A stretch of DNA of 64,000 nt from an uncultured Bdellovibrio sp. (GTDB taxonomy: Bacteria > Bdellovibrionota > Bdellovibrionia > Bdellovibrionales > Bdellovibrionaceae): NCBI GenBank assembly GCA_963932905.1, contig CAWVRN010000001.1:1-64000 (forward strand), written 5' to 3'. The notes beneath the pieces are model-generated. The model was not told where the DNA came from and ran no database searches. It worked only from the letters and a program-made list of their open reading frames with translations. Both the position numbers and the translations under genes were made by a program. This document shows positions 1-64,000 of the stretch, in pieces. How positions within the stretch are numbered: position 1 is the stretch's first letter; every line of letters starts with the position of its first letter.

Positions 1-305
1 GGGAAACCAAGTGAACGGAAATCTTTTATCTTAAGGGCTTGCTTTCTTACAGAAGAAATTCCGTGGTTCATAGGATCGATTAAAATTCGAAACTTTCCTG
101 CAATTGCGCATGTCTCGTCTCCGATCCTCCCAAGTTCGTAGTTGCTATTGATTGTATAGGAGGTCATTTTTACCATAACTGGTTTCGGATCATTGTCGCT
201 AAGTTTGGCGTAGGCTGTGCAATATACGACAGACTCGAACAAAGGCGTCGCCGCGTGAAGAAAATTAGATGATATTAAAATTATCCCTAGTGTGATTAAT
301 CTCAT
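1..305 (-). CDS. Secreted hypothetical protein (runs off the window edge)
   Basis: Hand translation MRLITLGIILISSNFLHAATPLFESVVYC..., open to base 1; AAAGGA RBS upstream; signal-peptide-like N-terminus; not in the ORF track. Confidence 0.6.
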   Translation of the reverse strand, partial: MRLITLGIILISSNFLHAATPLFESVVYCTAYAKLSDNDPKPVMVKMTSYTINSNYELGRIGDETCAIAGKFRILIDPMNHGISSVRKQALKIKDFRSLGF

Positions 306-557
306 TGGTTCGTTCCTTTTTTTTACAGTTTTAGTTGAGCTCTATTTTTTTGCTCCACAAATATATAAAATAGAAAAAGGATCTGGGGAATTGTCGAAAT
401 ACCTATCTTAAGTATCGAGAAATACTATGACTGTAACTGCTCAATTAGTTTCGACTTTTAAAGAATGGCTGATTTGAATTTTTTTCAACTGCATGATCTC
501 ACCAAGAGTTTCGTGCACACCAAGAAATGGCAAAAAAATATCGTAGAATTCCGGGCA

Positions 558-583
558 TAAAAAAACCAGCTCGCGGCTGGTTG
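558..583 (-). terminator. Intrinsic terminator, probably downstream of tRNA-Val before the insertion
   Basis: Minus strand aaccagc-cgcga-gctggtt followed by a T-run; a second hairpin ctcacc-aaa-ggtgag at 596-610. Confidence 0.55.
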
Positions 584-614
584 ATTTAATCTTGCCTCAC
601 CTTTGGTGAGAGAT

Positions 615-644
615 TGGTAGGCCCGAGGTTAGTGTAATCGAACC
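615..644. repeat. Left attachment site (core TGGTAGG plus element arm ending TCGAACC)
   Basis: tggtagg-cccgaggttagtgtaa-tcgaacc resembles the tRNA end tggtagg-gagtacaggat-tcgaacc with a 5-bp longer spacer. Confidence 0.8.
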
Positions 645-846
645 AACCGAGTTAAGCATAGGACGCGCTTATAAGGTTCAGTGGAAGAAAGTAAAACCGA
701 ATTTAGAGGAATTAGCACGACTATATTGGGTTGATGGACTGACGCAGCGGCAGATATCTGAGTTAATCGGTGTTCGTCGAGCAACTGTGGCGGAATCTGC
801 GAAGAAATTTAACCCTGATCAGTTTAAGGCTGACAAGTTAGGCTGA
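622..846 (+). CDS. Start-less helix-turn-helix coding segment; predicted C-terminus of the recombinase in the excised circle
   Basis: PEVSVIEPTELSIGRAYKVQWKKVKPNLEELARLYWVDGLTQRQISELIGVRRATVAESAKKFNPDQFKADKLG*; in-frame TGA at 607-609 and no ATG; in frame with the recombinase across the core. Confidence 0.75.
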   Translation, partial: PEVSVIEPTELSIGRAYKVQWKKVKPNLEELARLYWVDGLTQRQISELIGVRRATVAESAKKFNPDQFKADKLG

Positions 847-865
847 ACATTTGTGTTCAGCCTTT
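840..865 (+). terminator. Hairpin at the stop codon of the HTH segment
   Basis: Perfect 10-bp stem aggctgaaca/tgttcagcct, short T tail. Confidence 0.55.
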
Positions 866-946
866 AGCATTATAACTAGTGTTTTAATTACGGGGCAAGA
901 ACCAAAAGATTTAAGTGTGATCCGTAGGCCACCCTGTTTTCAGAAT

Positions 947-1210
947 TTATTTAACGAAACAACCTAACATGCCCGAGTTCCAAAGACTCACGACCGTACC
1001 TGGCCTACAATATGTAGTTATTGCCACAGTCCAGCGTCCACTGTATTCAGCTTTTTTTCCGTCATACATAAACACGACTGGATCTCCAAATCCACCTGTT
1101 CCCGAAATCTGTACATATCGCCCGCTTTTCATAATTTCTTCTGGACTTAAGTTTGCGGAGAAAGCTAAACCTGATAAAAACAAACTAAATATCAAAACTT
1201 TTAAACGCAT
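947..1210 (-). CDS. Small secreted hypothetical protein (element cargo)
   Basis: 87 aa, signal peptide ending AFS-A, AGGAG RBS, two Cys. Confidence 0.7.
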   Translation of the reverse strand: MRLKVLIFSLFLSGLAFSANLSPEEIMKSGRYVQISGTGGFGDPVVFMYDGKKAEYSGRWTVAITTYCRPGTVVSLWNSGMLGCFVK

Positions 1211-1474
1211 AAAATCTCCTATTAAATTTTAGCCGTATTGCTTTTTGGTTTACACCTGTTTAAAACAATGACACAGCCTTGGGTTAAAAACCTATCCACG
1301 CGACCTTAGGTAAGAGAAGCGTGTTATTGTTTTAAAATTTCAAATTGAAGGCCAAAGAATTATTTTTTCGAACAAACCCAAATGAAATAATAACTACCTT
1401 TGTCTATTCAGACTGAGTAATTTGGTCAAACACCGTGATATTCGATTTAAAATCTAAACCGTACAGCTTTAACC

Positions 1475-1939
1475 TTATTTCGATGTTCTTACATGCCTAT
1501 TCCCACCACTTAAAACCTGGACCTGCGGCACATTTTTAAATCTTTGGGTCTTATTGGTATAAATAAAATCATCGGTCACAACCCAAAGCCTAAGTCCAAG
1601 AAATTTCAATATCTGTAACAGATACTTAAAATTAGGATTCCCGTCCTGCCAAAGCATCCGGTACAGGGTCGTTCGTGGTATTCCAGTTTTTTGTGAAGCC
1701 TTTGACATGCCGATTTTAGATAAAATCAAATAAAGACCTCTACGAAAATCCTCAAGTTTTTCTGAACGATCAAATTCAAAACAGGTTTTTAAAAACTCGC
1801 TGTACAAATCTTTTTCTGCAAGGTCTGTTTGCATTTCTTCTTTAGTGTAACTGCGGGATGCGCGTTCCTTTTTAATCAAGACTGCATACATTTCTCGAGC
1901 TTTATAGATATTGTCGTATCTGATCTTGTTTTTAGGCAT
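1475..1939 (-). CDS. HTH protein, HI1420-like addiction-module antidote family
   Basis: GMSKASQKTGIPRTTLYRMLWQDGNPNFKYLLQILKFLGLRL fits the family pattern. Confidence 0.7.
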   Translation of the reverse strand: MPKNKIRYDNIYKAREMYAVLIKKERASRSYTKEEMQTDLAEKDLYSEFLKTCFEFDRSEKLEDFRRGLYLILSKIGMSKASQKTGIPRTTLYRMLWQDGNPNFKYLLQILKFLGLRLWVVTDDFIYTNKTQRFKNVPQVQVLSGGNRHVRTSK

Positions 1940-1956
1940 GTTACATTAATGTAACA
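1939..1956. promoter_or_regulatory. Perfect 18-bp palindrome, putative operator at the HTH gene start
   Basis: tgttacattaatgtaaca; overlaps a TGnTACATT extended -10-like element and the ATG. Confidence 0.6.
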
Positions 1957-2210
1957 CAATTGGACTAAAGGCAAAAAATATTTTTTGAATTTAATTTTTC
2001 ATTTTATTTTCAAAGAGTTAGATATCAAAATAATTTCTTTATTATGCAAACTCGTTTGGTGTCATATTGCCGTTTGCTGATAAATTAGTTTTTATCTCAC
2101 TAAAAAATCGTGTGGGTAACGCATTTACTATATAGTAAGAGAGAAAATTCTCTGACTTAGACTCAAATTTAAAAATTGGCCAAGCCAATAACAATAGCCT
2201 CAAAAAAACT

Positions 2211-2228
2211 TGTTCGGAAATCCGAACA
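2211..2228. promoter_or_regulatory. Palindrome upstream of the rep-like gene
   Basis: tgttcgga-aa-tccgaaca. Confidence 0.4.
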
Positions 2229-2425
2229 CATTAAAAATTTTAAAATAAATCTTATAGAGAGAATAAATTTTTATTTATTGAATTACACTTGGTTATTGTC
2301 ATAGATTAGCATTTCAAGGATCAACATAAGATCTATCAAGAGTCTCAAAGCGCCAAAGAGCGCACATCAATAGCCACAAACAAAATATATTTGCTCGTTT
2401 ATTATCGAGCTTTTTTCCTAAAGGG

Positions 2426-3373
2426 GTGGAATTTATGCGTCTTAATAGATCGCAAAGTGCAACATTTGTTAAAAGAAAATACAAACGTAAAACAACCAGA
2501 AAATTATCAGCTAGTGACATTCAAGTTTTAGATTTTCTATGGACCTGGAAAGTAGCAAGTACACAAATTCTAAAGATTGTAGCATTTAAAGGTAAAAGTG
2601 ATTGGTGGGTGTATAAAGCGATTCGCCAATTAATTTCAGAAAAATACATTATGCCACTTCCTCGTGGCAAATATCTAAACCAAGAAGTCTTAACTTTAAC
2701 AGAGCTTGGATTTGAAGTGGTGCTGATGGATCGTGACGACATTCAACAATACAGATTTAAACCTCATGCTCCAGCACATGATTACTTTGCAACTTGTCTT
2801 CAGCTGGGTGATCTTTGGCTATCAGACTGTCAGAAAGTGTTTTTCACTGAACAAATGTTGGCAAGTTTGAGATCGAATAATTTTCCCAGCAACTATGCAA
2901 GTGGCGAAGGACATTTACCTGATGGTATTACTCGTTTACAAAATGGTTTAAAGTCTGTGGCCGTTGGCTACGAAGTTGATCTCAATTTAAAAGAAGAAGA
3001 TCGCTATATTGAAACGATTCGGTATTACGAGAACATAGAAGATATTTCAATTGTCATTTGGCTAGTTCGCAATGACTGGATCGCTGAAAGAATATCTAAA
3101 GTTATAGCTGCTGATGGCAGTCGGTATAAACCAAAACAGTTTTCATTTATCAGGCTTGATGATTTTAAAAATCAAGTATGGGATGCAAAAGTTTTTCGTG
3201 GCGCAAATGTGGGCTTAAGTGTCCGCAAAATCCATACAAACCTTATGCAAAGCCTGGGCAAAACGGATGCAAACATAGTGCAAAATAATTTAAAAGATAT
3301 TTTCTTTTCAGATTATAAAAGTCCACAAAAATCAAGCTCTTACGGAAAAACTGAAAACACAAAAATTGATTAA
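2426..3373 (+). CDS. Replication-relaxation (Replic_Relax)-like protein: winged helix plus PD-(D/E)xK-type domain
   Basis: N-terminal wHTH (..LTLTELG..), PAHD, HLPDG...GYEVDLNLK motifs; ATG start at 2435 possible. Confidence 0.55.
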   Translation: MEFMRLNRSQSATFVKRKYKRKTTRKLSASDIQVLDFLWTWKVASTQILKIVAFKGKSDWWVYKAIRQLISEKYIMPLPRGKYLNQEVLTLTELGFEVVLMDRDDIQQYRFKPHAPAHDYFATCLQLGDLWLSDCQKVFFTEQMLASLRSNNFPSNYASGEGHLPDGITRLQNGLKSVAVGYEVDLNLKEEDRYIETIRYYENIEDISIVIWLVRNDWIAERISKVIAADGSRYKPKQFSFIRLDDFKNQVWDAKVFRGANVGLSVRKIHTNLMQSLGKTDANIVQNNLKDIFFSDYKSPQKSSSYGKTENTKID

Positions 3374-3480
3374 CACCCTATGGGTTAAGGGTAGATATAT
3401 ATTCTTATCCATAGGGTCACACAATCAAGAGCCTCAGACAGAAAAAATGAATAAATAAATCTAAATGAAAGGAAATAACT

Positions 3481-4050
3481 ATGAGTCATAACAATGACAA
3501 TAGTGGAATGCTTTATATTGGTGGAATAGCGGTGATTATAATTATCATTGGTTTTTTAATTAAAATTTTAAAATCAATCATGATTGAATTATCGCAATTA
3601 TTTACAGCTATCGGAAAAATGGCTGAGGCTTTTATTTCAATGGCGTGGCAAATAGCGCAAATTATGGGGTTATTAGCTTTAGGTGTTGCTGCAATTTACG
3701 CAGCTTGGATATTTTCAAAGAAATACTACAAGCTGGTTAAAGATGCGACTGAGGTCAAAGCACAAATTGAAAATAGATTTTCAAATCTGCAATCAGAGTT
3801 TGAGGATGCGTTTAATTTGTTAAAACGAAATGCAATTCGAGAAATCAGCCAAATGCGCAAAGAATTGGATGATGCTTTAAAACGATCCGAAGTTGTTCCA
3901 GAAATTCCCAGCATATCAACTGAATCACCAACTACTTCGGATTCCAATCAATTAGCTGCATCAATAGCTAACCAATCAAACGATGAGCAAACTCATCAAC
4001 TAACGACTCAACTACAAGATGCACCAAAAGATATTTCAAACCCTTTTTAA
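3481..4050 (+). CDS. Membrane protein with two hydrophobic segments and a coiled coil
   Basis: 189 aa, GAAAGGA RBS. Confidence 0.7.
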   Translation: MSHNNDNSGMLYIGGIAVIIIIIGFLIKILKSIMIELSQLFTAIGKMAEAFISMAWQIAQIMGLLALGVAAIYAAWIFSKKYYKLVKDATEVKAQIENRFSNLQSEFEDAFNLLKRNAIREISQMRKELDDALKRSEVVPEIPSISTESPTTSDSNQLAASIANQSNDEQTHQLTTQLQDAPKDISNPF

Positions 4051-4069
4051 ATAAAGGGTGCGGGGTTAA

Positions 4070-4294
4070 ATGGCTAAACGATCTGGGCGTAAAAGGTGGG
4101 AACCAAGTTCTATTCGAATTAAACAGGAAAAGGTCAGTGATGAACGCTTTGAGCAATTACTTGCTGAAGTGGGCGAAGTTTTATATAAAAGACTTCGTGA
4201 CAAGGTCAGAGTTCAAGATGAACAGACGACTAAGTCTTCTTCCACTGAACCTTTTTTAAGACTCGGCAATGGTGAAAAACCAAAAACCGCTTAG
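4070..4294 (+). CDS. Small protein directly upstream of the recombinase (candidate directionality factor)
   Basis: 74 aa, basic N-terminus, stops 13 bp before the recombinase ATG; function is inference. Confidence 0.5.
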   Translation: MAKRSGRKRWEPSSIRIKQEKVSDERFEQLLAEVGEVLYKRLRDKVRVQDEQTTKSSSTEPFLRLGNGEKPKTA

Positions 4295-4307
4295 GAAAGG
4301 ACATTTC

Positions 4308-6128
4308 ATGAAAAAAATAAATATAAAAAATCAATCTGGTTACAAGATCGGGATCTATGTTCGTGTTTCAACTGAAGAACAAGCTGAGAACCCCGAAGGT
4401 TCAATTAAATCACAAGAACATCGTTTAAGGGAATTTGTTAAACACAAAAACTCATTTGAGCCCTTTGGTGAAATCGTTGAATTTTACTGTGATGCAGGTA
4501 TCTCAGCAAAAGATACCAATAGACCAGCGTTTCAAAGAATGATGGATGATGCAAGATCCAAGAAAATCAATATGATTTTAATTACTGAATTATCACGGCT
4601 TACAAGATCTATTCGTGATTTTGCGAACCTTGTTGAAATGCTGGATCAGTTAGAATGTCAAATATACTCACTAAAAGATCAATTTGATTCCTCAACAGCG
4701 GTTGGATCTTTTTCAATGTTTTTAATGGCAAATTTAGCTCAATTTGAACGAAAGCAAATTGGTGAAAGGATTTCAGCGAACTTCTTATCAAGAGCTAAGC
4801 GTGGACTTTATAACGGTGGCAGTGTGCCGTTAGGATATAAAGTCAGCGGCAATCGCGATGGAAGGCTTGAGGTTATCCCAACTGAAGCTGAAACAGTTCG
4901 GGATATATTTAAAACTTTTTTAACTGAAGGCACTTTGTCGTCTGCAACAAAAGCCCTAAATAAAAAGAAAATCCACCTTGTTCGTAGAAAAGAAGGCGGC
5001 GGTCAGCCAAGAACTGGTGTTGTGATGCTGGAATCACTTTATAAAATGCTCACAAACCCAGTTTATATTGGTATTAGGACTTATCAAGAAAACGGCAAAG
5101 AGTATTCAGTCAAAGCTCAGTGGGAACCAATTATCAACGAGGAAATATTTAGACGTGTTGGTGAAATTTTAAAGAAAAACAAATCGAGGAAAAAATCTTC
5201 ACCAAAAAGATGGCCTTATTTATTGTCTGGGTCTTTGTACTGTCAATGTGGACATCGTATGTCTGGTAAGTCCGCTCATGGCAACGGTGGAAAGATCGCT
5301 TACTACGATCATGCGTGGACAGCCAAAATTGAAAACGCAACAGCTGAAAAATCAAAACGCTGTGATCCACAACGGGTATTAGCTGAAAAGCTTGAGCCCA
5401 TTGTGTGGAAAGCCGTTAAAGATTTTTTATTGGTTCCAGAGTTTTTCACGGAAATTTTGCTCGAAGCTCAAAATCAAAGCGAGTTACAAACGCCAAAGCA
5501 AGATATTGAGCGAAAGCAAAATAAGATCTATGAAATCAACATGCAGCTTGATGCCTTGTCAGAGCGCCTAGGTTTACTGCCAAAGTCAGTCAACCCAAAG
5601 CATGTCTTTGTTCAAATGGAGCGCTTGTCAGTGCAAAAAGATGGCTTAGAAAAAGATGTCGCGGAATTAAAACGAAATAACGAACGGGAAAATGTTGCGG
5701 TTGGTATGGCTGATTTTAATCAGTTTAAGGCTGTGGTTGTGGATTTATTGGAAAATGAAAATGATCCTGTGGTAAAGACTGCGATCATTCAAAAGATGGT
5801 TCACAAAATTATTGTGAAAAGTGATGAAGTTGAGATTTTCTTTTACGTTGGTGAAAAGTACTATAAACGAGAGCTTGCAATTGCAGGCTCTCGCATTTTA
5901 TCAATAGCGCTTGGTGGTGATGGAATTAACAAGGATGTAGTGCCAGAAAAAAGGCACACGTCGGCACTCCCTGTTTTTCACGGGAACCCGAAGACATCCG
6001 AAATTTTAAATTTAAAACCGAACTTTTTTTATGACGCTGGTTCGAACAGCTTGAAAAATGGTAGGGAGTACAGGATTCGAACCTGCGACATCCACCTTGT
6101 AAGGGTGGCGCTCTACCAACTGAGCTAA
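4308..6128 (+). CDS. Large serine recombinase (integrase), integrated-state form of 606 aa
   Basis: YVRVST catalytic motif, DAGISAKDTNRPAFQRMM, SRLTRS, recombinase domain, zinc ribbon CQCG..YYDH..C, coiled coil; AGGAAAGG RBS favours the 4308 start; 3' end runs antisense through the tRNA. Confidence 0.95.
   Translation: MKKINIKNQSGYKIGIYVRVSTEEQAENPEGSIKSQEHRLREFVKHKNSFEPFGEIVEFYCDAGISAKDTNRPAFQRMMDDARSKKINMILITELSRLTRSIRDFANLVEMLDQLECQIYSLKDQFDSSTAVGSFSMFLMANLAQFERKQIGERISANFLSRAKRGLYNGGSVPLGYKVSGNRDGRLEVIPTEAETVRDIFKTFLTEGTLSSATKALNKKKIHLVRRKEGGGQPRTGVVMLESLYKMLTNPVYIGIRTYQENGKEYSVKAQWEPIINEEIFRRVGEILKKNKSRKKSSPKRWPYLLSGSLYCQCGHRMSGKSAHGNGGKIAYYDHAWTAKIENATAEKSKRCDPQRVLAEKLEPIVWKAVKDFLLVPEFFTEILLEAQNQSELQTPKQDIERKQNKIYEINMQLDALSERLGLLPKSVNPKHVFVQMERLSVQKDGLEKDVAELKRNNERENVAVGMADFNQFKAVVVDLLENENDPVVKTAIIQKMVHKIIVKSDEVEIFFYVGEKYYKRELAIAGSRILSIALGGDGINKDVVPEKRHTSALPVFHGNPKTSEILNLKPNFFYDAGSNSLKNGREYRIRTCDIHLVRVALYQLS
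6039..6083. repeat. Right attachment site (element arm GGTTCGAA, core, tRNA arm)
   Basis: ggttcgaa (6039-6046) is inverted to ttcgaacc (6076-6083) around TGGTAGG. Confidence 0.8.
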
Positions 6129-6134
6129 CTCCCT
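6059..6134 (-). tRNA. tRNA-Val (anticodon TAC)
   Basis: 76-nt cloverleaf: acceptor stem AGGGAGT/ACTCCCT, anticodon arm CCACC-CTTACAA-GGTGG, GGTTCGAATCC T arm, encoded CCA. Confidence 0.98.
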
Positions 6135-6189
6135 GTCGGTAAGAGAGTCTTGTTTAGCAAAGACCCTCTGGCTTGTCTACAAAAAATAA

Positions 6190-6762
6190 TTACTGAAGTT
6201 TATTTCGGCAATTTGGACTTATTAAAGTTCCCGGATTCACACGAGCCATCGAGAAATGCGTGAATGTATAGCTGTTTATCGCTGCAATCGACATCATGAC
6301 CACGTTGCCTTCGTAAGAAGATGGTACTTTTTTCACAAACGAGCTCGCTGCAAAATTTCTAAGGTTCAATCGATAAACCTCGCGATTTTGTGCATTTCTT
6401 AGCGTCGCGTAGATCACTTTTGATGAACTCAAGCTGCCAACTCCCGCGCCCATTACCACACACGTTCTTGGATCCATTTGTTGGATGTATAGAATACGGC
6501 TGTTTCCATTTTGGTTTACAACTTTAAATGTGAAGTATGACGTTGGGATATCGCCTTGTCTTAACATCCATGAACCAGACAACAACATCCACGAAATTGG
6601 CTCTTCTTTGCCCCATGGAACTGGAATTAAGCTATCTCCGTCTAATAAATAATCATTTCTAGGGTAAGAAGGACCGACCGTAGGTGCCGACTGGGCAATA
6701 CAGCTAGTTACTATTAAAATAACTATTAAAAATTGCTTAAAATACTGTTGTAGCCACTTCAT
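6190..6762 (-). CDS. Exported hypothetical protein
   Basis: GAGGAG RBS before MKWLQQ; hydrophobic N-terminus. Confidence 0.7.
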   Translation of the reverse strand: MKWLQQYFKQFLIVILIVTSCIAQSAPTVGPSYPRNDYLLDGDSLIPVPWGKEEPISWMLLSGSWMLRQGDIPTSYFTFKVVNQNGNSRILYIQQMDPRTCVVMGAGVGSLSSSKVIYATLRNAQNREVYRLNLRNFAASSFVKKVPSSYEGNVVMMSIAAINSYTFTHFSMARVNPGTLISPNCRNKLQ

Positions 6763-6772
6763 AGCGTCTCCT

Positions 6773-7906
6773 CTAGATTTCAAAATGCACTTTCACAGCT
6801 TTATTAAAGTAATAACCGTTTTTAGCTCTGAAAAGGTATTTTGGTTTGTCGTACTCGGGTTCAATCAACTTCCGCAGTCGTTTAATCGTCACATAAATTT
6901 TGTTGTCATGAACACTTGGATCATAAGGCTGCTTCCAAACGTTTTCTACTAGGTACTCTTTCGAAAAAATCACGCCTTGATTTTGGATAAACAGTTTTAA
7001 CAGATCAAGCAAGATGAATTGGTTTTTGAAATCAATGCGACCAATTTTTTGTTCCACTACTAAATGGTTAGCTTCATCAAAAAGTACGTCGAAGTTTGTT
7101 TGAACTTCGCCGCCAATTTTTTCTAAATTTGTTTTAAGGATTCGAGCCAAACGCACTTGATTACGTTCATCAACCATTCTGAGCGCCATATTTAGATACA
7201 AACGGGCTGAATCTTTATCGCCCATATCCAGATAAGTTACGCCTAGCATGCCCGTGATTGAAATATGGGTAACGATTTTCTTGCACTCTTTTAATTCTTC
7301 GTAAGCTTCCCACATGATGTTCAAAGCTTCGTCGTATTTCTTTTGGATTCTGAAAATATCAGCATTCAAAAGTTTGGCAGATAGTCGGATTTCTGGAAAA
7401 TTATAAACTTGGAAAAACACATGCAAATTATAGACTTCTTTCAAAGCCTCAGCATAACGACCCATCATGAAGTACACTAGACTGATCATGAAGATCGCGT
7501 TGCAAATGTCCTCTTTATCATCTTCTGTGAGCGCCAAAGATAAAGATCTTTGAGCATAATCAAGAGCCACTTCGTGTTGACCCTTATAGCTCGCGCATAA
7601 AGACAGGGTAAAATAAGTTTTAGAATTAAGAGAAAAACCTTCTTTTAAAACTAAATCTTGTAGCTGTTCTTTTGTAGCATTGATTTCATCGAAACGTTCA
7701 CGTTCCGCATAGATTCTAAGGAAATTGTTCTGGCATTTTAGATAACCAGAGAAGTTCTTTTGCGCAAAATAGATTTGAGCCGCTTGGTTCAAGAATCCCA
7801 TAGCACTATCATAATCACCACGATCACAGTGAAGTTTGCCTAGCTCAAAAATCTGATCAACAGACGATGTATAAGTCGTCTGGATTTCCGCCGTTTGGTT
7901 TATCAT
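6773..7906 (-). CDS. TPR-repeat protein with C-terminal OmpR-type winged-helix DNA-binding domain
   Basis: TPR-like helices; LLKLFIQNQGVIFSKEYLVENVW...IYVTIKRLRKLIE...GYYF. Confidence 0.85.
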   Translation of the reverse strand: MINQTAEIQTTYTSSVDQIFELGKLHCDRGDYDSAMGFLNQAAQIYFAQKNFSGYLKCQNNFLRIYAERERFDEINATKEQLQDLVLKEGFSLNSKTYFTLSLCASYKGQHEVALDYAQRSLSLALTEDDKEDICNAIFMISLVYFMMGRYAEALKEVYNLHVFFQVYNFPEIRLSAKLLNADIFRIQKKYDEALNIMWEAYEELKECKKIVTHISITGMLGVTYLDMGDKDSARLYLNMALRMVDERNQVRLARILKTNLEKIGGEVQTNFDVLFDEANHLVVEQKIGRIDFKNQFILLDLLKLFIQNQGVIFSKEYLVENVWKQPYDPSVHDNKIYVTIKRLRKLIEPEYDKPKYLFRAKNGYYFNKAVKVHFEI

Positions 7907-8070
7907 TACCGTCCTTAATTTAGACCCTAGGTAATGTCAGATTCTGTCTTGATGGTCAATCTCTGCAGCCTTAGAACTTACAAAATCCAACTAGCCAGTA
8001 AATAGCTGAAATAACTTGTGATTTGTCTGCACATATTTAACGCAAGCAACAATTCTGTCATTTTATTAAA

Positions 8071-8973
8071 CTATTTTACAGTAAAATTGCTGAGATAGCG
8101 CTTGGGCTTGCCCCAAACTGCAAAGTTCTTCTTGATATCAATGTAAGGGACTATGCGAATATATTCTTCCTTATTGTCGAACAGGATCGTCGAATATAGC
8201 CCTAAACCAACGGGAGTCAGTCGGAAATCAAGACCTCGATAGTCGTCAATCGCGGGGATATCGTCCGCTGTGAAATCCTCTTTTTTTGTGCGCGCCTTTA
8301 AGGCCGTATCAAAAATTACGGAAAAAACCCGATATTTAAAGTCTGCCGACTTAGCCATGTTGGCTTTGCAAGTGAAGGTAATTCCGTAGAATCGCTTTTT
8401 TAACATCAGCGCTTCAGTATCACATGACAGCTGATTCAATTCCGTTTTCATTTCGTCCGATCGATTCGATTTCAAGTAGTCGCACTCAAAATCTTTGAAC
8501 GTGTCCATAACTTCAGAGATCAGGAACGACACTTCTTTAAATAGGTAAATATCCTGCACACTGTTTAGGTCCACAAAACGGAACGAACATTTGTCGTTAT
8601 TATAAATTTGTTTTTTGAATTGTATGATTTCAATCGGCAGCTGTAATGGCTTTAGTTTTATGTTTTTAGCTTTGATTGAGTCTAGTTCTATGGATTCAAT
8701 TTTGCCGTCTGAAATTTTAATTGTGCCGCTGGATTTATCGCGATGATTAGATTCAAAAATATCAAATGTTCGAATCGTTCCCAGCAAAATTTCTTTTTTT
8801 AAAAAATAAGTATGATTCGCACCGACTTGGTATAGATACGAAGCGCCGCCAATTCCAGTATATAAATGATATTCTTTTTTATTGATGGTAGCAGTAAAAA
8901 AGTCTCCCAGCGCATGCGCTGAGAGACTGTAGATGAACATTAGAAAAAAGATCTTTTTAACCAAGCCAAACAC
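8071..8973 (-). CDS. Secreted hypothetical protein
   Basis: 300-aa ORF, signal peptide (AHA), start overlaps the lon stop. Confidence 0.7.
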   Translation of the reverse strand: MFGLVKKIFFLMFIYSLSAHALGDFFTATINKKEYHLYTGIGGASYLYQVGANHTYFLKKEILLGTIRTFDIFESNHRDKSSGTIKISDGKIESIELDSIKAKNIKLKPLQLPIEIIQFKKQIYNNDKCSFRFVDLNSVQDIYLFKEVSFLISEVMDTFKDFECDYLKSNRSDEMKTELNQLSCDTEALMLKKRFYGITFTCKANMAKSADFKYRVFSVIFDTALKARTKKEDFTADDIPAIDDYRGLDFRLTPVGLGLYSTILFDNKEEYIRIVPYIDIKKNFAVWGKPKRYLSNFTVK

Positions 8974-11453
8974 TAGTGATGAATGTGTAACGATTGACCC
9001 GTGTACTGAGCCTTCACGCCAATATCTGCTGATTTTTGCTGTTTGAAAAGTTCTTTTGGTTGCTTGATATCAAGTGCATTGATTAACACTTGATCCACAT
9101 GATCAACCAAGATCACTTTCAATTCACGAAGCACTTCTTTTGGAATGTCTTTTAAGTCTTTTTCGTTTTCTTTCGGGCAGATGATAGTTTTGATACCACC
9201 ACGATGAGCCGCTAGAACTTTTTCTTTCAAGCCACCAATCGCCATTACTTTACCACGAAGAGAAATTTCGCCCGTCATCGCTACCGTACGTTTTACTGGG
9301 ATCTTAGTGATCGCAGAAACGATACTTGTAGTTAACGCGATACCCGCCGATGGACCATCCTTAGGAACAGCGCCTTCTGGCAAATGGATATGTACGTCAA
9401 TATCAGCAAAGTATTCTTTCGCAAATCCAAACAAAGGACCGCGAGATCTTACATAGCTCATCGCTGCCGAACATGATTCTTTCATCACATCGCCTAGCTG
9501 ACCAGTCACTGTGAACTTGCCTTTACCAGGTACCACGCTCACTTCAACCGCAAGCAAATCGCCGCCGACTTCAGTCCAAGCCATACCGTTAGTTAAACCG
9601 ATTTCATTAGACTCTTCGATCTTACCAAATTTGAATTTGTGTGGACCAAGTAGTTCAACTAATTTCTTAGGAGTTACAACATATCCCGCAGCGGAAGATA
9701 CTTTCGCTGATTTCGTTGCGCCCGCTTTCTTTTTAGACGTTTTTTCCGCCTTCATTCCGCGCATGGCTTCTTCCATAACGATATCTTTAGCTACTTTACG
9801 AGCTACGTTTGCAAATTGCCTTTCTAGATTACGAACACCCGCTTCGCGTGTGTAGTAACGAATAACATTTCTGATCGTTGCATCTTGGATTGTTACCTTA
9901 TGGTCTTTTAATCCATGATTTTCAATTTGCTTAGGCACTAGATAGTTCTTCGCAATATGGAATTTTTCTTCCTCGATGTAACCTTCAAGGCTGATGACTT
10001 CCATACGATCAAGTAGCGGACGAGGAACTGTATGTAACGAGTTCGCTGTCGCGATAAACATCACTTTTGATAAATCGTATTCCACTTCTAAATAGTGATC
10101 TTGGAATGTGCTGTTTTGTTCAGGATCTAAAACTTCAAGCATCGCTGATGATGGATCACCGCGGAAGTCAGATGCCATCTTGTCGATTTCATCCAGTAAC
10201 AATAGCGCGTTTCCTTTTTCAACTTTTCTTAATGCTTGGATAATTTTACCCGGCATCGCACCTACGTATGTTTTTCTATGACCACGAATCTCGGCTTCAT
10301 CACGTACGCCGCCCAATGAAATGCGGGCGAACTGACGATTTAATGATGTCGCGATAGATCGAGCCAAAGATGTTTTACCAACCCCTGGAGGACCCACCAA
10401 GCACAAGATAGGACCCTTAAGAGTATTAGATAATGAAAGAACAGCTAGGTATTCTAGAATTCTCTCTTTAACTTTTTCTAAACCCCAGTGATCTTCATCC
10501 AAAACTTTTTGAGCTTTTTTAATGTCATGACTTTCTGTTGAATAATCCTGCCATGGTAATGACAAGATCCAGTCAATATAGTTACGAACCACTGTTGCTT
10601 CCGCAGACATGGGTGACATCATTTTAAGTTTTTTAACTTCTTTTAAAACTTTGTCTTTCGCTTCTTGAGTCATTTTCTTAGCTTTACATTTAGCTTCTAA
10701 CTCTTGAAGTTCGGCTTGATAGTCATCTTTATCACCCAATTCTTTTTGGATGGCCTGCATTTGTTCGTTCAAATAGTATTCTTTTTGAGAACGTTCCATT
10801 TGTTTTTTCACGCGTGTGCGGATTTTCTTTTCTACTTCTAGAATTTCGATCTCGCCTGTCATGATGTTCAATAAATGTTCTAAACGTTTTTCAGGTTCAA
10901 AAATTTCCAATACTTTTTGTTTGTCTTCAATTTTTAGATTCAATTGAGCGACGATGATGTCGGCTAGTTCGCCGGCACTCTCAATTGAAGTCACGCGCAT
11001 TAGAATTTCTGGAGGAATACGTTTGTTTAATTTTACGTACGTTTCAAACGTCGCTTTAACTGATCTCACAAGAGCCTGCGCTTCTACTTGTGATTCAACC
11101 TCTTCTGGAATCTCTTCGTATTTAACTACGAAAAAGTTTTCGTTATTTACGAAGTCTTTGATTTTTACACGACGTTTACCTTCCACAAGAACTTTTACAG
11201 TTCCGTCTGGAAGTTTTAATAATTGAATGATGGTACCAATTGTACCTACCGTGTAGATATCCTTGGCTTCTGGATTATTAGTTTTAGCGTCCTTTTGAGC
11301 TGCTAAAATAATATCTGATTGTTTACTAATTGCCTCTTCAAGAGCGTTGATACTTTTTTCCCGTCCAACAAATAAGGGCATCATTAAATGGGGAAATATA
11401 ATCAGGTCTCGCAGCGGTAATAAAGGCAATTCCATCGTCTTTTGTTCTGCCAT
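8973..11453 (-). CDS. lon: ATP-dependent protease Lon
   Basis: LPLLPLRD N-domain, GPPGVGKTS Walker A, PKDGPSAG catalytic Ser; AGGAGG RBS before MAEQK. Confidence 0.98.
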
Positions 11454-11559
11454 ACATCCTCCTGGCTCATGATCAGGACCCATATTGGGACCTAGATTAA
11501 GTATGAGGTGTTTCAGAGCTAAATCAAAGAAGTTTTTTTTTATTTATTTTATAAAATAA

Positions 11560-12876
11560 TTAACCCGCCATGGTAGCTTCGATGTCCTTAATTTCTTTCG
11601 GAGCGTTCGAAGTCAAGACGTCGTGTCCATTGGTAGTGATTAAAATATTATCTTCGATGCGAATGCCAATACCACGATACTCACTAGGCACATCTTTATC
11701 GCTTTCTGGTATGTACAATCCCGGTTCGATCGTAAAACACATTCCAGCTTCAATGGCACGTGGTTGACCGTTGACAAAATACAGTCCAGCGTCATGAACA
11801 TCTAGACCCAGCCAATGACCAATACCGTGAGGATAATATTTACGATGAGTATTAGAAGAAATTATATCGTCCTTGCGTCCAGATAGAAACCCTAGCTCAA
11901 GCATCACGTCCGTCAATAAAGATGCACCTTTTTCGTGCAAATCTTTAAAGAAAACTCCTGGTTTTAAATCAGAAATTAATTCTTTTTCGATATCCAGAAC
12001 ATGCTGGTACACGCGTGCTTGCACTGTGCTAAAACGACCGTTAATTGGAAATGTACGCGTGATATCACCAGTGTAATAATTGTATTCTGTGCCCGAATCA
12101 ATCAGCAATAAATCACCATCACGACAAACTTGATCGTTAAAATTATAGTGCAATGTCGTTCCGTTGTTACCAGCGGCCACGATTGGGTGATACCCTTCGC
12201 GTGGGGAGCCTTGCATTAAATAATAATTAGTCATCAACGCCTGAACTTGGCGTTCAGTCATACCTGGTTTCACAGATCGCATCGCTAATTTGTGGCCTTC
12301 CGCTGAAATCATGCACGCGCGCCGTTGATTTTCAATCTCGGCATCAGTTTTAATCAGACGAAACTCGCCTAAAAACACATCTGCATCGTGTATAGGCAGC
12401 AGTCCATAACCTGATCGAGGAGATGATTTACGTACATTATCTAAAGCCGCCAGAAATGTTTTATCAAATTCGGGGTTTTTTAACAGACGGTAATATACAG
12501 ACTCATAACCCTTCATTAATTTTGGGAATTGGTCGTGAAATTCGTCGATAGGGAAACATTTATCTACACCAAAAGCTTCTTGAGCCATCTCGGGACCGTA
12601 ACGAAAACCATCCCATGTTTCGCGCTCAACGTTTTTTCGTCGGACAAACAAAACACTTTCAGGAAATGAGCCCGGCTTTAGAACCAAGATGGATTCTGGT
12701 TCTTCAAAACCAGTTAGATAATACATATTTGAATCTTGGCGATATGGGAAATGTACATCGTGATTTCGAATTTGTTCCGGGTGAGCCGCCACAACCATGG
12801 CGTTGTTATTTAATTTTTTTAAAACGGCTTCACGACGTTTCTTAAAGATAGCTATGTCTTCTAGAGGTTTTCTCAT
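11560..12876 (-). CDS. pepP: Xaa-Pro aminopeptidase
   Basis: YRQDSNMYYLTGFEEPES, DITRTFP, HGIGHWLGLDVHD, TIEPGLY, GIRIED. Confidence 0.95.
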   Translation of the reverse strand: MRKPLEDIAIFKKRREAVLKKLNNNAMVVAAHPEQIRNHDVHFPYRQDSNMYYLTGFEEPESILVLKPGSFPESVLFVRRKNVERETWDGFRYGPEMAQEAFGVDKCFPIDEFHDQFPKLMKGYESVYYRLLKNPEFDKTFLAALDNVRKSSPRSGYGLLPIHDADVFLGEFRLIKTDAEIENQRRACMISAEGHKLAMRSVKPGMTERQVQALMTNYYLMQGSPREGYHPIVAAGNNGTTLHYNFNDQVCRDGDLLLIDSGTEYNYYTGDITRTFPINGRFSTVQARVYQHVLDIEKELISDLKPGVFFKDLHEKGASLLTDVMLELGFLSGRKDDIISSNTHRKYYPHGIGHWLGLDVHDAGLYFVNGQPRAIEAGMCFTIEPGLYIPESDKDVPSEYRGIGIRIEDNILITTNGHDVLTSNAPKEIKDIEATMAG

Positions 12877-13889
12877 AATCCTAATTTCTCCGCTAGGCTT
12901 CTGACAGCTCGGTTTGCTTGACTAGAGCCTTTCTGCATCATATCGCGTTTATTTTCAAAGTCTAGAACGCTATAGGAGTCTAGGTTTATGGTGATTGTAT
13001 GATCGACGTGAGCACTTTCTTTAACCATTTGACTCGAAATTTCTGCCCATACTAAATTCTCGACTGAATCGGATTCGTTAATTGGGGTTTTAAATGCACT
13101 GCCGCCCAAAACGTTTATTAAAACGATATAATTTGCGCCTTGTTTACGTAGATGATCAGCTAGTGCTTTCAGCTCACGGACCGCACTAATATTTTTTTGA
13201 TAGGGTTTAAACAATGGTGGGTAAGGAATACAGTACGGCAGAAGCGCTTCAATATTACCGCGATTCATTACATACATTTTATTTTTTTCTAGATTCAATG
13301 CGGGACACGCGAATGGTTTTTTAAAATCTTCAGCTTTTAAATTATGAAGTGCCGATTTCACGATACTTTGAATGACATCAAAATCACCGGCACGTTTGCT
13401 TGAAATCAAACCCTTTTTGATAATATCTTCGCTTTTGATTTTGAACATCTGCCATTCCATATCGTTGGCCGAACCACGCCATGCATACAAACTTGCCGCT
13501 AATGCACCCATTTCAATACCGGCTACGTTGTATATCGGAATTTTATTTTTCTGGAATTCTTGTAGGACACCGATTTGGCCAAACACTTTTCCGCCACCTG
13601 GGCCAAAGATAACACCCACTTTAGGTAGCCGAGGTACTGGTTTTGGCGGTCTGTTATCAGATTCGACTTCATCAGGAGCCATGTTGTCGTCAACAACAGG
13701 TCTATTGTCTTCAGCTTCAGCTGGTGGTTGAGTCGTAGTAGTTGGTGGTGTTGATGTTGAATCTTTTGGTCTGGTTGCGTTTGGGCGGTCCGTTTCAGGG
13801 CGAGATGGCGTCGGAGCAGAGTCTCTTTTGTGCAGTGGGGTCTGGCAACCAATCGCTCCAACTAAAAATATCAAGATAAGTAACTTCAT
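12873..13889 (-). CDS. Patatin-like lipoprotein, probably catalytically inactive
   Basis: Lipobox AIGC, Pro/Thr linker, FGPGGGK oxyanion loop, GIEMG in place of GxSxG. Confidence 0.7.
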   Translation of the reverse strand: MKLLILIFLVGAIGCQTPLHKRDSAPTPSRPETDRPNATRPKDSTSTPPTTTTQPPAEAEDNRPVVDDNMAPDEVESDNRPPKPVPRLPKVGVIFGPGGGKVFGQIGVLQEFQKNKIPIYNVAGIEMGALAASLYAWRGSANDMEWQMFKIKSEDIIKKGLISSKRAGDFDVIQSIVKSALHNLKAEDFKKPFACPALNLEKNKMYVMNRGNIEALLPYCIPYPPLFKPYQKNISAVRELKALADHLRKQGANYIVLINVLGGSAFKTPINESDSVENLVWAEISSQMVKESAHVDHTITINLDSYSVLDFENKRDMMQKGSSQANRAVRSLAEKLGL

Positions 13890-13933
13890 TTTTGTCTCCC
13901 TAAGGTCACGTGTCAGATGGCCTCGAAAGAATT

Positions 13934-14698
13934 CTAACTGCTATTTTTTCCAAGCAAAAGGAAAAACTCTTTGTTTCCGTCTTTTCCTTCTATGGGTGAA
14001 GAAAAATATTTTTTAATTTTGAATCCTAGATCTTGGGCACTGCTTAACATATTTTTTTCTAGAGTTTGATAGAGCGACGTATCTTTAACGATCCCATTTT
14101 CATTCAGAGCGTCAGGACCTAATTCAAATTGCGGTTTTATCAATACTAATAAATCGCCATCATCCGTTAACAACGGTTTCAGCTGAGGCAAAATCAGCTT
14201 AACGCTAATAAATGAAACATCCATACAAATGAAATCAAATCCATTTTTTGGAACTAACGCCATAAATTCAGCATGTTGATCCAAAGCCCGCGCATTTACT
14301 TTCTCTAGCAATTTAAATCGTTTATTTTCTTTGATCGCTGAATGGGTTTGATCTTGTCCCACATCAATTCCTAGGACAGATTCAGCGCCGTTTTGCAAAA
14401 GAAAGTCAGAAAAACCGCCTGTGGAAACGCCAACGTCAAGGCAGTTTTTGTTTTCAAATTTAAGGTTTAAATCACCAGCTGCGCCTTTAATCTTATGTCC
14501 CGCACGAGAAACAAATTCAGTAGCGAAACCTGACAAGACTTCGAAAATAACTTCTTCGGAATAGTCTTCACTTGGTTTTGTTACAGTTTTCTTTTTTCCA
14601 TCGATCACCACAGTGACCTGTCCCGCCTTGATCATTTCTTGGGCGCGGGTTCGAGTCGTAGCTAGATTTTTTTTGACTAAAAGTAGATCGACTCGCAT
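13934..14698 (-). CDS. tlyA: TlyA family rRNA methyltransferase
   Basis: S4 domain, VSRAGHK, LDVGVSTGGFSD, DVSFIS, KPQFE, GKDGNKEF. Confidence 0.93.
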   Translation of the reverse strand: MRVDLLLVKKNLATTRTRAQEMIKAGQVTVVIDGKKKTVTKPSEDYSEEVIFEVLSGFATEFVSRAGHKIKGAAGDLNLKFENKNCLDVGVSTGGFSDFLLQNGAESVLGIDVGQDQTHSAIKENKRFKLLEKVNARALDQHAEFMALVPKNGFDFICMDVSFISVKLILPQLKPLLTDDGDLLVLIKPQFELGPDALNENGIVKDTSLYQTLEKNMLSSAQDLGFKIKKYFSSPIEGKDGNKEFFLLLGKNSS

Positions 14699-14701
14699 GA
14701 A

Positions 14702-15664
14702 TTATTTTTCGCGTGTTATGTTCCACTCAAGAAATTGCAGCAAATGCTGATTTTTTTCCGGTGAAATTTGTAGCAACTGACTTAGAGACGTAATTTTTGT
14801 AGCTATCTGAGTGTGAATTTGCTTTAGGAATGCATCCAGCTTATCCACCGTTTTAAAATGGTGAATCAGATTCTTTCTAGAATCGTTGTCTTGTTCACTA
14901 TCTAAAATATCGTCTTTTACTTGGAATGCGTATCCCAGCAGCAAGCCGACTTCTTTCATTGATTTTAACTGATCATCGGAAAGTTTTTTTATCAATGCGG
15001 GGCCCATCAATGCACCGGTAATCAGCGCTCCCGTTTTTAACAAATGAATTTGATTCAAATGGGCTGGTGTTGCTGAAATTTTCCCAGAATCTAGGGTGAT
15101 ATCAAAATACTGTCCAAGAATCATCCCATTTAAACCGGACGACCAGGCCAACTGCTGAACCAACAATGATAAATTTGAACCCACACTGGAATAGTGTTTG
15201 GCAAGTACACCAAAGGCTTCCGTAAGCAATGAATCACCCGCCAATAAAGCAATCGCATCACCATATACTTTGTGATTTGTAGGCTTTCCACGGCGGAAAT
15301 TATCGTTATCCATACATGGCAAATCATCATGAATTAACGAATAAGTATGAATCATCTCTATCGCCATTGCCCAAGGAAATACAGATTCTATAGCAACATC
15401 TAGGTACTGTGCGCCGGCAAAACCGAGAAGTGGACGAAAACGCTTTCCGCCAGAGAAGTACGAATATTCAATACTTTCAAATTGGGAATTATAAACAGAT
15501 AGATCACCCGCAGCGCCGCCAGATTGAGGCAGCGAGAGCTTTTGAATTTTATCGATGGTTGTAGTCGCGCCCGCAACTGACTGAGCCGTTTCACGAAACA
15601 GCTGCTGAAATTCCGCTCGACAAAATGCCTCGAAAGATTCTTGTTCTCTCGAATATAAATTCAT
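14702..15664 (-). CDS. ispA: Polyprenyl (farnesyl) diphosphate synthase
   Basis: GGKRFRP, HTYSLIHDDLPCMD..RRG, FQVKDDILD. Confidence 0.92.
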   Translation of the reverse strand: MNLYSREQESFEAFCRAEFQQLFRETAQSVAGATTTIDKIQKLSLPQSGGAAGDLSVYNSQFESIEYSYFSGGKRFRPLLGFAGAQYLDVAIESVFPWAMAIEMIHTYSLIHDDLPCMDNDNFRRGKPTNHKVYGDAIALLAGDSLLTEAFGVLAKHYSSVGSNLSLLVQQLAWSSGLNGMILGQYFDITLDSGKISATPAHLNQIHLLKTGALITGALMGPALIKKLSDDQLKSMKEVGLLLGYAFQVKDDILDSEQDNDSRKNLIHHFKTVDKLDAFLKQIHTQIATKITSLSQLLQISPEKNQHLLQFLEWNITREK

Positions 15665-15666
15665 TT

Positions 15667-15891
15667 TTAGTTGTCTTCGCTTGAAAATGGAACAGTGACT
15701 GGATTACCGTCTTTATCGATGCTCATTAGTTTTTTAACTTTAAGCTCGGCTTCAGTTAATTTAGCATTGCATTCACGAGATAGCTTTACGCCTTCTTCGA
15801 AAAATTTTAATGACTCTTCTAAACTGACATCGCCTTTTTCCATTTTACCAACGATTTCTTCTAGACGACTTAATTTTTTTTCAAAATCCAT
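15667..15891 (-). CDS. xseB: Exodeoxyribonuclease VII small subunit
   Basis: FEKKLSRLEEIVGKMEKGDVSLEESLKFFEEG; next to xseA. Confidence 0.95.
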   Translation of the reverse strand: MDFEKKLSRLEEIVGKMEKGDVSLEESLKFFEEGVKLSRECNAKLTEAELKVKKLMSIDKDGNPVTVPFSSEDN

Positions 15892-15894
15892 ACT

Positions 15895-17277
15895 CTATCC
15901 TTTTTTTTCAATATCACTCATTTTAATTTCTACAGAACCTTTGCCAAAACGAATTCCCAATGGCTTCTTTGCATCGACATCCGCTGCGGCACGAACGACA
16001 CGGTCACCTTGAGTCACAATGGCATAACCACGATCTAATACCTTTAATGGGCTAATCGAATCTAATACCGCCATACGACTTTCTAGTTTATGGCGAGACA
16101 CATCCATTTTCTTTAACATCGCAGTATAAAGTTCTTTGGTACGATGGCTGATTTCACGACGAACCATATTCATCATCACTTCAGGATGCGGCATTTTTTC
16201 CGACAAGACTTCTAGTTTATGACGATGGCGCAAGAACAGTGTATCCATAGCCGATTGCAAACGATTCAGCAATTCATCATTTCTTAACGATAAATCTTGA
16301 AGATTTTTTTGTGGATCTACTAGACGCAGTTTCAAAGTTTCTAGTCTAGACTTTAGATCTTTCAGCTTGTGAGAAAAAGATGAATTCAATTTGTGACTTA
16401 AGTGGCCGAGACGCTGTGCTAACTCTTTAGAACTTTTTGCGACAAGTTCTGCTGCCGCCGAAGGCGTTGGTGCACGTAAATCAGCTACGAAGTCAGAGAT
16501 TGTAAAATCAATTTCGTGTCCAATCGCGGAAATCGTTGGAACTGGGGATTGGGCGATTAAACGAACTAATCGTTCATCATTAAAGGCCCACAGATCCTCG
16601 ATCGATCCACCACCACGAGCTAGTACAATGATATCCACGTTAGGAAGTTTCCATGCCATCTGCAACGCTTCCATGATTTTCTCCGGAGCACCGTCACCTT
16701 GAACTAAAGTAGGAATTAATGTGACATCCAAAAATGGCGCCCGACGAGTTACGATTTGAATAAAATCTTGGATCGCCGCCCCTGTCGGAGAACTGATAAC
16801 TACGATTTTATTTGGGTGCAAAGGAATCGGACGTTTGCGAGCGGGTTCAAACAAACCTTCGGCTTTTAGTTTTGTTTTCAAATCTTCAAACGCTTTTTGT
16901 AAAGCGCCGGCACCCACTGGCTCCATATGCTCGCACAAAATTTGGTAACTGCCGCGTGGTTCATAAACACTGATACGGCCTTTAACTAAAACTTCTAACC
17001 CGTCATGAACTTTGAATTTAATTTTTGAATTAAACCCACGGAACATGACGGCAGAAATCTGTGATTTAGCATCTTTTAAAGAAAAATAAAAATGTCCCGA
17101 CGTATGCGCTTTAAAGTTTGAAATTTCACCGCGAAGCCAAATCGAAATCATTTGACCTTCAAGCAGTTGCTTAACGCGCAAATTGAGCTGTTCGACAGTC
17201 AAAACGGTCGCTTCCGTTTGCTGAGTTTGCATCAAATTATTTTGGTTACTTAAAGAGATGTTGACGTCGTTTGCCAT
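15895..17277 (-). CDS. xseA: Exodeoxyribonuclease VII large subunit
   Basis: GEISNF..SGHFYFSLKD, RGGGSIEDLWAFN, GHEIDFT, RAPTPSAAAE. Confidence 0.97.
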   Translation of the reverse strand: MANDVNISLSNQNNLMQTQQTEATVLTVEQLNLRVKQLLEGQMISIWLRGEISNFKAHTSGHFYFSLKDAKSQISAVMFRGFNSKIKFKVHDGLEVLVKGRISVYEPRGSYQILCEHMEPVGAGALQKAFEDLKTKLKAEGLFEPARKRPIPLHPNKIVVISSPTGAAIQDFIQIVTRRAPFLDVTLIPTLVQGDGAPEKIMEALQMAWKLPNVDIIVLARGGGSIEDLWAFNDERLVRLIAQSPVPTISAIGHEIDFTISDFVADLRAPTPSAAAELVAKSSKELAQRLGHLSHKLNSSFSHKLKDLKSRLETLKLRLVDPQKNLQDLSLRNDELLNRLQSAMDTLFLRHRHKLEVLSEKMPHPEVMMNMVRREISHRTKELYTAMLKKMDVSRHKLESRMAVLDSISPLKVLDRGYAIVTQGDRVVRAAADVDAKKPLGIRFGKGSVEIKMSDIEKKG

Positions 17278-17334
17278 TAGACGACGACAGTAATCGGCAA
17301 CTTATCTGCTGTCAATGTAAGGAGTCGAACTTAG

Positions 17335-17550
17335 TTAGGAAATAATTAAATTTTGAACCGACCACAGGCCGCCGGCGAAAAAACAAATCCACGCCAAAGG
17401 CGCATGGGACTTTAATTGCAAGATAAATAAATTTGACTGATGAGAATCAGCTAATCGGCGTAAAAATGGACCCTCTACCGCTAAAAGGACGATAAATCCA
17501 TAGAAAAATACGACGAATGGGAAATAGTAATCTAATAGAATCAAATTCAT
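17335..17550 (-). CDS. Small membrane protein
   Basis: 71 aa with two hydrophobic segments. Confidence 0.55.
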   Translation of the reverse strand: MNLILLDYYFPFVVFFYGFIVLLAVEGPFLRRLADSHQSNLFILQLKSHAPLAWICFFAGGLWSVQNLIIS

Positions 17551-17628
17551 ACGGTTTATTCGGTAAAATATTATTTCTTTAGAGTCCTGATTGATTGAAA
17601 ATTTTCAAAAAGTGCGCTATATTTATTA

Positions 17629-17799
17629 AAAGGTTCGACGGCGTAAAGCTCATCGAAAATAAACCTTACAAGCAAAGAATTAGGGGACTGTCCCTGACAA
17701 TGGTGTGCATGCCCAGCTCGTACTGGGAAGCCTAAAGTTGTTACCATGGTCACCCACTTTAACATTGAGGTTTAGTTTCAGAGTTGTCTTCGGGCCTTT
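17629..17799 (+). ncRNA. ssrS: 6S RNA (ends approximate)
   Basis: GGTGTGCATGCCCAG..CTGGGAAGCCTAAA resembles the conserved 6S 3' strand; closing stem aaggttcga/tcgggcctt plus T-run; TTGAAA-17-TATATT promoter at 17595-17623. Confidence 0.75.
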
Positions 17800-17961
17800 T
17801 TTTGTTTTGGACACACCTAGGGATAGGCGTCCAGCCTATTTGGACCGGCCAGATCCTAATCTAGCTCGTCAGAATCTTTCATTTTTCGTCAAAAATAAAA
17901 ACGGCCTTCCTTTTTGGGGAAGACCGCAATTCTTATCTTTAAACTAACGTTCTTTTATAAA

Positions 17962-18966
17962 TTAGTTTTTCATTTTAAGTTTTTTGCTAGCTACTTTGTC
18001 CAAAGCAATACGTGCTTGGATACCAACGCGCGTGTCGTTTGGCTGTCCGTTTTCGTTTTTACGGAAACGAACTTCTGGAGCGATTACTAACCAAGAATTA
18101 ACTGGTAAGTTGTACGCAAGAGCCAATTCTTTGGCTTGTTTATCAAGGTATTGGTATTCAACAACAACTGCACCACGGCCAAGTTGGTAAGATCCACCGA
18201 TTTGTCCACCAAACTTAGTGTTAGGCATAGATGGGTTATTGTCGAACACAAGTCCTTCAGCCCATACTTTGTATTTACCTTGGTCACCAGTGTACACGAA
18301 ACCTAAGCTACCGCGAGTTTCTTTATCAGTTGTGTTTGCATTTTCTTTGATCAATGCAGACGCTTGTAATTTCAACTGTTCAGACAACGCTTTGGAAACT
18401 TTAATCGATACACCTTTTTCGTCAGCCACTTTGAAATCGCCAGCACCATTTTCGTACATGCTGATCGCTACTGAATCTACCACTTTCAAGAAGTTAGCTG
18501 GTAGAGTTACAGTCAAACCAATCATTTCACGTTCTGCACTTAAGTTGTAAAGCAAGTTATCACGGAACATCGGAAGCTCAGACAATGCTTGACCGAAAGC
18601 CATTGTTTGTTTACCGGCAGTGATGATTGCGCGTGGAAGACCGCTGATTTTATCCGTTTCGATTTGGATGTAAGCTTCTTCTACTAATTTTTCGATTTCA
18701 ACACGTTGCCAGTCTTTCGATTTACCGCTTTCAACTACAGTTTGCTCTAAACGAGCTTTTACTACAGCTTTGATACCTTCTCTCATTAGAACTTCAAATC
18801 TTAAGTCAAGATTTGTTCTCAATGATGCTTCATAATCTGCTACTTTAGATGCCGTTGTATCAACAGTGGCATCTGCGCCAACGCGTAACCAAGGTGTTAC
18901 TTGCGTATCAGCCAAAGAAAACCCCGCACTCAAAACGAGTGATAAAACCAATTTAGTTGCTTTCAT
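17962..18966 (-). CDS. Probable outer-membrane beta-barrel (porin-like) protein
   Basis: Signal peptide, alternating amphipathic strands, GAGGAG RBS, hairpin downstream (17900-17927). Confidence 0.6.
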   Translation of the reverse strand: MKATKLVLSLVLSAGFSLADTQVTPWLRVGADATVDTTASKVADYEASLRTNLDLRFEVLMREGIKAVVKARLEQTVVESGKSKDWQRVEIEKLVEEAYIQIETDKISGLPRAIITAGKQTMAFGQALSELPMFRDNLLYNLSAEREMIGLTVTLPANFLKVVDSVAISMYENGAGDFKVADEKGVSIKVSKALSEQLKLQASALIKENANTTDKETRGSLGFVYTGDQGKYKVWAEGLVFDNNPSMPNTKFGGQIGGSYQLGRGAVVVEYQYLDKQAKELALAYNLPVNSWLVIAPEVRFRKNENGQPNDTRVGIQARIALDKVASKKLKMKN

Positions 18967-19042
18967 TTTTTTCTCCTCATGTGTTTTTTTTTCGGATGCG
19001 TTAAGGAGGCCCCCTCATAATCATCACGGGTTTTTCCTATGA

Positions 19043-19058
19043 TCAATGAACGTGCCAG
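19043..19058 (-). promoter_or_regulatory. Sigma54-like promoter with variant -12
   Basis: CTGGCACGTTCATTGA (GG-N10-GA). Confidence 0.45.
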
Positions 19059-19381
19059 AATTTATTCGAGCGAAAAAAAAACAAAGTGACAACTTTAGCG
19101 CAGGGAAATCTGTTTTTAATTAACGACTCGTGAAAAAATTTTAGAAACCCTGTTTACGCCGAAATTTGTCGTATAAAATTTCTAAACGCACAGAATCAAT
19201 TGATAGATAAGAAAACAATCTTGAATACTTAGCAGTTTGTCACCGCTGTCTCGCAAATAGTCACCGCGAAAAACGTGTACGGGCTGTAATTTCGATGTCA
19301 GATAAAAATCGCAATTTTTTTTTTGGATTTGTTTTTGCTCTTCCACTTTTGAGTAAAAAGCAAAAAGAAAAAGGGGAACGT

Positions 19382-20389
19382 ATGAAATGGTTTTTATCTT
19401 TAATACTTATGGTTAACATAAGCCTGGCGCAAAATAACAATCTAGGGGAAGCAATTACGAGCTTGTTAAAAAAGACAGGCTTTATCGATTTTATGTCTGA
19501 CAAAGGCGAGTGCCCAGAAACATTTGAGCACCTACCAGAACAAGATGCTCAGGCACTTATTAGCCGAGCATTTGAATTACGTTCTAAAAGTAAATACTGT
19601 GAATCTGCTCGTTATTTCTATGAACTTCGTCGTCAATGGCCAGTTAAAGAATATTATAAAATGGCCTGGAGAGAGTTAGTTAATTCCTATGTTTTAGCCG
19701 ATGATTTGATCGCGGCGATTAACGAAGGAAATGACTTTATGGCGTTCTTTGTTGGAACACCAGATGTTGAAGAGGTTCATTTAATTCTGCTAAACGCTGT
19801 CTATATTAAAATGATGGCTGCTGGTTCTGAAAAATCGCAAGAATGGACAGAATATGCTCTTGGCATCTCTAAAGAACAAAACAGCGATAATCCTTATTTA
19901 AAAAACCTAAGCTTTAAAGATTATTTAGATAAATATCCAAATACGAAAAACAGGCAACTGATCGAAGGCATGATGAGATATGCGCGTAACAATCACGCCG
20001 AATATCATCTTAAAATTGGTAACTATTATGCTTCTCGCATGATGCCTGACGCTTCTTTCCCCAACTACCCTGCGGCCATTGGCCGCTATGCAACGGTTCT
20101 AAGGTGGGGTCCGATTGTTTCATCTTACAATCAAACGCTGTTTTCGACTGTAGATGCGCTTTACAAAATGTCGGCGATTATCGAATCTAATACTATCAGT
20201 GAAGACAAATTAAAAGAATGGCTGCAAATTGATCCAAATGGCGATAAGAAAGCGGTCGATCGCAAATCGATTGTAGAGCAAATTAGAGCTCAGATTGCAG
20301 AGCTACAAAAGAAAATGAATTCTGAAACGATAACACAGGATATTTGGATTCAAAAAACTAGATCGTTGATCGAAGAAAAACAGAAATAG
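19382..20389 (+). CDS. BamD-like TPR protein
   Basis: TPR pattern, DYLDKYPNT, EYHLKIGNYY, YPAAIGRY; signal peptide without a clear lipobox. Confidence 0.6.
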   Translation: MKWFLSLILMVNISLAQNNNLGEAITSLLKKTGFIDFMSDKGECPETFEHLPEQDAQALISRAFELRSKSKYCESARYFYELRRQWPVKEYYKMAWRELVNSYVLADDLIAAINEGNDFMAFFVGTPDVEEVHLILLNAVYIKMMAAGSEKSQEWTEYALGISKEQNSDNPYLKNLSFKDYLDKYPNTKNRQLIEGMMRYARNNHAEYHLKIGNYYASRMMPDASFPNYPAAIGRYATVLRWGPIVSSYNQTLFSTVDALYKMSAIIESNTISEDKLKEWLQIDPNGDKKAVDRKSIVEQIRAQIAELQKKMNSETITQDIWIQKTRSLIEEKQK

Positions 20390-20436
20390 GTTGACCCCGA
20401 TCAAGCACCCCATAAAATGGCGTATGGGGTGTTACT

Positions 20437-21138
20437 ATGGATAAAGTTGCAGTTAATACGAGTCCTATTGAGGCTATCTTTCAAGCCTCTATTGTTGTTC
20501 AAATTACCTTACTGATTTTAATTGGTCTAAGCGTGGTTTGCTGGGGTATTGCTTATAATAAATGGCAATTACTAAAAAAAATCAAAACAACGAATGAAGT
20601 TTTCCTTTCTTATTTTTGGAAATCAAGCTCACTTGAAAATCTATACGATGATTTAGACAAATTTCGTGACAGCACATTAGCGCACGTCTTTAAATCGGCG
20701 TACGTCGAGATGAAAAAATTAGCAGACAGTCGTCCTGGCGGTGGCAACACGGAAGGTGCAAAGCCGGCACTTAACAACATGGATAATTTAGAACGTGTTA
20801 TTCGTAAATCTATTGAAAATGAATTAGCCAATATGGAATCTAAACTAACGGTATTAGCAACGACAGGCAGCACTGGTCCATTCGTTGGTTTATTTGGTAC
20901 GGTTTGGGGTATTATGAGTTCGTTCCATAAAATTGGAACAACTGGGAATGCCAGTCTTGCTGTTGTGGCACCAGGTATCTCGGAAGCATTGGTTGCAACG
21001 GCTATCGGTTTAGCGGCCGCTATCCCTGCGGTTGTTTTGTACAATCATTTTGTTTCGACAATTAGAAAAGAAGAAATTGAGCTAAACAATTTCTCTGCGG
21101 ATTTCTTGAATATCGTAAAACGAAACTTCTTTAACTAA
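20437..21138 (+). CDS. tolQ: TolQ (MotA/TolQ/ExbB family)
   Basis: PFVGLFGTVWGIM, VAPGISEALVATAIGL. Confidence 0.92.
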   Translation: MDKVAVNTSPIEAIFQASIVVQITLLILIGLSVVCWGIAYNKWQLLKKIKTTNEVFLSYFWKSSSLENLYDDLDKFRDSTLAHVFKSAYVEMKKLADSRPGGGNTEGAKPALNNMDNLERVIRKSIENELANMESKLTVLATTGSTGPFVGLFGTVWGIMSSFHKIGTTGNASLAVVAPGISEALVATAIGLAAAIPAVVLYNHFVSTIRKEEIELNNFSADFLNIVKRNFFN

Positions 21139-21150
21139 AACGAGAAAACT

Positions 21151-21564
21151 ATGGGAATGTCATCAGGTACAAAATCCAAAGCTGTATTGAGTGAAATCAA
21201 CGTTACACCCTTAGTGGATGTTATGTTGGTGTTGCTGATCATGTTCATGGTTACCACCCCTTTGATGCAGCAAGGAGTTCAAGTTGATTTACCCAAGACT
21301 TCCGCAACGGGAATGGAACTTAGCGAAGATCCAATGCTATTGCAGATAGAAAATAATCAACGTATCACCATCGCCAAAAATCCAATCACGTTGGATCAAT
21401 TAAGACCTAAATTAATCGCCATATTTAAAACTCGCAAAAACAAGCAATTATTTATTCAAGCTGATCGCCGAGTTGATTACGGTATCGTGGCTGAAGCAAT
21501 GGCCGAAGCAAAAGCAGCAGGTATTAGTCAACTAGGGTTAGTGACTATGCCAAAGGATCAATAA
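21151..21564 (+). CDS. tolR: TolR/ExbD
   Basis: EINVTPLVDVMLVLLIMFMVT; operon context. Confidence 0.9.
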   Translation: MGMSSGTKSKAVLSEINVTPLVDVMLVLLIMFMVTTPLMQQGVQVDLPKTSATGMELSEDPMLLQIENNQRITIAKNPITLDQLRPKLIAIFKTRKNKQLFIQADRRVDYGIVAEAMAEAKAAGISQLGLVTMPKDQ

Positions 21565-21571
21565 TTCTATC

Positions 21572-22384
21572 ATGACAAGATCGGCAGAAGGACAAAACAA
21601 AGGAATCATGTTTTCACTTATCGTGCATGCCACGTTTTTGGCGTTTATGATTTTGAAAAATGTTTTCTTTGACTCTGACGTTCCTGATTATCAAGCCGCT
21701 ATTCGTGTCGATATGGTCGCACTTCCAGATAAAAACCCAACTATGCCATCGCAAAAATCGGAAGACACAAAACCAACACCAGTCGAAGAAGCGCCACCAG
21801 CTGAACCAGAGTCGGCTCCCAAACAAGCCGAAATTCTTCCTGAAAAGAAGCCACAAGTCGATGAAACAGCAATTAAACTGTCTGCCGATAAAAAACACGA
21901 CGAAAAACAAAAGCTGTTGGAAGAGAAAAAACGTAAAGAAGCTTTGGACCGAATCAAAAAATTAAATGCGCTTGATTCTATAAAATCTTCAGTCGAAACG
22001 GAACGCATTGAAAAACTGGTTGGCCAGTCAGAATCAAAGGCCAAGCCAGTGTATAAAGGCAATGTTTTGAATCCCGGTACAGAATTAAACGGGATTAATA
22101 AAATTCAGCATGAAAATTATGTGGCCTTAATTGATCGTCAGATAAAAGAGAATTGGACATTACCTCAATGGTTAGCAAACAAAGATTTTAAGGCCCAGGC
22201 TTTGTTGAAAATAGATCAGAATGGAAATATAATTTATAATCAAATATATAAATCAAGTGGTAATGCGAGCTACGATGATGTCGTTAAAGAAACGATTCAA
22301 AAATCGGGTCCATTTCCGAAACCACCCGAAAAATTTTCAGCGATATTATCTGAAAAGGGTGTCTTGATTGGCTTTCCTGAATAG
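21572..22384 (+). CDS. tolA: TolA/TonB-family energy transducer
   Basis: TM helix SLIVH, Pro/Lys/Glu linker, TonB_C-like SSGN..YD; lies between tolR and tolB. Confidence 0.8.
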   Translation: MTRSAEGQNKGIMFSLIVHATFLAFMILKNVFFDSDVPDYQAAIRVDMVALPDKNPTMPSQKSEDTKPTPVEEAPPAEPESAPKQAEILPEKKPQVDETAIKLSADKKHDEKQKLLEEKKRKEALDRIKKLNALDSIKSSVETERIEKLVGQSESKAKPVYKGNVLNPGTELNGINKIQHENYVALIDRQIKENWTLPQWLANKDFKAQALLKIDQNGNIIYNQIYKSSGNASYDDVVKETIQKSGPFPKPPEKFSAILSEKGVLIGFPE

Positions 22385-22411
22385 GGATTTACTGTTTGTA
22401 GAGGAGTTAAT

Positions 22412-23788
22412 ATGAAGACGGTTCTTATTACATTTTTGGTTTTTCTTGCTACTGCCGTATTCGCTGAAGAACAGCTGTATATTAAAATTGGAGACGCTAA
22501 AACCAAAAAAAGTTTACTTGGATTTCCTCAGTTGAACTATGCCGGTTCGCCAGCTCTTGCTTCAAAAAACTTCGCTCTGGGTGCGGAACTTTACAATGTG
22601 ATTCAAAATGACCTGGATGTTTCCGGTTACTTTCAATTTATTGCTAGTTCAGCATTTCTTGAAGACGGTAAAAAAACTGGCCTAAAACCCGCTCCGGGCG
22701 AGCCGAACGGATTTAAATTTGATAATTGGAAACCATTATCGGCTGACTTTTTAATCAAAGGCGAATTTGTTGTCGACAAAGAAGATCAGGTCGAACTTGA
22801 AATTTATTTGTATCATGTCCCCAAAGCAGGCCTTGTATTTGGAAAGAAATATCGAGGACCCAAAGCTACGTTACGAAAAATCGCCCACACATTTGCTAAT
22901 GACGTTTTGAAAAATTTAACGGATAAAAGTGGCCCATTTAACTCAAAATTCGTTTTTTCAAGCGATCGTGGCGGTGGTAAATTTCGTGAAATCTATACAA
23001 TGGATTGGGACGGAGTCGAAATCGAGAAAATAACAAACCACAACAGTATTGCACTTTCTCCTGCTTGGTCACCAGATGCTAGGAAAATAGCCTACACGGC
23101 ATACGTACAAAAAAAATCGACAAAACTACGTAATGCCGATTTGTTTTTGTTTGATCTGGAAAAAAGTAAGCGCACTAACTTATCGTACCGCACAGGTATT
23201 AACTCAGGCGCGGCATTTAGTGCGAATGGAAATTCAATTTTCCTCACGATCTCCCAGGGTGTAACGCCAAATATTTTCAAAATTAATTTAAACGGTGAAA
23301 TTCAAGGTAAAATTACAAATGGCCCAGGCAATACATTAAACGTTGAACCTGCGGTTAGCCCCGATGGTAAAAGACTCGCATTCTCGTCTGACCGTAGCGG
23401 TAAACCAATGATCTATGTTATGGATGTCGATGGATCGAATGTGACTCGTGTTACTTTTGGAGGCGTATTTAACTCGGCTCCAGCGTGGTCACCAGATGGT
23501 AAAAAAATCGCATTTGCGGGACAAGACTCTGGTAACTTTGATATCTTCCTGATGGATTCTAATGGTCAGAACATCACACGTGTAACGTCGGCGAAAAAAG
23601 CCAACGGCAAGGCTGCTGACAACGAAGATCCGCACTTTTCACCGGATGGTCGATTTATTGTCTATACCAGCAACCGCACCGGCAAAAATCAAATTTACTT
23701 CTCTACAGTTGACGGTTCTGAAGAAAGACGCGTCACCCAAGACAGCCATAACTATTATAAGCCTAAATGGTCGACATTTTTGGATTAG
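22412..23788 (+). CDS. tolB: TolB beta-propeller protein
   Basis: TolB_N plus PD40 repeats (PAWSPDG). Confidence 0.93.
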
Positions 23789-24015
23789 GTTGGATTAAAA
23801 CGGTGCGCAGCACGCTGCGCATCTTGACCCCTTAATCGGACCTCGCTAACACAAACCCTATGCACAATCGTAAAGTAAAAGTAATACGCTATAGTTCTTT
23901 AAAGAAAGTTATCTGGATCTACATTTTAGCATTTTTTATAGTGGCCTTTAATACTCATCAGCGCTCACACGATGGTTCTACAAAAAGCAAAACCTATCAA
24001 CAAAGGATTAAATAA

Positions 24016-24522
24016 ATGGAAGCTCACTTTGAAACAAACCTGGGTAATTTTAAAATCAAATTATTTGAAGATAAAACTCCGATGCTAGTTAAACACTTTA
24101 CAGGTTTGGTTGAGGGTACGAAAGAATGGAAAGACCCTAAAACCGGATCAAATGTTAGTCGCCCATTCTATGATGGTTTGATTTTCCATCGCGTAATTCC
24201 TGATTTTATGGTTCAGTTTGGTTGCCCACTTGGCAACGGAACCGGTGGACCTGGCTACAATGTTAATGACGAATACCATCCCGATTTGAAACACGATCGT
24301 AAAGGTCTTCTATCGACAGCAAATATTGGACGCCCTAACACTAATGGTTCTCAGTTTTTTATCACGGTAGCGCCTACACCTTGGTTAAATGGCGGCCATT
24401 CAATCATCGGTGAAGTGACTGAAGGTTACGATGTGATTGAGAAAATCTCTAAAACTCCAAGAAACCCACAGGATCGCCCACTTGAAAATGTGGTGATCAA
24501 ATCTGCCAAAATTGTGAAATAG
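24016..24522 (+). CDS. Cyclophilin-type peptidyl-prolyl isomerase
   Basis: FYDGLIFHRVIPDFMVQFG, TNGSQFFIT. Confidence 0.95.
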   Translation: MEAHFETNLGNFKIKLFEDKTPMLVKHFTGLVEGTKEWKDPKTGSNVSRPFYDGLIFHRVIPDFMVQFGCPLGNGTGGPGYNVNDEYHPDLKHDRKGLLSTANIGRPNTNGSQFFITVAPTPWLNGGHSIIGEVTEGYDVIEKISKTPRNPQDRPLENVVIKSAKIVK

Positions 24523-24541
24523 GTTTAGCTTTGCTATTACA

Positions 24542-24578
24542 AAATAAAAAGGCCGGTTTTCACCCGGCCTTTTTATTT
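24542..24578. terminator. Bidirectional terminator
   Basis: aaataaaaaggccgg...ccggcctttttattt between convergent genes. Confidence 0.8.
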
Positions 24579-24602
24579 AGATCTATAAGAAGCAACTCTA
24601 AA

Positions 24603-25274
24603 TTAAGAGTTACATTTACTTTTCCATTCGTCACGTTTGGTTTCCACTGCTTTTCTTTGTTCAGCAGTTAAGTCTTTAAGAGACGTGATAACATCTGATT
24701 TACCTTCGCCTTTAACGCCAGCCAATTCAGATTTCATTACGTTAGCAATACCTACTAGTTCGATCGTGTTAGCATCGATTGATGTTTCACCTTTAACGTA
24801 TTTTTTGTAAGTTAAAAGGTTAGTTGCTGCTAACTGAGCTTCGTAGGTAGAAGCAACTTCAGACATAGAGATATCTGAGTTCTTAAGAAGACGTTTAACT
24901 ACGTCTTGAACATCAGCATCTTTCATATCTGATAAGCGCTCTAGAAGACCTTTCATGTGTTTTCCTGAATTTCTTGTTGCTTGATCAGGGCTCTCAAGAA
25001 GAGTTCTTAAGTTAGCACCAAATTTAACTTTTTCAACGATGTCTTCTTTGAAAAGTTCATTTAGACCAGCTTCTAGTTTTTCAGGTTTTGATTTTCCTTC
25101 AGATACAGTGGTCAATAAATCTTTGATGATTTTCTCGTTAGCTTCTTTACCTTTAAGCTTAGAGATTGATTCGATTTTTGTTTTTGTTTCTGTAGAATGT
25201 TCTCTAGCTTTTTGCGCAAATGCTGAGAAAGAGAATACTACTACTGCTACTAGGGATACGAATTTTGTTGTCAT
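24603..25274 (-). CDS. Secreted helical hypothetical protein
   Basis: Signal peptide AFA-Q, AAGGAG RBS. Confidence 0.8.
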   Translation of the reverse strand: MTTKFVSLVAVVVFSFSAFAQKAREHSTETKTKIESISKLKGKEANEKIIKDLLTTVSEGKSKPEKLEAGLNELFKEDIVEKVKFGANLRTLLESPDQATRNSGKHMKGLLERLSDMKDADVQDVVKRLLKNSDISMSEVASTYEAQLAATNLLTYKKYVKGETSIDANTIELVGIANVMKSELAGVKGEGKSDVITSLKDLTAEQRKAVETKRDEWKSKCNS

Positions 25275-25393
25275 TAATGTCTCCTTATTTTTAAAACATT
25301 TATATTTAAGTTTAAATCTTCAGTTACTTACTATTCATTTAAGATGCCAGTTTAACGCTAATTAATTGAAAACCATTCCGACTTTAAACTTTG

Positions 25394-25417
25394 CCTGTAC
25401 AAAGTTTAGTCATTAGA
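25394..25417. repeat. 24-bp repeat, copy 1 (copy 2 at 29816-29839)
   Basis: cctgtacaaagtttagtcattaga vs cctgtaaaaagtttagtcattaga, 23/24 identical. Confidence 0.8.
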
Positions 25418-25429
25418 GCCGTCAATTGC

Positions 25430-28400
25430 CTAACAGCCTCCCCCGCCAGTAATCCCAGCAGCGCCTTTCGTTTTGATACACTCTTTACGTTGGTTTTCAC
25501 GTTGAGCTTTCTCCGCTAGACGTTTTTGCTCTTCGCTGTCGCCTTTAAGCGAGTATTGACGAGCGGCATTTCCAGCGAATTGGATAGTCGATAGAGTAGC
25601 TACTAATTCCCTAGCAATTTGATTCATCTGGTTCTTAGTGAATTCAATGATTCGTAGAGGCTTTGCTCTTTCGCCATTAGCACCTTGAGCTTTTACGTAT
25701 TTGGTCAATGTATCAATTTCTTGAGACATAACCTTTAGCTGTTCTTCGATCTGCTTCTCTAAAGCATCAACTTGTTTTTCGTCCATTTTCAAGTCTACAA
25801 CCGCACGGTCTTTCCCGTTTATATCTGGCTTATTAATCACCTCAGCATTTTTAAGTGCTGTATAGGCAAGTCTTAAGATCTCTTCATTCTGTAATTGGAA
25901 TTTGAACAGCTTCGGAGCCGTACCGTTTTTGATTGCATTCAAATCCTGGTTAAATGGTTGTGCCTGAATTGTAATAATATCTTCAGCTGAGCCCATTTTC
26001 TTGTAGCTCTTATAGCTATCTAGCGCCGAATTCGTAGCGTACACTTTAGCCGCGTCAGATTCTGGAATATATTTTCTTAAAACTTCGGCCAGAACCAGCG
26101 AGTACACTCGCGATTCTTGCATTGATGAAGCCACCACTGAGTTTCTTACTACCGAGGAATTTAAAGGAACACCTAACAAAGTTCCTACGTCTTTAAATTG
26201 GGCCTCTAAGAATTTAACGGCGATAGATTCATATTGGTTTTTAAAAGTTTCTAATTGTTTAGAAACTTGGTTTTCCACATATTTTTCCCACCATACGCTC
26301 ATATTGAACATTGGTTGGTTCAACACTGCGGAAGGATTTTTCTTATCTGCATCATCTAAGTCAAACTTTGTTGAATTGATAATGCTCTTCATACTGTCAG
26401 TAAGGTTTTTATCAATTACGCTGAATGCGCCTGGATATTTGATGTTTTCAGATTCATCTAATATCCACTGACCGTACATTTCACCCGATGATTGAAACGT
26501 CATACGGTCAGTACAAATATCCAATTGCAATTTATCACTAACGATACGAGGCGGAACGAACAAGTCTCTGAAGCCTAGTAATCCATATCCGTACATATTT
26601 CCCAAAGTATTGTCATGAACGGCTTGTCCTTTTTCTGGATTAGGTCCACATAACATTTGGTAAAACAAGAAATCGGTTTTCTTTTCAAATTTGAACTGAG
26701 TGCTTAAACGAACATTTCTGTAAAATTCAGGCAACTCGACACGCTTAACTAGCTCTTTATTTGATTCGTGTGATTCAAACGCGTAAGGAAATCCTTGTCC
26801 ATAATATAATAATGGAGCCGGGTAACCCATTTTATTTAAATGGTCGCGCAAGATCGCCTGAACAATCTCGTTAACTTGGCCTTTTGAAGCGACGGTCATA
26901 GATCTCATCAAATTAATTGCTGTACCGACTTTCAACAAATCTTCTGATTTTAAACCAGCGATAATTTCTTTCAATTTGTCGGTAGATCCTTTTAAATCGC
27001 TTGAATCCCAACCTTTGCTAGCTAAGTAGGTTTCTAATTGTACAGCCACCTTTTGAACTGTTATTTGCTGTGCTTTTTGTAGGTCACTTGGATTTTGAAG
27101 GTAATTATTCTTCCAAGCCTTTTCGTTAGCTAATTTTATAGATGGGTCTGGTTCAACTCCATACAAAGGATATTGTCTGTAGTTTAGATATAGAAGATCT
27201 AACTTTGTAAACAAAGCATCCTCTTCAAAACCATCCAAAATCTCGGCGTCAGTTTGACTTTTATCTTTGATTTTACCACACTCGTCTTGGTGAGTACGAC
27301 ATAGGTTTGCATTTTTTAAATCCAGCATGAAGCGTTCATAGAATGATTTCGAGAACCGTTCCATATCTTGGAATTTATTGATTTTATCAATCCATTGAGT
27401 ATGAGCTTGTTTTGCCTTTGTTTGATTGAACTCTCTCCATTTTAGCATGGCCTGATTGAAGTCGTACAACCATCCTTCGATGTCGTTACGACGGCAGTCT
27501 GCACTTTGAAGATCTTTTTCGCACGCTACAGAATCTTTTTGGAATTTTTCAGCCGCTTCTTTTGTTAGTAAGGTATTTAATAGTTCAGCTTTGCGCGGGA
27601 ATGCATCGATATTTGGCCACAAGTAGTAGCGGCCCATGCTGAAGTTTAAAACTTTATCTTCAACCCAGCTATGCATAATAGTATCCAAGGCTGTGAAAAG
27701 AGTGATACTTGAAAGATGGGCAATGAACTTCATTGTTTTTGTCCATACACCACCGAACATACTTGAAATAACACCTGTTCCAATTTCTGCACCTTCTAAA
27801 CGAAGTTTTCCAAGAACGGCTTGTTTGCTTTTAGCTAAAGCTTCACCAATTGAGTTATAAGGACCTGATGTTTTAACTTTGCCGGCTAACGATGTGATCG
27901 CACCAGAACCCATTGTCGAAAGCACCATCGATACTAGCGCCGGAGCGTAGGTATTGAATTTCTTTTCCATTACCCATTCACGCCAAGCCACATCACAGGC
28001 ATCTTCACTTAGGCCATTTAGACGATCTTTAACTTTACCTTGCCCTGCTGCCTCGCCCGCCTCTGGCTGACCTTGCTGTTGTTGCATCGATTTTGGGTCT
28101 TTATATAAAGACGTGGCACATGATTGTAGAGTTCTTAAGAAATCACCTGAAATATGTGATGCCATAGAGCCCGCGGTCATACCTAAATAAGGAATGATTT
28201 TCATGTAAGCTTTTTTAGCTACTGAATTTGAATACGGATTCAAGCTACCTTTGCGGTCGGCTAATTTTGTAGCTTCATCGGCGATTTCGTTTAGTAATTT
28301 TTCACGAACAACAGGATCTGTTGTTCGCATCGCTGCCGCCATAGCTACACGGCTAGTTTCATTTTTAGCTAATGCTTTCATCATTTCGTCAGTGACCGCT

Positions 28401-29689
28401 TTATTAGACATAGCGCCCGAAGTTAAAAACTCGGTCGCATAACCATTTACGATCATGAATGAATAAAACGACAAATGACCAATCGGATCCGTTAATGTTT
28501 GAAGATGCTGATCCATAATCAATGGGTTTTGCGCAAAATCATTCATTAACATTCCACCATTAATTAAACCGATAGAAATAAAGAACATCACTGTTTCCAT
28601 CGGAAATCGGCGAGTCTGCGCGCCCCAAGTTGTTTTTTGCCACTCCGGTACTGGAGCCATTTTCTTTGCTCGGCGGATTTCATCGAGACGATCTCTGACC
28701 ATGTTCTTGACCATGTCGCGTCTGTCCTGAGCTAACAATTTTCTAAGTTCAGATGGCTTAAAGTGGTCCGCCAGAATTTTTCTTTCTGCCGCCGACGATT
28801 CTTCAATTTTTACGCTTTCTGCTTTAGCTACGGTTTCTTGTTTGCCATCATTATCTGAATCCACTTGCGAGAAGCTCATGTCGACATCAATACCCGAACC
28901 TAATTTTCCTTCCGGTGACAATGTGGACCTAAATTGCAGCGATTCATTGACCGCTTGAGTTTGAGATAACGATTGGCTTGGTGTTGCTTTTAAAGATTCT
29001 TGAGCACCGTAACTGACACTTGCGTATGTTCCTTGACTGACACCAGAATTCATTGTGAATGAATAACCTTTAGTATTCCTTGCTAACGGATTACCTTTAA
29101 TATCTGCTTTATACCCTTGCTCACCAAGCTTAATGGCAACGCCGTTGTATGAGTATTTTGCCGACTTCGCTGCCTCTGCAAATACTTTAGCTCCATCAAC
29201 TTTCTTTTCCTTCGGTTTTGGTGTTGGAGTTTCGTCACTAACCGGAGTCGATTCGTTACCTGTCAATTGAACTAACTTGTTATTTTTTTCTAAAATTCCA
29301 AAGACGATATTCGGGTGATAGTTTTTAGTTGTCTGAGCTAATAATTTCTCGCCCATAGAAGCTGACTTTAGATCAGCTTCTGTTAATTGCGGAATACCCA
29401 TCTTCTTAACTTCTTCAATTGCGGCTGCCAAGTCCGAGTCGGCGAATTCAAGGGCTGGTTTATCGTTAACAATAAGGCGAGTAAATCTAGCATTATCACG
29501 AGCAAAACTAGTGATTTGTATTTTAGATGGTTTTTGTGACGAAGATTCTGGCGCCGTAGCTTCTTGCGGCTTTTCAGTTCTAAACTTACTTTTGAACCAG
29601 TCTAACATTCCGGCATTAGCAGGTGCTACATACAACGAATTCACCAGAAAGATCTGAGCTGTTAGTAATAGTATGTGTTTCTTCATCAT
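25430..29689 (-). CDS. Very large secreted or membrane-inserting hypothetical protein (~1419 aa)
   Basis: Signal peptide (ANA-G), several internal hydrophobic Gly/Ala-rich helices, paired Cys; GAGGG RBS before MMKKH. Confidence 0.85.
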   Translation of the reverse strand: MMKKHILLLTAQIFLVNSLYVAPANAGMLDWFKSKFRTEKPQEATAPESSSQKPSKIQITSFARDNARFTRLIVNDKPALEFADSDLAAAIEEVKKMGIPQLTEADLKSASMGEKLLAQTTKNYHPNIVFGILEKNNKLVQLTGNESTPVSDETPTPKPKEKKVDGAKVFAEAAKSAKYSYNGVAIKLGEQGYKADIKGNPLARNTKGYSFTMNSGVSQGTYASVSYGAQESLKATPSQSLSQTQAVNESLQFRSTLSPEGKLGSGIDVDMSFSQVDSDNDGKQETVAKAESVKIEESSAAERKILADHFKPSELRKLLAQDRRDMVKNMVRDRLDEIRRAKKMAPVPEWQKTTWGAQTRRFPMETVMFFISIGLINGGMLMNDFAQNPLIMDQHLQTLTDPIGHLSFYSFMIVNGYATEFLTSGAMSNKAVTDEMMKALAKNETSRVAMAAAMRTTDPVVREKLLNEIADEATKLADRKGSLNPYSNSVAKKAYMKIIPYLGMTAGSMASHISGDFLRTLQSCATSLYKDPKSMQQQQGQPEAGEAAGQGKVKDRLNGLSEDACDVAWREWVMEKKFNTYAPALVSMVLSTMGSGAITSLAGKVKTSGPYNSIGEALAKSKQAVLGKLRLEGAEIGTGVISSMFGGVWTKTMKFIAHLSSITLFTALDTIMHSWVEDKVLNFSMGRYYLWPNIDAFPRKAELLNTLLTKEAAEKFQKDSVACEKDLQSADCRRNDIEGWLYDFNQAMLKWREFNQTKAKQAHTQWIDKINKFQDMERFSKSFYERFMLDLKNANLCRTHQDECGKIKDKSQTDAEILDGFEEDALFTKLDLLYLNYRQYPLYGVEPDPSIKLANEKAWKNNYLQNPSDLQKAQQITVQKVAVQLETYLASKGWDSSDLKGSTDKLKEIIAGLKSEDLLKVGTAINLMRSMTVASKGQVNEIVQAILRDHLNKMGYPAPLLYYGQGFPYAFESHESNKELVKRVELPEFYRNVRLSTQFKFEKKTDFLFYQMLCGPNPEKGQAVHDNTLGNMYGYGLLGFRDLFVPPRIVSDKLQLDICTDRMTFQSSGEMYGQWILDESENIKYPGAFSVIDKNLTDSMKSIINSTKFDLDDADKKNPSAVLNQPMFNMSVWWEKYVENQVSKQLETFKNQYESIAVKFLEAQFKDVGTLLGVPLNSSVVRNSVVASSMQESRVYSLVLAEVLRKYIPESDAAKVYATNSALDSYKSYKKMGSAEDIITIQAQPFNQDLNAIKNGTAPKLFKFQLQNEEILRLAYTALKNAEVINKPDINGKDRAVVDLKMDEKQVDALEKQIEEQLKVMSQEIDTLTKYVKAQGANGERAKPLRIIEFTKNQMNQIARELVATLSTIQFAGNAARQYSLKGDSEEQKRLAEKAQRENQRKECIKTKGAAGITGGGGC

Positions 29690-29731
29690 AAAATATCCCT
29701 CGAGAGAAACTTTCCTCTCAGTAGACTTCAT

Positions 29732-29748
29732 AGCAAACACCAATCCAG
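29732..29748 (-). promoter_or_regulatory. Sigma54 (-24/-12) promoter
   Basis: CTGGATTGGTGTTTGCT, GG-N10-GC, about 45 bp upstream of the start. Confidence 0.55.
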
Positions 29749-29815
29749 TTTTTATCTTGGGATTTCATACACTTAAACATCTCATTGTGAGACGAACGCA
29801 AAATCGGTCCCCATC

Positions 29816-29839
29816 CCTGTAAAAAGTTTAGTCATTAGA
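29816..29839. repeat. 24-bp repeat, copy 2
   Basis: Matches 25394-25417 at 23/24 positions. Confidence 0.8.
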
Positions 29840-29957
29840 CTGTCTCAGATTGAGATTTCACTTCGGGACTTATCTTTACGACCTTCGTCGTGTTGAACTG
29901 TAAGGGATATATGAAACAATAAGGAATCACGTTTCGATTTCTAAAGGACGGAATTCT

Positions 29958-30944
29958 ATGAAGGCTAGTTTTATTTTCACCATATCACTTATATTTTTTC
30001 TAGCATCGTGTGCCCACAACAACGTAAGTGCGGTCAATACGTCCGCACCTAGAAGTTTATCTTCCACTGATCAACGACCACCTCCGGCAGCCAACGACGA
30101 AAGTTCTAGTGGACAAGAAACTACTAGCAGTGGAAGAAAATTAAATATTCCAGAAAATCAGGAAGAGCTAACAGTCCAATGCGAGAAACAAATCGAAGCC
30201 GTGCCCGAGGCATACAAGGCTAGCATTACAAACATACCCTTAAATCACCGCGCGCTAAAAATTTCCTACAATGCGCGACTTCGACTTCCTAACTGGGTTT
30301 ACTATGAACTGTCTCGCCAAAATTTGATGAATAGCTGTGCGAAAAGAAAAGATAAATTTCGGGGAGATCCTTTGCTTGCCGCAGCTCAACTACCCAAAGA
30401 AATGATTATTGATCAAAATGGTTATAAAAATTCCGGGTTTGATCGCGGTCACATGGCACCATCTGGAGACTTCATCTGGGATCAAAGCATTAACGCAGAT
30501 ACATTCTTCATGACAAATATGTCGCCGCAAACGGCCGAACTAAATCAAAAAACTTGGAATGCCCTTGAAGAGCATGTTCGTAACTGGGCCTGCGGCGTTG
30601 GCGAACTTAAAGTTTACACGGGCCCAATTATGGATCCAAACATGAAGCGTTTAAATTCATGCGTCAGTATTCCCAACAAATTCTTTAAAGTTTTAGTAGG
30701 AATGAAAGACAAGAAACTAATCGGTATCGGTTTTGTGTACGATCAAAACGATAAAGCTGGTGATCCGTATCAGAAAAATGCCATGACCATCAGGAAAGTA
30801 GAAGAATTGACTGGTATTAACTTTTTTGCAAATGCGTATGCGCAAAAAGTTCAAGACGAATTTGAAACTCAATTCGACATCAGAGATTGGGAGGCTATAG
30901 AAGAGAATTGCTATGGCTGTGATGGAGTTTTGAAACAGAAATAA
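29958..30944 (+). CDS. DNA/RNA non-specific endonuclease (NucA/EndoG family), lipoprotein
   Basis: Lipobox LASC; SGFDRGHMAP, TFFMTNMSPQ..LNQKTWNALE. Confidence 0.92.
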   Translation: MKASFIFTISLIFFLASCAHNNVSAVNTSAPRSLSSTDQRPPPAANDESSSGQETTSSGRKLNIPENQEELTVQCEKQIEAVPEAYKASITNIPLNHRALKISYNARLRLPNWVYYELSRQNLMNSCAKRKDKFRGDPLLAAAQLPKEMIIDQNGYKNSGFDRGHMAPSGDFIWDQSINADTFFMTNMSPQTAELNQKTWNALEEHVRNWACGVGELKVYTGPIMDPNMKRLNSCVSIPNKFFKVLVGMKDKKLIGIGFVYDQNDKAGDPYQKNAMTIRKVEELTGINFFANAYAQKVQDEFETQFDIRDWEAIEENCYGCDGVLKQK

Positions 30945-30983
30945 TTTGGAAAACAAAGAGGGTCTTTTCAAAAGACCCTTTCT

Positions 30984-32090
30984 TTATGATTTAATTGCTA
31001 GAAATTTTTCTGGAACGCTACCTGACTTAATAGCTTCTGCTAATTCTTTAGAATCTGGATTATTCAAAACTTTTTGTGCCTCTTCAAACGAAATCGGATC
31101 TGGATTTACAATCTTTTCTTTCTTGAAATGCTGAACTTTTTTGATTCGACTCATCAGTTCTTCCTTATTTAAAACTCCTTGAGCGGTCGCGCCAATCAAC
31201 GCCTCGATAGCTTTCACCGGGGACAATGGTTCATTGCAATAAAGAAGAATGTCCGATCCCACTTTGGCTGCTTGAACTGCAATTTCCTCGATAGAGAAAT
31301 ATTTTCGAAGGGCTCCCATATCTAAATCATCAGTCACAACAAGCCCACGGAATCGACAGTGCTCTTTCAAAAGTTTTTGTACAAAAATTTCGGACAAACT
31401 AGCCGGATATTTTGGATCTACATTTTTAAACAAAATATGCGACGTCATACACATATCAACCCGAGCTTTAAAGGCACGTTTAAACGGAAGCATTTCAAAA
31501 CCTTCAAGCCGTTTAAGTTCAGCATCTTCTTTTGGTAAATCTTCATGGGAATCAATCAGTGTATTACCATGACCAGGAAAGTGTTTCACGCACGCAATCA
31601 CATCTGATTTGATATAACCACGTACAATGGCAGACACATGTTTCGCCACGTGTTCAGGATCTGATCCTAGTGATCGATCACCAATCACAGTATTTTTTGG
31701 ATTTGAAAATATATCTGCGCACGGGGCAAAATTTAAATTGATACCAAATGCGCGCAGTTCTTGGCCCATACGTTGACTGAATAAAAACGACAGCGTGGGA
31801 TTATCTAAATCACCTAGTTTACGTAGCGGTGGCCACACGGTAAACGGATCCTTGAAACGTTGCACACGTCCACCTTCCATATCGACTGAAAGGAAAAGTG
31901 GAGTCTTATCTGGCATTTTTAAACGTAAAGAATGAATATCATGACAAAGTTCATGGAACTGTTTTGGATTGTCAAAATTGCGAGTGAATAGAACCACGCC
32001 ACCGATTTGATTGCTTACTATGAATTTTTTTTCATCATCGGACAAGGTCTTGCCTTGTATTCCCATAGTAATCAGAGGACCGTACATCAA
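30984..32090 (-). CDS. nagZ: Beta-N-acetylhexosaminidase (GH3)
   Basis: VDMEGGRVQR, KHFPGHG..IDSH, TDDLDMGA. Confidence 0.92.
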   Translation of the reverse strand: MMYGPLITMGIQGKTLSDDEKKFIVSNQIGGVVLFTRNFDNPKQFHELCHDIHSLRLKMPDKTPLFLSVDMEGGRVQRFKDPFTVWPPLRKLGDLDNPTLSFLFSQRMGQELRAFGINLNFAPCADIFSNPKNTVIGDRSLGSDPEHVAKHVSAIVRGYIKSDVIACVKHFPGHGNTLIDSHEDLPKEDAELKRLEGFEMLPFKRAFKARVDMCMTSHILFKNVDPKYPASLSEIFVQKLLKEHCRFRGLVVTDDLDMGALRKYFSIEEIAVQAAKVGSDILLYCNEPLSPVKAIEALIGATAQGVLNKEELMSRIKKVQHFKKEKIVNPDPISFEEAQKVLNNPDSKELAEAIKSGSVPEKFLAIKS

Positions 32091-32095
32091 AACTC

Positions 32096-33148
32096 CTATT
32101 TCTCTTTCTTCTGCATCGGAATCGGTTTTTCTATTTGCTCTACCGTTGGCGTCGTAGGCTTGTTTTGAATACCTGTGCCTGCAGGAACACCAAACTGTTT
32201 TGAACCCGCCGGTTCTGTCACAGGCTTCAGTGCCTCTTCGTGCAATTTAGCCGATACAATATTTTCAACACCTAACGGAACATCACCAAATAACGTTTTC
32301 AATACAGTCGTTGGGACATTAAAATCACCGGTGGCTTCTGCCGGTTTTGCCACTAACTGGGTTTCTACGCTTTGTGAAGGATTAACAACCCCAATGACGT
32401 GCCCTTTATCCGTAACAAAACTAATGAATTTTTGTCCGTTAAATTGATTTTCAATTTTATAGGACTTAATTCCTTTGTAATCTTCTTCCATGCGAACAAT
32501 AGCTACACCGTCTACTAGCTTTGGCTTTTCTTCAGCGATAGCTTTGTATTCATACTTTGAATCTGTTTGTATCCCGGATTTGCTTTTTAACATTAGATAG
32601 ACCAAAAAATAACTTAGAAAAGTTCCTTTTGGCAGATCATCTATAACCTTGGTTTTTTTACCGTTTTCATTAACTGTGGCTGTCATTTTCAATATTTCAG
32701 TGGGTGCCTTTTCATCTTTCTTCAGTTTTTTCTGAAGCAAGGCTTGTTCTTTTTTAGAAAGCTTTACTGCCTTGAAGGTGGCTTGAATGTTTTTGGTCGT
32801 TGGTTTGTTGTTGTCCATGACCAAAGTCGTGTACTCGTACGATAAAGGCGACAGATTTTGATCGCTTTCGGCTTTGATACTTTCCATCATATCACCTGCA
32901 AGCGCACCAAGCTTTACAAAAATAGTCGCATAGAATTTCTTAGTCGTGCTGTCGAATTCGTATCTAGAAATGGTGTACCCAACGTGCTGCTTTCCGCTTA
33001 ATACTTTATGATACCCTTCAAAAAGCACGTCCCGTCCGGCAAAGCTGGTAGAGACCAGAAAAATGAAGCTGATCGCTAATTTCAAGCTAGCGAGTCTAAG
33101 ATTAAGTGAGCTGTATAGTTTTTGGTTTGTTGTCATATTTTTCTGCAC
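32096..33148 (-). CDS. Exported hypothetical protein
   Basis: 350-aa ORF, hydrophobic leader ending SFA; start uncertain. Confidence 0.75.
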   Translation of the reverse strand: MQKNMTTNQKLYSSLNLRLASLKLAISFIFLVSTSFAGRDVLFEGYHKVLSGKQHVGYTISRYEFDSTTKKFYATIFVKLGALAGDMMESIKAESDQNLSPLSYEYTTLVMDNNKPTTKNIQATFKAVKLSKKEQALLQKKLKKDEKAPTEILKMTATVNENGKKTKVIDDLPKGTFLSYFLVYLMLKSKSGIQTDSKYEYKAIAEEKPKLVDGVAIVRMEEDYKGIKSYKIENQFNGQKFISFVTDKGHVIGVVNPSQSVETQLVAKPAEATGDFNVPTTVLKTLFGDVPLGVENIVSAKLHEEALKPVTEPAGSKQFGVPAGTGIQNKPTTPTVEQIEKPIPMQKKEK

Positions 33149-33230
33149 TTTTCGTTTCGTTTCATTTTCGATTTTGTATATAGATTATGTTCACAGAAGA
33201 GGAAAAACTAATCAAGTAATTGATGAATAG

Positions 33231-35549
33231 TTGAATGATTGCAAAAGCCTCGATACCATAAACAATATGACTCTGATCAAAAGTAACAAAAGTCTGGTTA
33301 CCGGCAACAAAGGCCAAGTCGCTTTGTTCGTTGCGCTCATTTTCCAGGTTCTATTTCTTTTCTTCGCTATGATTGTGAACGTTGGTCTAGTTGTTCATCA
33401 CAAAATCAATCTGCAAAATTCTGTCGATATGGCCGCCTACTATGGAGCCATGAAACAAGCCGAGTTACTGAATTCGATTGGTCACATGAATTATCAAATG
33501 AGGCAGAGCTGGAAATTGTTGGCTTGGCGCTATCGCATGGTGGGTACTGCAGGGGATGAAGATGCTCATCCGTACAATCATTTGGCTGGTGCTTCCATTC
33601 GTTCTAATATGGACTTGGAAACCTCAAACGACACGGCAGCAAATTATTCCCAGCCGCCATTTTGTGTAGCGTACCAACCGTTTAACGACAAAACCAAAAC
33701 AGCAAACCCTCCAGGTGAAAATCTTTGCAAAAAAACGCTAGCGTCAGACATCGGAGCCCGGGTGATTCGACTTTTCAGAGCTCCAGTGACAGTGGCCGGG
33801 TTCTTCGGTTTTGCTGCTCAGACGGCCGCACTCACGCAGAACTTAAGAGCTTCTGCCACGAATCGCTGTTTTAACGTTGGACCATTTAACTACCTAACGA
33901 TGGGTGGGTTTATGTTTGCCTATCAACTGGATCAGTATGCTCGACGTTTAGTGATTGCACGGATTTCAAAATCTATGTCACGTAATAAATCTGACTTTGA
34001 TGATATTGACGGTAAATCGGTGAAAGCAGGCGCCGAGGAAACGTTTAAAAGAAATTTGACCTATGCAAATAAAGAAGGTCGCGACTTAAATTTTGAAATG
34101 TACAACGGTTTAGCCCATCCTGGCTGCGGCTCTGATCCGGGTGACACTCCACTGGAATATCCAGCACCTTGGCTTTCTGAAATTCGGGTTTTTCCGACTA
34201 TTTTCTATTTGGATTTAAATTGTGATGCATCAGCTACAGACAGTTTAAAATATATTCCTAAAAATTTTGAAGTCAAAGATCCAGTTAATCTGCAAACAAA
34301 TGTTCTAAATAACGATTCAATGCCTTGGTCATATATGAATTTCAAGGTCGAAGGCATGAAGGATCAACTTGAATACTTAGCAAAAAATCTTTATTTATAC
34401 GGAGATACCAATCGCTTTATTCTGGGATACGAAAAAAATCCGTGGTGCCAAGCTTATGTTGGCGTCAAAGCATCGACAAAACCTAAAATTCCTTTTGCAC
34501 CAGCAGATCTCACCCTTTCAGCTCATGCGTATGCAAAACCATTCGGCGGAAAAATAGGTCCTTGGTATTACCGTCGATGGGCGCCAACGGACAAAGAATC
34601 CTCTGGTGATAGAAATTCACGGAACGATACGAATTTGCCTTTGCGTATTAACGATGTGGCCACACTTCAAAGCGATCCGAGTCTACAAGCAGACCCGGCT
34701 CGTATTGCCAACTATTCGAAATATATTGGCGATCCATACGGTTTAAGATCGTGGCGCACAATGGGTCAAATGGGCCGTGCAATTTACAATTTAAGCAACG
34801 ATCCTTTGTATCGAAACGTTAACGGAACCTCACCTACGGATCAGAAAATTTTAACGAATGCACCCGTTGCTCCAAAATTCGATGATTGGTATTTTACCTA
34901 TCAACCTATTTTAGCTAATACAGCGAAAGATATTTTAGCCTGGGACGACGATACGTCGAAAGAACCTGGAATGAGATATTTAGAAATCGCTGGGATTGCT
35001 CCGGACCAATACGATCTTGCCTATTACACAATTGATCCTAACTATTTTGCCAACTATTATTCTCGACTGTTACCGGGCCTTATACAGAAACTAAGCATTA
35101 ATCCGAATTATTTTCGGCCCGACCTGGGAGCTAGAATTGGTGCCACAGCTGATTTGGAAAAATTTTCTGTGAAAGACCAAATAAAAGTTGTCGCCGATAT
35201 CAGTCCAACCGTAATTGATTTTCAAACCAAACTTACCTATGCAGTCAAAAATCCAGTTCACTTACTAACTTCATGGAGTAATAAATCGGTATTTGAATAC
35301 GACAAACCAGATAGTGAATATTTTGCTAATTGTTTGGCTCCCCAAATTAGTAAAACTAATTATCAAGATCCCCAAGCGAACACCCAGTTCCTAAACGCCG
35401 GAGAATCATTACCTGGTGAATGTGTGACCGGTGGCCGCACTGGCTATTCAGTAAAAATTATTTCAAAAGACTATTTGTTTTCCCCAATTAAAGCTGGCGG
35501 AGATTTTACCAACGAAGCGGTAATACTGAATCCACCAAGTGATTTTTAG
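33231..35549 (+). CDS. TadG-like (Tad/Flp pseudopilin N-terminus) large protein
   Basis: KGQVALFVALIFQVLFLFFAMIVNVG...LQNSVDMAAYYGA; start may be ATG 33267. Confidence 0.75.
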   Translation: MNDCKSLDTINNMTLIKSNKSLVTGNKGQVALFVALIFQVLFLFFAMIVNVGLVVHHKINLQNSVDMAAYYGAMKQAELLNSIGHMNYQMRQSWKLLAWRYRMVGTAGDEDAHPYNHLAGASIRSNMDLETSNDTAANYSQPPFCVAYQPFNDKTKTANPPGENLCKKTLASDIGARVIRLFRAPVTVAGFFGFAAQTAALTQNLRASATNRCFNVGPFNYLTMGGFMFAYQLDQYARRLVIARISKSMSRNKSDFDDIDGKSVKAGAEETFKRNLTYANKEGRDLNFEMYNGLAHPGCGSDPGDTPLEYPAPWLSEIRVFPTIFYLDLNCDASATDSLKYIPKNFEVKDPVNLQTNVLNNDSMPWSYMNFKVEGMKDQLEYLAKNLYLYGDTNRFILGYEKNPWCQAYVGVKASTKPKIPFAPADLTLSAHAYAKPFGGKIGPWYYRRWAPTDKESSGDRNSRNDTNLPLRINDVATLQSDPSLQADPARIANYSKYIGDPYGLRSWRTMGQMGRAIYNLSNDPLYRNVNGTSPTDQKILTNAPVAPKFDDWYFTYQPILANTAKDILAWDDDTSKEPGMRYLEIAGIAPDQYDLAYYTIDPNYFANYYSRLLPGLIQKLSINPNYFRPDLGARIGATADLEKFSVKDQIKVVADISPTVIDFQTKLTYAVKNPVHLLTSWSNKSVFEYDKPDSEYFANCLAPQISKTNYQDPQANTQFLNAGESLPGECVTGGRTGYSVKIISKDYLFSPIKAGGDFTNEAVILNPPSDF

Positions 35550-35724
35550 TCTCAATTTGGCACAAAGACTTAAATAGCGTTACAGAGTTACTGTTTGAAA
35601 CAAATTCAGTCGTAACAATGAACAACAAACTAGACGCCCTAACTTGCCTCAAATCGAGAATCCCTAGAGAAAAACTTTATTTATCCCTGCCTTAATCCGA
35701 TAATTTAACTATCTGGGGGACAGA

Positions 35725-37437
35725 ATGAAATTGAGGTTCATTTGGTTAGTTTCTTTCACTTCTATAAATTTAATCGGCTTTACTGCGTTTTCAGCTGAAA
35801 CTAGTGAAACTAAACCCGACTATAGTTTCACATGGGGTGACACTGGTTCTGCTCCTGCTGGAAAATCTCCTATTCAAAGTACGCCATCAAACGGTGATTT
35901 ATTGGGTGGATCTAATGTAGAACACACAGCCGTCAACACTTCCAAATACCAAGATAAAGAACTGAGTGATTTTGCATCAACACCTAGCGCCGCTGCCGGA
36001 GCCGTACCTGCAGGAGAGGCCAACGTAAAACTTGATATAGCTAAAAAATTCGCAATCTTAAATAAAGCAAACTGTGAATCGATTACTGGTTCTTCTGCGG
36101 GACCTTCAGCAGCAGCAGCAAGCGCGGCGAACCTTGCAGGTGCTCAGTGCCAAAAATTAAGAACTCTAGTTCAAAGCTGCGATACAGTTTTTACCGGGGC
36201 TATTGGGGTAAGTAATTTGTGCCACACGGAAAAAAATGAATCTATTTCGTCTTCGGTAACAATGATCCAAGGAATTATGGGCGCCGCCAGTGGTCTTGTG
36301 GATTCTTGTAACGACTTCGGTAAGGCGATGAATATAGCACAAAAAGGTATGACTGCCTATACTTTGGCCTGCGGAGCTGCACAAGTTGCGTGTAAAATGA
36401 AATGCGGTGGCGCTAAAGCTTCCGTAGATACATATATGGCTAACTCAAAAATTCTCCTTTCGCAATTAGTTGCAAAATGTTCAGCAGAAGCAGCTGCAAA
36501 CACTATAAACTCTGCTTCTATTACAGCTCACTGCAAAGTTGTGGCAAATACCATAAATAGTTTTGTGGAAACTGCGATTACACAAGACAATTCAGCACCA
36601 TTCGGCGTTCGGGCTAAAGCAGAAATTTGTGTTTTAAATGTACCCGCTTTATTGACGTCCGGTTTTGTTGGGATTGCTTCGTTTGCCCAAGCCGAAGCGA
36701 AATCTAAACAATGTAAAGAAGATGCGGAAGCAAAAAAAGCGGCCGAAATCGCAAAAAATTCGTGTGAAAATGTTGCCAACAAAGATCGTGCGGATTGCGC
36801 TTGTACAATTGCCGCTAACAAAAACCTTTCATACTGTGCGACAGGTTTAGTGGATTGTGGTCTATCAGAGAACGCGGACAAACCTCTGTGTATTTGTAAA
36901 GCTAATCCACGTATGGCTGGCTGCGAAGGTGTCTCTACATCCATTGCAACAAACTCTGCGTTAAACACTAGTAATGGCTCAGGACTGACGACAAGTAAAG
37001 GCACTGGAAACTTATCTACTGCACCGACAGCGGCAGCTGATGCCACTAACCTTTTCCCAAATAAAAAGGGAAATGGCCAAGACGGCATTGGTAGTACAAG
37101 CAGCGCCGGTGGCGCTTCTGGTGCGGGTTTAGATGCTGGTGCATCGGGTGGCGGCGCTACAGATAAAACCAACGCTACGACAGCGGCCACTAAGGATTCT
37201 GCGAATATTCTTGATTCAGGCAGCGGTGGTGGTGGTGGTTACCGAGGTATGGCTGGTTCTTACAGTTTGCCAGAGTACCGCAACAGATTAAAAGCCTTTG
37301 CAAATAAAAATGGTATTGGTGCCAAAGTCGCAGGAAGCAGCTGGAGCGATCAAGTTACAGCCACAGGCGGTAAATCTAATTTTGATAAAGTAAAAACGCG
37401 CCTACAAGAAAATAAATCGACGTTGCTTTCGAAATAA
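35725..37437 (+). CDS. Secreted Cys-rich protein with Gly/Ser-rich tail
   Basis: Signal peptide, many Cys including C-x8-CxC units, low-complexity C-terminal region. Confidence 0.8.
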   Translation: MKLRFIWLVSFTSINLIGFTAFSAETSETKPDYSFTWGDTGSAPAGKSPIQSTPSNGDLLGGSNVEHTAVNTSKYQDKELSDFASTPSAAAGAVPAGEANVKLDIAKKFAILNKANCESITGSSAGPSAAAASAANLAGAQCQKLRTLVQSCDTVFTGAIGVSNLCHTEKNESISSSVTMIQGIMGAASGLVDSCNDFGKAMNIAQKGMTAYTLACGAAQVACKMKCGGAKASVDTYMANSKILLSQLVAKCSAEAAANTINSASITAHCKVVANTINSFVETAITQDNSAPFGVRAKAEICVLNVPALLTSGFVGIASFAQAEAKSKQCKEDAEAKKAAEIAKNSCENVANKDRADCACTIAANKNLSYCATGLVDCGLSENADKPLCICKANPRMAGCEGVSTSIATNSALNTSNGSGLTTSKGTGNLSTAPTAAADATNLFPNKKGNGQDGIGSTSSAGGASGAGLDAGASGGGATDKTNATTAATKDSANILDSGSGGGGGYRGMAGSYSLPEYRNRLKAFANKNGIGAKVAGSSWSDQVTATGGKSNFDKVKTRLQENKSTLLSK

Positions 37438-37451
37438 TAGAGAGGATTAAC

Positions 37452-38450
37452 ATGGGGATAAAGGTGAATACAAAATTATTAATTGTTGTTCCTCTTCTTT
37501 TAGGTGGAACAACATCTTACGCGGCTGACGCGAGAAACAGTGAGACAAAGCCTACTACGGTGTCCTCATCAAGTGCTTCACCAAATATGCAAAATTCGGC
37601 TAACACTTCTGCAAAACAGAACAAATCGTCTTCAGCACTAAGCAGTGTTATAGGCGTCGCAAGTATGGCATACGGCGCTAAAAATGCTGCAGCTTGTGGT
37701 TCCCAATGCTATTCATGTTGTGGTCGAGCAGTTATATTTTTTGCAATGGGTGCAATGTCGTTTAAACAAGCAAGTAATAATGCTAAAGCTGCTTATCAAT
37801 CAGGTCTAACAGGTTTAGATACCTCCGCATGGAATAATCCTTTTGGTGAAACAAACAGCACTACTGGTTCTGATGCCGACAAAGATTTAGCAGCAAATGT
37901 AAATACAGGAAAATTTAATGAAATTAAACGTGCCCTAACAACTTCCGGAATTAATGGGATTAAGCTAGACCCAAAAACAGGAAAAATTACAGACTCAAAC
38001 ACAGGCAAAACCTATGACTCAAACACCTTAGGAACAGCGCAAGGTATGGCCGACGCTGGCTTTTCTCCAAGTGATATCGCATCTGCATTGGATGCAGCAG
38101 GAAAAATTGAAAAAGCAGCAATGAAAAAATTAGGTTTAACCGAAGGCATCGGTGCCGCTACAGCCGCGAACGGCTACATGGACGATGCCGGTTCAGGTGG
38201 TACCACGTCAGGTAATGCAGGCGATGTTACCATGGATTCTTATGGCGGCGGTGGTCGCGGACTTGCCAGCAGCGGCGGCGGAGTAAAAGTTCCGTCCAAT
38301 CAAATTGCTGGTTTAACTAAGAATTTTAATGGCGAACGCATCGGTGTGTCGGCTGAAAATATTTTTAATATGATGGCCCGCAGATACAAAACGAAAGAAA
38401 AACAAAATTCTTTCTTTGATCCATCAGAATTAGTTAAAATGCCGCAGTAG
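37452..38450 (+). CDS. Secreted Gly/Ala-rich hypothetical protein
   Basis: Signal peptide, CGSQCYSCC within a hydrophobic hairpin, GAGG RBS. Confidence 0.8.
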   Translation: MGIKVNTKLLIVVPLLLGGTTSYAADARNSETKPTTVSSSSASPNMQNSANTSAKQNKSSSALSSVIGVASMAYGAKNAAACGSQCYSCCGRAVIFFAMGAMSFKQASNNAKAAYQSGLTGLDTSAWNNPFGETNSTTGSDADKDLAANVNTGKFNEIKRALTTSGINGIKLDPKTGKITDSNTGKTYDSNTLGTAQGMADAGFSPSDIASALDAAGKIEKAAMKKLGLTEGIGAATAANGYMDDAGSGGTTSGNAGDVTMDSYGGGGRGLASSGGGVKVPSNQIAGLTKNFNGERIGVSAENIFNMMARRYKTKEKQNSFFDPSELVKMPQ

Positions 38451-38521
38451 TCACTACTTGAAATTTATTTGTTCTAAACATTAATATGGAGGTCCTATTC
38501 AGAAGCGGAGGACCTTTTTTT

Positions 38522-40504
38522 ATGTCTAAATTGAATTTAGCACTCGTTATCTTGGCAGCTTTAGTATTATCAAACTGCCAATCTAAAAACACCAAAGCGG
38601 GCGACGGCAGAACGAAAGCAGCCTACTCACAATTCGGGATCGAATCTGTTTCTAAAGACGACCTAAAGAAGTATGCACCTAAAGAAATCAGTGCCGCGAT
38701 GAAAAACAAACTATCGCTCTATATGGATATCCAAACCCCATCGGGTGGATTGCTTCACCCGAACGGTAAAGATCTATTTTTCAACTGGCGTATTTCTGGC
38801 TATCAGCAGATTTGGAAAATGACAGGCCCAAATACTTACCCTGTGCAGATGACCGGCGGAAAAGATTTAACAACGTTGATGGATATCGCACCTAACGGAC
38901 AATTCATTATTTTCCATCGCGATATTGATGGACAGGAAAATCCGGGTATCTACATTCAACCTGTCAATGGTGGGCCGCTTACAAAAATATTCCACGAGCC
39001 TAAAGTTCGCGCCGCGTTCCAGTTCATTTCAGATGACTCAAAAGAAATTTACTTCACGTCAAACCACGAAGATCCACAAAGCTTCTTCGTCTATAAAATA
39101 AATATCGAAACAAAGAAAATCGAGCCGATCTCTAAAGAGAAAGGTTACTGGTATATTATGGATCATGAAGGTGATCGTTTGTTATTAGGTTTTGCAAAGA
39201 CATCTTTTGCTAACGACGTCTATGAATTGAACTTGAAAACCAAAGAAAAGAAATGGTTACTGGGTGAAAAATCAGAAGATCCATTTGAAGTCCGCTTTCT
39301 TCGCTCTAGCAATAAATATATCGTTCGCACACTCGACGGTGATTTTGAATCGTTGAAATTGTTAGATGGTGGCAAACTAAAAAATATTATTAGAACAGAA
39401 AAGCATGATATAGAAACATTTCAACTTAGCAACAATCGGGATTTTTTGGCGTACGAACTAAATAAGGACGGCTATACACAGCTTAATATTTTTAAAGTTA
39501 CTTCTGAAGGCGCGTTGTCCGAACTGAATTATAAAAACTCTATGCCAGCTAATTTGAAAAAAGCCGACCACCTGCGTATTCAATTTAATCGCACAAATTC
39601 AAAAGCAATAATCACGTCTTCGTCTAGTCAGGAACCACGCAATTTTTATTCATTAGATATGGTTTCGCGCCAATGGACGCAGTGGACGAAAACGAATTCA
39701 CCTGAAATTCAAACTCATGGTTTTGCCATAGCCAACCTTGAATACTACAAAGCAAAAGATGGCACTTCGATTCCAATGTTTGTTCGTCGTCCCGAACGAT
39801 GCAAAAAAGAATTGTGCCCTGTCATGGTTCAGTTCCATGGTGGACCCGAAGGTCAAAGTTTTGCAGGATTTCACCCGTTAGGACAACTGGCTGTTGAAGA
39901 GGGTTTCATTTTTGTAGAACCTAATGTTCGCGGCAGTTCCGGATACGGCCGCACATGGTTACAGTCAGATAATGGCCCAAAACGTAAAGACGTTGTTACA
40001 GACATCCAAGACGCCGCTATTTGGATCAAAAAGAATTGGGCTGTAAATGGCGTGGCCCCTAAAATTGGAATCTTTGGCGGCAGCTATGGTGGCTATTCAA
40101 CGCTGATGGGAATGACCTACTTTGCCGGCTCGTACGATGCCGGTGTGTCCATCGTTGGGATATCAAATTTAGTATCTTTTCTTCAAAACACAGCACCCTA
40201 TCGCCGTCACATACGCGAAACTGAATATGGATTTCTAAACAAAGATATGGCCAGCCTAATTGAACTTTCGCCAATCAATCACATCAATAACATTCAAGCA
40301 CCGTTATTGATTATTCAAGGCGCTAACGATCCACGTGTTCCTGTGGGTGAAGCTGTTCAAATTCAGAAAGCTTTAGAAAATTCCAGGAAAAATTCGGAGC
40401 TAGTGATTTTCCCCGACGAGGGCCACGGATCTGCAAAGAAGGAAAATAAAATTCTTGAATGGGGTTACACGCTAGATTTCTTTAAAAAACATCTTGGTCG
40501 TTAA
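38522..40504 (+). CDS. S9 family prolyl oligopeptidase/acylaminoacyl peptidase, probable lipoprotein
   Basis: HGGPE, PNVRGSSGYG, GGSYGG, QGANDPRV, DEGHG. Confidence 0.92.
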   Translation: MSKLNLALVILAALVLSNCQSKNTKAGDGRTKAAYSQFGIESVSKDDLKKYAPKEISAAMKNKLSLYMDIQTPSGGLLHPNGKDLFFNWRISGYQQIWKMTGPNTYPVQMTGGKDLTTLMDIAPNGQFIIFHRDIDGQENPGIYIQPVNGGPLTKIFHEPKVRAAFQFISDDSKEIYFTSNHEDPQSFFVYKINIETKKIEPISKEKGYWYIMDHEGDRLLLGFAKTSFANDVYELNLKTKEKKWLLGEKSEDPFEVRFLRSSNKYIVRTLDGDFESLKLLDGGKLKNIIRTEKHDIETFQLSNNRDFLAYELNKDGYTQLNIFKVTSEGALSELNYKNSMPANLKKADHLRIQFNRTNSKAIITSSSSQEPRNFYSLDMVSRQWTQWTKTNSPEIQTHGFAIANLEYYKAKDGTSIPMFVRRPERCKKELCPVMVQFHGGPEGQSFAGFHPLGQLAVEEGFIFVEPNVRGSSGYGRTWLQSDNGPKRKDVVTDIQDAAIWIKKNWAVNGVAPKIGIFGGSYGGYSTLMGMTYFAGSYDAGVSIVGISNLVSFLQNTAPYRRHIRETEYGFLNKDMASLIELSPINHINNIQAPLLIIQGANDPRVPVGEAVQIQKALENSRKNSELVIFPDEGHGSAKKENKILEWGYTLDFFKKHLGR

Positions 40505-41474
40505 TAATCATCGTATTTTCCAATTGGTCTGCGTTTTCGATACGAACTCGCGGGCCGATAATACAATTCTTCAAACGACATCCTTTTTTCAAAGTAGCAC
40601 CCTCACCAATTACATTGTAGCCTAACAAAATTTCAAAATCGAAATCTAATTTCTTATCCGCCAGTACTACTCGGTTATTCATTTGTACGAATTCAGTATT
40701 CGGTGCACGCCATTTAATTACATTCGCAAGGTAAACGGATTCAGGCGTCTTCTGCACAAGTATATCCAGGCATTTATGAGTCGCCGTTTTGAAGTCCGCT
40801 TCGTTGCCCGTTTCAAACCACTGGCAAGGGAACGGCACGACATTTGCGCTGTTCCCATCTTTGATAGCATCCGTTAAAGCATCATACAAAATGTTAGATT
40901 CGCCGGGTTTAATATAATTAAATATTTTTTCTGAAAATATGGCCACCCCAATGTAATGATAACCCTTTGTTGATGATGGGATCTTTTCCTTTCCAAATCC
41001 CAAAACCTTATTGGCCGCATCTACCCAGACTCCACCAAATTTTGAGCCAACTTCGGGATGTTCGATGACAAGTAATGTAGCGATCGCACCACTTTTTTTA
41101 TGGCTATCAATCGCATTTTTAATTTGATCTGAATTCTTAGGAATGATGACTTCATCACCATTCATTAAAATAAAGTCGCCCTCCGCTTGAAAGTACGCTT
41201 TAGCATGGCCAATACCACCGCCACTGCCGAGTAGAACATCTTCATCAGAAAAAAAAATAGGGAAACTATGTTTAAACGATTTAACAGTCGCTTTTAATCT
41301 ACTAGGAAGGTGAAACGTATTCATTACTACTTTCTTAACTTTGATTTCGTTTAGAAAATAAAGTGAATAGGCATACAGTGGGACATTCAGGAACGAGATG
41401 GCTGGTTTAGGCATATACTTAGTATGTGGCCTAAGCCTAGTTCCTTCTCCCGCAGTAAGCATCATTACATTCAT
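40482..41474 (-). CDS. Sugar-phosphate nucleotidyltransferase, MurU-like
   Basis: AGEGTRLRPHT..PKP; coupled to an AmgK-like kinase. Confidence 0.8.
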   Translation of the reverse strand: MNVMMLTAGEGTRLRPHTKYMPKPAISFLNVPLYAYSLYFLNEIKVKKVVMNTFHLPSRLKATVKSFKHSFPIFFSDEDVLLGSGGGIGHAKAYFQAEGDFILMNGDEVIIPKNSDQIKNAIDSHKKSGAIATLLVIEHPEVGSKFGGVWVDAANKVLGFGKEKIPSSTKGYHYIGVAIFSEKIFNYIKPGESNILYDALTDAIKDGNSANVVPFPCQWFETGNEADFKTATHKCLDILVQKTPESVYLANVIKWRAPNTEFVQMNNRVVLADKKLDFDFEILLGYNVIGEGATLKKGCRLKNCIIGPRVRIENADQLENTMIINDQDVF

Positions 41475-42487
41475 AACGTCTCGTATTTTTTCTCTAAAGC
41501 TCCAGAATCAATCAATACATTGGTAAATGTTTTGAATTCAGGAAAGCCCGCTAAACTTTTAATAACTTTTTTTAGCGTTGGGGTTAAATATTTTAAATAG
41601 CGTCTATCATCACGTTGATGGAAAAAACTAGCAAAACTACCACAGGCTTTGAAACATCGCTGAATCGACTGCAATTCATAAATATAATTGAAGTGAGCCA
41701 AATCGAAAGTCTTTTTGTATTCCTTAGCACGTTCAAAATAATAATTCAAAATTTTCTGCCCGTATTCGTCCGTAATATCCACGTAGGAATCTTTAATTAA
41801 ACTGACTAAATCATACTGCACAGGACCCATGCGGGCATCTTGGAAATCGATGACACACATTTTGTCGAACTTAATCATTAGATTTCTCGAATGATAATCA
41901 CGATGAGAAATATATTTTGGTTCCTTATGTAGAGTTTCAGAAATTTTAGTAAACAGCGCTACGATTTCTGATTCAACCTTTGGCGACATCTCAAAACCGA
42001 GAACACCTTTGATCAAATTGTCTTTACCGTAGTTCATCTCCCAAACAAATTTTTCAGTGTTAAATTCGATATCAAAAGCCGTGCAGGGTTTCTTTAGAGT
42101 CGATGCTGCAAAGTGGATTTTAATAATTTCATCGATAGCTAATTTGTAAAGAGCAAATGACGTTTCAGATTCTCTTTGTTCCCAAAACTTTCTTTCTAGC
42201 GTTAAGTCACCTAAATCTTCAAGCAGAACTAATCCATCACTTGCAGACATATCTATAATTTTAGGAACGTGAACGCCTGATTCGGCAAAATGGTTAAGCA
42301 CACTGATGAATGGATATTTTTCCGGCTGAAATGGGTCCCATTTCATCAACACTAGCGACTGATTGTCGACGGCAACACGATAATATTTTCGAGTAGACGC
42401 ATCGCCCGCTAGCTGAATGACTTTAAAATCGGATTTCTTCAGTGATTTTTCTAAAAAAAGTTGCACGCTTTCGTCCTTGATTAACAA
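41471..42487 (-). CDS. amgK: AmgK-like anomeric MurNAc/GlcNAc kinase (APH fold)
   Basis: LAGDASTRKYYR, HRDYHSRNLM, IDFQDARMGP..YDLVSL. Confidence 0.8.
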   Translation of the reverse strand: MLIKDESVQLFLEKSLKKSDFKVIQLAGDASTRKYYRVAVDNQSLVLMKWDPFQPEKYPFISVLNHFAESGVHVPKIIDMSASDGLVLLEDLGDLTLERKFWEQRESETSFALYKLAIDEIIKIHFAASTLKKPCTAFDIEFNTEKFVWEMNYGKDNLIKGVLGFEMSPKVESEIVALFTKISETLHKEPKYISHRDYHSRNLMIKFDKMCVIDFQDARMGPVQYDLVSLIKDSYVDITDEYGQKILNYYFERAKEYKKTFDLAHFNYIYELQSIQRCFKACGSFASFFHQRDDRRYLKYLTPTLKKVIKSLAGFPEFKTFTNVLIDSGALEKKYETL

Positions 42488-42595
42488 TTGAGTACTCCAA
42501 ATTTGAGTCTAGATTTTGGTCCAGCTTCTCGCCGGACCAATACACTCTATTATTATCAAAAGTATTACTCAACTGTGTCAACTGATCACGTTTTT

Positions 42596-43417
42596 CTAGG
42601 CCTCAAAAAATAGGATTTCGACGGCTTCTTTCAATTTAGCGTATGTTAAAGGAGCTCGGTTAACTTCAAACGTTTGCTCATTCATTACCAAAACCATTTC
42701 ACTAGCAATACCTGGATGTGTTGCTAGTTCGCTAAGACCGACCTGGCTGCCAACAATGATCAAAGGTTCTTCGCTGCTGCCCGAGTTAGATTGCGCTTTA
42801 TAATCAGAAATCAACTTTTGTTCTTCCAGCGTCAACGCCAAAACATCCTCGATAAATACCGTGATGTTACCCAAGTTTCTAATCGTCTCAAGAGACTTAA
42901 ATTCATTTCTTACATTTTCGTAAGGTAGAAAAGCCCAGCGTTTATCAATTTCGTGAATTTGGTGTGCCACTTTGAAAACGATTTCTTTAATGCCGTTCAA
43001 GTGAATTACATGTGAAATAATATTTGAGACTTCAGACGATGATTGAACGTGTCTAATTCCAAAATCATCAATGGAATCTTCCGTCATGCTTCCAATGCCC
43101 GAGGCTTTCAAGTTGTTTTCATGCAGCGTTTGGTATTGAGAATAGAACACTGGGATCAACGTCATTTTAACCAAAGTAGAAATTGAATTGATATTCCTAT
43201 CATCAATTTCTTTAGCATCGGGAACTATGGCCGTTCCTAAATAAGTTTCGTCTTGAAATATTGGAATTATCAAGTCTGAATTTTTAAAAAAGAAATCAGA
43301 GTCAGGCCCGACTGATTTCAAATCAGTGAGCCTGCTGATCTCTAGCCCCTTACCGAATCGATTTTTTAAAATCGATTTTAACTTATTAATAGATGATTGA
43401 TCATCTATTCGTACCAT
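42596..43417 (-). CDS. Hypothetical protein resembling a degenerate sigma54-activator AAA+ module
   Basis: Residual motifs AHQIH..AF, TVFIEDV..L..EEQ, IIVGS; no Walker A, GAFTGA or HTH. Confidence 0.5.
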   Translation of the reverse strand: MVRIDDQSSINKLKSILKNRFGKGLEISRLTDLKSVGPDSDFFFKNSDLIIPIFQDETYLGTAIVPDAKEIDDRNINSISTLVKMTLIPVFYSQYQTLHENNLKASGIGSMTEDSIDDFGIRHVQSSSEVSNIISHVIHLNGIKEIVFKVAHQIHEIDKRWAFLPYENVRNEFKSLETIRNLGNITVFIEDVLALTLEEQKLISDYKAQSNSGSSEEPLIIVGSQVGLSELATHPGIASEMVLVMNEQTFEVNRAPLTYAKLKEAVEILFFEA

Positions 43418-43843
43418 AACATCCCCTATATCGAAATCTGATCAACTTACTACCAGCCAGAATTTCGACCCCAAATTTATTTAGACTTCACCCACGAAGT
43501 CGTTCGTTGTTATACTTCCTTTACATTTCTCATGCCGTTCATAGTCACATTAACTATGAAAAATTTGTAAGACGAAAAGGTTAAATAAGTACCTTGTTTT
43601 GAAGTGTTTTTCGGCTAGAAAAAAAGTCCTGTAAACAGATTAGACAAAAATGCGGTTGATACGCTGTTTTTGATATTGATAGATTTAAGAACTATCGCGA
43701 AAAATTTTCTTAATTCGCCGGAATTAGCCTATTTGAAAATCTGTGAACAGAACCAACAACGTAAGTATTTTCTATATATATCCAAATTTTTACGAGCGTA
43801 ATTCGAAAATTAGTATTATGAAGACCTTTATCAAGAGGTTTAT

Positions 43844-44260
43844 ATGAAACTATTATTAGCAATTATCTTTGTATTGGTAGGAACAACTCAAGCTAGCCAG
43901 CATTACTGGAAGTATGGGAACGAGGCCGGCAGCCTTTATTATTGGAAATATGGTCAGGGACCCGGCAGTGAATACTTTTGGAAATACGGCCAGGGTGCCG
44001 GCAGTTATTATTTTTGGAAGTATGGCCAAACAAATGGAAGCCAATACTACTGGAAATATGGAAATGAAGTTGGAAGCGAGTATTTTTGGAAATATGGAAC
44101 AACAGCTGGAAGCCAGCAATTTTTAAAGTACGGCAACATGGCGGGCAGCCAGTATTTCCTTAAGTATGGAAATACTACGACAGGATTCATTGAATTGATG
44201 GCCGTCTGTTTAACAAAAACGGCAGAGTTACCTTTCTGCCAAATCTATCCAACGCCATAA
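43844..44260 (+). CDS. Secreted protein with eight 12-aa aromatic repeats
   Basis: Signal peptide, then xx[YF][WL]KYGxxxGS x8. Confidence 0.85.
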   Translation: MKLLLAIIFVLVGTTQASQHYWKYGNEAGSLYYWKYGQGPGSEYFWKYGQGAGSYYFWKYGQTNGSQYYWKYGNEVGSEYFWKYGTTAGSQQFLKYGNMAGSQYFLKYGNTTTGFIELMAVCLTKTAELPFCQIYPTP

Positions 44261-44261
44261 A

Positions 44262-44294
44262 ATAAAAAAACCCCGCCATTTCTGACGGGGTTTA
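44262..44294. terminator. Bidirectional terminator
   Basis: aaaccccg..cggggttt between convergent genes. Confidence 0.7.
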
Positions 44295-44314
44295 AATTTA
44301 ATATTTAATAATAA

Positions 44315-45886
44315 CTAGGCGCGAGCAATTTTACGTTTATCTAAACCGTATTGCTGAACTTTATCGATCAAGTTCGCACGGCTTATACCCAGTTCTTTCG
44401 CCAATTTCGATTTGTTCCATCCAGTTCTACGTAAACCTTCACGGATCATTTCGCGCTCTAGTTCTTGGATAGCATCTTTCAAACGACCTTGAAGACGAGC
44501 ACCTTGAACTTTGTTTGTTTCAGACGCTTCTAGGATTTTTGGAGACAGTAATTCTGCAGTGATCTTAGTTTCTGCGCCTGATAAGACATACACGCGTTCG
44601 ATTTCATTTTGCAATTCACGAACGTTACCTGGCCAAGCATAATCATAAAGTTTTTCTAACGCACGGTTAGTTAACACCTTAGTAACACCACCAGCATGCT
44701 TTTGTTCTGATACTTTCTTCATGAAATAGTCTACTAGGTAAGGGATATCTTCTTTGCGTTCTCTCATTGGAGGTACGCGAAGGTTGATGATGTTTAAACG
44801 ATAGTACAAGTCCTCACGGAATGTGCCCGCATCAATCATTTCTTTTAAATTTTTATTAGTAGCTGCGATAATACGCACATCCACTTTTCTAGTTTCCGTA
44901 GAACCCACTGGCATGAAAGTACCTTCTTGGATTACACGAAGTAGTTTTACTTGCATTGAAGGCGATATATCCCCGACTTCATCCAGGAACAATGTACCTT
45001 TATCTGCTGTTTCAAAAAGACCTTTTCTGTCTTTTACTGAACCCGTGTACGCGCCTCTCATAGCACCGAATAATTCGGCTTCTAACAAATTATCATTGAT
45101 CGCTGTAAAGTTTTGCGCCACGAACGCTTTATCTTTTCTAACTGAATGGTAGTGGATTGATTTTGCAATCAGTTCCTTACCCGTACCGTTCTCACCTTGG
45201 ATAAGAACAGTTGTTTCAGAACCTTTGATTTTATCTAGTAAATTGTAAAGTTCCTGCATTGGTTTAGATTTACCAATCATTGAATCGTAACGGAAACGTT
45301 TACCTAGTTCGTTATTCAATTCACGGATGCGGTCATCACGTTTAGTGATTTCCAAATGAAGAGTCACGATCTCTTGAGCCACTAATTCACAAAGCTCACT
45401 GAAGTGATTTCTTTCATGGTCATCTAAATATTTAAGTCTTGAAACTAATTTTTCAATGTAGTCAGCTGGAACACCGAAAGCCGCCAAACGTTCGCGAACT
45501 TCTGGTAGTCTTTGAGTTGCTTGGTCATCTTTGAAATAACCCACACCAACCACTGTACCTACACAATCGTTTTCGATCATGATTGGAAACACGCCAACAT
45601 CAAAGCCGGTCATATCCCATTTTTTCAATGCGAATCTATTATTAGAAGTTTTCAAATCATCTAATGTTTTAGTGATAACTTCACATAGACTTGCTTTACC
45701 TGATTCTTTTTCAACAAGGTAGCCTACCGCCGGATTGTGAAAAACAGTCTTCGTGTTTTCCAAACCTTTGATTTCACCACGCTCGTCTGTGAATACCACA
45801 TCGATATTCCACCATGAATTCAAAATCTGTTTTAACTTTTTGATCACGTGAATGTGTTCAAATTCATTCCAGTTAATCATCGACAT
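44315..45886 (-). CDS. Sigma54-dependent transcriptional activator (PocR/GAF-like sensor, AAA+, Fis HTH)
   Basis: GENGTGKE, ELFG..GAYTGS, LFLDEVG, FREDLYYRL, WPGNVREL, C-terminal HTH. Confidence 0.95.
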   Translation of the reverse strand: MSMINWNEFEHIHVIKKLKQILNSWWNIDVVFTDERGEIKGLENTKTVFHNPAVGYLVEKESGKASLCEVITKTLDDLKTSNNRFALKKWDMTGFDVGVFPIMIENDCVGTVVGVGYFKDDQATQRLPEVRERLAAFGVPADYIEKLVSRLKYLDDHERNHFSELCELVAQEIVTLHLEITKRDDRIRELNNELGKRFRYDSMIGKSKPMQELYNLLDKIKGSETTVLIQGENGTGKELIAKSIHYHSVRKDKAFVAQNFTAINDNLLEAELFGAMRGAYTGSVKDRKGLFETADKGTLFLDEVGDISPSMQVKLLRVIQEGTFMPVGSTETRKVDVRIIAATNKNLKEMIDAGTFREDLYYRLNIINLRVPPMRERKEDIPYLVDYFMKKVSEQKHAGGVTKVLTNRALEKLYDYAWPGNVRELQNEIERVYVLSGAETKITAELLSPKILEASETNKVQGARLQGRLKDAIQELEREMIREGLRRTGWNKSKLAKELGISRANLIDKVQQYGLDKRKIARA

Positions 45887-45920
45887 AATGACTCCTTCGG
45901 TCTGTATATTCTCAAGTCAC

Positions 45921-45948
45921 CTATCGTCTAACTTTTAAACAAACTTAA
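45921..45948 (-). promoter_or_regulatory. FliA (sigma28)-like promoter of the activator gene
   Basis: TTAAG-N15-GACGATAG. Confidence 0.5.
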
Positions 45949-46128
45949 GGGGCGATTCAAAAAAACTCTAATGCCTTTAAAATCGATTTGAATATGCTGA
46001 CCTAGACCTTTGTCCTAATGAACAAGTATCGTTTATAGTGACAGACTTGAAATTTCTTCAGGAAAAAGTGCGCGAACTAAGTTCTATTGGATCTGCTAAG
46101 GCACTCATTTTGATGAGTATTTTGCATT

Positions 46129-47463
46129 ATGGAATTAACTCCTTTACGCGAAAATTTTGTTACGAAAAGCATAGAACCTAAATCCGAAGCTTTAACGTCA
46201 GAACACCAGTTAAGCTTTGATGATTTTTTTGCGGAAGAAGATAATGCCGCAAAGCTGGCGTTGATTCCATACACTGACTATCATTTGATCAACGCGAAAG
46301 AATTCACGTTTCCAAAACGTCGTTTTTTTATTTTGTCCGTTATCACTCATTTAATCATTGTTGCCTGGGCGCTAACGATCGTCGTTCAGAAAATGCAGAA
46401 ACCAGAAATCGTTGAAGTAGAATACGTATCTGCAGCGGAAGCCGCTGCTCCAGCACCAATGACTTATGCGCCCGTAGAAACGGCCCCTGTGGCGGACATC
46501 CCGCCGGTCGAACAAGCGACACCACAAGAACCTGTGGTTGTGGTTAAACCGGCCGCAAAAGCGTTGACTAAATCTACAACTAAATCACCGACTAAAACAA
46601 AGACACCGGCGCCAAAAGCAGTATTAAGAACGAAACCAAGTCATTTATCGTCAGCATCCTCATCGCGCGCAAAAACAGAAGCAATATCACATGTTGAGCC
46701 AATGGCGGACATCAGTGACATCGCAGTTCCTATGTTAAGCGAAGCAAATTCAAATGAAGTTGCTCATATGTCCACAAAAGAAATTGAAAATGATTTTGAT
46801 AGAATCGACGAAGATCAAAACTCAAAATTAATGGCCGCCGTGCAAGATGATAAAAAAATGTTAGACGAATCAGCGGCTGAACTGGATCAAACAACTCAAG
46901 CTGTGGCCAGTGAAGAAGCCTCTGAATTAGAAAACGCGGCTGCGGAAAAATTAAGAAATTTAAATGCACAAAAAGCAGAGCTTAAAAAAGCTCGTCAAGC
47001 AGCAGGCCCGACTGGCGCACCAGACGTTAGCGCTTCTACATTAGCTGCAGAACGTGCCGCTAAGAACGCAAAGTCAGCTGGCAATGGGACTGGTAAAAGT
47101 GAAAAATCAGAATCATCTGCAGGCACAGCTCATGGTGTAGGATCAGAAAGCGAAGGTATTGTTAGAAAGCTTGAAGATCTAAGGCAGAAACCAGGCAATC
47201 CACGACCTAATTACGATGTGCAAGATCGCGTGAACGGCCTATCTGGTACGATCATTATAAATGCATACGTTACTAAAGAAGGAAATCTAACACTGTTCCG
47301 ATTGATTCAATCGACAGGTCATAGAAATCTAGATCGCAAAACTCTAACTGCATTAAAAGAGTGGAAGTTTTATCCAGGCCAAGAAGGTTGGGTGGAATTA
47401 CCATTTAAATGGGATCTAAAGGGCGGCGCTCAACAGAAGCCAACCCTTTTACAACGTAGATAG
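46129..47463 (+). CDS. TonB-family protein
   Basis: TM helix SVITH, long Pro/Ala linker, TonB_C (STGHRNLDRKTL..WKFYP). Confidence 0.85.
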   Translation: MELTPLRENFVTKSIEPKSEALTSEHQLSFDDFFAEEDNAAKLALIPYTDYHLINAKEFTFPKRRFFILSVITHLIIVAWALTIVVQKMQKPEIVEVEYVSAAEAAAPAPMTYAPVETAPVADIPPVEQATPQEPVVVVKPAAKALTKSTTKSPTKTKTPAPKAVLRTKPSHLSSASSSRAKTEAISHVEPMADISDIAVPMLSEANSNEVAHMSTKEIENDFDRIDEDQNSKLMAAVQDDKKMLDESAAELDQTTQAVASEEASELENAAAEKLRNLNAQKAELKKARQAAGPTGAPDVSASTLAAERAAKNAKSAGNGTGKSEKSESSAGTAHGVGSESEGIVRKLEDLRQKPGNPRPNYDVQDRVNGLSGTIIINAYVTKEGNLTLFRLIQSTGHRNLDRKTLTALKEWKFYPGQEGWVELPFKWDLKGGAQQKPTLLQRR

Positions 47464-47646
47464 TATTACAGATTAACCGAAAAGTTCTTTATCAGTTTTA
47501 GAAGTGCCGTGATTTCTAAGTTTTGCTTTTCTTTTCACGCCTTTTCTTGTTAATTTTTTCTTTCTGATTGTCTCAGTTCTTTTAGTTTTTGAAGCCATGG
47601 TCCGCTCTCCCGTTAAATGTCATTTCAAACCCGAATGTCCGGATTA

Positions 47647-48453
47647 TCAAAAAGGAATACTTAAGTCAACGGAATGCCTGACTTCTGGCTCTGATCCCGT
47701 TTCGGTAAGGTAGGCGTAGTTCAGCTTGAATTTCGGCAGATCAAAGCCCCAGCCTACCGTAGCTATATCCACGATATTACTAAAGTTTTCTTGAAATCCC
47801 ACTCGCCAAGTCATCCAGCGATTTAGGTAATTTTCTACGCCAACCATGATTTGGCCGTCACTTATTTTATAATTATTCCCTGTCATGTAGTCGGCTCGGA
47901 AACGTAAAAAGCCCTTATAGATATAATGTGACCCGAATCCAACCTGAGGAGCCGTTCGGTCCCGAATCAACTCATTTCCCGATGCACCCACCAAATTGTA
48001 CCCCACAAACGCAAATCCTAAGTTATCCCGAGGAACAAATGACAAACCCAAATCCATGTTCGCGCGATTGGCAGATTGTTCATCTTTTTTGAATTGATAA
48101 AAACTGCCACTAATTCCAACCGAGATCTTTTTTCTGATCTTTTCTGCTAAAGATATTTTGAACGTGCGTTCGTTTTGATTTTGATAGTAGTACACGGAAG
48201 CTGGAATTGCTGTTTCTGGAGTGTTATCTGAAATCGCGTAGGCTGTTTCACCAGGCATATAGCGAGAATACAAGAAATATCCTCGTAAGTGAGCCAGATT
48301 GGCTGGGTTCAATGTGCTTACATCACCGGGTGCAACAGCGGCTCGGCCGGCACCACCTAAGCCTGCGGCTGTACTGCCCGTCATTTGTGATGTGCTTTCA
48401 AGAGATGCCCAAGATGATAAGCTCAAAAATAGAATAGCGATGATATTTCTCAT
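47647..48453 (-). CDS. Outer-membrane beta-barrel protein (FadL/PorV-like N-terminus)
   Basis: AGLGGAG..LNPANL, amphipathic strands, C-terminal Phe. Confidence 0.65.
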   Translation of the reverse strand: MRNIIAILFLSLSSWASLESTSQMTGSTAAGLGGAGRAAVAPGDVSTLNPANLAHLRGYFLYSRYMPGETAYAISDNTPETAIPASVYYYQNQNERTFKISLAEKIRKKISVGISGSFYQFKKDEQSANRANMDLGLSFVPRDNLGFAFVGYNLVGASGNELIRDRTAPQVGFGSHYIYKGFLRFRADYMTGNNYKISDGQIMVGVENYLNRWMTWRVGFQENFSNIVDIATVGWGFDLPKFKLNYAYLTETGSEPEVRHSVDLSIPF

Positions 48454-48528
48454 TTAAGAATTATCACACCAGAATCAAATCAATGTCCAATATTTCATCA
48501 ACGACTTGTGACAATAGTGACGCAGGTG

Positions 48529-50097
48529 TTATCGCTTAGTACATACGGTAACAAATTCGTTACACCATTCGATAGGTAAAACTCCGTCGTACTTCTGATT
48601 CGCTTTATAATAGCTAGAATCAAATTGGTGAAAGCAGCCTTTGTTAACAGCGTTAGCGACCTTGTATTTTCCAAAGTAAGAGCCATCAGATGTGATGCTT
48701 TGTGCGTTATCTTGGTAACAGCTAAACTTCTTTGGCACTACGCAACCCACTTCAAGATTGATATCCCAATCACTGGCCGGCAGGTGACGTCTAACCATTT
48801 CTAAAATCTCTGCATAAGTTTTACCCGCAAAGGCACCAGTTCCATAAAGTGATGTTTGTGGAGGCACATTCATTAGCTTCAAGTAGTCCATCTTTGGACA
48901 GAAGCCAGCTTTTACATCTCCGGCTCCGCGGCCGTAATAAACAGCTTGAGTCGCAATAATTTCTTCTTTGCGAGTCGCTTTGTCCGCCGCTGCGATACTA
49001 GCATCCGCAGCAACGGCGGCATCAACAGCACTTACTAACGTAGCCCACTCAAACTGAGCATCTTCAGCTCGTACAATTTTTAGTTTCAAATTACAATCCC
49101 AAGTCGTATCGGCTACTGCTTTACCTGTTTCTAAATCATACTCTTCAACTTTGGAAACCACATTATTAGGATGGTAGGCCCAACTAGACGGAGTCCCTCC
49201 ATATAGAGTTGGTATCGAGAATGTCATTTGATAACCGCGACCATAAGCCGTCGACATAACATCAGTCGTAGTCGTTTCGGGAGTAATCAACACACCTTCG
49301 CCGTCGTATGAAAAACCCAATACGAGTTGCGCATCGATATTTCCAATTTTGTTGAATGCATTTCGATAATCTTCAGCTGTTTGTTCATTGGTGTTAAAAT
49401 GAAAACCCGCTTCAATGCGGTTTTGCGAATTGCTAGCGCCCGAAAAAAAGTCGGCATATTCAATTTTAGTTTTTTTAGGAAAGCTGTTCGCTAAAAGAGT
49501 ATCTGCCCATGTTGGATTTGCCAAATCGCCTAATGCGGTAATAACATCGATACCGATAGAAGGAGTGTTTGTTTTGCTGTATACGTTATTTAATCGTAGG
49601 CCTTTATTGATGGAACGAACAGACAACTGAGGCAGAACTTTCGAATTGAGTTCTGAGTCTGCTAACAACCGTTGTACCTGAGACGCAACGATGTCTGGAT
49701 TTGGATAGTCAGGCTTCAAAACCTCGTATGCATAATTGATAAAATCAGAACGAATTTTAACACCTGATTTTGGAACAATAGACGACTGACCAACAATTCC
49801 ACCATTAGAGTTTTTAGAATCGTAACTACCAGCTAAAAAGTTAAATGTTTTACCTTGGGAACTTGGCGCATTACATGAGTTATAAGTGATCATATCGACA
49901 GCAGCTTCATACGCGAAAGGTGCACTAGATGCGGGATTCACCGACTGTGACGAGGTATCTGTTGTGCCGGAATCAAAACCCGCCTTGCCACAGTTTTGAA
50001 ACCCAACGACCAAAATGATGGATAATAGAGCAATAGAAGTTGCCGACATAGTTATCCTACTGCGGAATAACTGTCCAATACGAGTAGTTAACGGCAT
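48529..50097 (-). CDS. Cys-rich putative lipoprotein (GFQNC motif)
   Basis: Hydrophobic stretch then GFQNCG; GAGGGG RBS before MPLTT. Confidence 0.75.
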   Translation of the reverse strand: MPLTTRIGQLFRSRITMSATSIALLSIILVVGFQNCGKAGFDSGTTDTSSQSVNPASSAPFAYEAAVDMITYNSCNAPSSQGKTFNFLAGSYDSKNSNGGIVGQSSIVPKSGVKIRSDFINYAYEVLKPDYPNPDIVASQVQRLLADSELNSKVLPQLSVRSINKGLRLNNVYSKTNTPSIGIDVITALGDLANPTWADTLLANSFPKKTKIEYADFFSGASNSQNRIEAGFHFNTNEQTAEDYRNAFNKIGNIDAQLVLGFSYDGEGVLITPETTTTDVMSTAYGRGYQMTFSIPTLYGGTPSSWAYHPNNVVSKVEEYDLETGKAVADTTWDCNLKLKIVRAEDAQFEWATLVSAVDAAVAADASIAAADKATRKEEIIATQAVYYGRGAGDVKAGFCPKMDYLKLMNVPPQTSLYGTGAFAGKTYAEILEMVRRHLPASDWDINLEVGCVVPKKFSCYQDNAQSITSDGSYFGKYKVANAVNKGCFHQFDSSYYKANQKYDGVLPIEWCNEFVTVCTKR

Positions 50098-50193
50098 GAA
50101 TTCTCCCCTCCCTAAATGATAACACATTTTGTCTTTCTACTATAATGGGATTAATACTTGCCTCATTTTAAAACGTTTGAGATTTTTAAGGCC

Positions 50194-51126
50194 ATGAAAA
50201 AGATCAAAAAAGCCCTTATTCCCGCTGCCGGTCTAGGAACGAGATTTTTACCGGCCACTAAAAGTGTGCCTAAGGAAATGCTGACCATTGTCGATGCCCC
50301 TATAATCTTTTACGTTGTCGAAGAAGCTGTTAAAGCAGGTATTGAAGACATCGTCCTTGTCGCTGGACGTGGTAAACACGCTATTGAAGATTTTTTTGAT
50401 ACGTCCTACGAGGTCGAGGACAAACTTTTAAAAGACGGTAAAATCGATATGCTGAATCGCTTAGAGCGAATTCGTGATATGGCAAACATCATTTCTATCC
50501 GTCAAAAACAAGCCCTTGGTTTAGGTCACGCCGTTTATTCTGGCAAAAGAATCATCGGGGATGAACCTTTTGCTGTGTTACTGGGCGATGAAATTACTGT
50601 TAATTTGGATAAACAAAGTTCTGCTACGGAAGATCTTGTACGCGCCTTCGAAAAAACGGGCCAATCAGGCTTATCCGTTATGAAAGTAAATGAGGACCAA
50701 GTTTCTAAATATGGCATCGCCGAATTTGATACAGATAAAAAAGAAACGCTTTCGCTGGGAGAAAATCAGAACATTGATTTTTATCGCGTAAAAAATCTTT
50801 TGGAAAAACCAAAGGCTTCCGAAACAAAATCTCGATGGGCCATCACTGGTCGTTATGTTTTTGATCCTAAGATTTTTTCAATTTTAGAAAATCAGAAACC
50901 CACGAAGAATAATGAAATACAACTTACTGACGCCATTTTCGAATTGTCACGCAATCAAGTGGTGAACGCCTACCCACTTCAAGGCAATCGTTATGATGCC
51001 GGCGATAAGTTAGGCTACTTAATTACAAACATCGAATTCGCACTTAGAAATTCAGAACTGACTCACGAGCTTTCAGACTATTTAAAAAATTTGGTTAATA
51101 AAATCGACAAAGGATCATTCAAATGA
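50194..51126 (+). CDS. galU: UTP--glucose-1-phosphate uridylyltransferase
   Basis: IPAAGLGTRFLPATKSVPKEML, ALGLGHAV, EIQLTDA. Confidence 0.95.
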   Translation: MKKIKKALIPAAGLGTRFLPATKSVPKEMLTIVDAPIIFYVVEEAVKAGIEDIVLVAGRGKHAIEDFFDTSYEVEDKLLKDGKIDMLNRLERIRDMANIISIRQKQALGLGHAVYSGKRIIGDEPFAVLLGDEITVNLDKQSSATEDLVRAFEKTGQSGLSVMKVNEDQVSKYGIAEFDTDKKETLSLGENQNIDFYRVKNLLEKPKASETKSRWAITGRYVFDPKIFSILENQKPTKNNEIQLTDAIFELSRNQVVNAYPLQGNRYDAGDKLGYLITNIEFALRNSELTHELSDYLKNLVNKIDKGSFK

Positions 51127-51935
51127 AAACAGTTTTAGGTTTTTTATTTTTCTCTCTATTTTCGTTTGCCTATATTCCGCCGTTGAAAATGATTTTAGAT
51201 CGTACGTCTGAAAATGCTGGTACCGGAGTTTATTCCATTGAAACCGAAGTGACTTTTTCCGACGGCACTAACGAAGCCTCAGTAAAAGAAAGTTGGCTAG
51301 TTGAAAATGAAAGAAACCTTCGCCTAACAGTGACAGGATTAAAAGAACTTAAAGGCTTAAAACTAACTTACGTTTATGAAAACGGTTTGAAATGGGCGAT
51401 GAAGGGACAAAAGCGAGAATCACAACCAGCTCCGGCTGAATTATTAGAACGCTGGCATCACATTAGAAATGCTGATGCTTTAAATAATTTTATAATACAA
51501 AACAAAATTATTCCAGAATACAAAAAAGACAGCAAACAATCACGCGCCGTTTATGAAGAAAGCTTTGTACACTTAGGACGCACAGAAGGGGTTGTTAATT
51601 ACGCAATTGGGGAAAACACAAAAGACTCGCTATTCCCAAAGCTTTGGATTGAACAAGATTTTTTTGTAATCCGCAAACTTCGTCTACCGTCACAAGTGGA
51701 ATTGGAATTTGAAAATTACAAATCGTATTCTAAAGGCCTAAACTATCCAAAACACAAATTAGTACGTTGGGGACAAAATAAAGTCAGCGTGAATACACTG
51801 TCTGTTGTTCCAAAAAGTGGAAATTTATCGGCACAATTTGACCCAAAAAGCTTAGATTCAAATAATCAATCAGAAGTACTATACAACAATCCTTTAAAAA
51901 CCCTTTTAGAAGAGTTTTACACTCGGTTTAGATGA
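51123..51935 (+). CDS. Exported hypothetical protein, possibly LolA-like fold
   Basis: Signal peptide; KLWIEQD..IRKL pattern. Confidence 0.6.
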   Translation: MKTVLGFLFFSLFSFAYIPPLKMILDRTSENAGTGVYSIETEVTFSDGTNEASVKESWLVENERNLRLTVTGLKELKGLKLTYVYENGLKWAMKGQKRESQPAPAELLERWHHIRNADALNNFIIQNKIIPEYKKDSKQSRAVYEESFVHLGRTEGVVNYAIGENTKDSLFPKLWIEQDFFVIRKLRLPSQVELEFENYKSYSKGLNYPKHKLVRWGQNKVSVNTLSVVPKSGNLSAQFDPKSLDSNNQSEVLYNNPLKTLLEEFYTRFR

Positions 51936-53959
51936 TAAAAAAATACGCTCAAGTTGCTGTCGCAGCTCCTATCAAAGGTTTGCTGACGTACCTGATTCCT
52001 GATGAGTTAAGCCATGTTTCCGCAGGAAACGTGGTGAATGTTCCGCTTGGCAAACGAAAATGTCGCGGTATCGTTTTCTCTATCACCGATCAAACACCAG
52101 AAACCGAATTCGAAATTAAACCATTGGACAGCATTGACGCTGAGTATGGGGCAAACAGTCTTGTTCCAAGGTTAAAATGGATTCAATGGCTTGCAGAGTA
52201 TTATTTTCATCCCATTGGGTTAGTAGCCGATTTGATTTTACCTCCACTATCTAAAGGCACAAAAAATACGGCCCGCAAACGATCACCGATTCCTGAGTTT
52301 CCACCCGAAGCACCCTATGCATTAAATGCAGAACAGGAAACCGTGTATAAAGACATCGCTGCTGACGTTGGTTTTCAAACTCATTTACTTTATGGCGTGA
52401 CGGGATCGGGAAAAACGGAAGTCTATCTTCATTTGTTTGAAAAGACTTTGCAGGAAGGTAAAACGGGTCTTTTTTTATTACCCGAAATTTCTTTGACTCC
52501 GCAGCTGGTGAATCGTTTTGCAAAACGCTTCGGATCTAAAATTGCTTTGCTTCATTCGCAATTAACTGATCGTGAACGCACCCAGTTCTGGTGGGAAATG
52601 ATTCAAGGTGAAAAGCAAATTTTAATTGGCGCTCGATCGGCGTTGTTCTGCCCAGTTCCCAATCTTGGCCTAATCGTTGTGGACGAAGAACATGAATCCA
52701 GCTTCAAACAAGAAGAAAAATTGAAATATCATGGCCGGGATGTGGCTATCATGTTAGCCAAAGAAATGAATTGCCCTATTGTTTTAGGCTCGGCAACACC
52801 CAGTTTTGAATCGTGGTTAAATGCAAGTAAAGGTAAATTTAAACTTCACCGTATGACTAAACGTGTGGGTGATATTCAGCTGCCAGAAATAAAAATTATA
52901 GATTTAAAGTCCTCTGCACCACGATCAAAAGAATTGAAATTGCCTTTTTGGATGAGCGAAGAGCTTCACACAGAATTGCAAAATAATTTAGAAAACAGCT
53001 TTCAATCTGCTCTTTTTTTAAATCGTCGAGGCATGAGTCAATCCATCATCTGCCCGATGTGCGGCTATACCAAAGAGTGTCCTAACTGTGATATCAAACT
53101 AACCTTACACGCACACAATCATTTAGTATGTCACTATTGTGACTACCATGAAAGTTTCAAACAACGTTGTTCCGACTGCCACGAAGGAACGATGGAACCG
53201 TTAGGAATTGGAACAGAAAGTGTAGAAACTGAAATCAAAAAAATGTTCCCTGAAGCGCGAATTTTGCGGGTCGATCGAGATGAAATTCAAAATCGAATCG
53301 ATCTAGAAAATGCGATAGAAAAAGTTGAAAAACAAGAAGTTGACATACTGATCGGCACACAGATGATTGCTAAAGGCCTAGATTTTCCAAATCTAAAATT
53401 GGTTGGCCTGGTGCTAGCCGATGTAGGCTTTAACCTTCCAGATTTTCGTGCTGGCGAACGTGCCGTGCAATTGATTTTACAAATGAGTGGCCGCGCGGGA
53501 CGCCATAAAAAAGAAAACGAACCTAATGGAGTTGTAATTTTGCAAACGTTTAATCCAGAAAGTGAAATCGTACAGATGGCTAGTAAGTCAGACTACGAGA
53601 TCTTTACCGACTATGATTTAAAAAACCGTCAAATATTCAGCTACCCACCATTTGGCAAAATGATTTCGTTTCGAATTCAATCCAGAGATCTAGATAAATC
53701 CCAAAAAACGGCTCGCATGCTATCGGAACGATGTTTTAATTTAAAAGAAAAATCTGACTCTTTTGATGAAATCCAAGTTTTAGGCCCTACGGAATCCCCA
53801 ATTGCAAAAATTCGTAATGAATTTCGTTTCCAGGTTATTCTAAAAGCCAATAACGCTGCTGTTTTGCACCGATTTGCTAAAATAGTTCTGCAAAATGAAA
53901 AATGGATTCCTACAGCCGTGAAACTATACGCCGATGTGGATCCGATGAATTTATTGTAG
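51932..53959 (+). CDS. priA: Primosomal protein N'
   Basis: GVTGSGKTEVY, PEISLTPQ, DEEH, four CxxC pairs, GTQMIAKGLDFP. Confidence 0.97.
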   Translation: MIKKYAQVAVAAPIKGLLTYLIPDELSHVSAGNVVNVPLGKRKCRGIVFSITDQTPETEFEIKPLDSIDAEYGANSLVPRLKWIQWLAEYYFHPIGLVADLILPPLSKGTKNTARKRSPIPEFPPEAPYALNAEQETVYKDIAADVGFQTHLLYGVTGSGKTEVYLHLFEKTLQEGKTGLFLLPEISLTPQLVNRFAKRFGSKIALLHSQLTDRERTQFWWEMIQGEKQILIGARSALFCPVPNLGLIVVDEEHESSFKQEEKLKYHGRDVAIMLAKEMNCPIVLGSATPSFESWLNASKGKFKLHRMTKRVGDIQLPEIKIIDLKSSAPRSKELKLPFWMSEELHTELQNNLENSFQSALFLNRRGMSQSIICPMCGYTKECPNCDIKLTLHAHNHLVCHYCDYHESFKQRCSDCHEGTMEPLGIGTESVETEIKKMFPEARILRVDRDEIQNRIDLENAIEKVEKQEVDILIGTQMIAKGLDFPNLKLVGLVLADVGFNLPDFRAGERAVQLILQMSGRAGRHKKENEPNGVVILQTFNPESEIVQMASKSDYEIFTDYDLKNRQIFSYPPFGKMISFRIQSRDLDKSQKTARMLSERCFNLKEKSDSFDEIQVLGPTESPIAKIRNEFRFQVILKANNAAVLHRFAKIVLQNEKWIPTAVKLYADVDPMNLL

Positions 53960-54352
53960 TTATGTCTTCGGCGTTTCCGGCTGATTTCGCATGTGATCGG
54001 CCAGTCGTGCGATTGCCGACATAAACATAGAATTAAATTCTGGCGGCGTTTGGCAAAGTTCAAGGGCTCGCTTCATACAGAATAACCATTGATCTCGCTC
54101 AGCCACGCCGATTGCAAAGGGTAAATGGCGAGCACGCAGACGAGGGTGTCCATACTTCTGCACGAACAAATCGGGTCCGCCCAACCATCCTGATAAAAAC
54201 TCAAACAATTTCTGATTGGCTCGTGGCAAATCGGGGTGAATTTTCAAAATGCCTGCAGTCTCTGGAGACTCGGCCATCACTTTGTAAAATGCATCGACTA
54301 GTTTTTTTAGTTCCGCTTCGCCACCCAGTGCTTGGTACAATGTCATTTCCAA
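53960..54352 (-). CDS. Group II truncated hemoglobin
   Basis: LGGE..LVDAFY, FLSGWLGGP, GHPRLRARHLPFAI, ERDQWL. Confidence 0.92.
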   Translation of the reverse strand: MEMTLYQALGGEAELKKLVDAFYKVMAESPETAGILKIHPDLPRANQKLFEFLSGWLGGPDLFVQKYGHPRLRARHLPFAIGVAERDQWLFCMKRALELCQTPPEFNSMFMSAIARLADHMRNQPETPKT

Positions 54353-54436
54353 ATTTACCGTCCTAAAAAATAAAAGGGCCCAACATTTAAAATGTGGACC
54401 CTTAAATATAACGGAAGTCCTAATTCTTCAATAGAA

Positions 54437-55141
54437 TTAGCGGCAAACGTTTCTAACTTCAATGAATTGCTTAATCGATTGGAAACGAGACGCATCAGCT
54501 TTATCGTTAACAAAACGACCACCGTTGCCTTTGATTTTCATCACAATACCCGAACGATCAATTGAAAATAGTCCGTAGGAATTAAATGATTTACCCGCTT
54601 GATTAAAACAACTGTTGATTTGGTAATCAACAACACCGCGATCTTGATATACTAATTGGGTTGCGTCCCAGGCTTTTAAAACACCTGATCTACTTAATGC
54701 CGCGTTTACAATGGTAGTGTCGCGGTTTGGAACTACGCTGAATTCTTTTACGTCGTCCATTAGTACTGACTTTTTAACTTTTACGCACTGACCAGCAAAA
54801 TCGCCGTCTACATTGTTAACCGCGATCAGCTGTTTACCACCATTTCCAGATTTGGTGTAGTACAGTACGGCACTGTCAGTTGGGTGAATGGAAACCTTCA
54901 TATCAATGACATTTTGATCGATTGTGCATTTCAATTTGTTATCGTCAGTAATTCTGATCAGTTGTCCTGATGACAATAACAGATATTTTTTTGCACCCCT
55001 GTCATTTGAGCGTGCTTGTTTGCATTCTTTGTATGATTTTCCGTCACGAGGACAGTTTTTAATATCATCCGCTGATGCAGCAGTCGCCAATGCAGAAACT
55101 AATACCGTCGATAGAACTAACATCATTTTTTGTGTGGTCAT
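54437..55141 (-). CDS. Secreted Cys-containing hypothetical protein
   Basis: AGGGGG RBS before MTTQK, signal peptide; own terminator (54372-54403) and GG-N10-GC promoter (55175-55191). Confidence 0.8.
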   Translation of the reverse strand: MTTQKMMLVLSTVLVSALATAASADDIKNCPRDGKSYKECKQARSNDRGAKKYLLLSSGQLIRITDDNKLKCTIDQNVIDMKVSIHPTDSAVLYYTKSGNGGKQLIAVNNVDGDFAGQCVKVKKSVLMDDVKEFSVVPNRDTTIVNAALSRSGVLKAWDATQLVYQDRGVVDYQINSCFNQAGKSFNSYGLFSIDRSGIVMKIKGNGGRFVNDKADASRFQSIKQFIEVRNVCR

Positions 55142-55339
55142 TTTGATCCCCCTTAATGGTTCGCGCACTATTAAAGCGAAATCCGGGCCAAGCGAGAACG
55201 ATTTAAATGGGGTCAAAGTGGTGGCAAAAAGGGAAATCTATGCTTTGTTGCATGACTTTTCGGCCAACTAACTAAAATAAAAAAGCCCAACGTTTTAGAT
55301 TGGGCTTTTTCTTAAACTTCTTCAAATTTAAAAACTAAA

Positions 55340-55951
55340 TTAGTTTCTGAATAAGCTTTGATTTGTAGTTCCGTAGATGAATTGAATTTGTCTTAAACGA
55401 CCTTTTGAGCTTAAAGCTTCGATTTCATCAGCGTTAACTTCTTGTTGACCATCTACAATAGGAAGTGGTTGCTTGTTTTTATCCATGAAGAATACACCCG
55501 TTCCATTTGAATTGCCTTTGAAAGAGTCAACACCAGTATATGATTGTTTGTTAGATTTCAAAACCTCATAAAATACTGGAGAACCGTTAGATGTAGCGCG
55601 GAAATAATAAGCAGCGCCTTTATCTGTAGACATATAGGCGCGACCTTGGATTACTTTCAAATCTTCAATACCTAAACCAGGTCCTAGATCAAATTTGGTA
55701 ACTGCGCAGCCATTAGAAACCTGAACGATTGTTACATCGCCGCTTTCAAGAACAACAGCTTCCATTTTTTCACCAAAACCTTGAACTTGCTTACAAGCAA
55801 CGCCGTTAGCTTTAATGCGATCTACGTTATTGTTTGAAATTCTGCACTCATCTTGAATACGCTCAGCACATTTTTCGATATCTGCACGTGATTGTTTCGC
55901 GTTTGCACCTAGTGCCGCCAAAGTCATAAGACCTAATACTAATGATTTCAT
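55340..55951 (-). CDS. Secreted hypothetical protein
   Basis: GAGGAG RBS before MKSLV, signal peptide ANA; terminator 55277-55310; GG-N10-GC at 56011-56026. Confidence 0.8.
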   Translation of the reverse strand: MKSLVLGLMTLAALGANAKQSRADIEKCAERIQDECRISNNNVDRIKANGVACKQVQGFGEKMEAVVLESGDVTIVQVSNGCAVTKFDLGPGLGIEDLKVIQGRAYMSTDKGAAYYFRATSNGSPVFYEVLKSNKQSYTGVDSFKGNSNGTGVFFMDKNKQPLPIVDGQQEVNADEIEALSSKGRLRQIQFIYGTTNQSLFRN

Positions 55952-56186
55952 TTTCCACTCCTCGTTATATTTGTAAAGGCATTCGCCTGTTTTGTTTCGC
56001 TCAGGTAATTTGCGAAACGCACACCATGAAAAAACTACGTGTAAACGAAAATACACACACTCGGCTGTATTAAAATGAGACACACGACTCGCAATGGGCG
56101 GCACTGTCTTACCGGATAGGGCTTAAATTAGAAAAGGCCCCTCAAATGAAGAGCCTTGTTTAACTATCGTTTTGAAAGATAATCTA

Positions 56187-56840
56187 CTAGTGAGTAGCGT
56201 TGCAGTAACGGTATGCCATAGATTTAGGCGTGTTTTCGTTAGAGTAGCGACCGTTGATCATGATTTTGCAGTTGTCGTTTTGCGACCATGCGTAGCTAAC
56301 AGATGTGCCTTTTGCATAACCACTGATTGGAGCGCAGAAATCTTTAGAAGTGTTTACGTTAGTGTAACTGCCATATTTCATAACTTTGCAGTTTCCGTTT
56401 CCAGAAATCGCATATGAGTATGGGCTAACTTTAGGAGCCGGTAATGGAACTGGCGCTACTACTACTGGAGAACGGTAACAAGCCCACCATTTTAAGACAA
56501 CGCGACCAGAATCGACAACGCGACCGTTGTAGTTTGATAACTGATATTCAACGGCGCAGTCTTTGCCTAATTCTTTTTCCATTTTTTTATTTAAAGTATA
56601 TGAAGTGCCCTCAAATGGATATGATTTGATAGTTTTACGATTAGAAACATCTACGAAGCGTAAGTTTGTGCAATAACGCTGGTTAACACCTACGAATTTA
56701 AGCGCTAAATCGCCGTTACCAGCTTGTCTTAGTTCAACACGGCCACCGCAAGAATCAAGGCGAGCGCTGTCTTGATAGTAACTATCAGCGAAAGCACCGA
56801 CAGAGAGCATCGATAATAAAGAAATTAATAATATTTTCAT
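56187..56840 (-). CDS. Secreted protein with a duplicated C-terminal Cys module
   Basis: Signal peptide AFA-D, Pro-rich linker, two YxxSxxxNCKxM repeats. Confidence 0.8.
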   Translation of the reverse strand: MKILLISLLSMLSVGAFADSYYQDSARLDSCGGRVELRQAGNGDLALKFVGVNQRYCTNLRFVDVSNRKTIKSYPFEGTSYTLNKKMEKELGKDCAVEYQLSNYNGRVVDSGRVVLKWWACYRSPVVVAPVPLPAPKVSPYSYAISGNGNCKVMKYGSYTNVNTSKDFCAPISGYAKGTSVSYAWSQNDNCKIMINGRYSNENTPKSMAYRYCNATH

Positions 56841-56997
56841 AAATTCTCCTAAAAGGGTTATTGGTTTTATTTTCAGAACCCAGAGAATATAGAAAATTCA
56901 AATTTTTAGAAATTGTACTGATTTTGTACGGTAGTTATTACAAAAGAATAGAAAAGACCCCCGCCAGGCAGAGGTCTTTTAAAGTTTCAGTTAAAAA

Positions 56998-57288
56998 CTA
57001 GTGTCTAGCTTCACAGTAGTAGTCAGCAACGAGCTGCTGAGTAAATTGATCGTTGATCATCATTTTGCAGTTACCTTTTCTAGACCACTCGTATTTAAGA
57101 GTAGTGCCTTTAGGCATACCATTGATTGGCGCACACCAGTAATCGGCAACATTGTAACCAGCGTATCGGTAGTTGATCATAAGCTTACAGTTTCCAGCGT
57201 TAGAAATCGCGTAAGAATATGGGTTGTAGTCAGCAGCAAAAACGTTTACTGCAACAAGTGTTACAAGAGATGCTAAAATAGCTTTCAT
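56998..57288 (-). CDS. Small secreted protein made only of the duplicated Cys module
   Basis: Signal peptide VFA-A; homologous to the C-terminus of 56187-56840. Confidence 0.8.
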   Translation of the reverse strand: MKAILASLVTLVAVNVFAADYNPYSYAISNAGNCKLMINYRYAGYNVADYWCAPINGMPKGTTLKYEWSRKGNCKMMINDQFTQQLVADYYCEARH

Positions 57289-57672
57289 AAAAACTCCTTA
57301 ATAAGGTTGTTGGTTTGTTGTTTGTTTCGAGAGCAATAGTAATTCAAATAAAAAAAAATAGAATTGTATTAATTTTGGTGAGCATTTCCTTCCACAAATT
57401 TAGAAAAAAATTTCTCCTCGTCGTATTTTTTTTCGCGAATTTTTTTCTAAAACACACAGAAAATTGTGTTAGGAAAAATTTGAGCTATCGCGAAGCCCTT
57501 GGAAATATTTACATGCAAAATAGGAAATTCACGGATTTGAAAGCAACGATAAATAAAATCGCAGAATTTTTTCCGTTTTTTAACCAGGTCCAGGACTTGT
57601 GAAACGCTTTCTTCAGAGCTCGACCAAGATAAAAACCTTGATCTTGTTTTTGAATCACCTCAAAATTATGGA

Positions 57673-58515
57673 ATGCAAAAGTGTCCACGCTGCCAATTAC
57701 AAGTCACAGAACTACATGCTGTCGATCCTGAATTCGAAGCACAGTTGCAAGCTCTTGGCGAAGTGGTTACGGGTGCAATTTGTCTTGCATGTAGTTCAGA
57801 TCTTCGAAAACTTCTTTCACAAAGTCGCGGCGGCACGTTGCTCGCTCAAGAACGAGCTAAAGAATCATATCGTCTGGATCTATGGAAAAATCGTGTCGCA
57901 TTGGTAAAAAAAGCGCGTGATTTCATGAACGGAAAAAACTTTACCGCAGCCGCTGTAACTTACGAAAAATATCTTAAAGTTTTAGAAATAGTTTTCAGTT
58001 TAAAAAAAGGCCAAACCTTAACACCGAAATTATTTAAAGATTCGGCTCGTACTAGCGAGATCACAGTCGTCGCCTCTGTCTATTGGGATTTATTTCGTAT
58101 TTATGACACAAACGACAAATACAGTGATCGACAGCAAATGGCCGGCAAACAATTAGCTTCCTTCATTCAATATTCGCCTATCTACCCGGATATTATTAAA
58201 AAAGCGGACGCGTTTCTCAAATCAGCGAAAAATCCAGCTATCGTAAAAGCTTTTATCAAAGAGGCCACTCAGCAAAGGCCACGATGTTTCATTGCCACTA
58301 GCACCTACGGTGATCCTTTCTGCGAGGAAGTCGTGTATTTGCGCTTGTTTCGTGACTACTTCCTGTGCAAACACCCACTTGGTCGCCTTTTCGTAAATGC
58401 CTACTATCTGATATCCCCACCCCTTGCGGGTCTGATTGACAAGCATATTTTCCTGAAAAAATGCAGTAATTGCCTACTGAATAGCGTGATTAAATGCATT
58501 AGACATATTTATTGA
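57673..58515 (+). CDS. Zn-ribbon/TPR protein with CFI-box-CTERM domain
   Basis: CPRC..CLAC, TPR-like helices, CFIATSTYG..EEVVYLRLFRD..GRLFVNAYYLISPPLA. Confidence 0.75.
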   Translation: MQKCPRCQLQVTELHAVDPEFEAQLQALGEVVTGAICLACSSDLRKLLSQSRGGTLLAQERAKESYRLDLWKNRVALVKKARDFMNGKNFTAAAVTYEKYLKVLEIVFSLKKGQTLTPKLFKDSARTSEITVVASVYWDLFRIYDTNDKYSDRQQMAGKQLASFIQYSPIYPDIIKKADAFLKSAKNPAIVKAFIKEATQQRPRCFIATSTYGDPFCEEVVYLRLFRDYFLCKHPLGRLFVNAYYLISPPLAGLIDKHIFLKKCSNCLLNSVIKCIRHIY

Positions 58516-58570
58516 GTGACAGGATTTCCGTCTTTTCATTACTTTGAAAGGTGAAGAAAGGATTTCTTAT

Positions 58571-59692
58571 ATGAGTCAACGTCATTACGATTACATTATT
58601 GTCGGCAGCGGTTTACCAGGTTTGCTACTTGCTAGCACTTTGAGCCGTTTTACATCGAATATCGCTTTGCTCGAGGCCAACGAATCTTTTGGTGGTTGCC
58701 ATAAACGCATCGAAAACGCGATGGGATCTTTTGAAAATGGTCTAAGATACTTCCCCAATACAGAATCATCAAAATCGGCTTTAGAGTTTGCTGAAAACGT
58801 AATGGGTCTAAAAGTTCATGACGAACCTAAAGAATCACCGGTCATGTTTTTTGAAGGCGGTCAGTTTAAACCCTTCTTAGGTTTCGGTGATGTTCATGTC
58901 GATTTTTATGATGAATTAGCATATTTCCTTTCCGCTTCTGAATTACCATTAAAGTTTCCAGTGTATGAGTGGCCAAAACGCCTGATGGAAAACTTTAAAG
59001 GCGATTTTTTACCTCGCTCTATCGTGACTCGCTTTCAAAGCGAAGGAACTCAAGTAAAAAGTGTTTTGATCAACGGAACAAAAACACTTCATGCGGATCA
59101 ATTTATATTCTGCGGATCGTTCAAAGATCTAAGTGTTTTATTACCAACTGAAACCTTATCTTCCCGTGCAAAAAATAAATTAAACAAAACCAATTACTGG
59201 ACATCTATTTGTTTGGATATCTTGCACTCAACTCCATTTGAACAAAACAACACGTATCACGTTTTAAACGGTACGACTCAGGACGAACTTGGTCCTTGTT
59301 TTGGTAAAATCTATCCTCCAGGTGAAACAACGCAGTTTTCGCAATGGATTTCATTTGTAGATGACGAACTATCTGACGATTCTGAAGTCACGGCGCATGC
59401 TCTAAAAAAGATGAAGAGACAGATTAAACGCGCCTACCCAACAGCTCTGGACAATCCTCTTTCTGAGCGCATTTTCGTTTACTCTAACTATGCCGGTGAT
59501 GGCGTCCTAAAAGTGAATGAGAACCAAACTATCGCGGGCTTAGACAATCTTTGGATCGCGTCACCAACAATAAATTCGAACAAAAATATGGTCGGCGCCA
59601 TCAAGCAAGCCGAGCTAGTTTTGGCGAGTTTAGGATTTACAGCAGAAAAACAGACTGTTGAGAATTCGGTACCCGAGGCTAATTTAATTTGA
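58571..59692 (+). CDS. FAD-dependent oxidoreductase-like protein
   Basis: YDYIIVGSGLPG..LLEANESFGG Rossmann motif. Confidence 0.7.
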   Translation: MSQRHYDYIIVGSGLPGLLLASTLSRFTSNIALLEANESFGGCHKRIENAMGSFENGLRYFPNTESSKSALEFAENVMGLKVHDEPKESPVMFFEGGQFKPFLGFGDVHVDFYDELAYFLSASELPLKFPVYEWPKRLMENFKGDFLPRSIVTRFQSEGTQVKSVLINGTKTLHADQFIFCGSFKDLSVLLPTETLSSRAKNKLNKTNYWTSICLDILHSTPFEQNNTYHVLNGTTQDELGPCFGKIYPPGETTQFSQWISFVDDELSDDSEVTAHALKKMKRQIKRAYPTALDNPLSERIFVYSNYAGDGVLKVNENQTIAGLDNLWIASPTINSNKNMVGAIKQAELVLASLGFTAEKQTVENSVPEANLI

Positions 59693-59744
59693 CTCTAAAG
59701 TAGGATTTCGGAATACAATCCTTCCAATAAAAAAAGGGGATTTT

Positions 59745-60770
59745 ATGAGAAATTCTATTCTGTTCCTGTTCGGTTTTCTTTTCGTCTCTACTGGATTTGC
59801 ACAAACTAACAACAGCAAGCTTCCATCACTGAAGATTGATCAGTCTAACATTACCGTGTCTGGCGTCTCGTCTGGCGGTTATATGGCTGTTCAACTTCAT
59901 GTGGCCCTATCGACAGTTTTTAAAGGTGCAGCTTCAGTAGCCGGTGGTCCTTACTGGTGCGGTGAAGGCGATGCTAATATCGCTCAAGACAAATGCATGA
60001 AGCATCCTGATAAAATCAAGACAGAAACGTCTATAAACCAAGCCCTTGCGGAAGCAAAAGCGGGCAAGATCGAAAATCTAAATAACTTGAAAAACTCAAA
60101 AGTATATATTTTCTCTTCAGCTAAAGACACCGTTGTCCCTAAGAAAAATAGCGATCGATTATACGAATTCTACGCCAATTTCATTCCTAAAAATCAAATC
60201 GTATATCAAAATACGATTAATAATGCGGGCCACTCATGGGTGACAAAAAGCTACGGCAGCGCTTGTTCCGCCGAAGGAATTCCCTATATTAACAACTGCA
60301 ATTACGATATGGCCGGTGATATCTTAAAATTATTCTACGGAAATTTAAAAGTGAGCCGCGCCCCACGCGCGACAGTGAATGCTCAGCTTTATCAATTCGA
60401 TCAAACTGAATTCCAAACACAAAATTCGTCTCTATATAACTTTGGTTATATCTATGTACCTAAGGCGTGTATGGAAAATCGCAGAAGCACGCGTATGGAC
60501 GCTTGTAAACTGCATGTCGCTCTTCACGGATGCTTACAAAATCCAGGTATCATTCAAGATAAATTCGCAGTGAATTCGGGTTTAAACACATGGGCTGAAG
60601 CCAACAATATCGTTATCCTTTACCCACAAGTAGCTGTTGCTGCTGGAAACCCGTACGGTTGCTGGGACTGGTTTGGTTACACAGATAAAAAGACATATGC
60701 CAATCGTAGCGGTCCACAAATCGTTGCGATCCAAAAAATGGTTTACCGCCTACTTGGTAAATTCCAATAA
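59745..60770 (+). CDS. Secreted poly(3-hydroxybutyrate) depolymerase-family esterase
   Basis: VSGVSSGGYMA, LHVALHGCLQ, NNIVILYPQ, NPYGCWDWFGY. Confidence 0.85.
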   Translation: MRNSILFLFGFLFVSTGFAQTNNSKLPSLKIDQSNITVSGVSSGGYMAVQLHVALSTVFKGAASVAGGPYWCGEGDANIAQDKCMKHPDKIKTETSINQALAEAKAGKIENLNNLKNSKVYIFSSAKDTVVPKKNSDRLYEFYANFIPKNQIVYQNTINNAGHSWVTKSYGSACSAEGIPYINNCNYDMAGDILKLFYGNLKVSRAPRATVNAQLYQFDQTEFQTQNSSLYNFGYIYVPKACMENRRSTRMDACKLHVALHGCLQNPGIIQDKFAVNSGLNTWAEANNIVILYPQVAVAAGNPYGCWDWFGYTDKKTYANRSGPQIVAIQKMVYRLLGKFQ

Positions 60771-61223
60771 ATTACAAATCTGATTTTGCAAAAACTGGGT
60801 CCGTCGACAGCTGACTCAGTTTTTTGTACCTGAATTAAGCTCCACACCTGAATATTTCGCAATAAATCCCGTTTTTTACCTCATGATAGATGAAAAATCC
60901 CGGCGAACCATCGGTTATCTTGATTTTATCGCTATCTGAGCAATCCAAACAGGCTTTCAATCCAGAGCTCGCCTATATCAACAGTAACATTGAATTGATA
61001 AATAGTTTCCTATCCCTAGATCGTAATGAAACTCCTTGCCTAGGACAAAATGTTCGTGTTAGCTATCCAACCAAATACTCACTTCGAGTTACTATCTGGT
61101 CCCGAAAAAAACGGGTGCTACTTTAAGGGGAAACCTTCGGTTTGCGTAAAACGCAAAAAAGCGTTTCAAATCGATAACTTAAAGCTCTGACTTGAAGGCG
61201 GAATAACCAGTAAAGGAGAGTCC

Positions 61224-62180
61224 ATGGCTCAAGTAACCATGAAAGAAATGTTAGACGCAGGGGTGCACTTCGGTCACCAAACACAGCGTTGGAACCCTAA
61301 AATGAAGAATTATGTATACACTGCTCGCGGTGGTATCCACATAATCGACCTTCAAAAAACAGTCGTAAAAGCCAATAAAGCTGCTGAATTCGTTAAAGAA
61401 GTCGCTGCTAACGGTGGAAAGATTATTTTTGTTGGAACTAAAAAACAAGCAGTTGAGCCAATTCAAGAAGCTGCTTTCCGTTCAGGCCAATTCTTCGTTA
61501 CAAAACGTTGGTTGGGTGGAATGATGACTAACTTCGAAACTATCAAGTCATCTATCGATCGCCTAAAGCGCATTGATCAAATGAAAGAAAAAGGCGAATT
61601 CAATTATTTCTCTAAAAAAGAACGCGCTAAAATCGAAAAAGAATACTTAAAACTTTCTGAATACCTTAACGGCATCAAAGACATGAAAGAAAAACCAGCT
61701 GCGATGTTCGTAGTTGATTTGCCTAAAGAACACATTGCGGTTGCTGAAGCAAAAACTTTGAAAATCCCAGTTATCGGTATCGCCGACACAAATTCAGATC
61801 CAGATTCTATCGAATTTGCTATCCCAGGTAACGACGATGCTATCCGTTCAATCAAATTATTCTCTACTTTGATTGCTGATGCTTACATCGAAGGCGCTAA
61901 AGTTTGGGAACAAAAATTACGTACCATGACTGACAAAGGTTCTGATGCTGCCGGCGCTGACAAAGCGGAACGCGGTGAAAAATCTGAACGTCCTGCGCGT
62001 AAACCACGCCCTACTGATAAAAAAGCAACTCCAGCAGCTGACACTAAAAAATCAGCAGGTCCTGAGGTTGTTAAAGTTCAAAAACAAAGAAAACTGGTTG
62101 CTGCTGGTTTAGCAGACGAAGTTGAAATTCAAGCTGAGCTTGAAACGTCTGAAGACGATTCAAAAGAAACTCAAGAGTAA
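61224..62180 (+). CDS. rpsB: 30S ribosomal protein S2
   Basis: AGVHFGHQTQRWNPKM, IPGNDDAIRS. Confidence 0.99.
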   Translation: MAQVTMKEMLDAGVHFGHQTQRWNPKMKNYVYTARGGIHIIDLQKTVVKANKAAEFVKEVAANGGKIIFVGTKKQAVEPIQEAAFRSGQFFVTKRWLGGMMTNFETIKSSIDRLKRIDQMKEKGEFNYFSKKERAKIEKEYLKLSEYLNGIKDMKEKPAAMFVVDLPKEHIAVAEAKTLKIPVIGIADTNSDPDSIEFAIPGNDDAIRSIKLFSTLIADAYIEGAKVWEQKLRTMTDKGSDAAGADKAERGEKSERPARKPRPTDKKATPAADTKKSAGPEVVKVQKQRKLVAAGLADEVEIQAELETSEDDSKETQE

Positions 62181-62247
62181 ATTCCATAGCGGAGGTACCC
62201 CCTCCGCTTATTTTTCTTCACATATTAATTAATTATCAGGAGTCATT

Positions 62248-63174
62248 ATGTCTATTTCAGCCACAATGGTTAAAGAACTAAGAGAAAAAACAAATGCCGG
62301 CATGATGGATTGCAAGAAAGCTTTAGAAGAATCTAAAGGTGATTTCGATGCGGCTATCGAATGGTTACGCGTAAAAGGTCTTTCTGCCGCTTCAAAAAAA
62401 GCAGATCGTATCGCAGCTGAAGGCGCCGTATACACAGAAAAAACTGGCAAAACAGGCGTTGTTGTTGAAGTTAACTCTGAAACAGATTTCGTTGCTCGCA
62501 ATGATGGTTTCAAAGATTTCGTTAAAAACATTGCAGCTCATGTTGCCCACACTAACGAACAAGTAGCTATCCTTGAGCAAATCTATCACAAAAATCCATC
62601 TCAAAAAGTGGGCGATTTATTGAAAGAAACTGTAGCAAAAATCGGTGAAAACATCGTTGTTCGTCGTGGTGTTAAATACACTGAATCAGCAAATAGCTAT
62701 GTTCACACATACACTCACGGTGAGGGTAAAATCGGCGTTCTTGTTGAAGTAACTGCTGAAAACCCGGCTCACGCTCAAAATGCGGATGTTAAAACATTTG
62801 CGCAAGACGTAGCTCTTCATATCGCTGCAATGAACCCAATGGCTCTTTCACAAGACCAAATTGCTCCAGAAGTAGTAGCTAAAGAAAAAGAAATCTTAAA
62901 AGCTAAAAACTTGGAACAAGGTAAAAAACCAGAAATGATCGAAAAAATCGTTGAAGGTCAAATCCGTAAATTCTTGGCTGAGAACTGTTTATTAGAACAA
63001 CAATTCGTTAAGAACCCAGATTTGAAAATCGCTGATTACGCAAAAGAAACGTCTAAAAAAGCCGGTTCAACTGTTACTGTAAAACGCTTTGTTCGTTACG
63101 AACTTGGTGAAGGTATCGAGAAAAAATCGACTGACTTTGCAGCTGAAGTAGCAGCGCAAGTTAAAGGACACTAG
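62248..63174 (+). CDS. tsf: Elongation factor Ts
   Basis: [31 protein letters not shown]. Confidence 0.99.
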
Positions 63175-63175
63175 T

Positions 63176-63889
63176 TTGAAAGAACCCGTTTATAAGCGTA
63201 TTCTATTAAAGCTCTCTGGAGAGGCGTTAGCAGGAAAAGCTGGTACTGGTATTAATACTACCGTGATCAAGCAAATTGCTGAAGACGTCTCTGCGGCCTA
63301 TAAAACAGGTGTTCAAATTGGCTTAGTTATTGGTGGTGGTAATATCTTTAGAGGTATTGCTGCCAGTGCCGAGGGTATGGATCGCGCAAGTTCTGATTAT
63401 ATGGGAATGTTGGCGACAATGATCAATGCCCTGGCATTACAAGATGCTCTGGAAAATGCTGGTGTTCCAACGCGTGTACAAAGCGCGATTGCCATGGCAG
63501 AAATTGCCGAACCTTACATCCGTCGCCGTGCTATTCGCCACCTTGAAAAAGGTCGTTTAGTTATTTTTGGTGCAGGTACCGGAAATCCTTATTTTACTAC
63601 TGATACAGCGGCCTCATTGCGTGCCATGGAAATCAACGCACAAATTATTATGAAGGCAACCAAAGTAGACGGTATCTACGATAAAGATCCTATGAAAAAT
63701 GCTGATGCGAAAAAATATGATCGTATTAGTTATATTGACGTATTAAACCAGGGCCTTCAGGTTATGGATTCTACGGCAATCAGTTTATGTATGGACAATA
63801 AGTTGCCTATCATGACTTTTGATTTGATGAAGTCTGGTAACATCTTGAAAGCCGTAATGGGCGAACAGATCGGCACTATCGTTCAGTAA
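63176..63889 (+). CDS. pyrH: UMP kinase
   Basis: [29 protein letters not shown] start. Confidence 0.98.
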
Positions 63890-63925
63890 CACAAAGATAT
63901 TAACTCACGTTTTTGGGGGTATAAA

Positions 63926-64000
63926 ATGGTTCAAAATGTTAAAAAAGCCGCTCAAGATAAAATGGAAAAATCCATCAAGGCTTTTGATGATGAATTAAAA
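63926..64000 (+). CDS. frr: Ribosome recycling factor (5' part, truncated by the window)
   Basis: MVQNVKKAAQDKMEKSIKAFDDELK; conserved rpsB-tsf-pyrH-frr order. Confidence 0.85.
   Translation, partial: MVQNVKKAAQDKMEKSIKAFDDELK

Follow-up and report, generated by a model that had tools for sequence, protein, structure and literature searches.

A large serine recombinase gene that probably spans its own attP and exchanges a helix-turn-helix tail for antisense-tRNA residues on integration

A large serine recombinase (LSR) gene in the window, i.e., the whole 64-kb stretch of DNA from an uncultured Bdellovibrio sp. that was analysed, probably spans its own attP, in such a way that integration detaches a helix-turn-helix (HTH) tail from the enzyme and excision restores the fusion. 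With attP intact, either in the excised circle or at a tandem-array junction, the gene would encode a 660-aa protein; recombination of attP with attB would shift its last 74 codons by 5.4 kb to the element's opposite end, without a start codon, and the chromosomal LSR would then finish in antisense-tRNA residues. All the sequence features on which the original prediction was built (the two cores and their phase, the 74 codons, the TGA at 607-609, the hairpin, the 606- and 660-aa products and the 5444 bp) were found to be present. Its statement that the HTH is joined only in the excised circle holds insofar as the frame is contiguous only across an intact attP-type junction, but such junctions also occur in chromosomal tandem arrays. 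The features are collected in Table 1.

Table 1. Features of the integrated element and its insertion site (window coordinates)
Feature	Position	Strand	Basis
Native tRNA-Val 3' flank, B arm of attB	557..614	-	Terminator and hairpin; G008 comparison
attL copy of core TGGTAGG	615..621	+	Centre of P/P' arm symmetry
Start-less tail ORF: GR + 74 codons + TGA; predicted LSR C-terminus when attP is intact	616..846	+	Frame, homologs
P' arm of attP = tail codons 3-11, distal motif TCGAACC at 638-644	622..650	+	Inverted repeat with 6039-6045
17-nt element AAGGTTCAGTGGAAGAA in tail, perfect complement of 4237-4253	673..689	+	Sequence
Three-helix HTH (predicted), tail residues 30-64	703..807	+	AlphaFold2, Foldseek
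10-bp hairpin around tail stop codon, stem 840-849/854-863	840..863	+	Folding
orf87, small protein, signal-peptide-like N-terminus, cargo; no family match	947..1210	-	Pfam, PHROG
orf154, HTH protein	1475..1939	-	Pfam, PHROG
orf315, kept in all four complete elements	2426..3373	+	70-96% identity in L033, L043, L040
orf189, membrane/coiled-coil protein, conserved in lineage	3481..4050	+	Sequence, relatives
orf74, small basic protein directly upstream of LSR	4070..4294	+	Sequence, relatives
LSR, integrated form, 606 aa	4308..6128	+	Pfam, PDB matches
P arm of attP within last LSR codons (DAGSNSLKN), GGTTCGA at 6039-6045	6033..6058	+	Sequence
attR copy of core TGGTAGG = tRNA-Val 3' end (CCTACCA)	6059..6065	+	Sequence
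tRNA-Val(tac), intact, B' arm with TCGAACC at 6077-6083	6059..6134	-	Sequence

The integrative element occupies positions 622-6065 (5444 bp) at the 3' end of tRNA-Val and, judging from its sequence, was inserted by its own LSR. Its ends are pinned by the empty site of the congener G008 (L019), where the terminator flank runs through ATTGGTAGG directly into tRNA-Val (joint ...GGTGAGAGATTGGTAGG|GAGTACAGGATTCGAACC...), placing the crossover within TGGTAGG and not elsewhere; the claim that integration rewrites the C-terminus of the LSR was thereby borne out. The 3' flank in the window (about 60 bp) and the G008 flank abutting tRNA-Val are 95% identical, and this flank, with the intrinsic terminator of tRNA-Val (span 557-582, a stem at 564-582 and a T-run on the tRNA strand) and a second hairpin (596-610), has been moved 5.4 kb away from the tRNA gene by the insertion. 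TGGTAGG alone is within chance, with 5 copies in the window where 3.0 +/- 1.8 would be expected, and at least 5 in 18 of 100 shuffles; the junctions are held to be real because of the empty site, the native terminator and the inverted P/P' arms. The arm motifs GGTTCGA and TCGAACC are symmetric around the A|G of the core, where A619-G620 would be the crossover dinucleotide, and the P arm is identical in L043, while L040 and L033 have its proximal part, GGTTCGA included, in common with the window. The distal TCGAACC of attP lies 5 bp farther from the core than the copy in the T-arm of the tRNA, which agrees with the model, as described in PMC3783163, of a zinc-ribbon-domain (ZD) DNA motif that shifts between attP and attB.

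The LSR ORF starts at ATG 4308, with AGGAAAGGA just before it, and matches the Pfam families Resolvase (7.3e-34), Recombinase (1.3e-15) and Zn_ribbon_recom (4e-7) and, in the PDB, the TP901-1 integrase catalytic domain (1.9e-23). Having no stop ahead of the core, it reads ...GSNSLKNGR through TGGTAGG and continues as EYRIRTCDIHLVRVALYQLS, i.e., 20 residues antisense to tRNA-Val, to the stop at 6126-6128, so that residues 1-586 are the element's own. Across attP, ...DAGSNSLKN comes from the P arm, GR from the core and PEVSVIEPT from the P' arm; the attP core and both arms are thus located inside the 3' part of the reading frame, and the joined form comes to 586 + 74 = 660 aa. In this form, all the canonical LSR domains would be connected to the three-helix HTH through a linker (about 95 residues) that is unstructured. 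All the canonical domains are kept in the integrated form, hence the tail may not matter for catalysis, and the integrated endings are arbitrary and dependent on the target (20 residues at tRNA-Val, 4 at tRNA-Met, antisense to the tRNA). The 660-aa protein is deduced and not itself observed, since every contiguous LSR-core-tail of the window's tail type is an LSR fragment, the relic of a tandem junction; the search for homologous recombinases with this HTH still attached gave none at full length among 30 database homologs, and none of the sequencing runs, available as low-depth contigs, showed a circle junction or an empty-site joint.

Three further complete elements were found, L040 and L043, both in tRNA-Met and with a far-end tail, the kind of tRNA-inserted homolog that the original prediction proposed to look for, and L033, with LSR identities to the window of 94%, 92% and 87%, respectively. 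All of them have the gene order tail ... orf315-orf189-orf74-LSR and the same phase, the frame across att being conserved in 4/4 complete elements of the lineage and in a distant paralog. Among the 30 database homologs of the LSR C-terminal part, 25 extend as far as the core, and in none of these does a stop interrupt the frame there; they end in tRNA-Val, in either of two tRNA-Met types, in a second tail type or in other sequences. In the window's genome, 8 of the 10 LSR paralogs end inside antisense tRNA genes, and in a tRNA-Asp element (27,966 bp) the P/P' arms contain an inverted repeat of 14 bp without a mismatch, while the 163 codons of its in-phase tail include an HTH as well as a match to Pfam Recombinase (E 2.5e-6, 28.1 bits). 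The tail has diverged more than the LSR body (75-80% versus 92-94% identity, window versus L040/L043) and occurs with several LSR lineages, so the tails are exchangeable modules and not strictly co-evolving parts. Of 401 genomes sampled across the phylum, 35 matched the tail profile, and these belong to 30 of 203 genera.

The start-less frame at the far end had been likened to an HTH of SorC or sigma region 4 types, and structure prediction upheld the likeness to SorC. The AlphaFold2 model has helices at tail residues 30-38, 44-51 and 55-64 (block pLDDT 88-91), and the top Foldseek rows are DNA-binding domains of DeoR, SorC and LsrR (35 aligned residues, rmsd about 1.1 A, 34% identity), none of the Foldseek matches reaching E<=0.001 and all Pfam HTH matches being under their cut-offs. 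A predicted complex of LSR and tail scored 0.51 (runs 0.52, 0.51 and 0.49; best control 0.01), with at least 58% of contacts agreeing between runs and partner pLDDT of at least 67; this signal is weak. Of 157 solved complexes 116 attain the docking mark, as do 2 of 215 mismatched pairs, and at scores <=0.60 just 18 of the 157 attain it, together with both mismatched pairs.

The tail (622-843) comprises 74 open codons before the TGA at 844-846 and is preceded by GGT AGG (616-621), phased to the 7-mer as in the LSR, and by the in-frame TGA at 607-609, two codons upstream; its first ATG, GTG or TTG is a GTG at codon 58. Among 13 homologous tails, open for 69-82 codons, no start position is conserved, 5 are without any start before codon 58, and 6 (W, L040a, L040b, L043b, L031a and L032) have an in-frame stop 0-3 codons upstream. 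It is, therefore, very improbable that the 74 codons form a small HTH gene of their own, for a regulator or excisionase, which abuts attL with a non-canonical or overlooked start and matches the phase by coincidence, even though ATT at 613-615 is conceivable as a translation start, public gene calls put short proteins over such tails via starts in the flank (P0006-P0010 and others), and a similar HTH (34% identity, E 3.6e-4) is encoded by a 97-aa ORF that stands by itself beside a tyrosine integrase in the window's genome (L003). Database matches begin exactly at GR, their upstream leaders being unrelated, the phase of the tail to the core equals that of the LSR in every case, including the other tail type at another tRNA, and no LSR of the clade stops before the core. 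The least probable account is that read-through of attP is accidental, the frame being open only through its overlap with att and arm DNA, and that the canonical domains are the working enzyme and the tail has no protein function; it draws on the variable integrated endings, on a similar "trivial" explanation weighed by the DsiB authors according to PMC3146451, and on the constraint in codons 1-25. Synonymous changes are nearly absent in codons 1-11 (mean pS 0.05 versus pN 0.18, 78 pairs), the part that forms the P' arm and is constrained at the DNA level, and reach pS 0.32 against pN 0.13 in codons 12-25; one part of the tail's conservation, that of codons 1-25, is thus of DNA or RNA level and not of protein level. 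Codons 26-66, however, lie beyond any att arm, are saturated with synonymous change (pS 0.73 versus pN 0.24) and are modelled as a confident HTH; the median pairwise dN/dS for codons 12-66 is 0.175 (57 finite of 78 pairs). The 13 tails also stay open, whereas recognised relics are broken (L002, L034, L036 and L049), and the second tail type, with 163-164 codons and an HTH plus a Recombinase-domain match, is arranged alike. By these patterns, purifying selection acts on the HTH part at the protein level, and the tail is real coding sequence which is translated, so the fused form must be made.

Where it is made is a separate matter, as the full-length enzyme might be mainly chromosomal, with a neighbour's tail completing the LSR in tandem arrays and a role in array dynamics (accretion and excision of composite units). 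Junctions of this kind, with the left element's LSR fused to the right element's tail, are common (L033, P0163, P0179; relics L002, L030 and L044), two tails each occur in L039, L040 and L043, and LSR C-terminus, core and tail are contiguous in L002 (the window's genome), L030, L033/P0004, L044/P0001 and P0005; the same idea was put forward for DsiB, as reported in PMC3146451. The chromosomal fusions, nevertheless, carry non-cognate tail types (L033, P0163). L033 has an LSR fragment-core-tail junction and also LSR_B joined through the core to the second tail type, and P0163 is 758 aa long. The element in the window is solitary, with one core per end and no third copy inside, so here the circle alone can join the frame. 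A mainly chromosomal role is thus improbable, and it is compatible with the circle form.

We infer that the switch between the circle-borne fusion and the tail-less chromosomal LSR is functional and has a regulatory role. The precedents named in the original prediction, SSV1 and mycobacteriophage repressors, are analogous, and two closer ones had been missed. The Mx8 integrase, IntP in the phage and IntX in the prophage, is described as having attP inside its coding sequence and as obtaining a new 3' end through integration into a tRNA gene, a change that has been read as switching the activity and specificity of the integrase reversibly (PMC6070905; Islander paper). The window element is like it in the place of attP, in the new 3' end and, presumably, in the switch; a further parallel is that a small gene immediately precedes int, uoi in Mx8 and orf74, with a guessed role, in the window. 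The Mx8 Int is a tyrosine recombinase, whereas the window enzyme is an LSR; the latter has a short core, lacks arm-type sites and is predicted to lose an HTH domain that folds separately at the end of a long linker. By analogy with Mx8, the full-length protein may be the enzyme that is regulated or proficient in integration, and the chromosomal form without the tail may have altered or lower activity, which would stabilise the integrated state; this is the most likely reading of the role, although held tentatively. That the tethered HTH is an operator-binding autoregulator, active only while the element is free, seems a rather less likely alternative.

For the ssrA islands of Dehalococcoides, it was suggested that the serine recombinase DsiB might need circularisation of the element, or a neighbouring island, to be fully functional (McMurdie et al. 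2011, PMC3146451). As described there, the target is the tmRNA gene, the recombinase is CcrB-like and has the partner DsiA, and the idea was left open with no conserved 3' fragment or domain identified in that account (PMC3146451); for the window element, the missing piece has been identified, evolves under purifying selection and has a predicted HTH fold. In the "suicidal" archaeal integrases of SSV1 type, the integrase ORF likewise contains attP, and the gene is split on integration (PMC7253208, PMC4383910). Those are tyrosine recombinases whose split parts are essential and whose integrated gene is inactivated, while the LSR of the window keeps every catalytic and canonical DNA-binding domain in one piece. 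The canonical phage serine integrases (A118/LI, phiC31, Bxb1, TP901-1, SPbeta) share with it the domain order Resolvase-Recombinase-Zn ribbon and a pseudo-palindromic attP (about 50 bp), in which the distal motif is placed 5 bp farther out than in attB, a shift described in PMC3783163. They differ in targeting protein-coding genes or intergenic sites. To our knowledge, none of them has attP inside the integrase ORF, no case being found in the literature searched, or a detachable C-terminal HTH. In the integration-dependent immunity of mycobacteriophages, attP lies inside a coding sequence and integration truncates the protein and alters its behaviour, the truncated gene being that of a repressor and not of a recombinase.

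In phage lambda, the cis element sib is located downstream of attP on the int transcript only if attP is intact, and int expression thus follows the integration state. The 17-nt element in the tail has the topology of sib, its partner at 4237-4253 being within the 3' end of orf74, in the leader of the LSR, whose start follows 55 nt downstream. The complementarity is conserved in the four complete elements, which count as one observation because of their common ancestry. Pairing of tail and leader might add an mRNA-level, sib-like difference between the two states, a somewhat unlikely proposal that is compatible with the other readings, or the two stretches could be a pair of protein-binding sites. 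The hairpin at the tail stop (folding of 830-890: -18.3 kcal/mol, z -3.5, 0/200 shuffles as stable) is likely the terminator of the circle-form LSR transcript.

As for the other genes of the element, orf154 matches Pfam dnstrm_HI1420 "addiction module antidote" (E 1.4e-8) and a PHROG transcriptional repressor (E 4e-11), and is present in L040 and L043 and not found in L033. orf74 is a candidate directionality factor or regulator. For orf315, neither Pfam nor PHROG gave a match, and PF13814 in 12-17% of the members of its Atlas neighbours hints, as a lead only, that it possibly belongs to the replication-relaxation family.

To judge from its domains, the protein encoded beside the tRNA-Val(tac) gene is a large serine recombinase (LSR), in which catalytic, Recombinase and zinc-ribbon domains follow in order and were identified in Pfam as Resolvase (PF00239, E 7.3e-34, residues 16-166), Recombinase (PF07508, E 1.3e-15, residues 191-291) and Zn_ribbon_recom (PF13408, E 4e-7, 30.7 bits against a cut-off of 25.3, residues 305-371). 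For the catalytic domain, the PDB has a match in the TP901-1 integrase (E 1.9e-23), the RVST motif residues R19, S21 and T22 are nearly invariant among 22 sequences, and residues ~385-470 look like a coiled coil by eye. All canonical domains are finished by about residue 520 and are followed by a linker (520-586), the final codons of which form the P arm of the attachment site. The frame, which opens with the ATG at 4308, reads ...GSNSLKNGR over the second core copy and then through 20 residues antisense to tRNA-Val, and at the first core copy the same GGT AGG phase continues into 74 open codons, here called the tail. As read from the sequence, the att core lies inside the integrase frame, and integration swaps the 74 residues for the 20 (606 aa when integrated, 660 aa deduced with an intact attP). 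The tRNA gene, both 7-mers, the frame phase and the hairpin, on which the original prediction was built, are all present.

The TGGTAGG copies bounding the element are not significant as 7-mers alone (5 copies in the window against 3.0 expected, and at least 5 in 18 of 100 shuffles); the element stands alone, with no further copy inside it. The terminator and small hairpin to the left of the first core copy are kept in 5 of the 9 congeneric genomes searched. In one congener (G008, locus L019) this flank directly adjoins tRNA-Val (...GGTGAGAGATTGGTAGG|GAGTACAGGATTCGAACC...), which is an empty attB, and therefore the crossover lies inside TGGTAGG and the element comprises 5444 bp; the junction is where the original prediction had put it, not elsewhere. 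The P and P' arms are symmetric about the A|G of the core, the B' arm is 5 bp nearer the core than its counterpart in attP, and the B arm, in the flank half-site, has no clear motif, the attP/attB arm model being followed at three of the four half-sites. The arms resemble those of a serine-integrase attP and fit the model set out in PMC3783163, with the zinc-ribbon-domain (ZD) DNA motif displaced by 5 bp between attP and attB. Recombination of attP with attB by the LSR is suggested by the empty site in the congener, together with the different targets, tRNA-Val in the window and tRNA-Met at other loci, of LSRs that are 92-94% identical. The stretch left of the tRNA terminator, up to window base 1, where the contig starts, had no match in 40 related genomes; it may belong to a further variable island or have been rearranged. 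The element also contains a perfect direct repeat of 15 nt, with QFKA encoded by both copies, where the expected number for a stretch like this is about 0.015.

Coordinates of the element, its attachment sites and related loci (window positions unless a genome, contig or locus is given)
Feature	Coordinates	Remark
Stretch left of the tRNA terminator	1-552	
Terminator and small hairpin	553-614	
TGA upstream of the tail	607-609	two codons upstream of the tail frame
First core copy	615-621	TGGTAGG
Element	622-6065	
Open codons of the tail	622-843	
P' arm	638-644	TCGAACC
Tail arm of the 17-nt pair	673-689	AAGGTTCAGTGGAAGAA; codons KVQWKK
Direct repeat, first copy	818-832	ATCAGTTTAAGGCTG; tail 3' end
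Folded region at the tail stop	830-890	includes the 10-bp hairpin, which encloses the stop
Leader arm of the 17-nt pair	4237-4253	orf74 3' end, 55 nt upstream of the LSR start
Direct repeat, second copy	5719-5733	inside the LSR gene
P arm	6039-6045	GGTTCGA
Second core copy	6059-6065	TGGTAGG
tRNA-Val(tac)	6059-6134	minus strand
B' arm	6077-6083	TCGAACC; tRNA T-arm
Relic junction	G000:C1:570855-571276	L002; last 0.5 kb of the window's contig
Free-standing 97-aa ORF	L003 1339-1632	G000:C30
Tandem array	L033 9047-17230	
Tail fused to a tRNA-like 3' end	L048 4490-4623	
Paired tRNA-Val terminator flanks	G006:C5:11823-27965	L021, L025, L027, L028
tRNA-Asp element	G000:C11:36138-64110	L051, L052
Paralogous LSRs into tRNA genes	G000 C45, C5, C12, C22, C1:523.6-525.5k, C43, C11	L008-L013, L015

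No ATG, GTG or TTG occurs in the tail before codon 58, and the 13 tails available with DNA, open for 69-82 codons, share no common start position, which bears out the start-less frame proposed originally. The 76-residue tail query recovered 5 longer proteins, and 178 representatives at E<=0.001; among close homologs, conservation begins exactly at GR, i.e., at the core, and is preceded by unrelated leaders or by recombinase C-termini. Over 78 pairs, pS and pN were 0.05 and 0.18 for codons 1-11, which hold the P' arm, 0.32 and 0.13 for codons 12-25, and 0.73 and 0.24 for codons 26-66; by these values, the first segment is constrained as DNA and the last as protein. The median pairwise dN/dS of codons 12-66 was 0.175 (57 finite values of the 78 pairs). 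The fold around the tail stop has -18.3 kcal/mol, matched by 0 of 200 shuffles. The AlphaFold2 model leaves residues 1-29 unstructured and gives a three-helix HTH at 30-64 (helices 30-38, 44-51 and 55-64; pLDDT 88-91). In Foldseek, the DNA-binding domains of DeoR, SorC and LsrR were the top rows and the gamma-delta resolvase HTH came lower, with no row at E<=0.001 and all listed HTH rows at E >=0.2, because the domain is short; against the Pfam HTH families, eight matches were obtained, all under the cut-offs (best Xre-like-HTH, E 1.5e-3, 19.2 bits against 25.8). Of the proposed resemblance to SorC or sigma region 4, the three-helix fold with SorC, DeoR and LsrR as nearest neighbours holds, and a significant profile match to a named family does not. 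The analysis establishes the tail, at the level of sequence, as a selected, folded coding sequence without a start of its own, which would be readable only as part of the recombinase.

Modules similar to the tail HTH also occur in tandem repeats in P0011 (2827 aa, 11 stretches), P0012 (781 aa, 7), P0013 (313 aa, 5) and P0039, which are long multi-HTH proteins of unknown function. A similar HTH (LNELARLRW...) is part of a free-standing ORF beside a tyrosine integrase in the same genome (L003), so that elements of a different kind can have the module in a gene of its own. Matches in a PEP carboxykinase (L005) and a sigma factor (L004) were set aside as chance.

Three further complete elements were compared with that of the window. 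Two metagenome loci, L040 and L043, encode LSRs 94% and 92% identical to it, with an identical core phase and the order tail, orf154, orf315, orf189, orf74, LSR, and are inserted in tRNA-Met, which gives the integrated enzyme four junk residues at its end; in L033 the LSR is 87% identical. Neither Pfam nor PHROGs had a match for orf315, orf74 or orf87. The C-terminal part of the LSR has 30 homologs in the database search, of which five end before the core and 25 extend to it, every one of the latter reading through; the endings of the 25 are antisense tRNA-Val (3), two tRNA-Met types (10), other (6), the core itself (3) and a second tail type (3). Both the far-end tail of tRNA-inserted homologs and the continuous frame across att, expected by the original prediction, were recovered in relatives. 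Recombinases with the HTH still attached were found in part: the first tail type is on none of the 30 homologs, and no full-length fusion with it was present in the databases searched, but recombinase C-terminus, core and tail are contiguous in L002, L030, L033/P0004, L044/P0001 and P0005, the recombinase part being a fragment in each. These cases are relics of tandem-element junctions. L033 contains a living array, in which an LSR fragment, core and tail are followed by element B, its LSR, a core and then a different, longer tail that runs into N-masked sequence. Consequently, the claim that the HTH is joined only in the excised circle needs correction, since array neighbours can also complete the frame, and is retained for the single element of the window. 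Divergence is greater in the tails than in the LSR bodies, and the tails have been exchanged between LSR lineages.

The relic junction at the end of the window's own contig (L002) has 140 recombinase C-terminal codons, an attP-like site that is intact, and 37 codons of the tail, with tail DNA 88% identical to window 612-728; the homology ends at a TGA that corresponds to a TGG in the window. No contig-end overlaps join C1 or C58 to the remaining contigs. These tRNA sites often hold tandem arrays and decayed junctions, as in L033 and in L039, L040 and L043 with two tails each, and L048 has a fusion, at the TCGAACC motif, between a tail and another tRNA-like sequence, the latter contributing its 3' end. 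No circle junction or empty-site joint was found among the fragmentary Logan contigs of four runs (3-5x depth), the sequencing runs listed being 18 of DNA and none of RNA. In viral contigs, the exact 30-nt pattern of the LSR 3' end had no match, and none of the 77 candidate stretches for the tail profile was confirmed.

Seventeen nucleotides of the tail are a perfect complement of the leader upstream of the LSR. The pair is present in all four complete related elements (17/17 in L040 and L033, 14/17 in L043); its 12-nt core has three copies in the 4.55-Mb genome against ~0.5 expected, all three at leader or tail places, and in 13 tails the synonymous sites of GTT CAG TGG AAG AAA hardly vary. 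The RNA duplex has -32.9 kcal/mol against -16.4 +/- 3.8 in 500 shuffles. In the transcript of an intact attP the two arms flank the LSR ORF, and after integration they lie on opposite sides of the element. In lambda, sib retroregulation is exerted by a cis RNA element 3' of attP, which acts on the int transcript only if attP is intact; the topology of the 17-nt complementarity is alike. A switch at the RNA level or at the operator level is possible, and the pair could be read as two operators instead of a sib-like RNA element.

As to the protein, the long form is inferred to be made from the circle and to be functionally unlike the short form. The favoured reading, by analogy with Mx8, is that the long form would be integration-proficient and the chromosomal form less active or differently specific. 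It counts against a switch that the short form retains all canonical LSR domains. The main alternative is an autoregulatory HTH as the role of the tail. A complex prediction of LSR body and tail reached 0.51 against 0.01 for the best control, weakly suggesting that the tail docks on the body; of 157 solved complexes, 116 attained the mark used, as did 2 of 215 mismatches, and at <=0.60 only 18 of the 157 and both mismatches did so. Two proteins and four att substrates would be enough for a direct test of the predicted switch. In anatomy the original interpretation is right, two alternative C-termini being shown by the reading frames; in function it is a proposal, and it is not without precedent.

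Genome engineering values serine integrases highly, since very few parts set their direction, and the tuning of this direction by natural elements is still being worked out. The LSR's own reaction adds or removes a defined DNA-binding domain and may also do so with an mRNA element; such a state-dependent gain would amount to a built-in sensor of 'free' versus 'integrated'. Integrase genes spanning attP are described, in a review (PMC6070905) and in the Islander paper (2014), for Mx8 and SSV, both tyrosine recombinases. Mx8 IntP/IntX is alike in the core within the integrase frame and in the replaced C-terminus, but Int of Mx8 is a tyrosine recombinase and the window enzyme a serine recombinase, which is therefore Mx8-like in layout and not a member. 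In the SSV type, integration inactivates by separating essential parts, whereas all three Pfam domains of the window LSR are upstream of the core. The Islander paper reserves tRNA targeting for tyrosine integrases, serine recombinases not being known to target tRNA genes. A literal text search of the open-access literature for attP-in-gene or tRNA-targeting serine integrases returned only a passage on DsiB of the Dehalococcoides ssrA islands, which, compared by its description there, is like the window LSR stop-less before att and reads into the target RNA gene. According to that passage (McMurdie et al. 2011, PMC3146451), dsiB always overlaps attL/ssrA and has no stop; the authors suggested that the gene is completed either by circularisation or by an island next to it, and did not identify the 3' fragment. 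For the window element, the missing 3' piece is identified here as the tail. New here are the detachable folded DNA-binding domain, the second, larger tail type and the leader-tail complementarity.

The arrangement extends beyond the window. In the same genome, 8 of the 10 LSR paralogs, the window's included, have an ORF that ends in or runs through an antisense tRNA gene (Val, His, Arg-tct, Arg-tcg, Gln, Met twice and Asp), and one further paralog is cut off by a contig end; with 8 of the 34 tRNA genes of the assembly carrying an antisense serine-recombinase ORF, the ends of tRNA genes are shown to be targets on which serine integrases can become specialised. The far ends of the other seven elements were sought by the 7-mer and an open phase, the upstream contig being short for Arg-tct, Met-b and His, and the tRNA-Asp case alone was convincing. 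Its ends are 27,966 bp apart, with the core TGGCGGG, P and P' arms that form a perfect 14-bp inverted repeat (GGAAACTTTTCGTC / GACGAAAAGTTTCC) and an in-phase tail of 163 codons with an HTH and half a Recombinase domain (PF07508, E 2.5e-6), by which the circle-form enzyme would gain a second recombinase-type DNA-binding module. Far-end candidates for His and Gln and two of the three for Asp were dropped, as they look like ordinary genes without arms.

In a sample of 401 genomes from the phylum, a tail-only profile (A5) had matches in 35, which fall in 30 of 203 genera; a tally of 81 of 182 genomes with profile A3 was rejected as a tail count, A3 mixing LSR C-termini with tails. A phylum-wide class of tRNA-targeting serine integrases, in which recombination is a reversible domain-swap switch, is proposed as a speculative and rather doubtful generalisation: the free element, because attP is inside the gene, would make an integrase with an extra module (HTH, or HTH plus a recombinase-type domain) and an mRNA with a leader-pairing 3' element, and the integrated state would be tail-less and unpaired. 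If true, this would combine, in a serine integrase, what Mx8 IntP/IntX and lambda sib do separately, and would provide directionality or copy control without, or beside, a separate directionality factor.

Three congeners (G009, G006 and G003) have the longer tail type of the tRNA-Asp element at their tRNA-Val flank, and in G003 an LSR 32% identical to that of the window reads into the same tRNA-Val. For the elements of G009 and G006, which extend past the stretches L026-L029, whole-LSR tblastn found no LSR in these stretches at E<1e-3. In G006, the tRNA-Val terminator flank is present twice at a distance of 16 kb; TTGGTAG follows both copies, and the element behind it differs between the two, one having a short, decayed tail (GRGCAKVVE...).

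Follow-up and report, generated by a model that had tools for sequence, protein, structure and literature searches.

Serine integrases are usually thought to avoid tRNA genes, and the locus described here raises the question of how an enzyme of this class has come to lie against one, and of what it recognises in the DNA of the tRNA gene and of its own element. In the window, i.e. the whole stretch of 64,000 nucleotides that was analysed, direct reading places two direct repeats of TGGTAGG at 615-621 and 6059-6065, flanking an island of 5,444 bp (615-6058). The host gene of the island is a tRNA-Val(UAC) gene (anticodon tac) at 6059-6134 of the minus strand, and the second repeat is the complement of its last 7 nt, CCA included. 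Taking the whole explanation together with the reading of the sites that it entails, we consider it probable that window 615-6058 is a small integrative element whose own large serine integrase inserted it into the 3' end of tRNA-Val(UAC). The locus comprises the following features.

564-582, minus strand: terminator-like hairpin and T run; at the empty site of locus L002 this hairpin immediately follows tRNA-Val.
595-614, plus strand: attL B arm, host DNA 3' of the tRNA gene, without a recognisable box (the B arms of 17 elements have no conserved motif).
615-621, plus strand: attL core TGGTAGG with the inferred crossover dinucleotide A619-G620 (direct reading, attP symmetry, identity block).
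622-644, plus strand: attP P' arm, with a TCGAACC box at 638-644 (read directly).
622-846, plus strand: 3' part of the integrase gene, cut off by integration: a tail of 74 codons with weak helix-turn-helix (HTH) matches, in frame with the integrase across attP.
947-1210, minus strand: 87-aa cargo ORF without family matches.
1475-1939, minus strand: HTH protein of the HI1420-downstream 'addiction module antidote' or repressor type (PF21716, E 1.4e-8).
2426-3373, plus strand: 315-aa protein, weakly MobC replication-relaxation-like (NF041423, E 2e-5, far below the cut-off; no Pfam or PHROG match).
3481-4050, plus strand: 189-aa ORF with weak, low-scoring matches only.
4070-4294, plus strand: 74-aa ORF that immediately precedes the integrase gene and is a candidate cofactor (ORF list and family searches).
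4308-6128, plus strand: large serine integrase in its integrated-state form, 606 aa, its last 22 codons antisense to tRNA-Val.
6039-6058, plus strand: attP P arm (in attR), with a GGTTCGA box at 6039-6045, also encoding ...GSNSLKN of the integrase.
6059-6065, plus strand: attR core TGGTAGG, complementary to the end of the tRNA.
6059-6134, minus strand: tRNA-Val(UAC), whose acceptor and T arm form the attB B' arm, with the real T-loop box TCGAACC at 6077-6083 (tRNA call and direct reading).

The ends of the island are confirmed by an uninterrupted site in a genome of the same genus (L002), where the left flank with its terminator-like hairpin directly joins TGGTAGG and an identical, intact tRNA-Val. 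The hairpin at 564-582 probably served tRNA-Val as its terminator before the insertion, which moved the two 5.4 kb apart. At the same tRNA-Val site of another same-genus genome (G009, locus L004, ~1560-1800) lies a different element that has only TGGTAG in common with the island and opens with another in-frame, HTH-coding stretch. Family searches of the island ORFs found no phage structural genes, and no second Resolvase-domain ORF was present among those scanned. The island is possibly mobilisable, and from its weak MobC-like resemblance the 315-aa protein may have a mobilisation function. Comparison of window 1-7000 with the contigs of four metagenome runs revealed no joints of an excised circle or an empty site, contigs being unable to show rare forms. 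A loose end in one run (X1), combining the P' arm of the window with a different left flank, was first taken as an element at tRNA-Met in another strain; its flank lies within the tRNA-Met island array of the source genome (G000) and may be the end of a decayed element, so that we treat it as a hint only.

The initial annotation's assignment of the enzyme to the large serine integrases is borne out by its domains, each of which scores above the Pfam cut-off, and by its predicted fold. Resolvase (PF00239) matches residues 16-166 of the 606-aa protein with an E-value of 7.9e-34, and the RVSTEEQ motif aligns with RVSTTNQ of the TP901-1 integrase; Recombinase (PF07508) and Zn_ribbon_recom (PF13408) follow with 57.8 bits (cut-off 21.1) and 30.9 bits (cut-off 25.3), respectively. 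Among 20 integrase homologs, C312, C314 and H335 are invariant and C352 nearly so. The AF2 model comprises a catalytic domain, a recombinase domain and two long antiparallel helices (396-423 and 431-461) that would form the coiled-coil hairpin at the place occupied by the serine-integrase coiled coil, the zinc-ribbon part being modelled with low confidence. In a Foldseek search about 570 columns of this model aligned to the full-length SPbeta, Bxb1 and PhiC31 integrase structures (E ~1e-17). Likeness to studied integrases at the level of sequence is remote (E 6e-17 to the catalytic domain of TP901-1, E 3e-4 to the C-terminal domains of A118), and the match of the window integrase (P0001) to the CcrB-like model NF047343, at E 2.6e-44, falls far below the cut-off of that model.

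The integrase ORF meets no stop before attR and runs on into the antisense strand of the tRNA gene. In a circular form of the element its frame would instead continue into 622-846, where the 74 codons of the HTH tail have their first start codon at codon 58. Such an in-frame continuation was found in 16 of 16 elements tested, open for 68-184 codons beyond the core, and nine of the 16 tails contain no in-frame ATG; in some lineages the tail is longer and includes, besides an HTH, a second domain resembling Recombinase. It follows that attP lies within the integrase gene itself, a circumstance missed in the earlier reading, and that integration, owing to that position, detaches the HTH tail while leaving all canonical domains intact. 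In SSV1-type archaeal integrases, which are tyrosine recombinases, attP likewise lies inside the integrase gene, and integration splits the catalytic part; the window integrase, by contrast, keeps its catalytic and DNA-binding domains together and loses only the HTH tail. An inverted repeat (ggctgaaca / tgttcagcc) at 844-865, directly after the stop of the detached tail ORF, received no call in a terminator scan; in the circle it could serve as terminator of the full-length integrase transcript. Long database proteins, P0005 (758 aa) among them, were considered as native full-length integrases and rejected. At the P0005 locus (L019) a short tail belonging to this integrase lies 5 kb upstream, and the protein is probably a chimera: an integrase 87% identical to that of the window, fused over a tandem-array junction to the long tail of an adjacent element (L019 4667-4858 and 11753-12470). 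For this reason the claim of an in-frame continuation was made to rest on rebuilt attPs.

Joining 6039-6058 to 615-644 yields a 50-bp attP with its midpoint at A619|G620, about which GGTTCGA at 6039-6045 is the mirror of TCGAACC at 638-644. The latter starts 23 bases after T615, the first base of TGGTAGG, and the TCGAACC of the tRNA gene (6077-6083) starts 18 bases after T6059. Direct reading thereby upheld, in every position and distance, the original description of an attP bounded by inverted GGTTCGA/TCGAACC and centred on AG, and equally the claim that the box of the tRNA arm is exactly 5 bp nearer the core; the host-side arm at 600-606, described as devoid of the motif, reads cctttgg. Expressed as half-site positions, the attP boxes occupy 19-24 and the tRNA box 14-19 in attB. 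According to the structural account of the LI integrase (Rutherford 2013; PMC3783163), the C-terminal domains cover a 25-bp attP half-site, the zinc-ribbon motif in attB lies 5 bp nearer the central dinucleotide, and the attB model moves the zinc-ribbon domain (ZD) from bp 16-24 to bp 11-19. Because both box positions fit these ranges, we infer that the box is read by the zinc ribbon. It is unlikely that reading falls instead to the recombinase domain or to the detachable HTH tail, or that the P arm, following CCA, serves 3' processing or termination of the tRNA. The tail does add a DNA-binding module that only the circular form possesses, and the P arm becomes the 3' trailer of the tRNA after integration and starts T-rich on the tRNA strand; the positions of the boxes nevertheless lie within the zinc-ribbon ranges of LI, and the same box stands on the P' arm, which is never next to a tRNA, so that a role in tRNA processing cannot explain the mirrored copy.

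The layout of the sites was compared across related loci, 80 of which were taken from other genomes, nearly all of them Bdellovibrionota metagenome bins, along with paralogs in the same genome. Each of the eight strong paralogs in the source genome faces a tRNA gene tail-to-tail (Val, His, Arg-tct, Arg-tcg, Gln, Met twice, and Asp), and in each the ORF stays open across the tRNA 3' end; contigs C45, C5, C12, C22, C1 (at 523616-525485), C43 and C11 of G000 carry such paralogs. Islands are thus found at at least 8 of about 36 tRNA and tmRNA genes, or approximately a quarter of the tRNA genes of this genome. In addition, a P-arm-like GTTCG at the usual distance adjoins three genes, at C9:126566 (tRNA-Leu gag), C44:2434 (tRNA-Arg cct) and C15:56182 (tmRNA), which suggests further, perhaps decayed, islands beyond the strong integrase matches. 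Elsewhere, the integrase ORF crosses a convergent tRNA 3' end (Met, Val, Ala, Phe, Arg, Leu, Lys, Asn, Glu or Pro) in 43 of the 80 loci; in three a tRNA is present and the ORF is broken or cut by the contig, three more abut a tmRNA gene in like manner, and the remaining 31 comprise contig-end truncations, tRNA fragments, attP-like junctions or unassigned cases. The 51 integrases that furnished junctions are related to one another, forming 41 clusters at 70% identity, 31 at 60% and 13 at 50%.

Positions in these junctions are numbered from x1, the T complementary to A76 of the tRNA, with x0 and lower on the element side. Counts refer to 49 of the 51 junctions, L083 and L095 having been dropped on account of an offset tRNA end in the ARAGORN call and the lack of TGG at x1-3. 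On the element side, P-arm positions x-18 to x-13 read G in 43, T in 47, T in 49, C in 45, G in 45 and A in 39 of the 49 (80-100% per base), and on the tRNA side the box at x19-24 reads T, C/T, G, A, A, C in all 49. Complete attPs were rebuilt for 20 elements: 13 loci whose other end was found through the tail-coding sequence, four elements of the genome itself, and three contiguous attP-like junctions. Candidate attLs for the His, Arg-tct, Arg-tcg and Met (C43) paralogs were unconvincing and were left out of this set. Mirror symmetry in the 20 attPs averages 12.35 matches out of 25 about x5|6, against 4.6-7.4 at 19 other centres, and P' arm positions x25-29 carry CGAAC in 13, 17, 20, 18 and 16 of the 20, respectively. 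When the outer 10 attP positions were slid along the tRNA arm in 17 attP/attB pairs, a single peak appeared at a shift of 5 (5.82 and 6.12 matches of 10), no other of the 15 shifts exceeding 3.71. The host-side attB arm of the same 17 pairs showed no motif at any offset, 5 bp included, and attB as a whole is not symmetric. Studied integrases have pseudo-symmetric attB sites, unlike the one-sided attB of the window family. Of 401 genomes sampled from the phylum, 52 contain a strict form of the P-arm pattern and one contains its reversed control.

The recurrence of the GTTCGA/TCGAAC arms, the dyad centre and the 5-bp offset across dozens of lineages argues for the original proposal that the enzyme reads the universal T-loop sequence. 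The T-loop box is not universal in the integrase family: in the same genome the paralogs at Arg-tct, Gln, Met (C43) and Asp have no clean GTTCGA at x-18 to x-13, and L076 is likewise without the box. The Gln element has strongly mirrored arms of another sequence (TTGCGA/TCGCAA), 2 bp nearer the centre and without a T-loop match at the 5-bp shift. A phage origin was considered and not adopted; the strict P-arm pattern matched a single viral contig (L099), and because the downstream arm of that contig has no box, the elements are not evidently phages.

The recurrence of the sites also bears on whether TCGAACC at 638-644 is a decayed relic of a copy of the tRNA 3' end, unread by the integrase. 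The P' arm does resemble a tRNA T arm with extra bases, and tRNA-targeting elements often carry tRNA-derived sequence, as described for islands in PMC4383910 (Islander). Such an origin is made very improbable by the inverted copy at the mirrored place on the other arm, present in 39-49 of 49 junctions per base, by an offset of exactly 5 in 17 pairs from many isotypes, and by a core-to-box sequence that is unrelated to tRNA; a relic, moreover, would decay and not stay fixed at synonymous sites.

That the sites are so fixed is evident from the coding role of the P arm, which is translated in one fixed phase in 41 of 41 loci. The serine codon within the box is TCG in 40 of these 41, a codon accounting for 16% of the serine codons elsewhere in the same genes. 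The codon preceding it ends in T in all 41, while specifying Gly (25), Cys (6), Arg (4), Ser (4), Asp (1) or Ile (1), and the leucine codon of the P arm is TTG in 33 of 36. Because synonymous positions are fixed in this way, selection has acted on the DNA and not on the peptide. The invariable phase would also be expected if P-arm conservation reflected a conserved C-terminal integrase peptide, GSNSLxNG, and no DNA site; this is highly improbable in view of the TCG and TTG codons, of a first residue that takes six amino acids around an invariant third-position T, and of the AF2 model, in which residues 528-606 are predicted to be disordered. Chance resemblance at the window locus alone deserves next to no credence, since GGTTCGA, although not over-represented in the 64-kb window (6 occurrences on both strands, against 6.5 expected from shuffles), occupies att positions in three of those six, and the same pattern is found throughout the family. 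The probability of such a 7-mer at a fixed position and strand is ~5e-5, and two of them are needed; the layout of the sites is real, far beyond chance.

Identity between attP and attB covers x1-x6 in every case and in 9 of 17 pairs goes no further than x6, the block measuring 6-11 bp overall and 7 bp at the window locus. Because the dyad centre lies at x5x6 and the identity block x1-x6 ends at x6, we place the cut at x5x6, which here would be AG, or tRNA nt 72-71, two bases in from the discriminator. From such a cut it follows that the element must supply the last 5 nt of the tRNA, and that identity is needed on that side only. A crossover at AG, as originally suggested, is supported by the identity block, which appears as a cut at x5x6 and a rebuilding of the tRNA end would predict. 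The accompanying statement that the enzyme cuts beside CCA with only 7 bp of identity is retained for the 7 bp and must be amended for the position, the probable cut being 4-5 nt in, at tRNA nt 71-72. The dinucleotide x5x6 is non-palindromic in 45 of 49 junctions and GC or CG in four; in studied integrases a palindromic central dinucleotide would not fix polarity.

A survey of the tRNA isotypes beside homologous recombinases gave substance to the suggestion that several tRNAs may be targeted, near-identical integrases being found in different isotypes. Integrases L032 and L063, which are 92.3% identical, lie in tRNA-Ala and tRNA-Phe, L033 and L047 (93.7%) in tRNA-Phe and tRNA-Ala, and L043 and L055 (82%) in tRNA-Met and tRNA-Val; in each of these three pairs the two tRNAs have the same terminal six bases and differ beyond them. 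The window integrase behaves similarly: P0003, 92% identical to it, ends in residues read off a tRNA-Met-like sequence and not tRNA-Val, relatives that are 71-75% identical sit in tRNA-Met, and a decayed copy of the window element's tail is present in the array at the tRNA-Met gene of the same genome. All three tRNA genes of that genome ending in the same six bases hold such islands. In L021, the gene for a 77%-identical integrase reads into 12 bases identical to the end of tRNA-Val and then into unrelated DNA (5164-5200), and an intact tRNA-Val follows 8 kb further on (13296-13371), as if another kind of element had inserted between them.

These observations may be accommodated in a single scheme. 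The zinc-ribbon domain would read the T-loop box, and attP would imitate on both arms what the tRNA gene offers on one, the host-side attB half-site being bound without sequence specificity. Cleavage would occur at AG (tRNA nt 71-72), and the tRNA gene would stay intact by virtue of the last 5 nt supplied by the element. The choice of tRNA would be set mainly by the six terminal bases common with attP, which would allow close relatives to move between isotypes. The circle would encode the integrase with a disordered linker and the HTH tail, and the integrated form would be tail-less, ending in tRNA-derived residues. A role of the tail in direction or regulation is possible. As a tentative extension, which we regard as rather doubtful but worth stating, integration would itself act as a switch: the HTH-tailed form, its disordered linker encoded by an arm of attP, would be made only from the circle, the two forms would differ in direction or regulation, and attB would require only one specific half-site and the six terminal bases. 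Were this true, the element would possess a protein-level memory of its state, and its target could be re-aimed to nearly any tRNA gene through a few central bases of attP. Placement of attP inside the gene would be a simple, and testable, way for an element to sense its integration.

Several parts of this scheme have counterparts in known systems. As far as the Listeria A118/LI system is set out in PMC3783163, the window family resembles it in the succession of catalytic domain, recombinase domain and zinc ribbon with inserted coiled coil, in an attP of ~50 bp that is pseudo-palindromic with 25-bp half-sites, and in an outer motif lying 5 bp nearer the centre in attB, a rule followed in the window family by the tRNA-side half-site only, the host-side half-site being without the motif. 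Within the same limits, it differs from A118/LI, the target of which is a protein gene, in that it targets a tRNA or tmRNA gene and has the T-loop box as its outer motif, in possessing one conserved attB half-site, and in an attP that lies inside the integrase ORF.

Islands at the tmRNA (ssrA) gene of Dehalococcoides were reported to carry a CcrB-like serine recombinase, DsiB, the 3' end of whose gene invariably overlaps the att site, and for which the authors suggested full function only on the circle (McMurdie 2011; PMC3146451). As there presented, DsiB is a clear published precedent for a split gene and for serine recombinases at tRNA-like genes. By description, the window family is like the DsiB islands in having a serine recombinase at the 3' end of a tRNA-like gene, an integrase gene that overlaps att, and tandem arrays; like the DsiB gene, moreover, the window integrase has no stop inside its island, which is also true of 43 of the 80 related loci. 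The DsiB islands, in the same account, have a 20-bp repeat, a crossover placed in the T-loop, a small serine recombinase (DsiA) and a fixed 6-gene module. The window family instead shows 6-11 bp of identity (7 here), a cut that would fall at nt 71-72, and many isotypes, and among the ORFs scanned in the window island there is neither a DsiA-like companion nor a conserved 6-gene integration module of the kind reported.

Tyrosine-integrase islands, as characterised in the Islander work (PMC4383910), likewise target the 3' part of a tRNA gene that is rebuilt from element sequence; their enzymes are unrelated and their identity blocks longer, and the window family differs from them in having serine-integrase geometry. 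Engineered fusions of a serine integrase to a recombination directionality factor (RDF) indicate that a C-terminal partner can alter the action of the enzyme and drive excision (Olorunniji 2017; PMC5737554). Unlike those man-made fusions, as reported there, the fusion of the window integrase to its tail would be natural and dependent on integration. No ORF of the island was recognised as an RDF, a function for which the 74-aa ORF at 4070-4294 is a candidate.

In our search of the literature outside subscription journals, we met no account of the T-loop box as a motif of serine integrases, and none of this Bdellovibrionota family. The family constitutes a large clade of serine integrases that targets tRNA genes by copying the T-loop box, and a natural confirmation, across many lineages, of the 5-bp zinc-ribbon offset rule that separates attP from attB. 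The presence of near-identical enzymes in different isotypes suggests that the target comprises a universal motif and a short, changeable core, a property of interest for integrase engineering.

Two minor observations concern the ends of the contig that contains the window. At its far end (G000 C1:570969-571390), what remains of the C-terminus of another integrase continues across a P-like arm and TGGTAGG into a truncated copy of the window element's tail, 38 codons long and 80% identical over 35 residues; the site is a junction inside a tandem array that the contig end interrupts. At the start of the contig, window 1-55 recurs at the start of contig C13 and, with 93-95% identity, in two other genomes, and is a repeat at which assemblies break.
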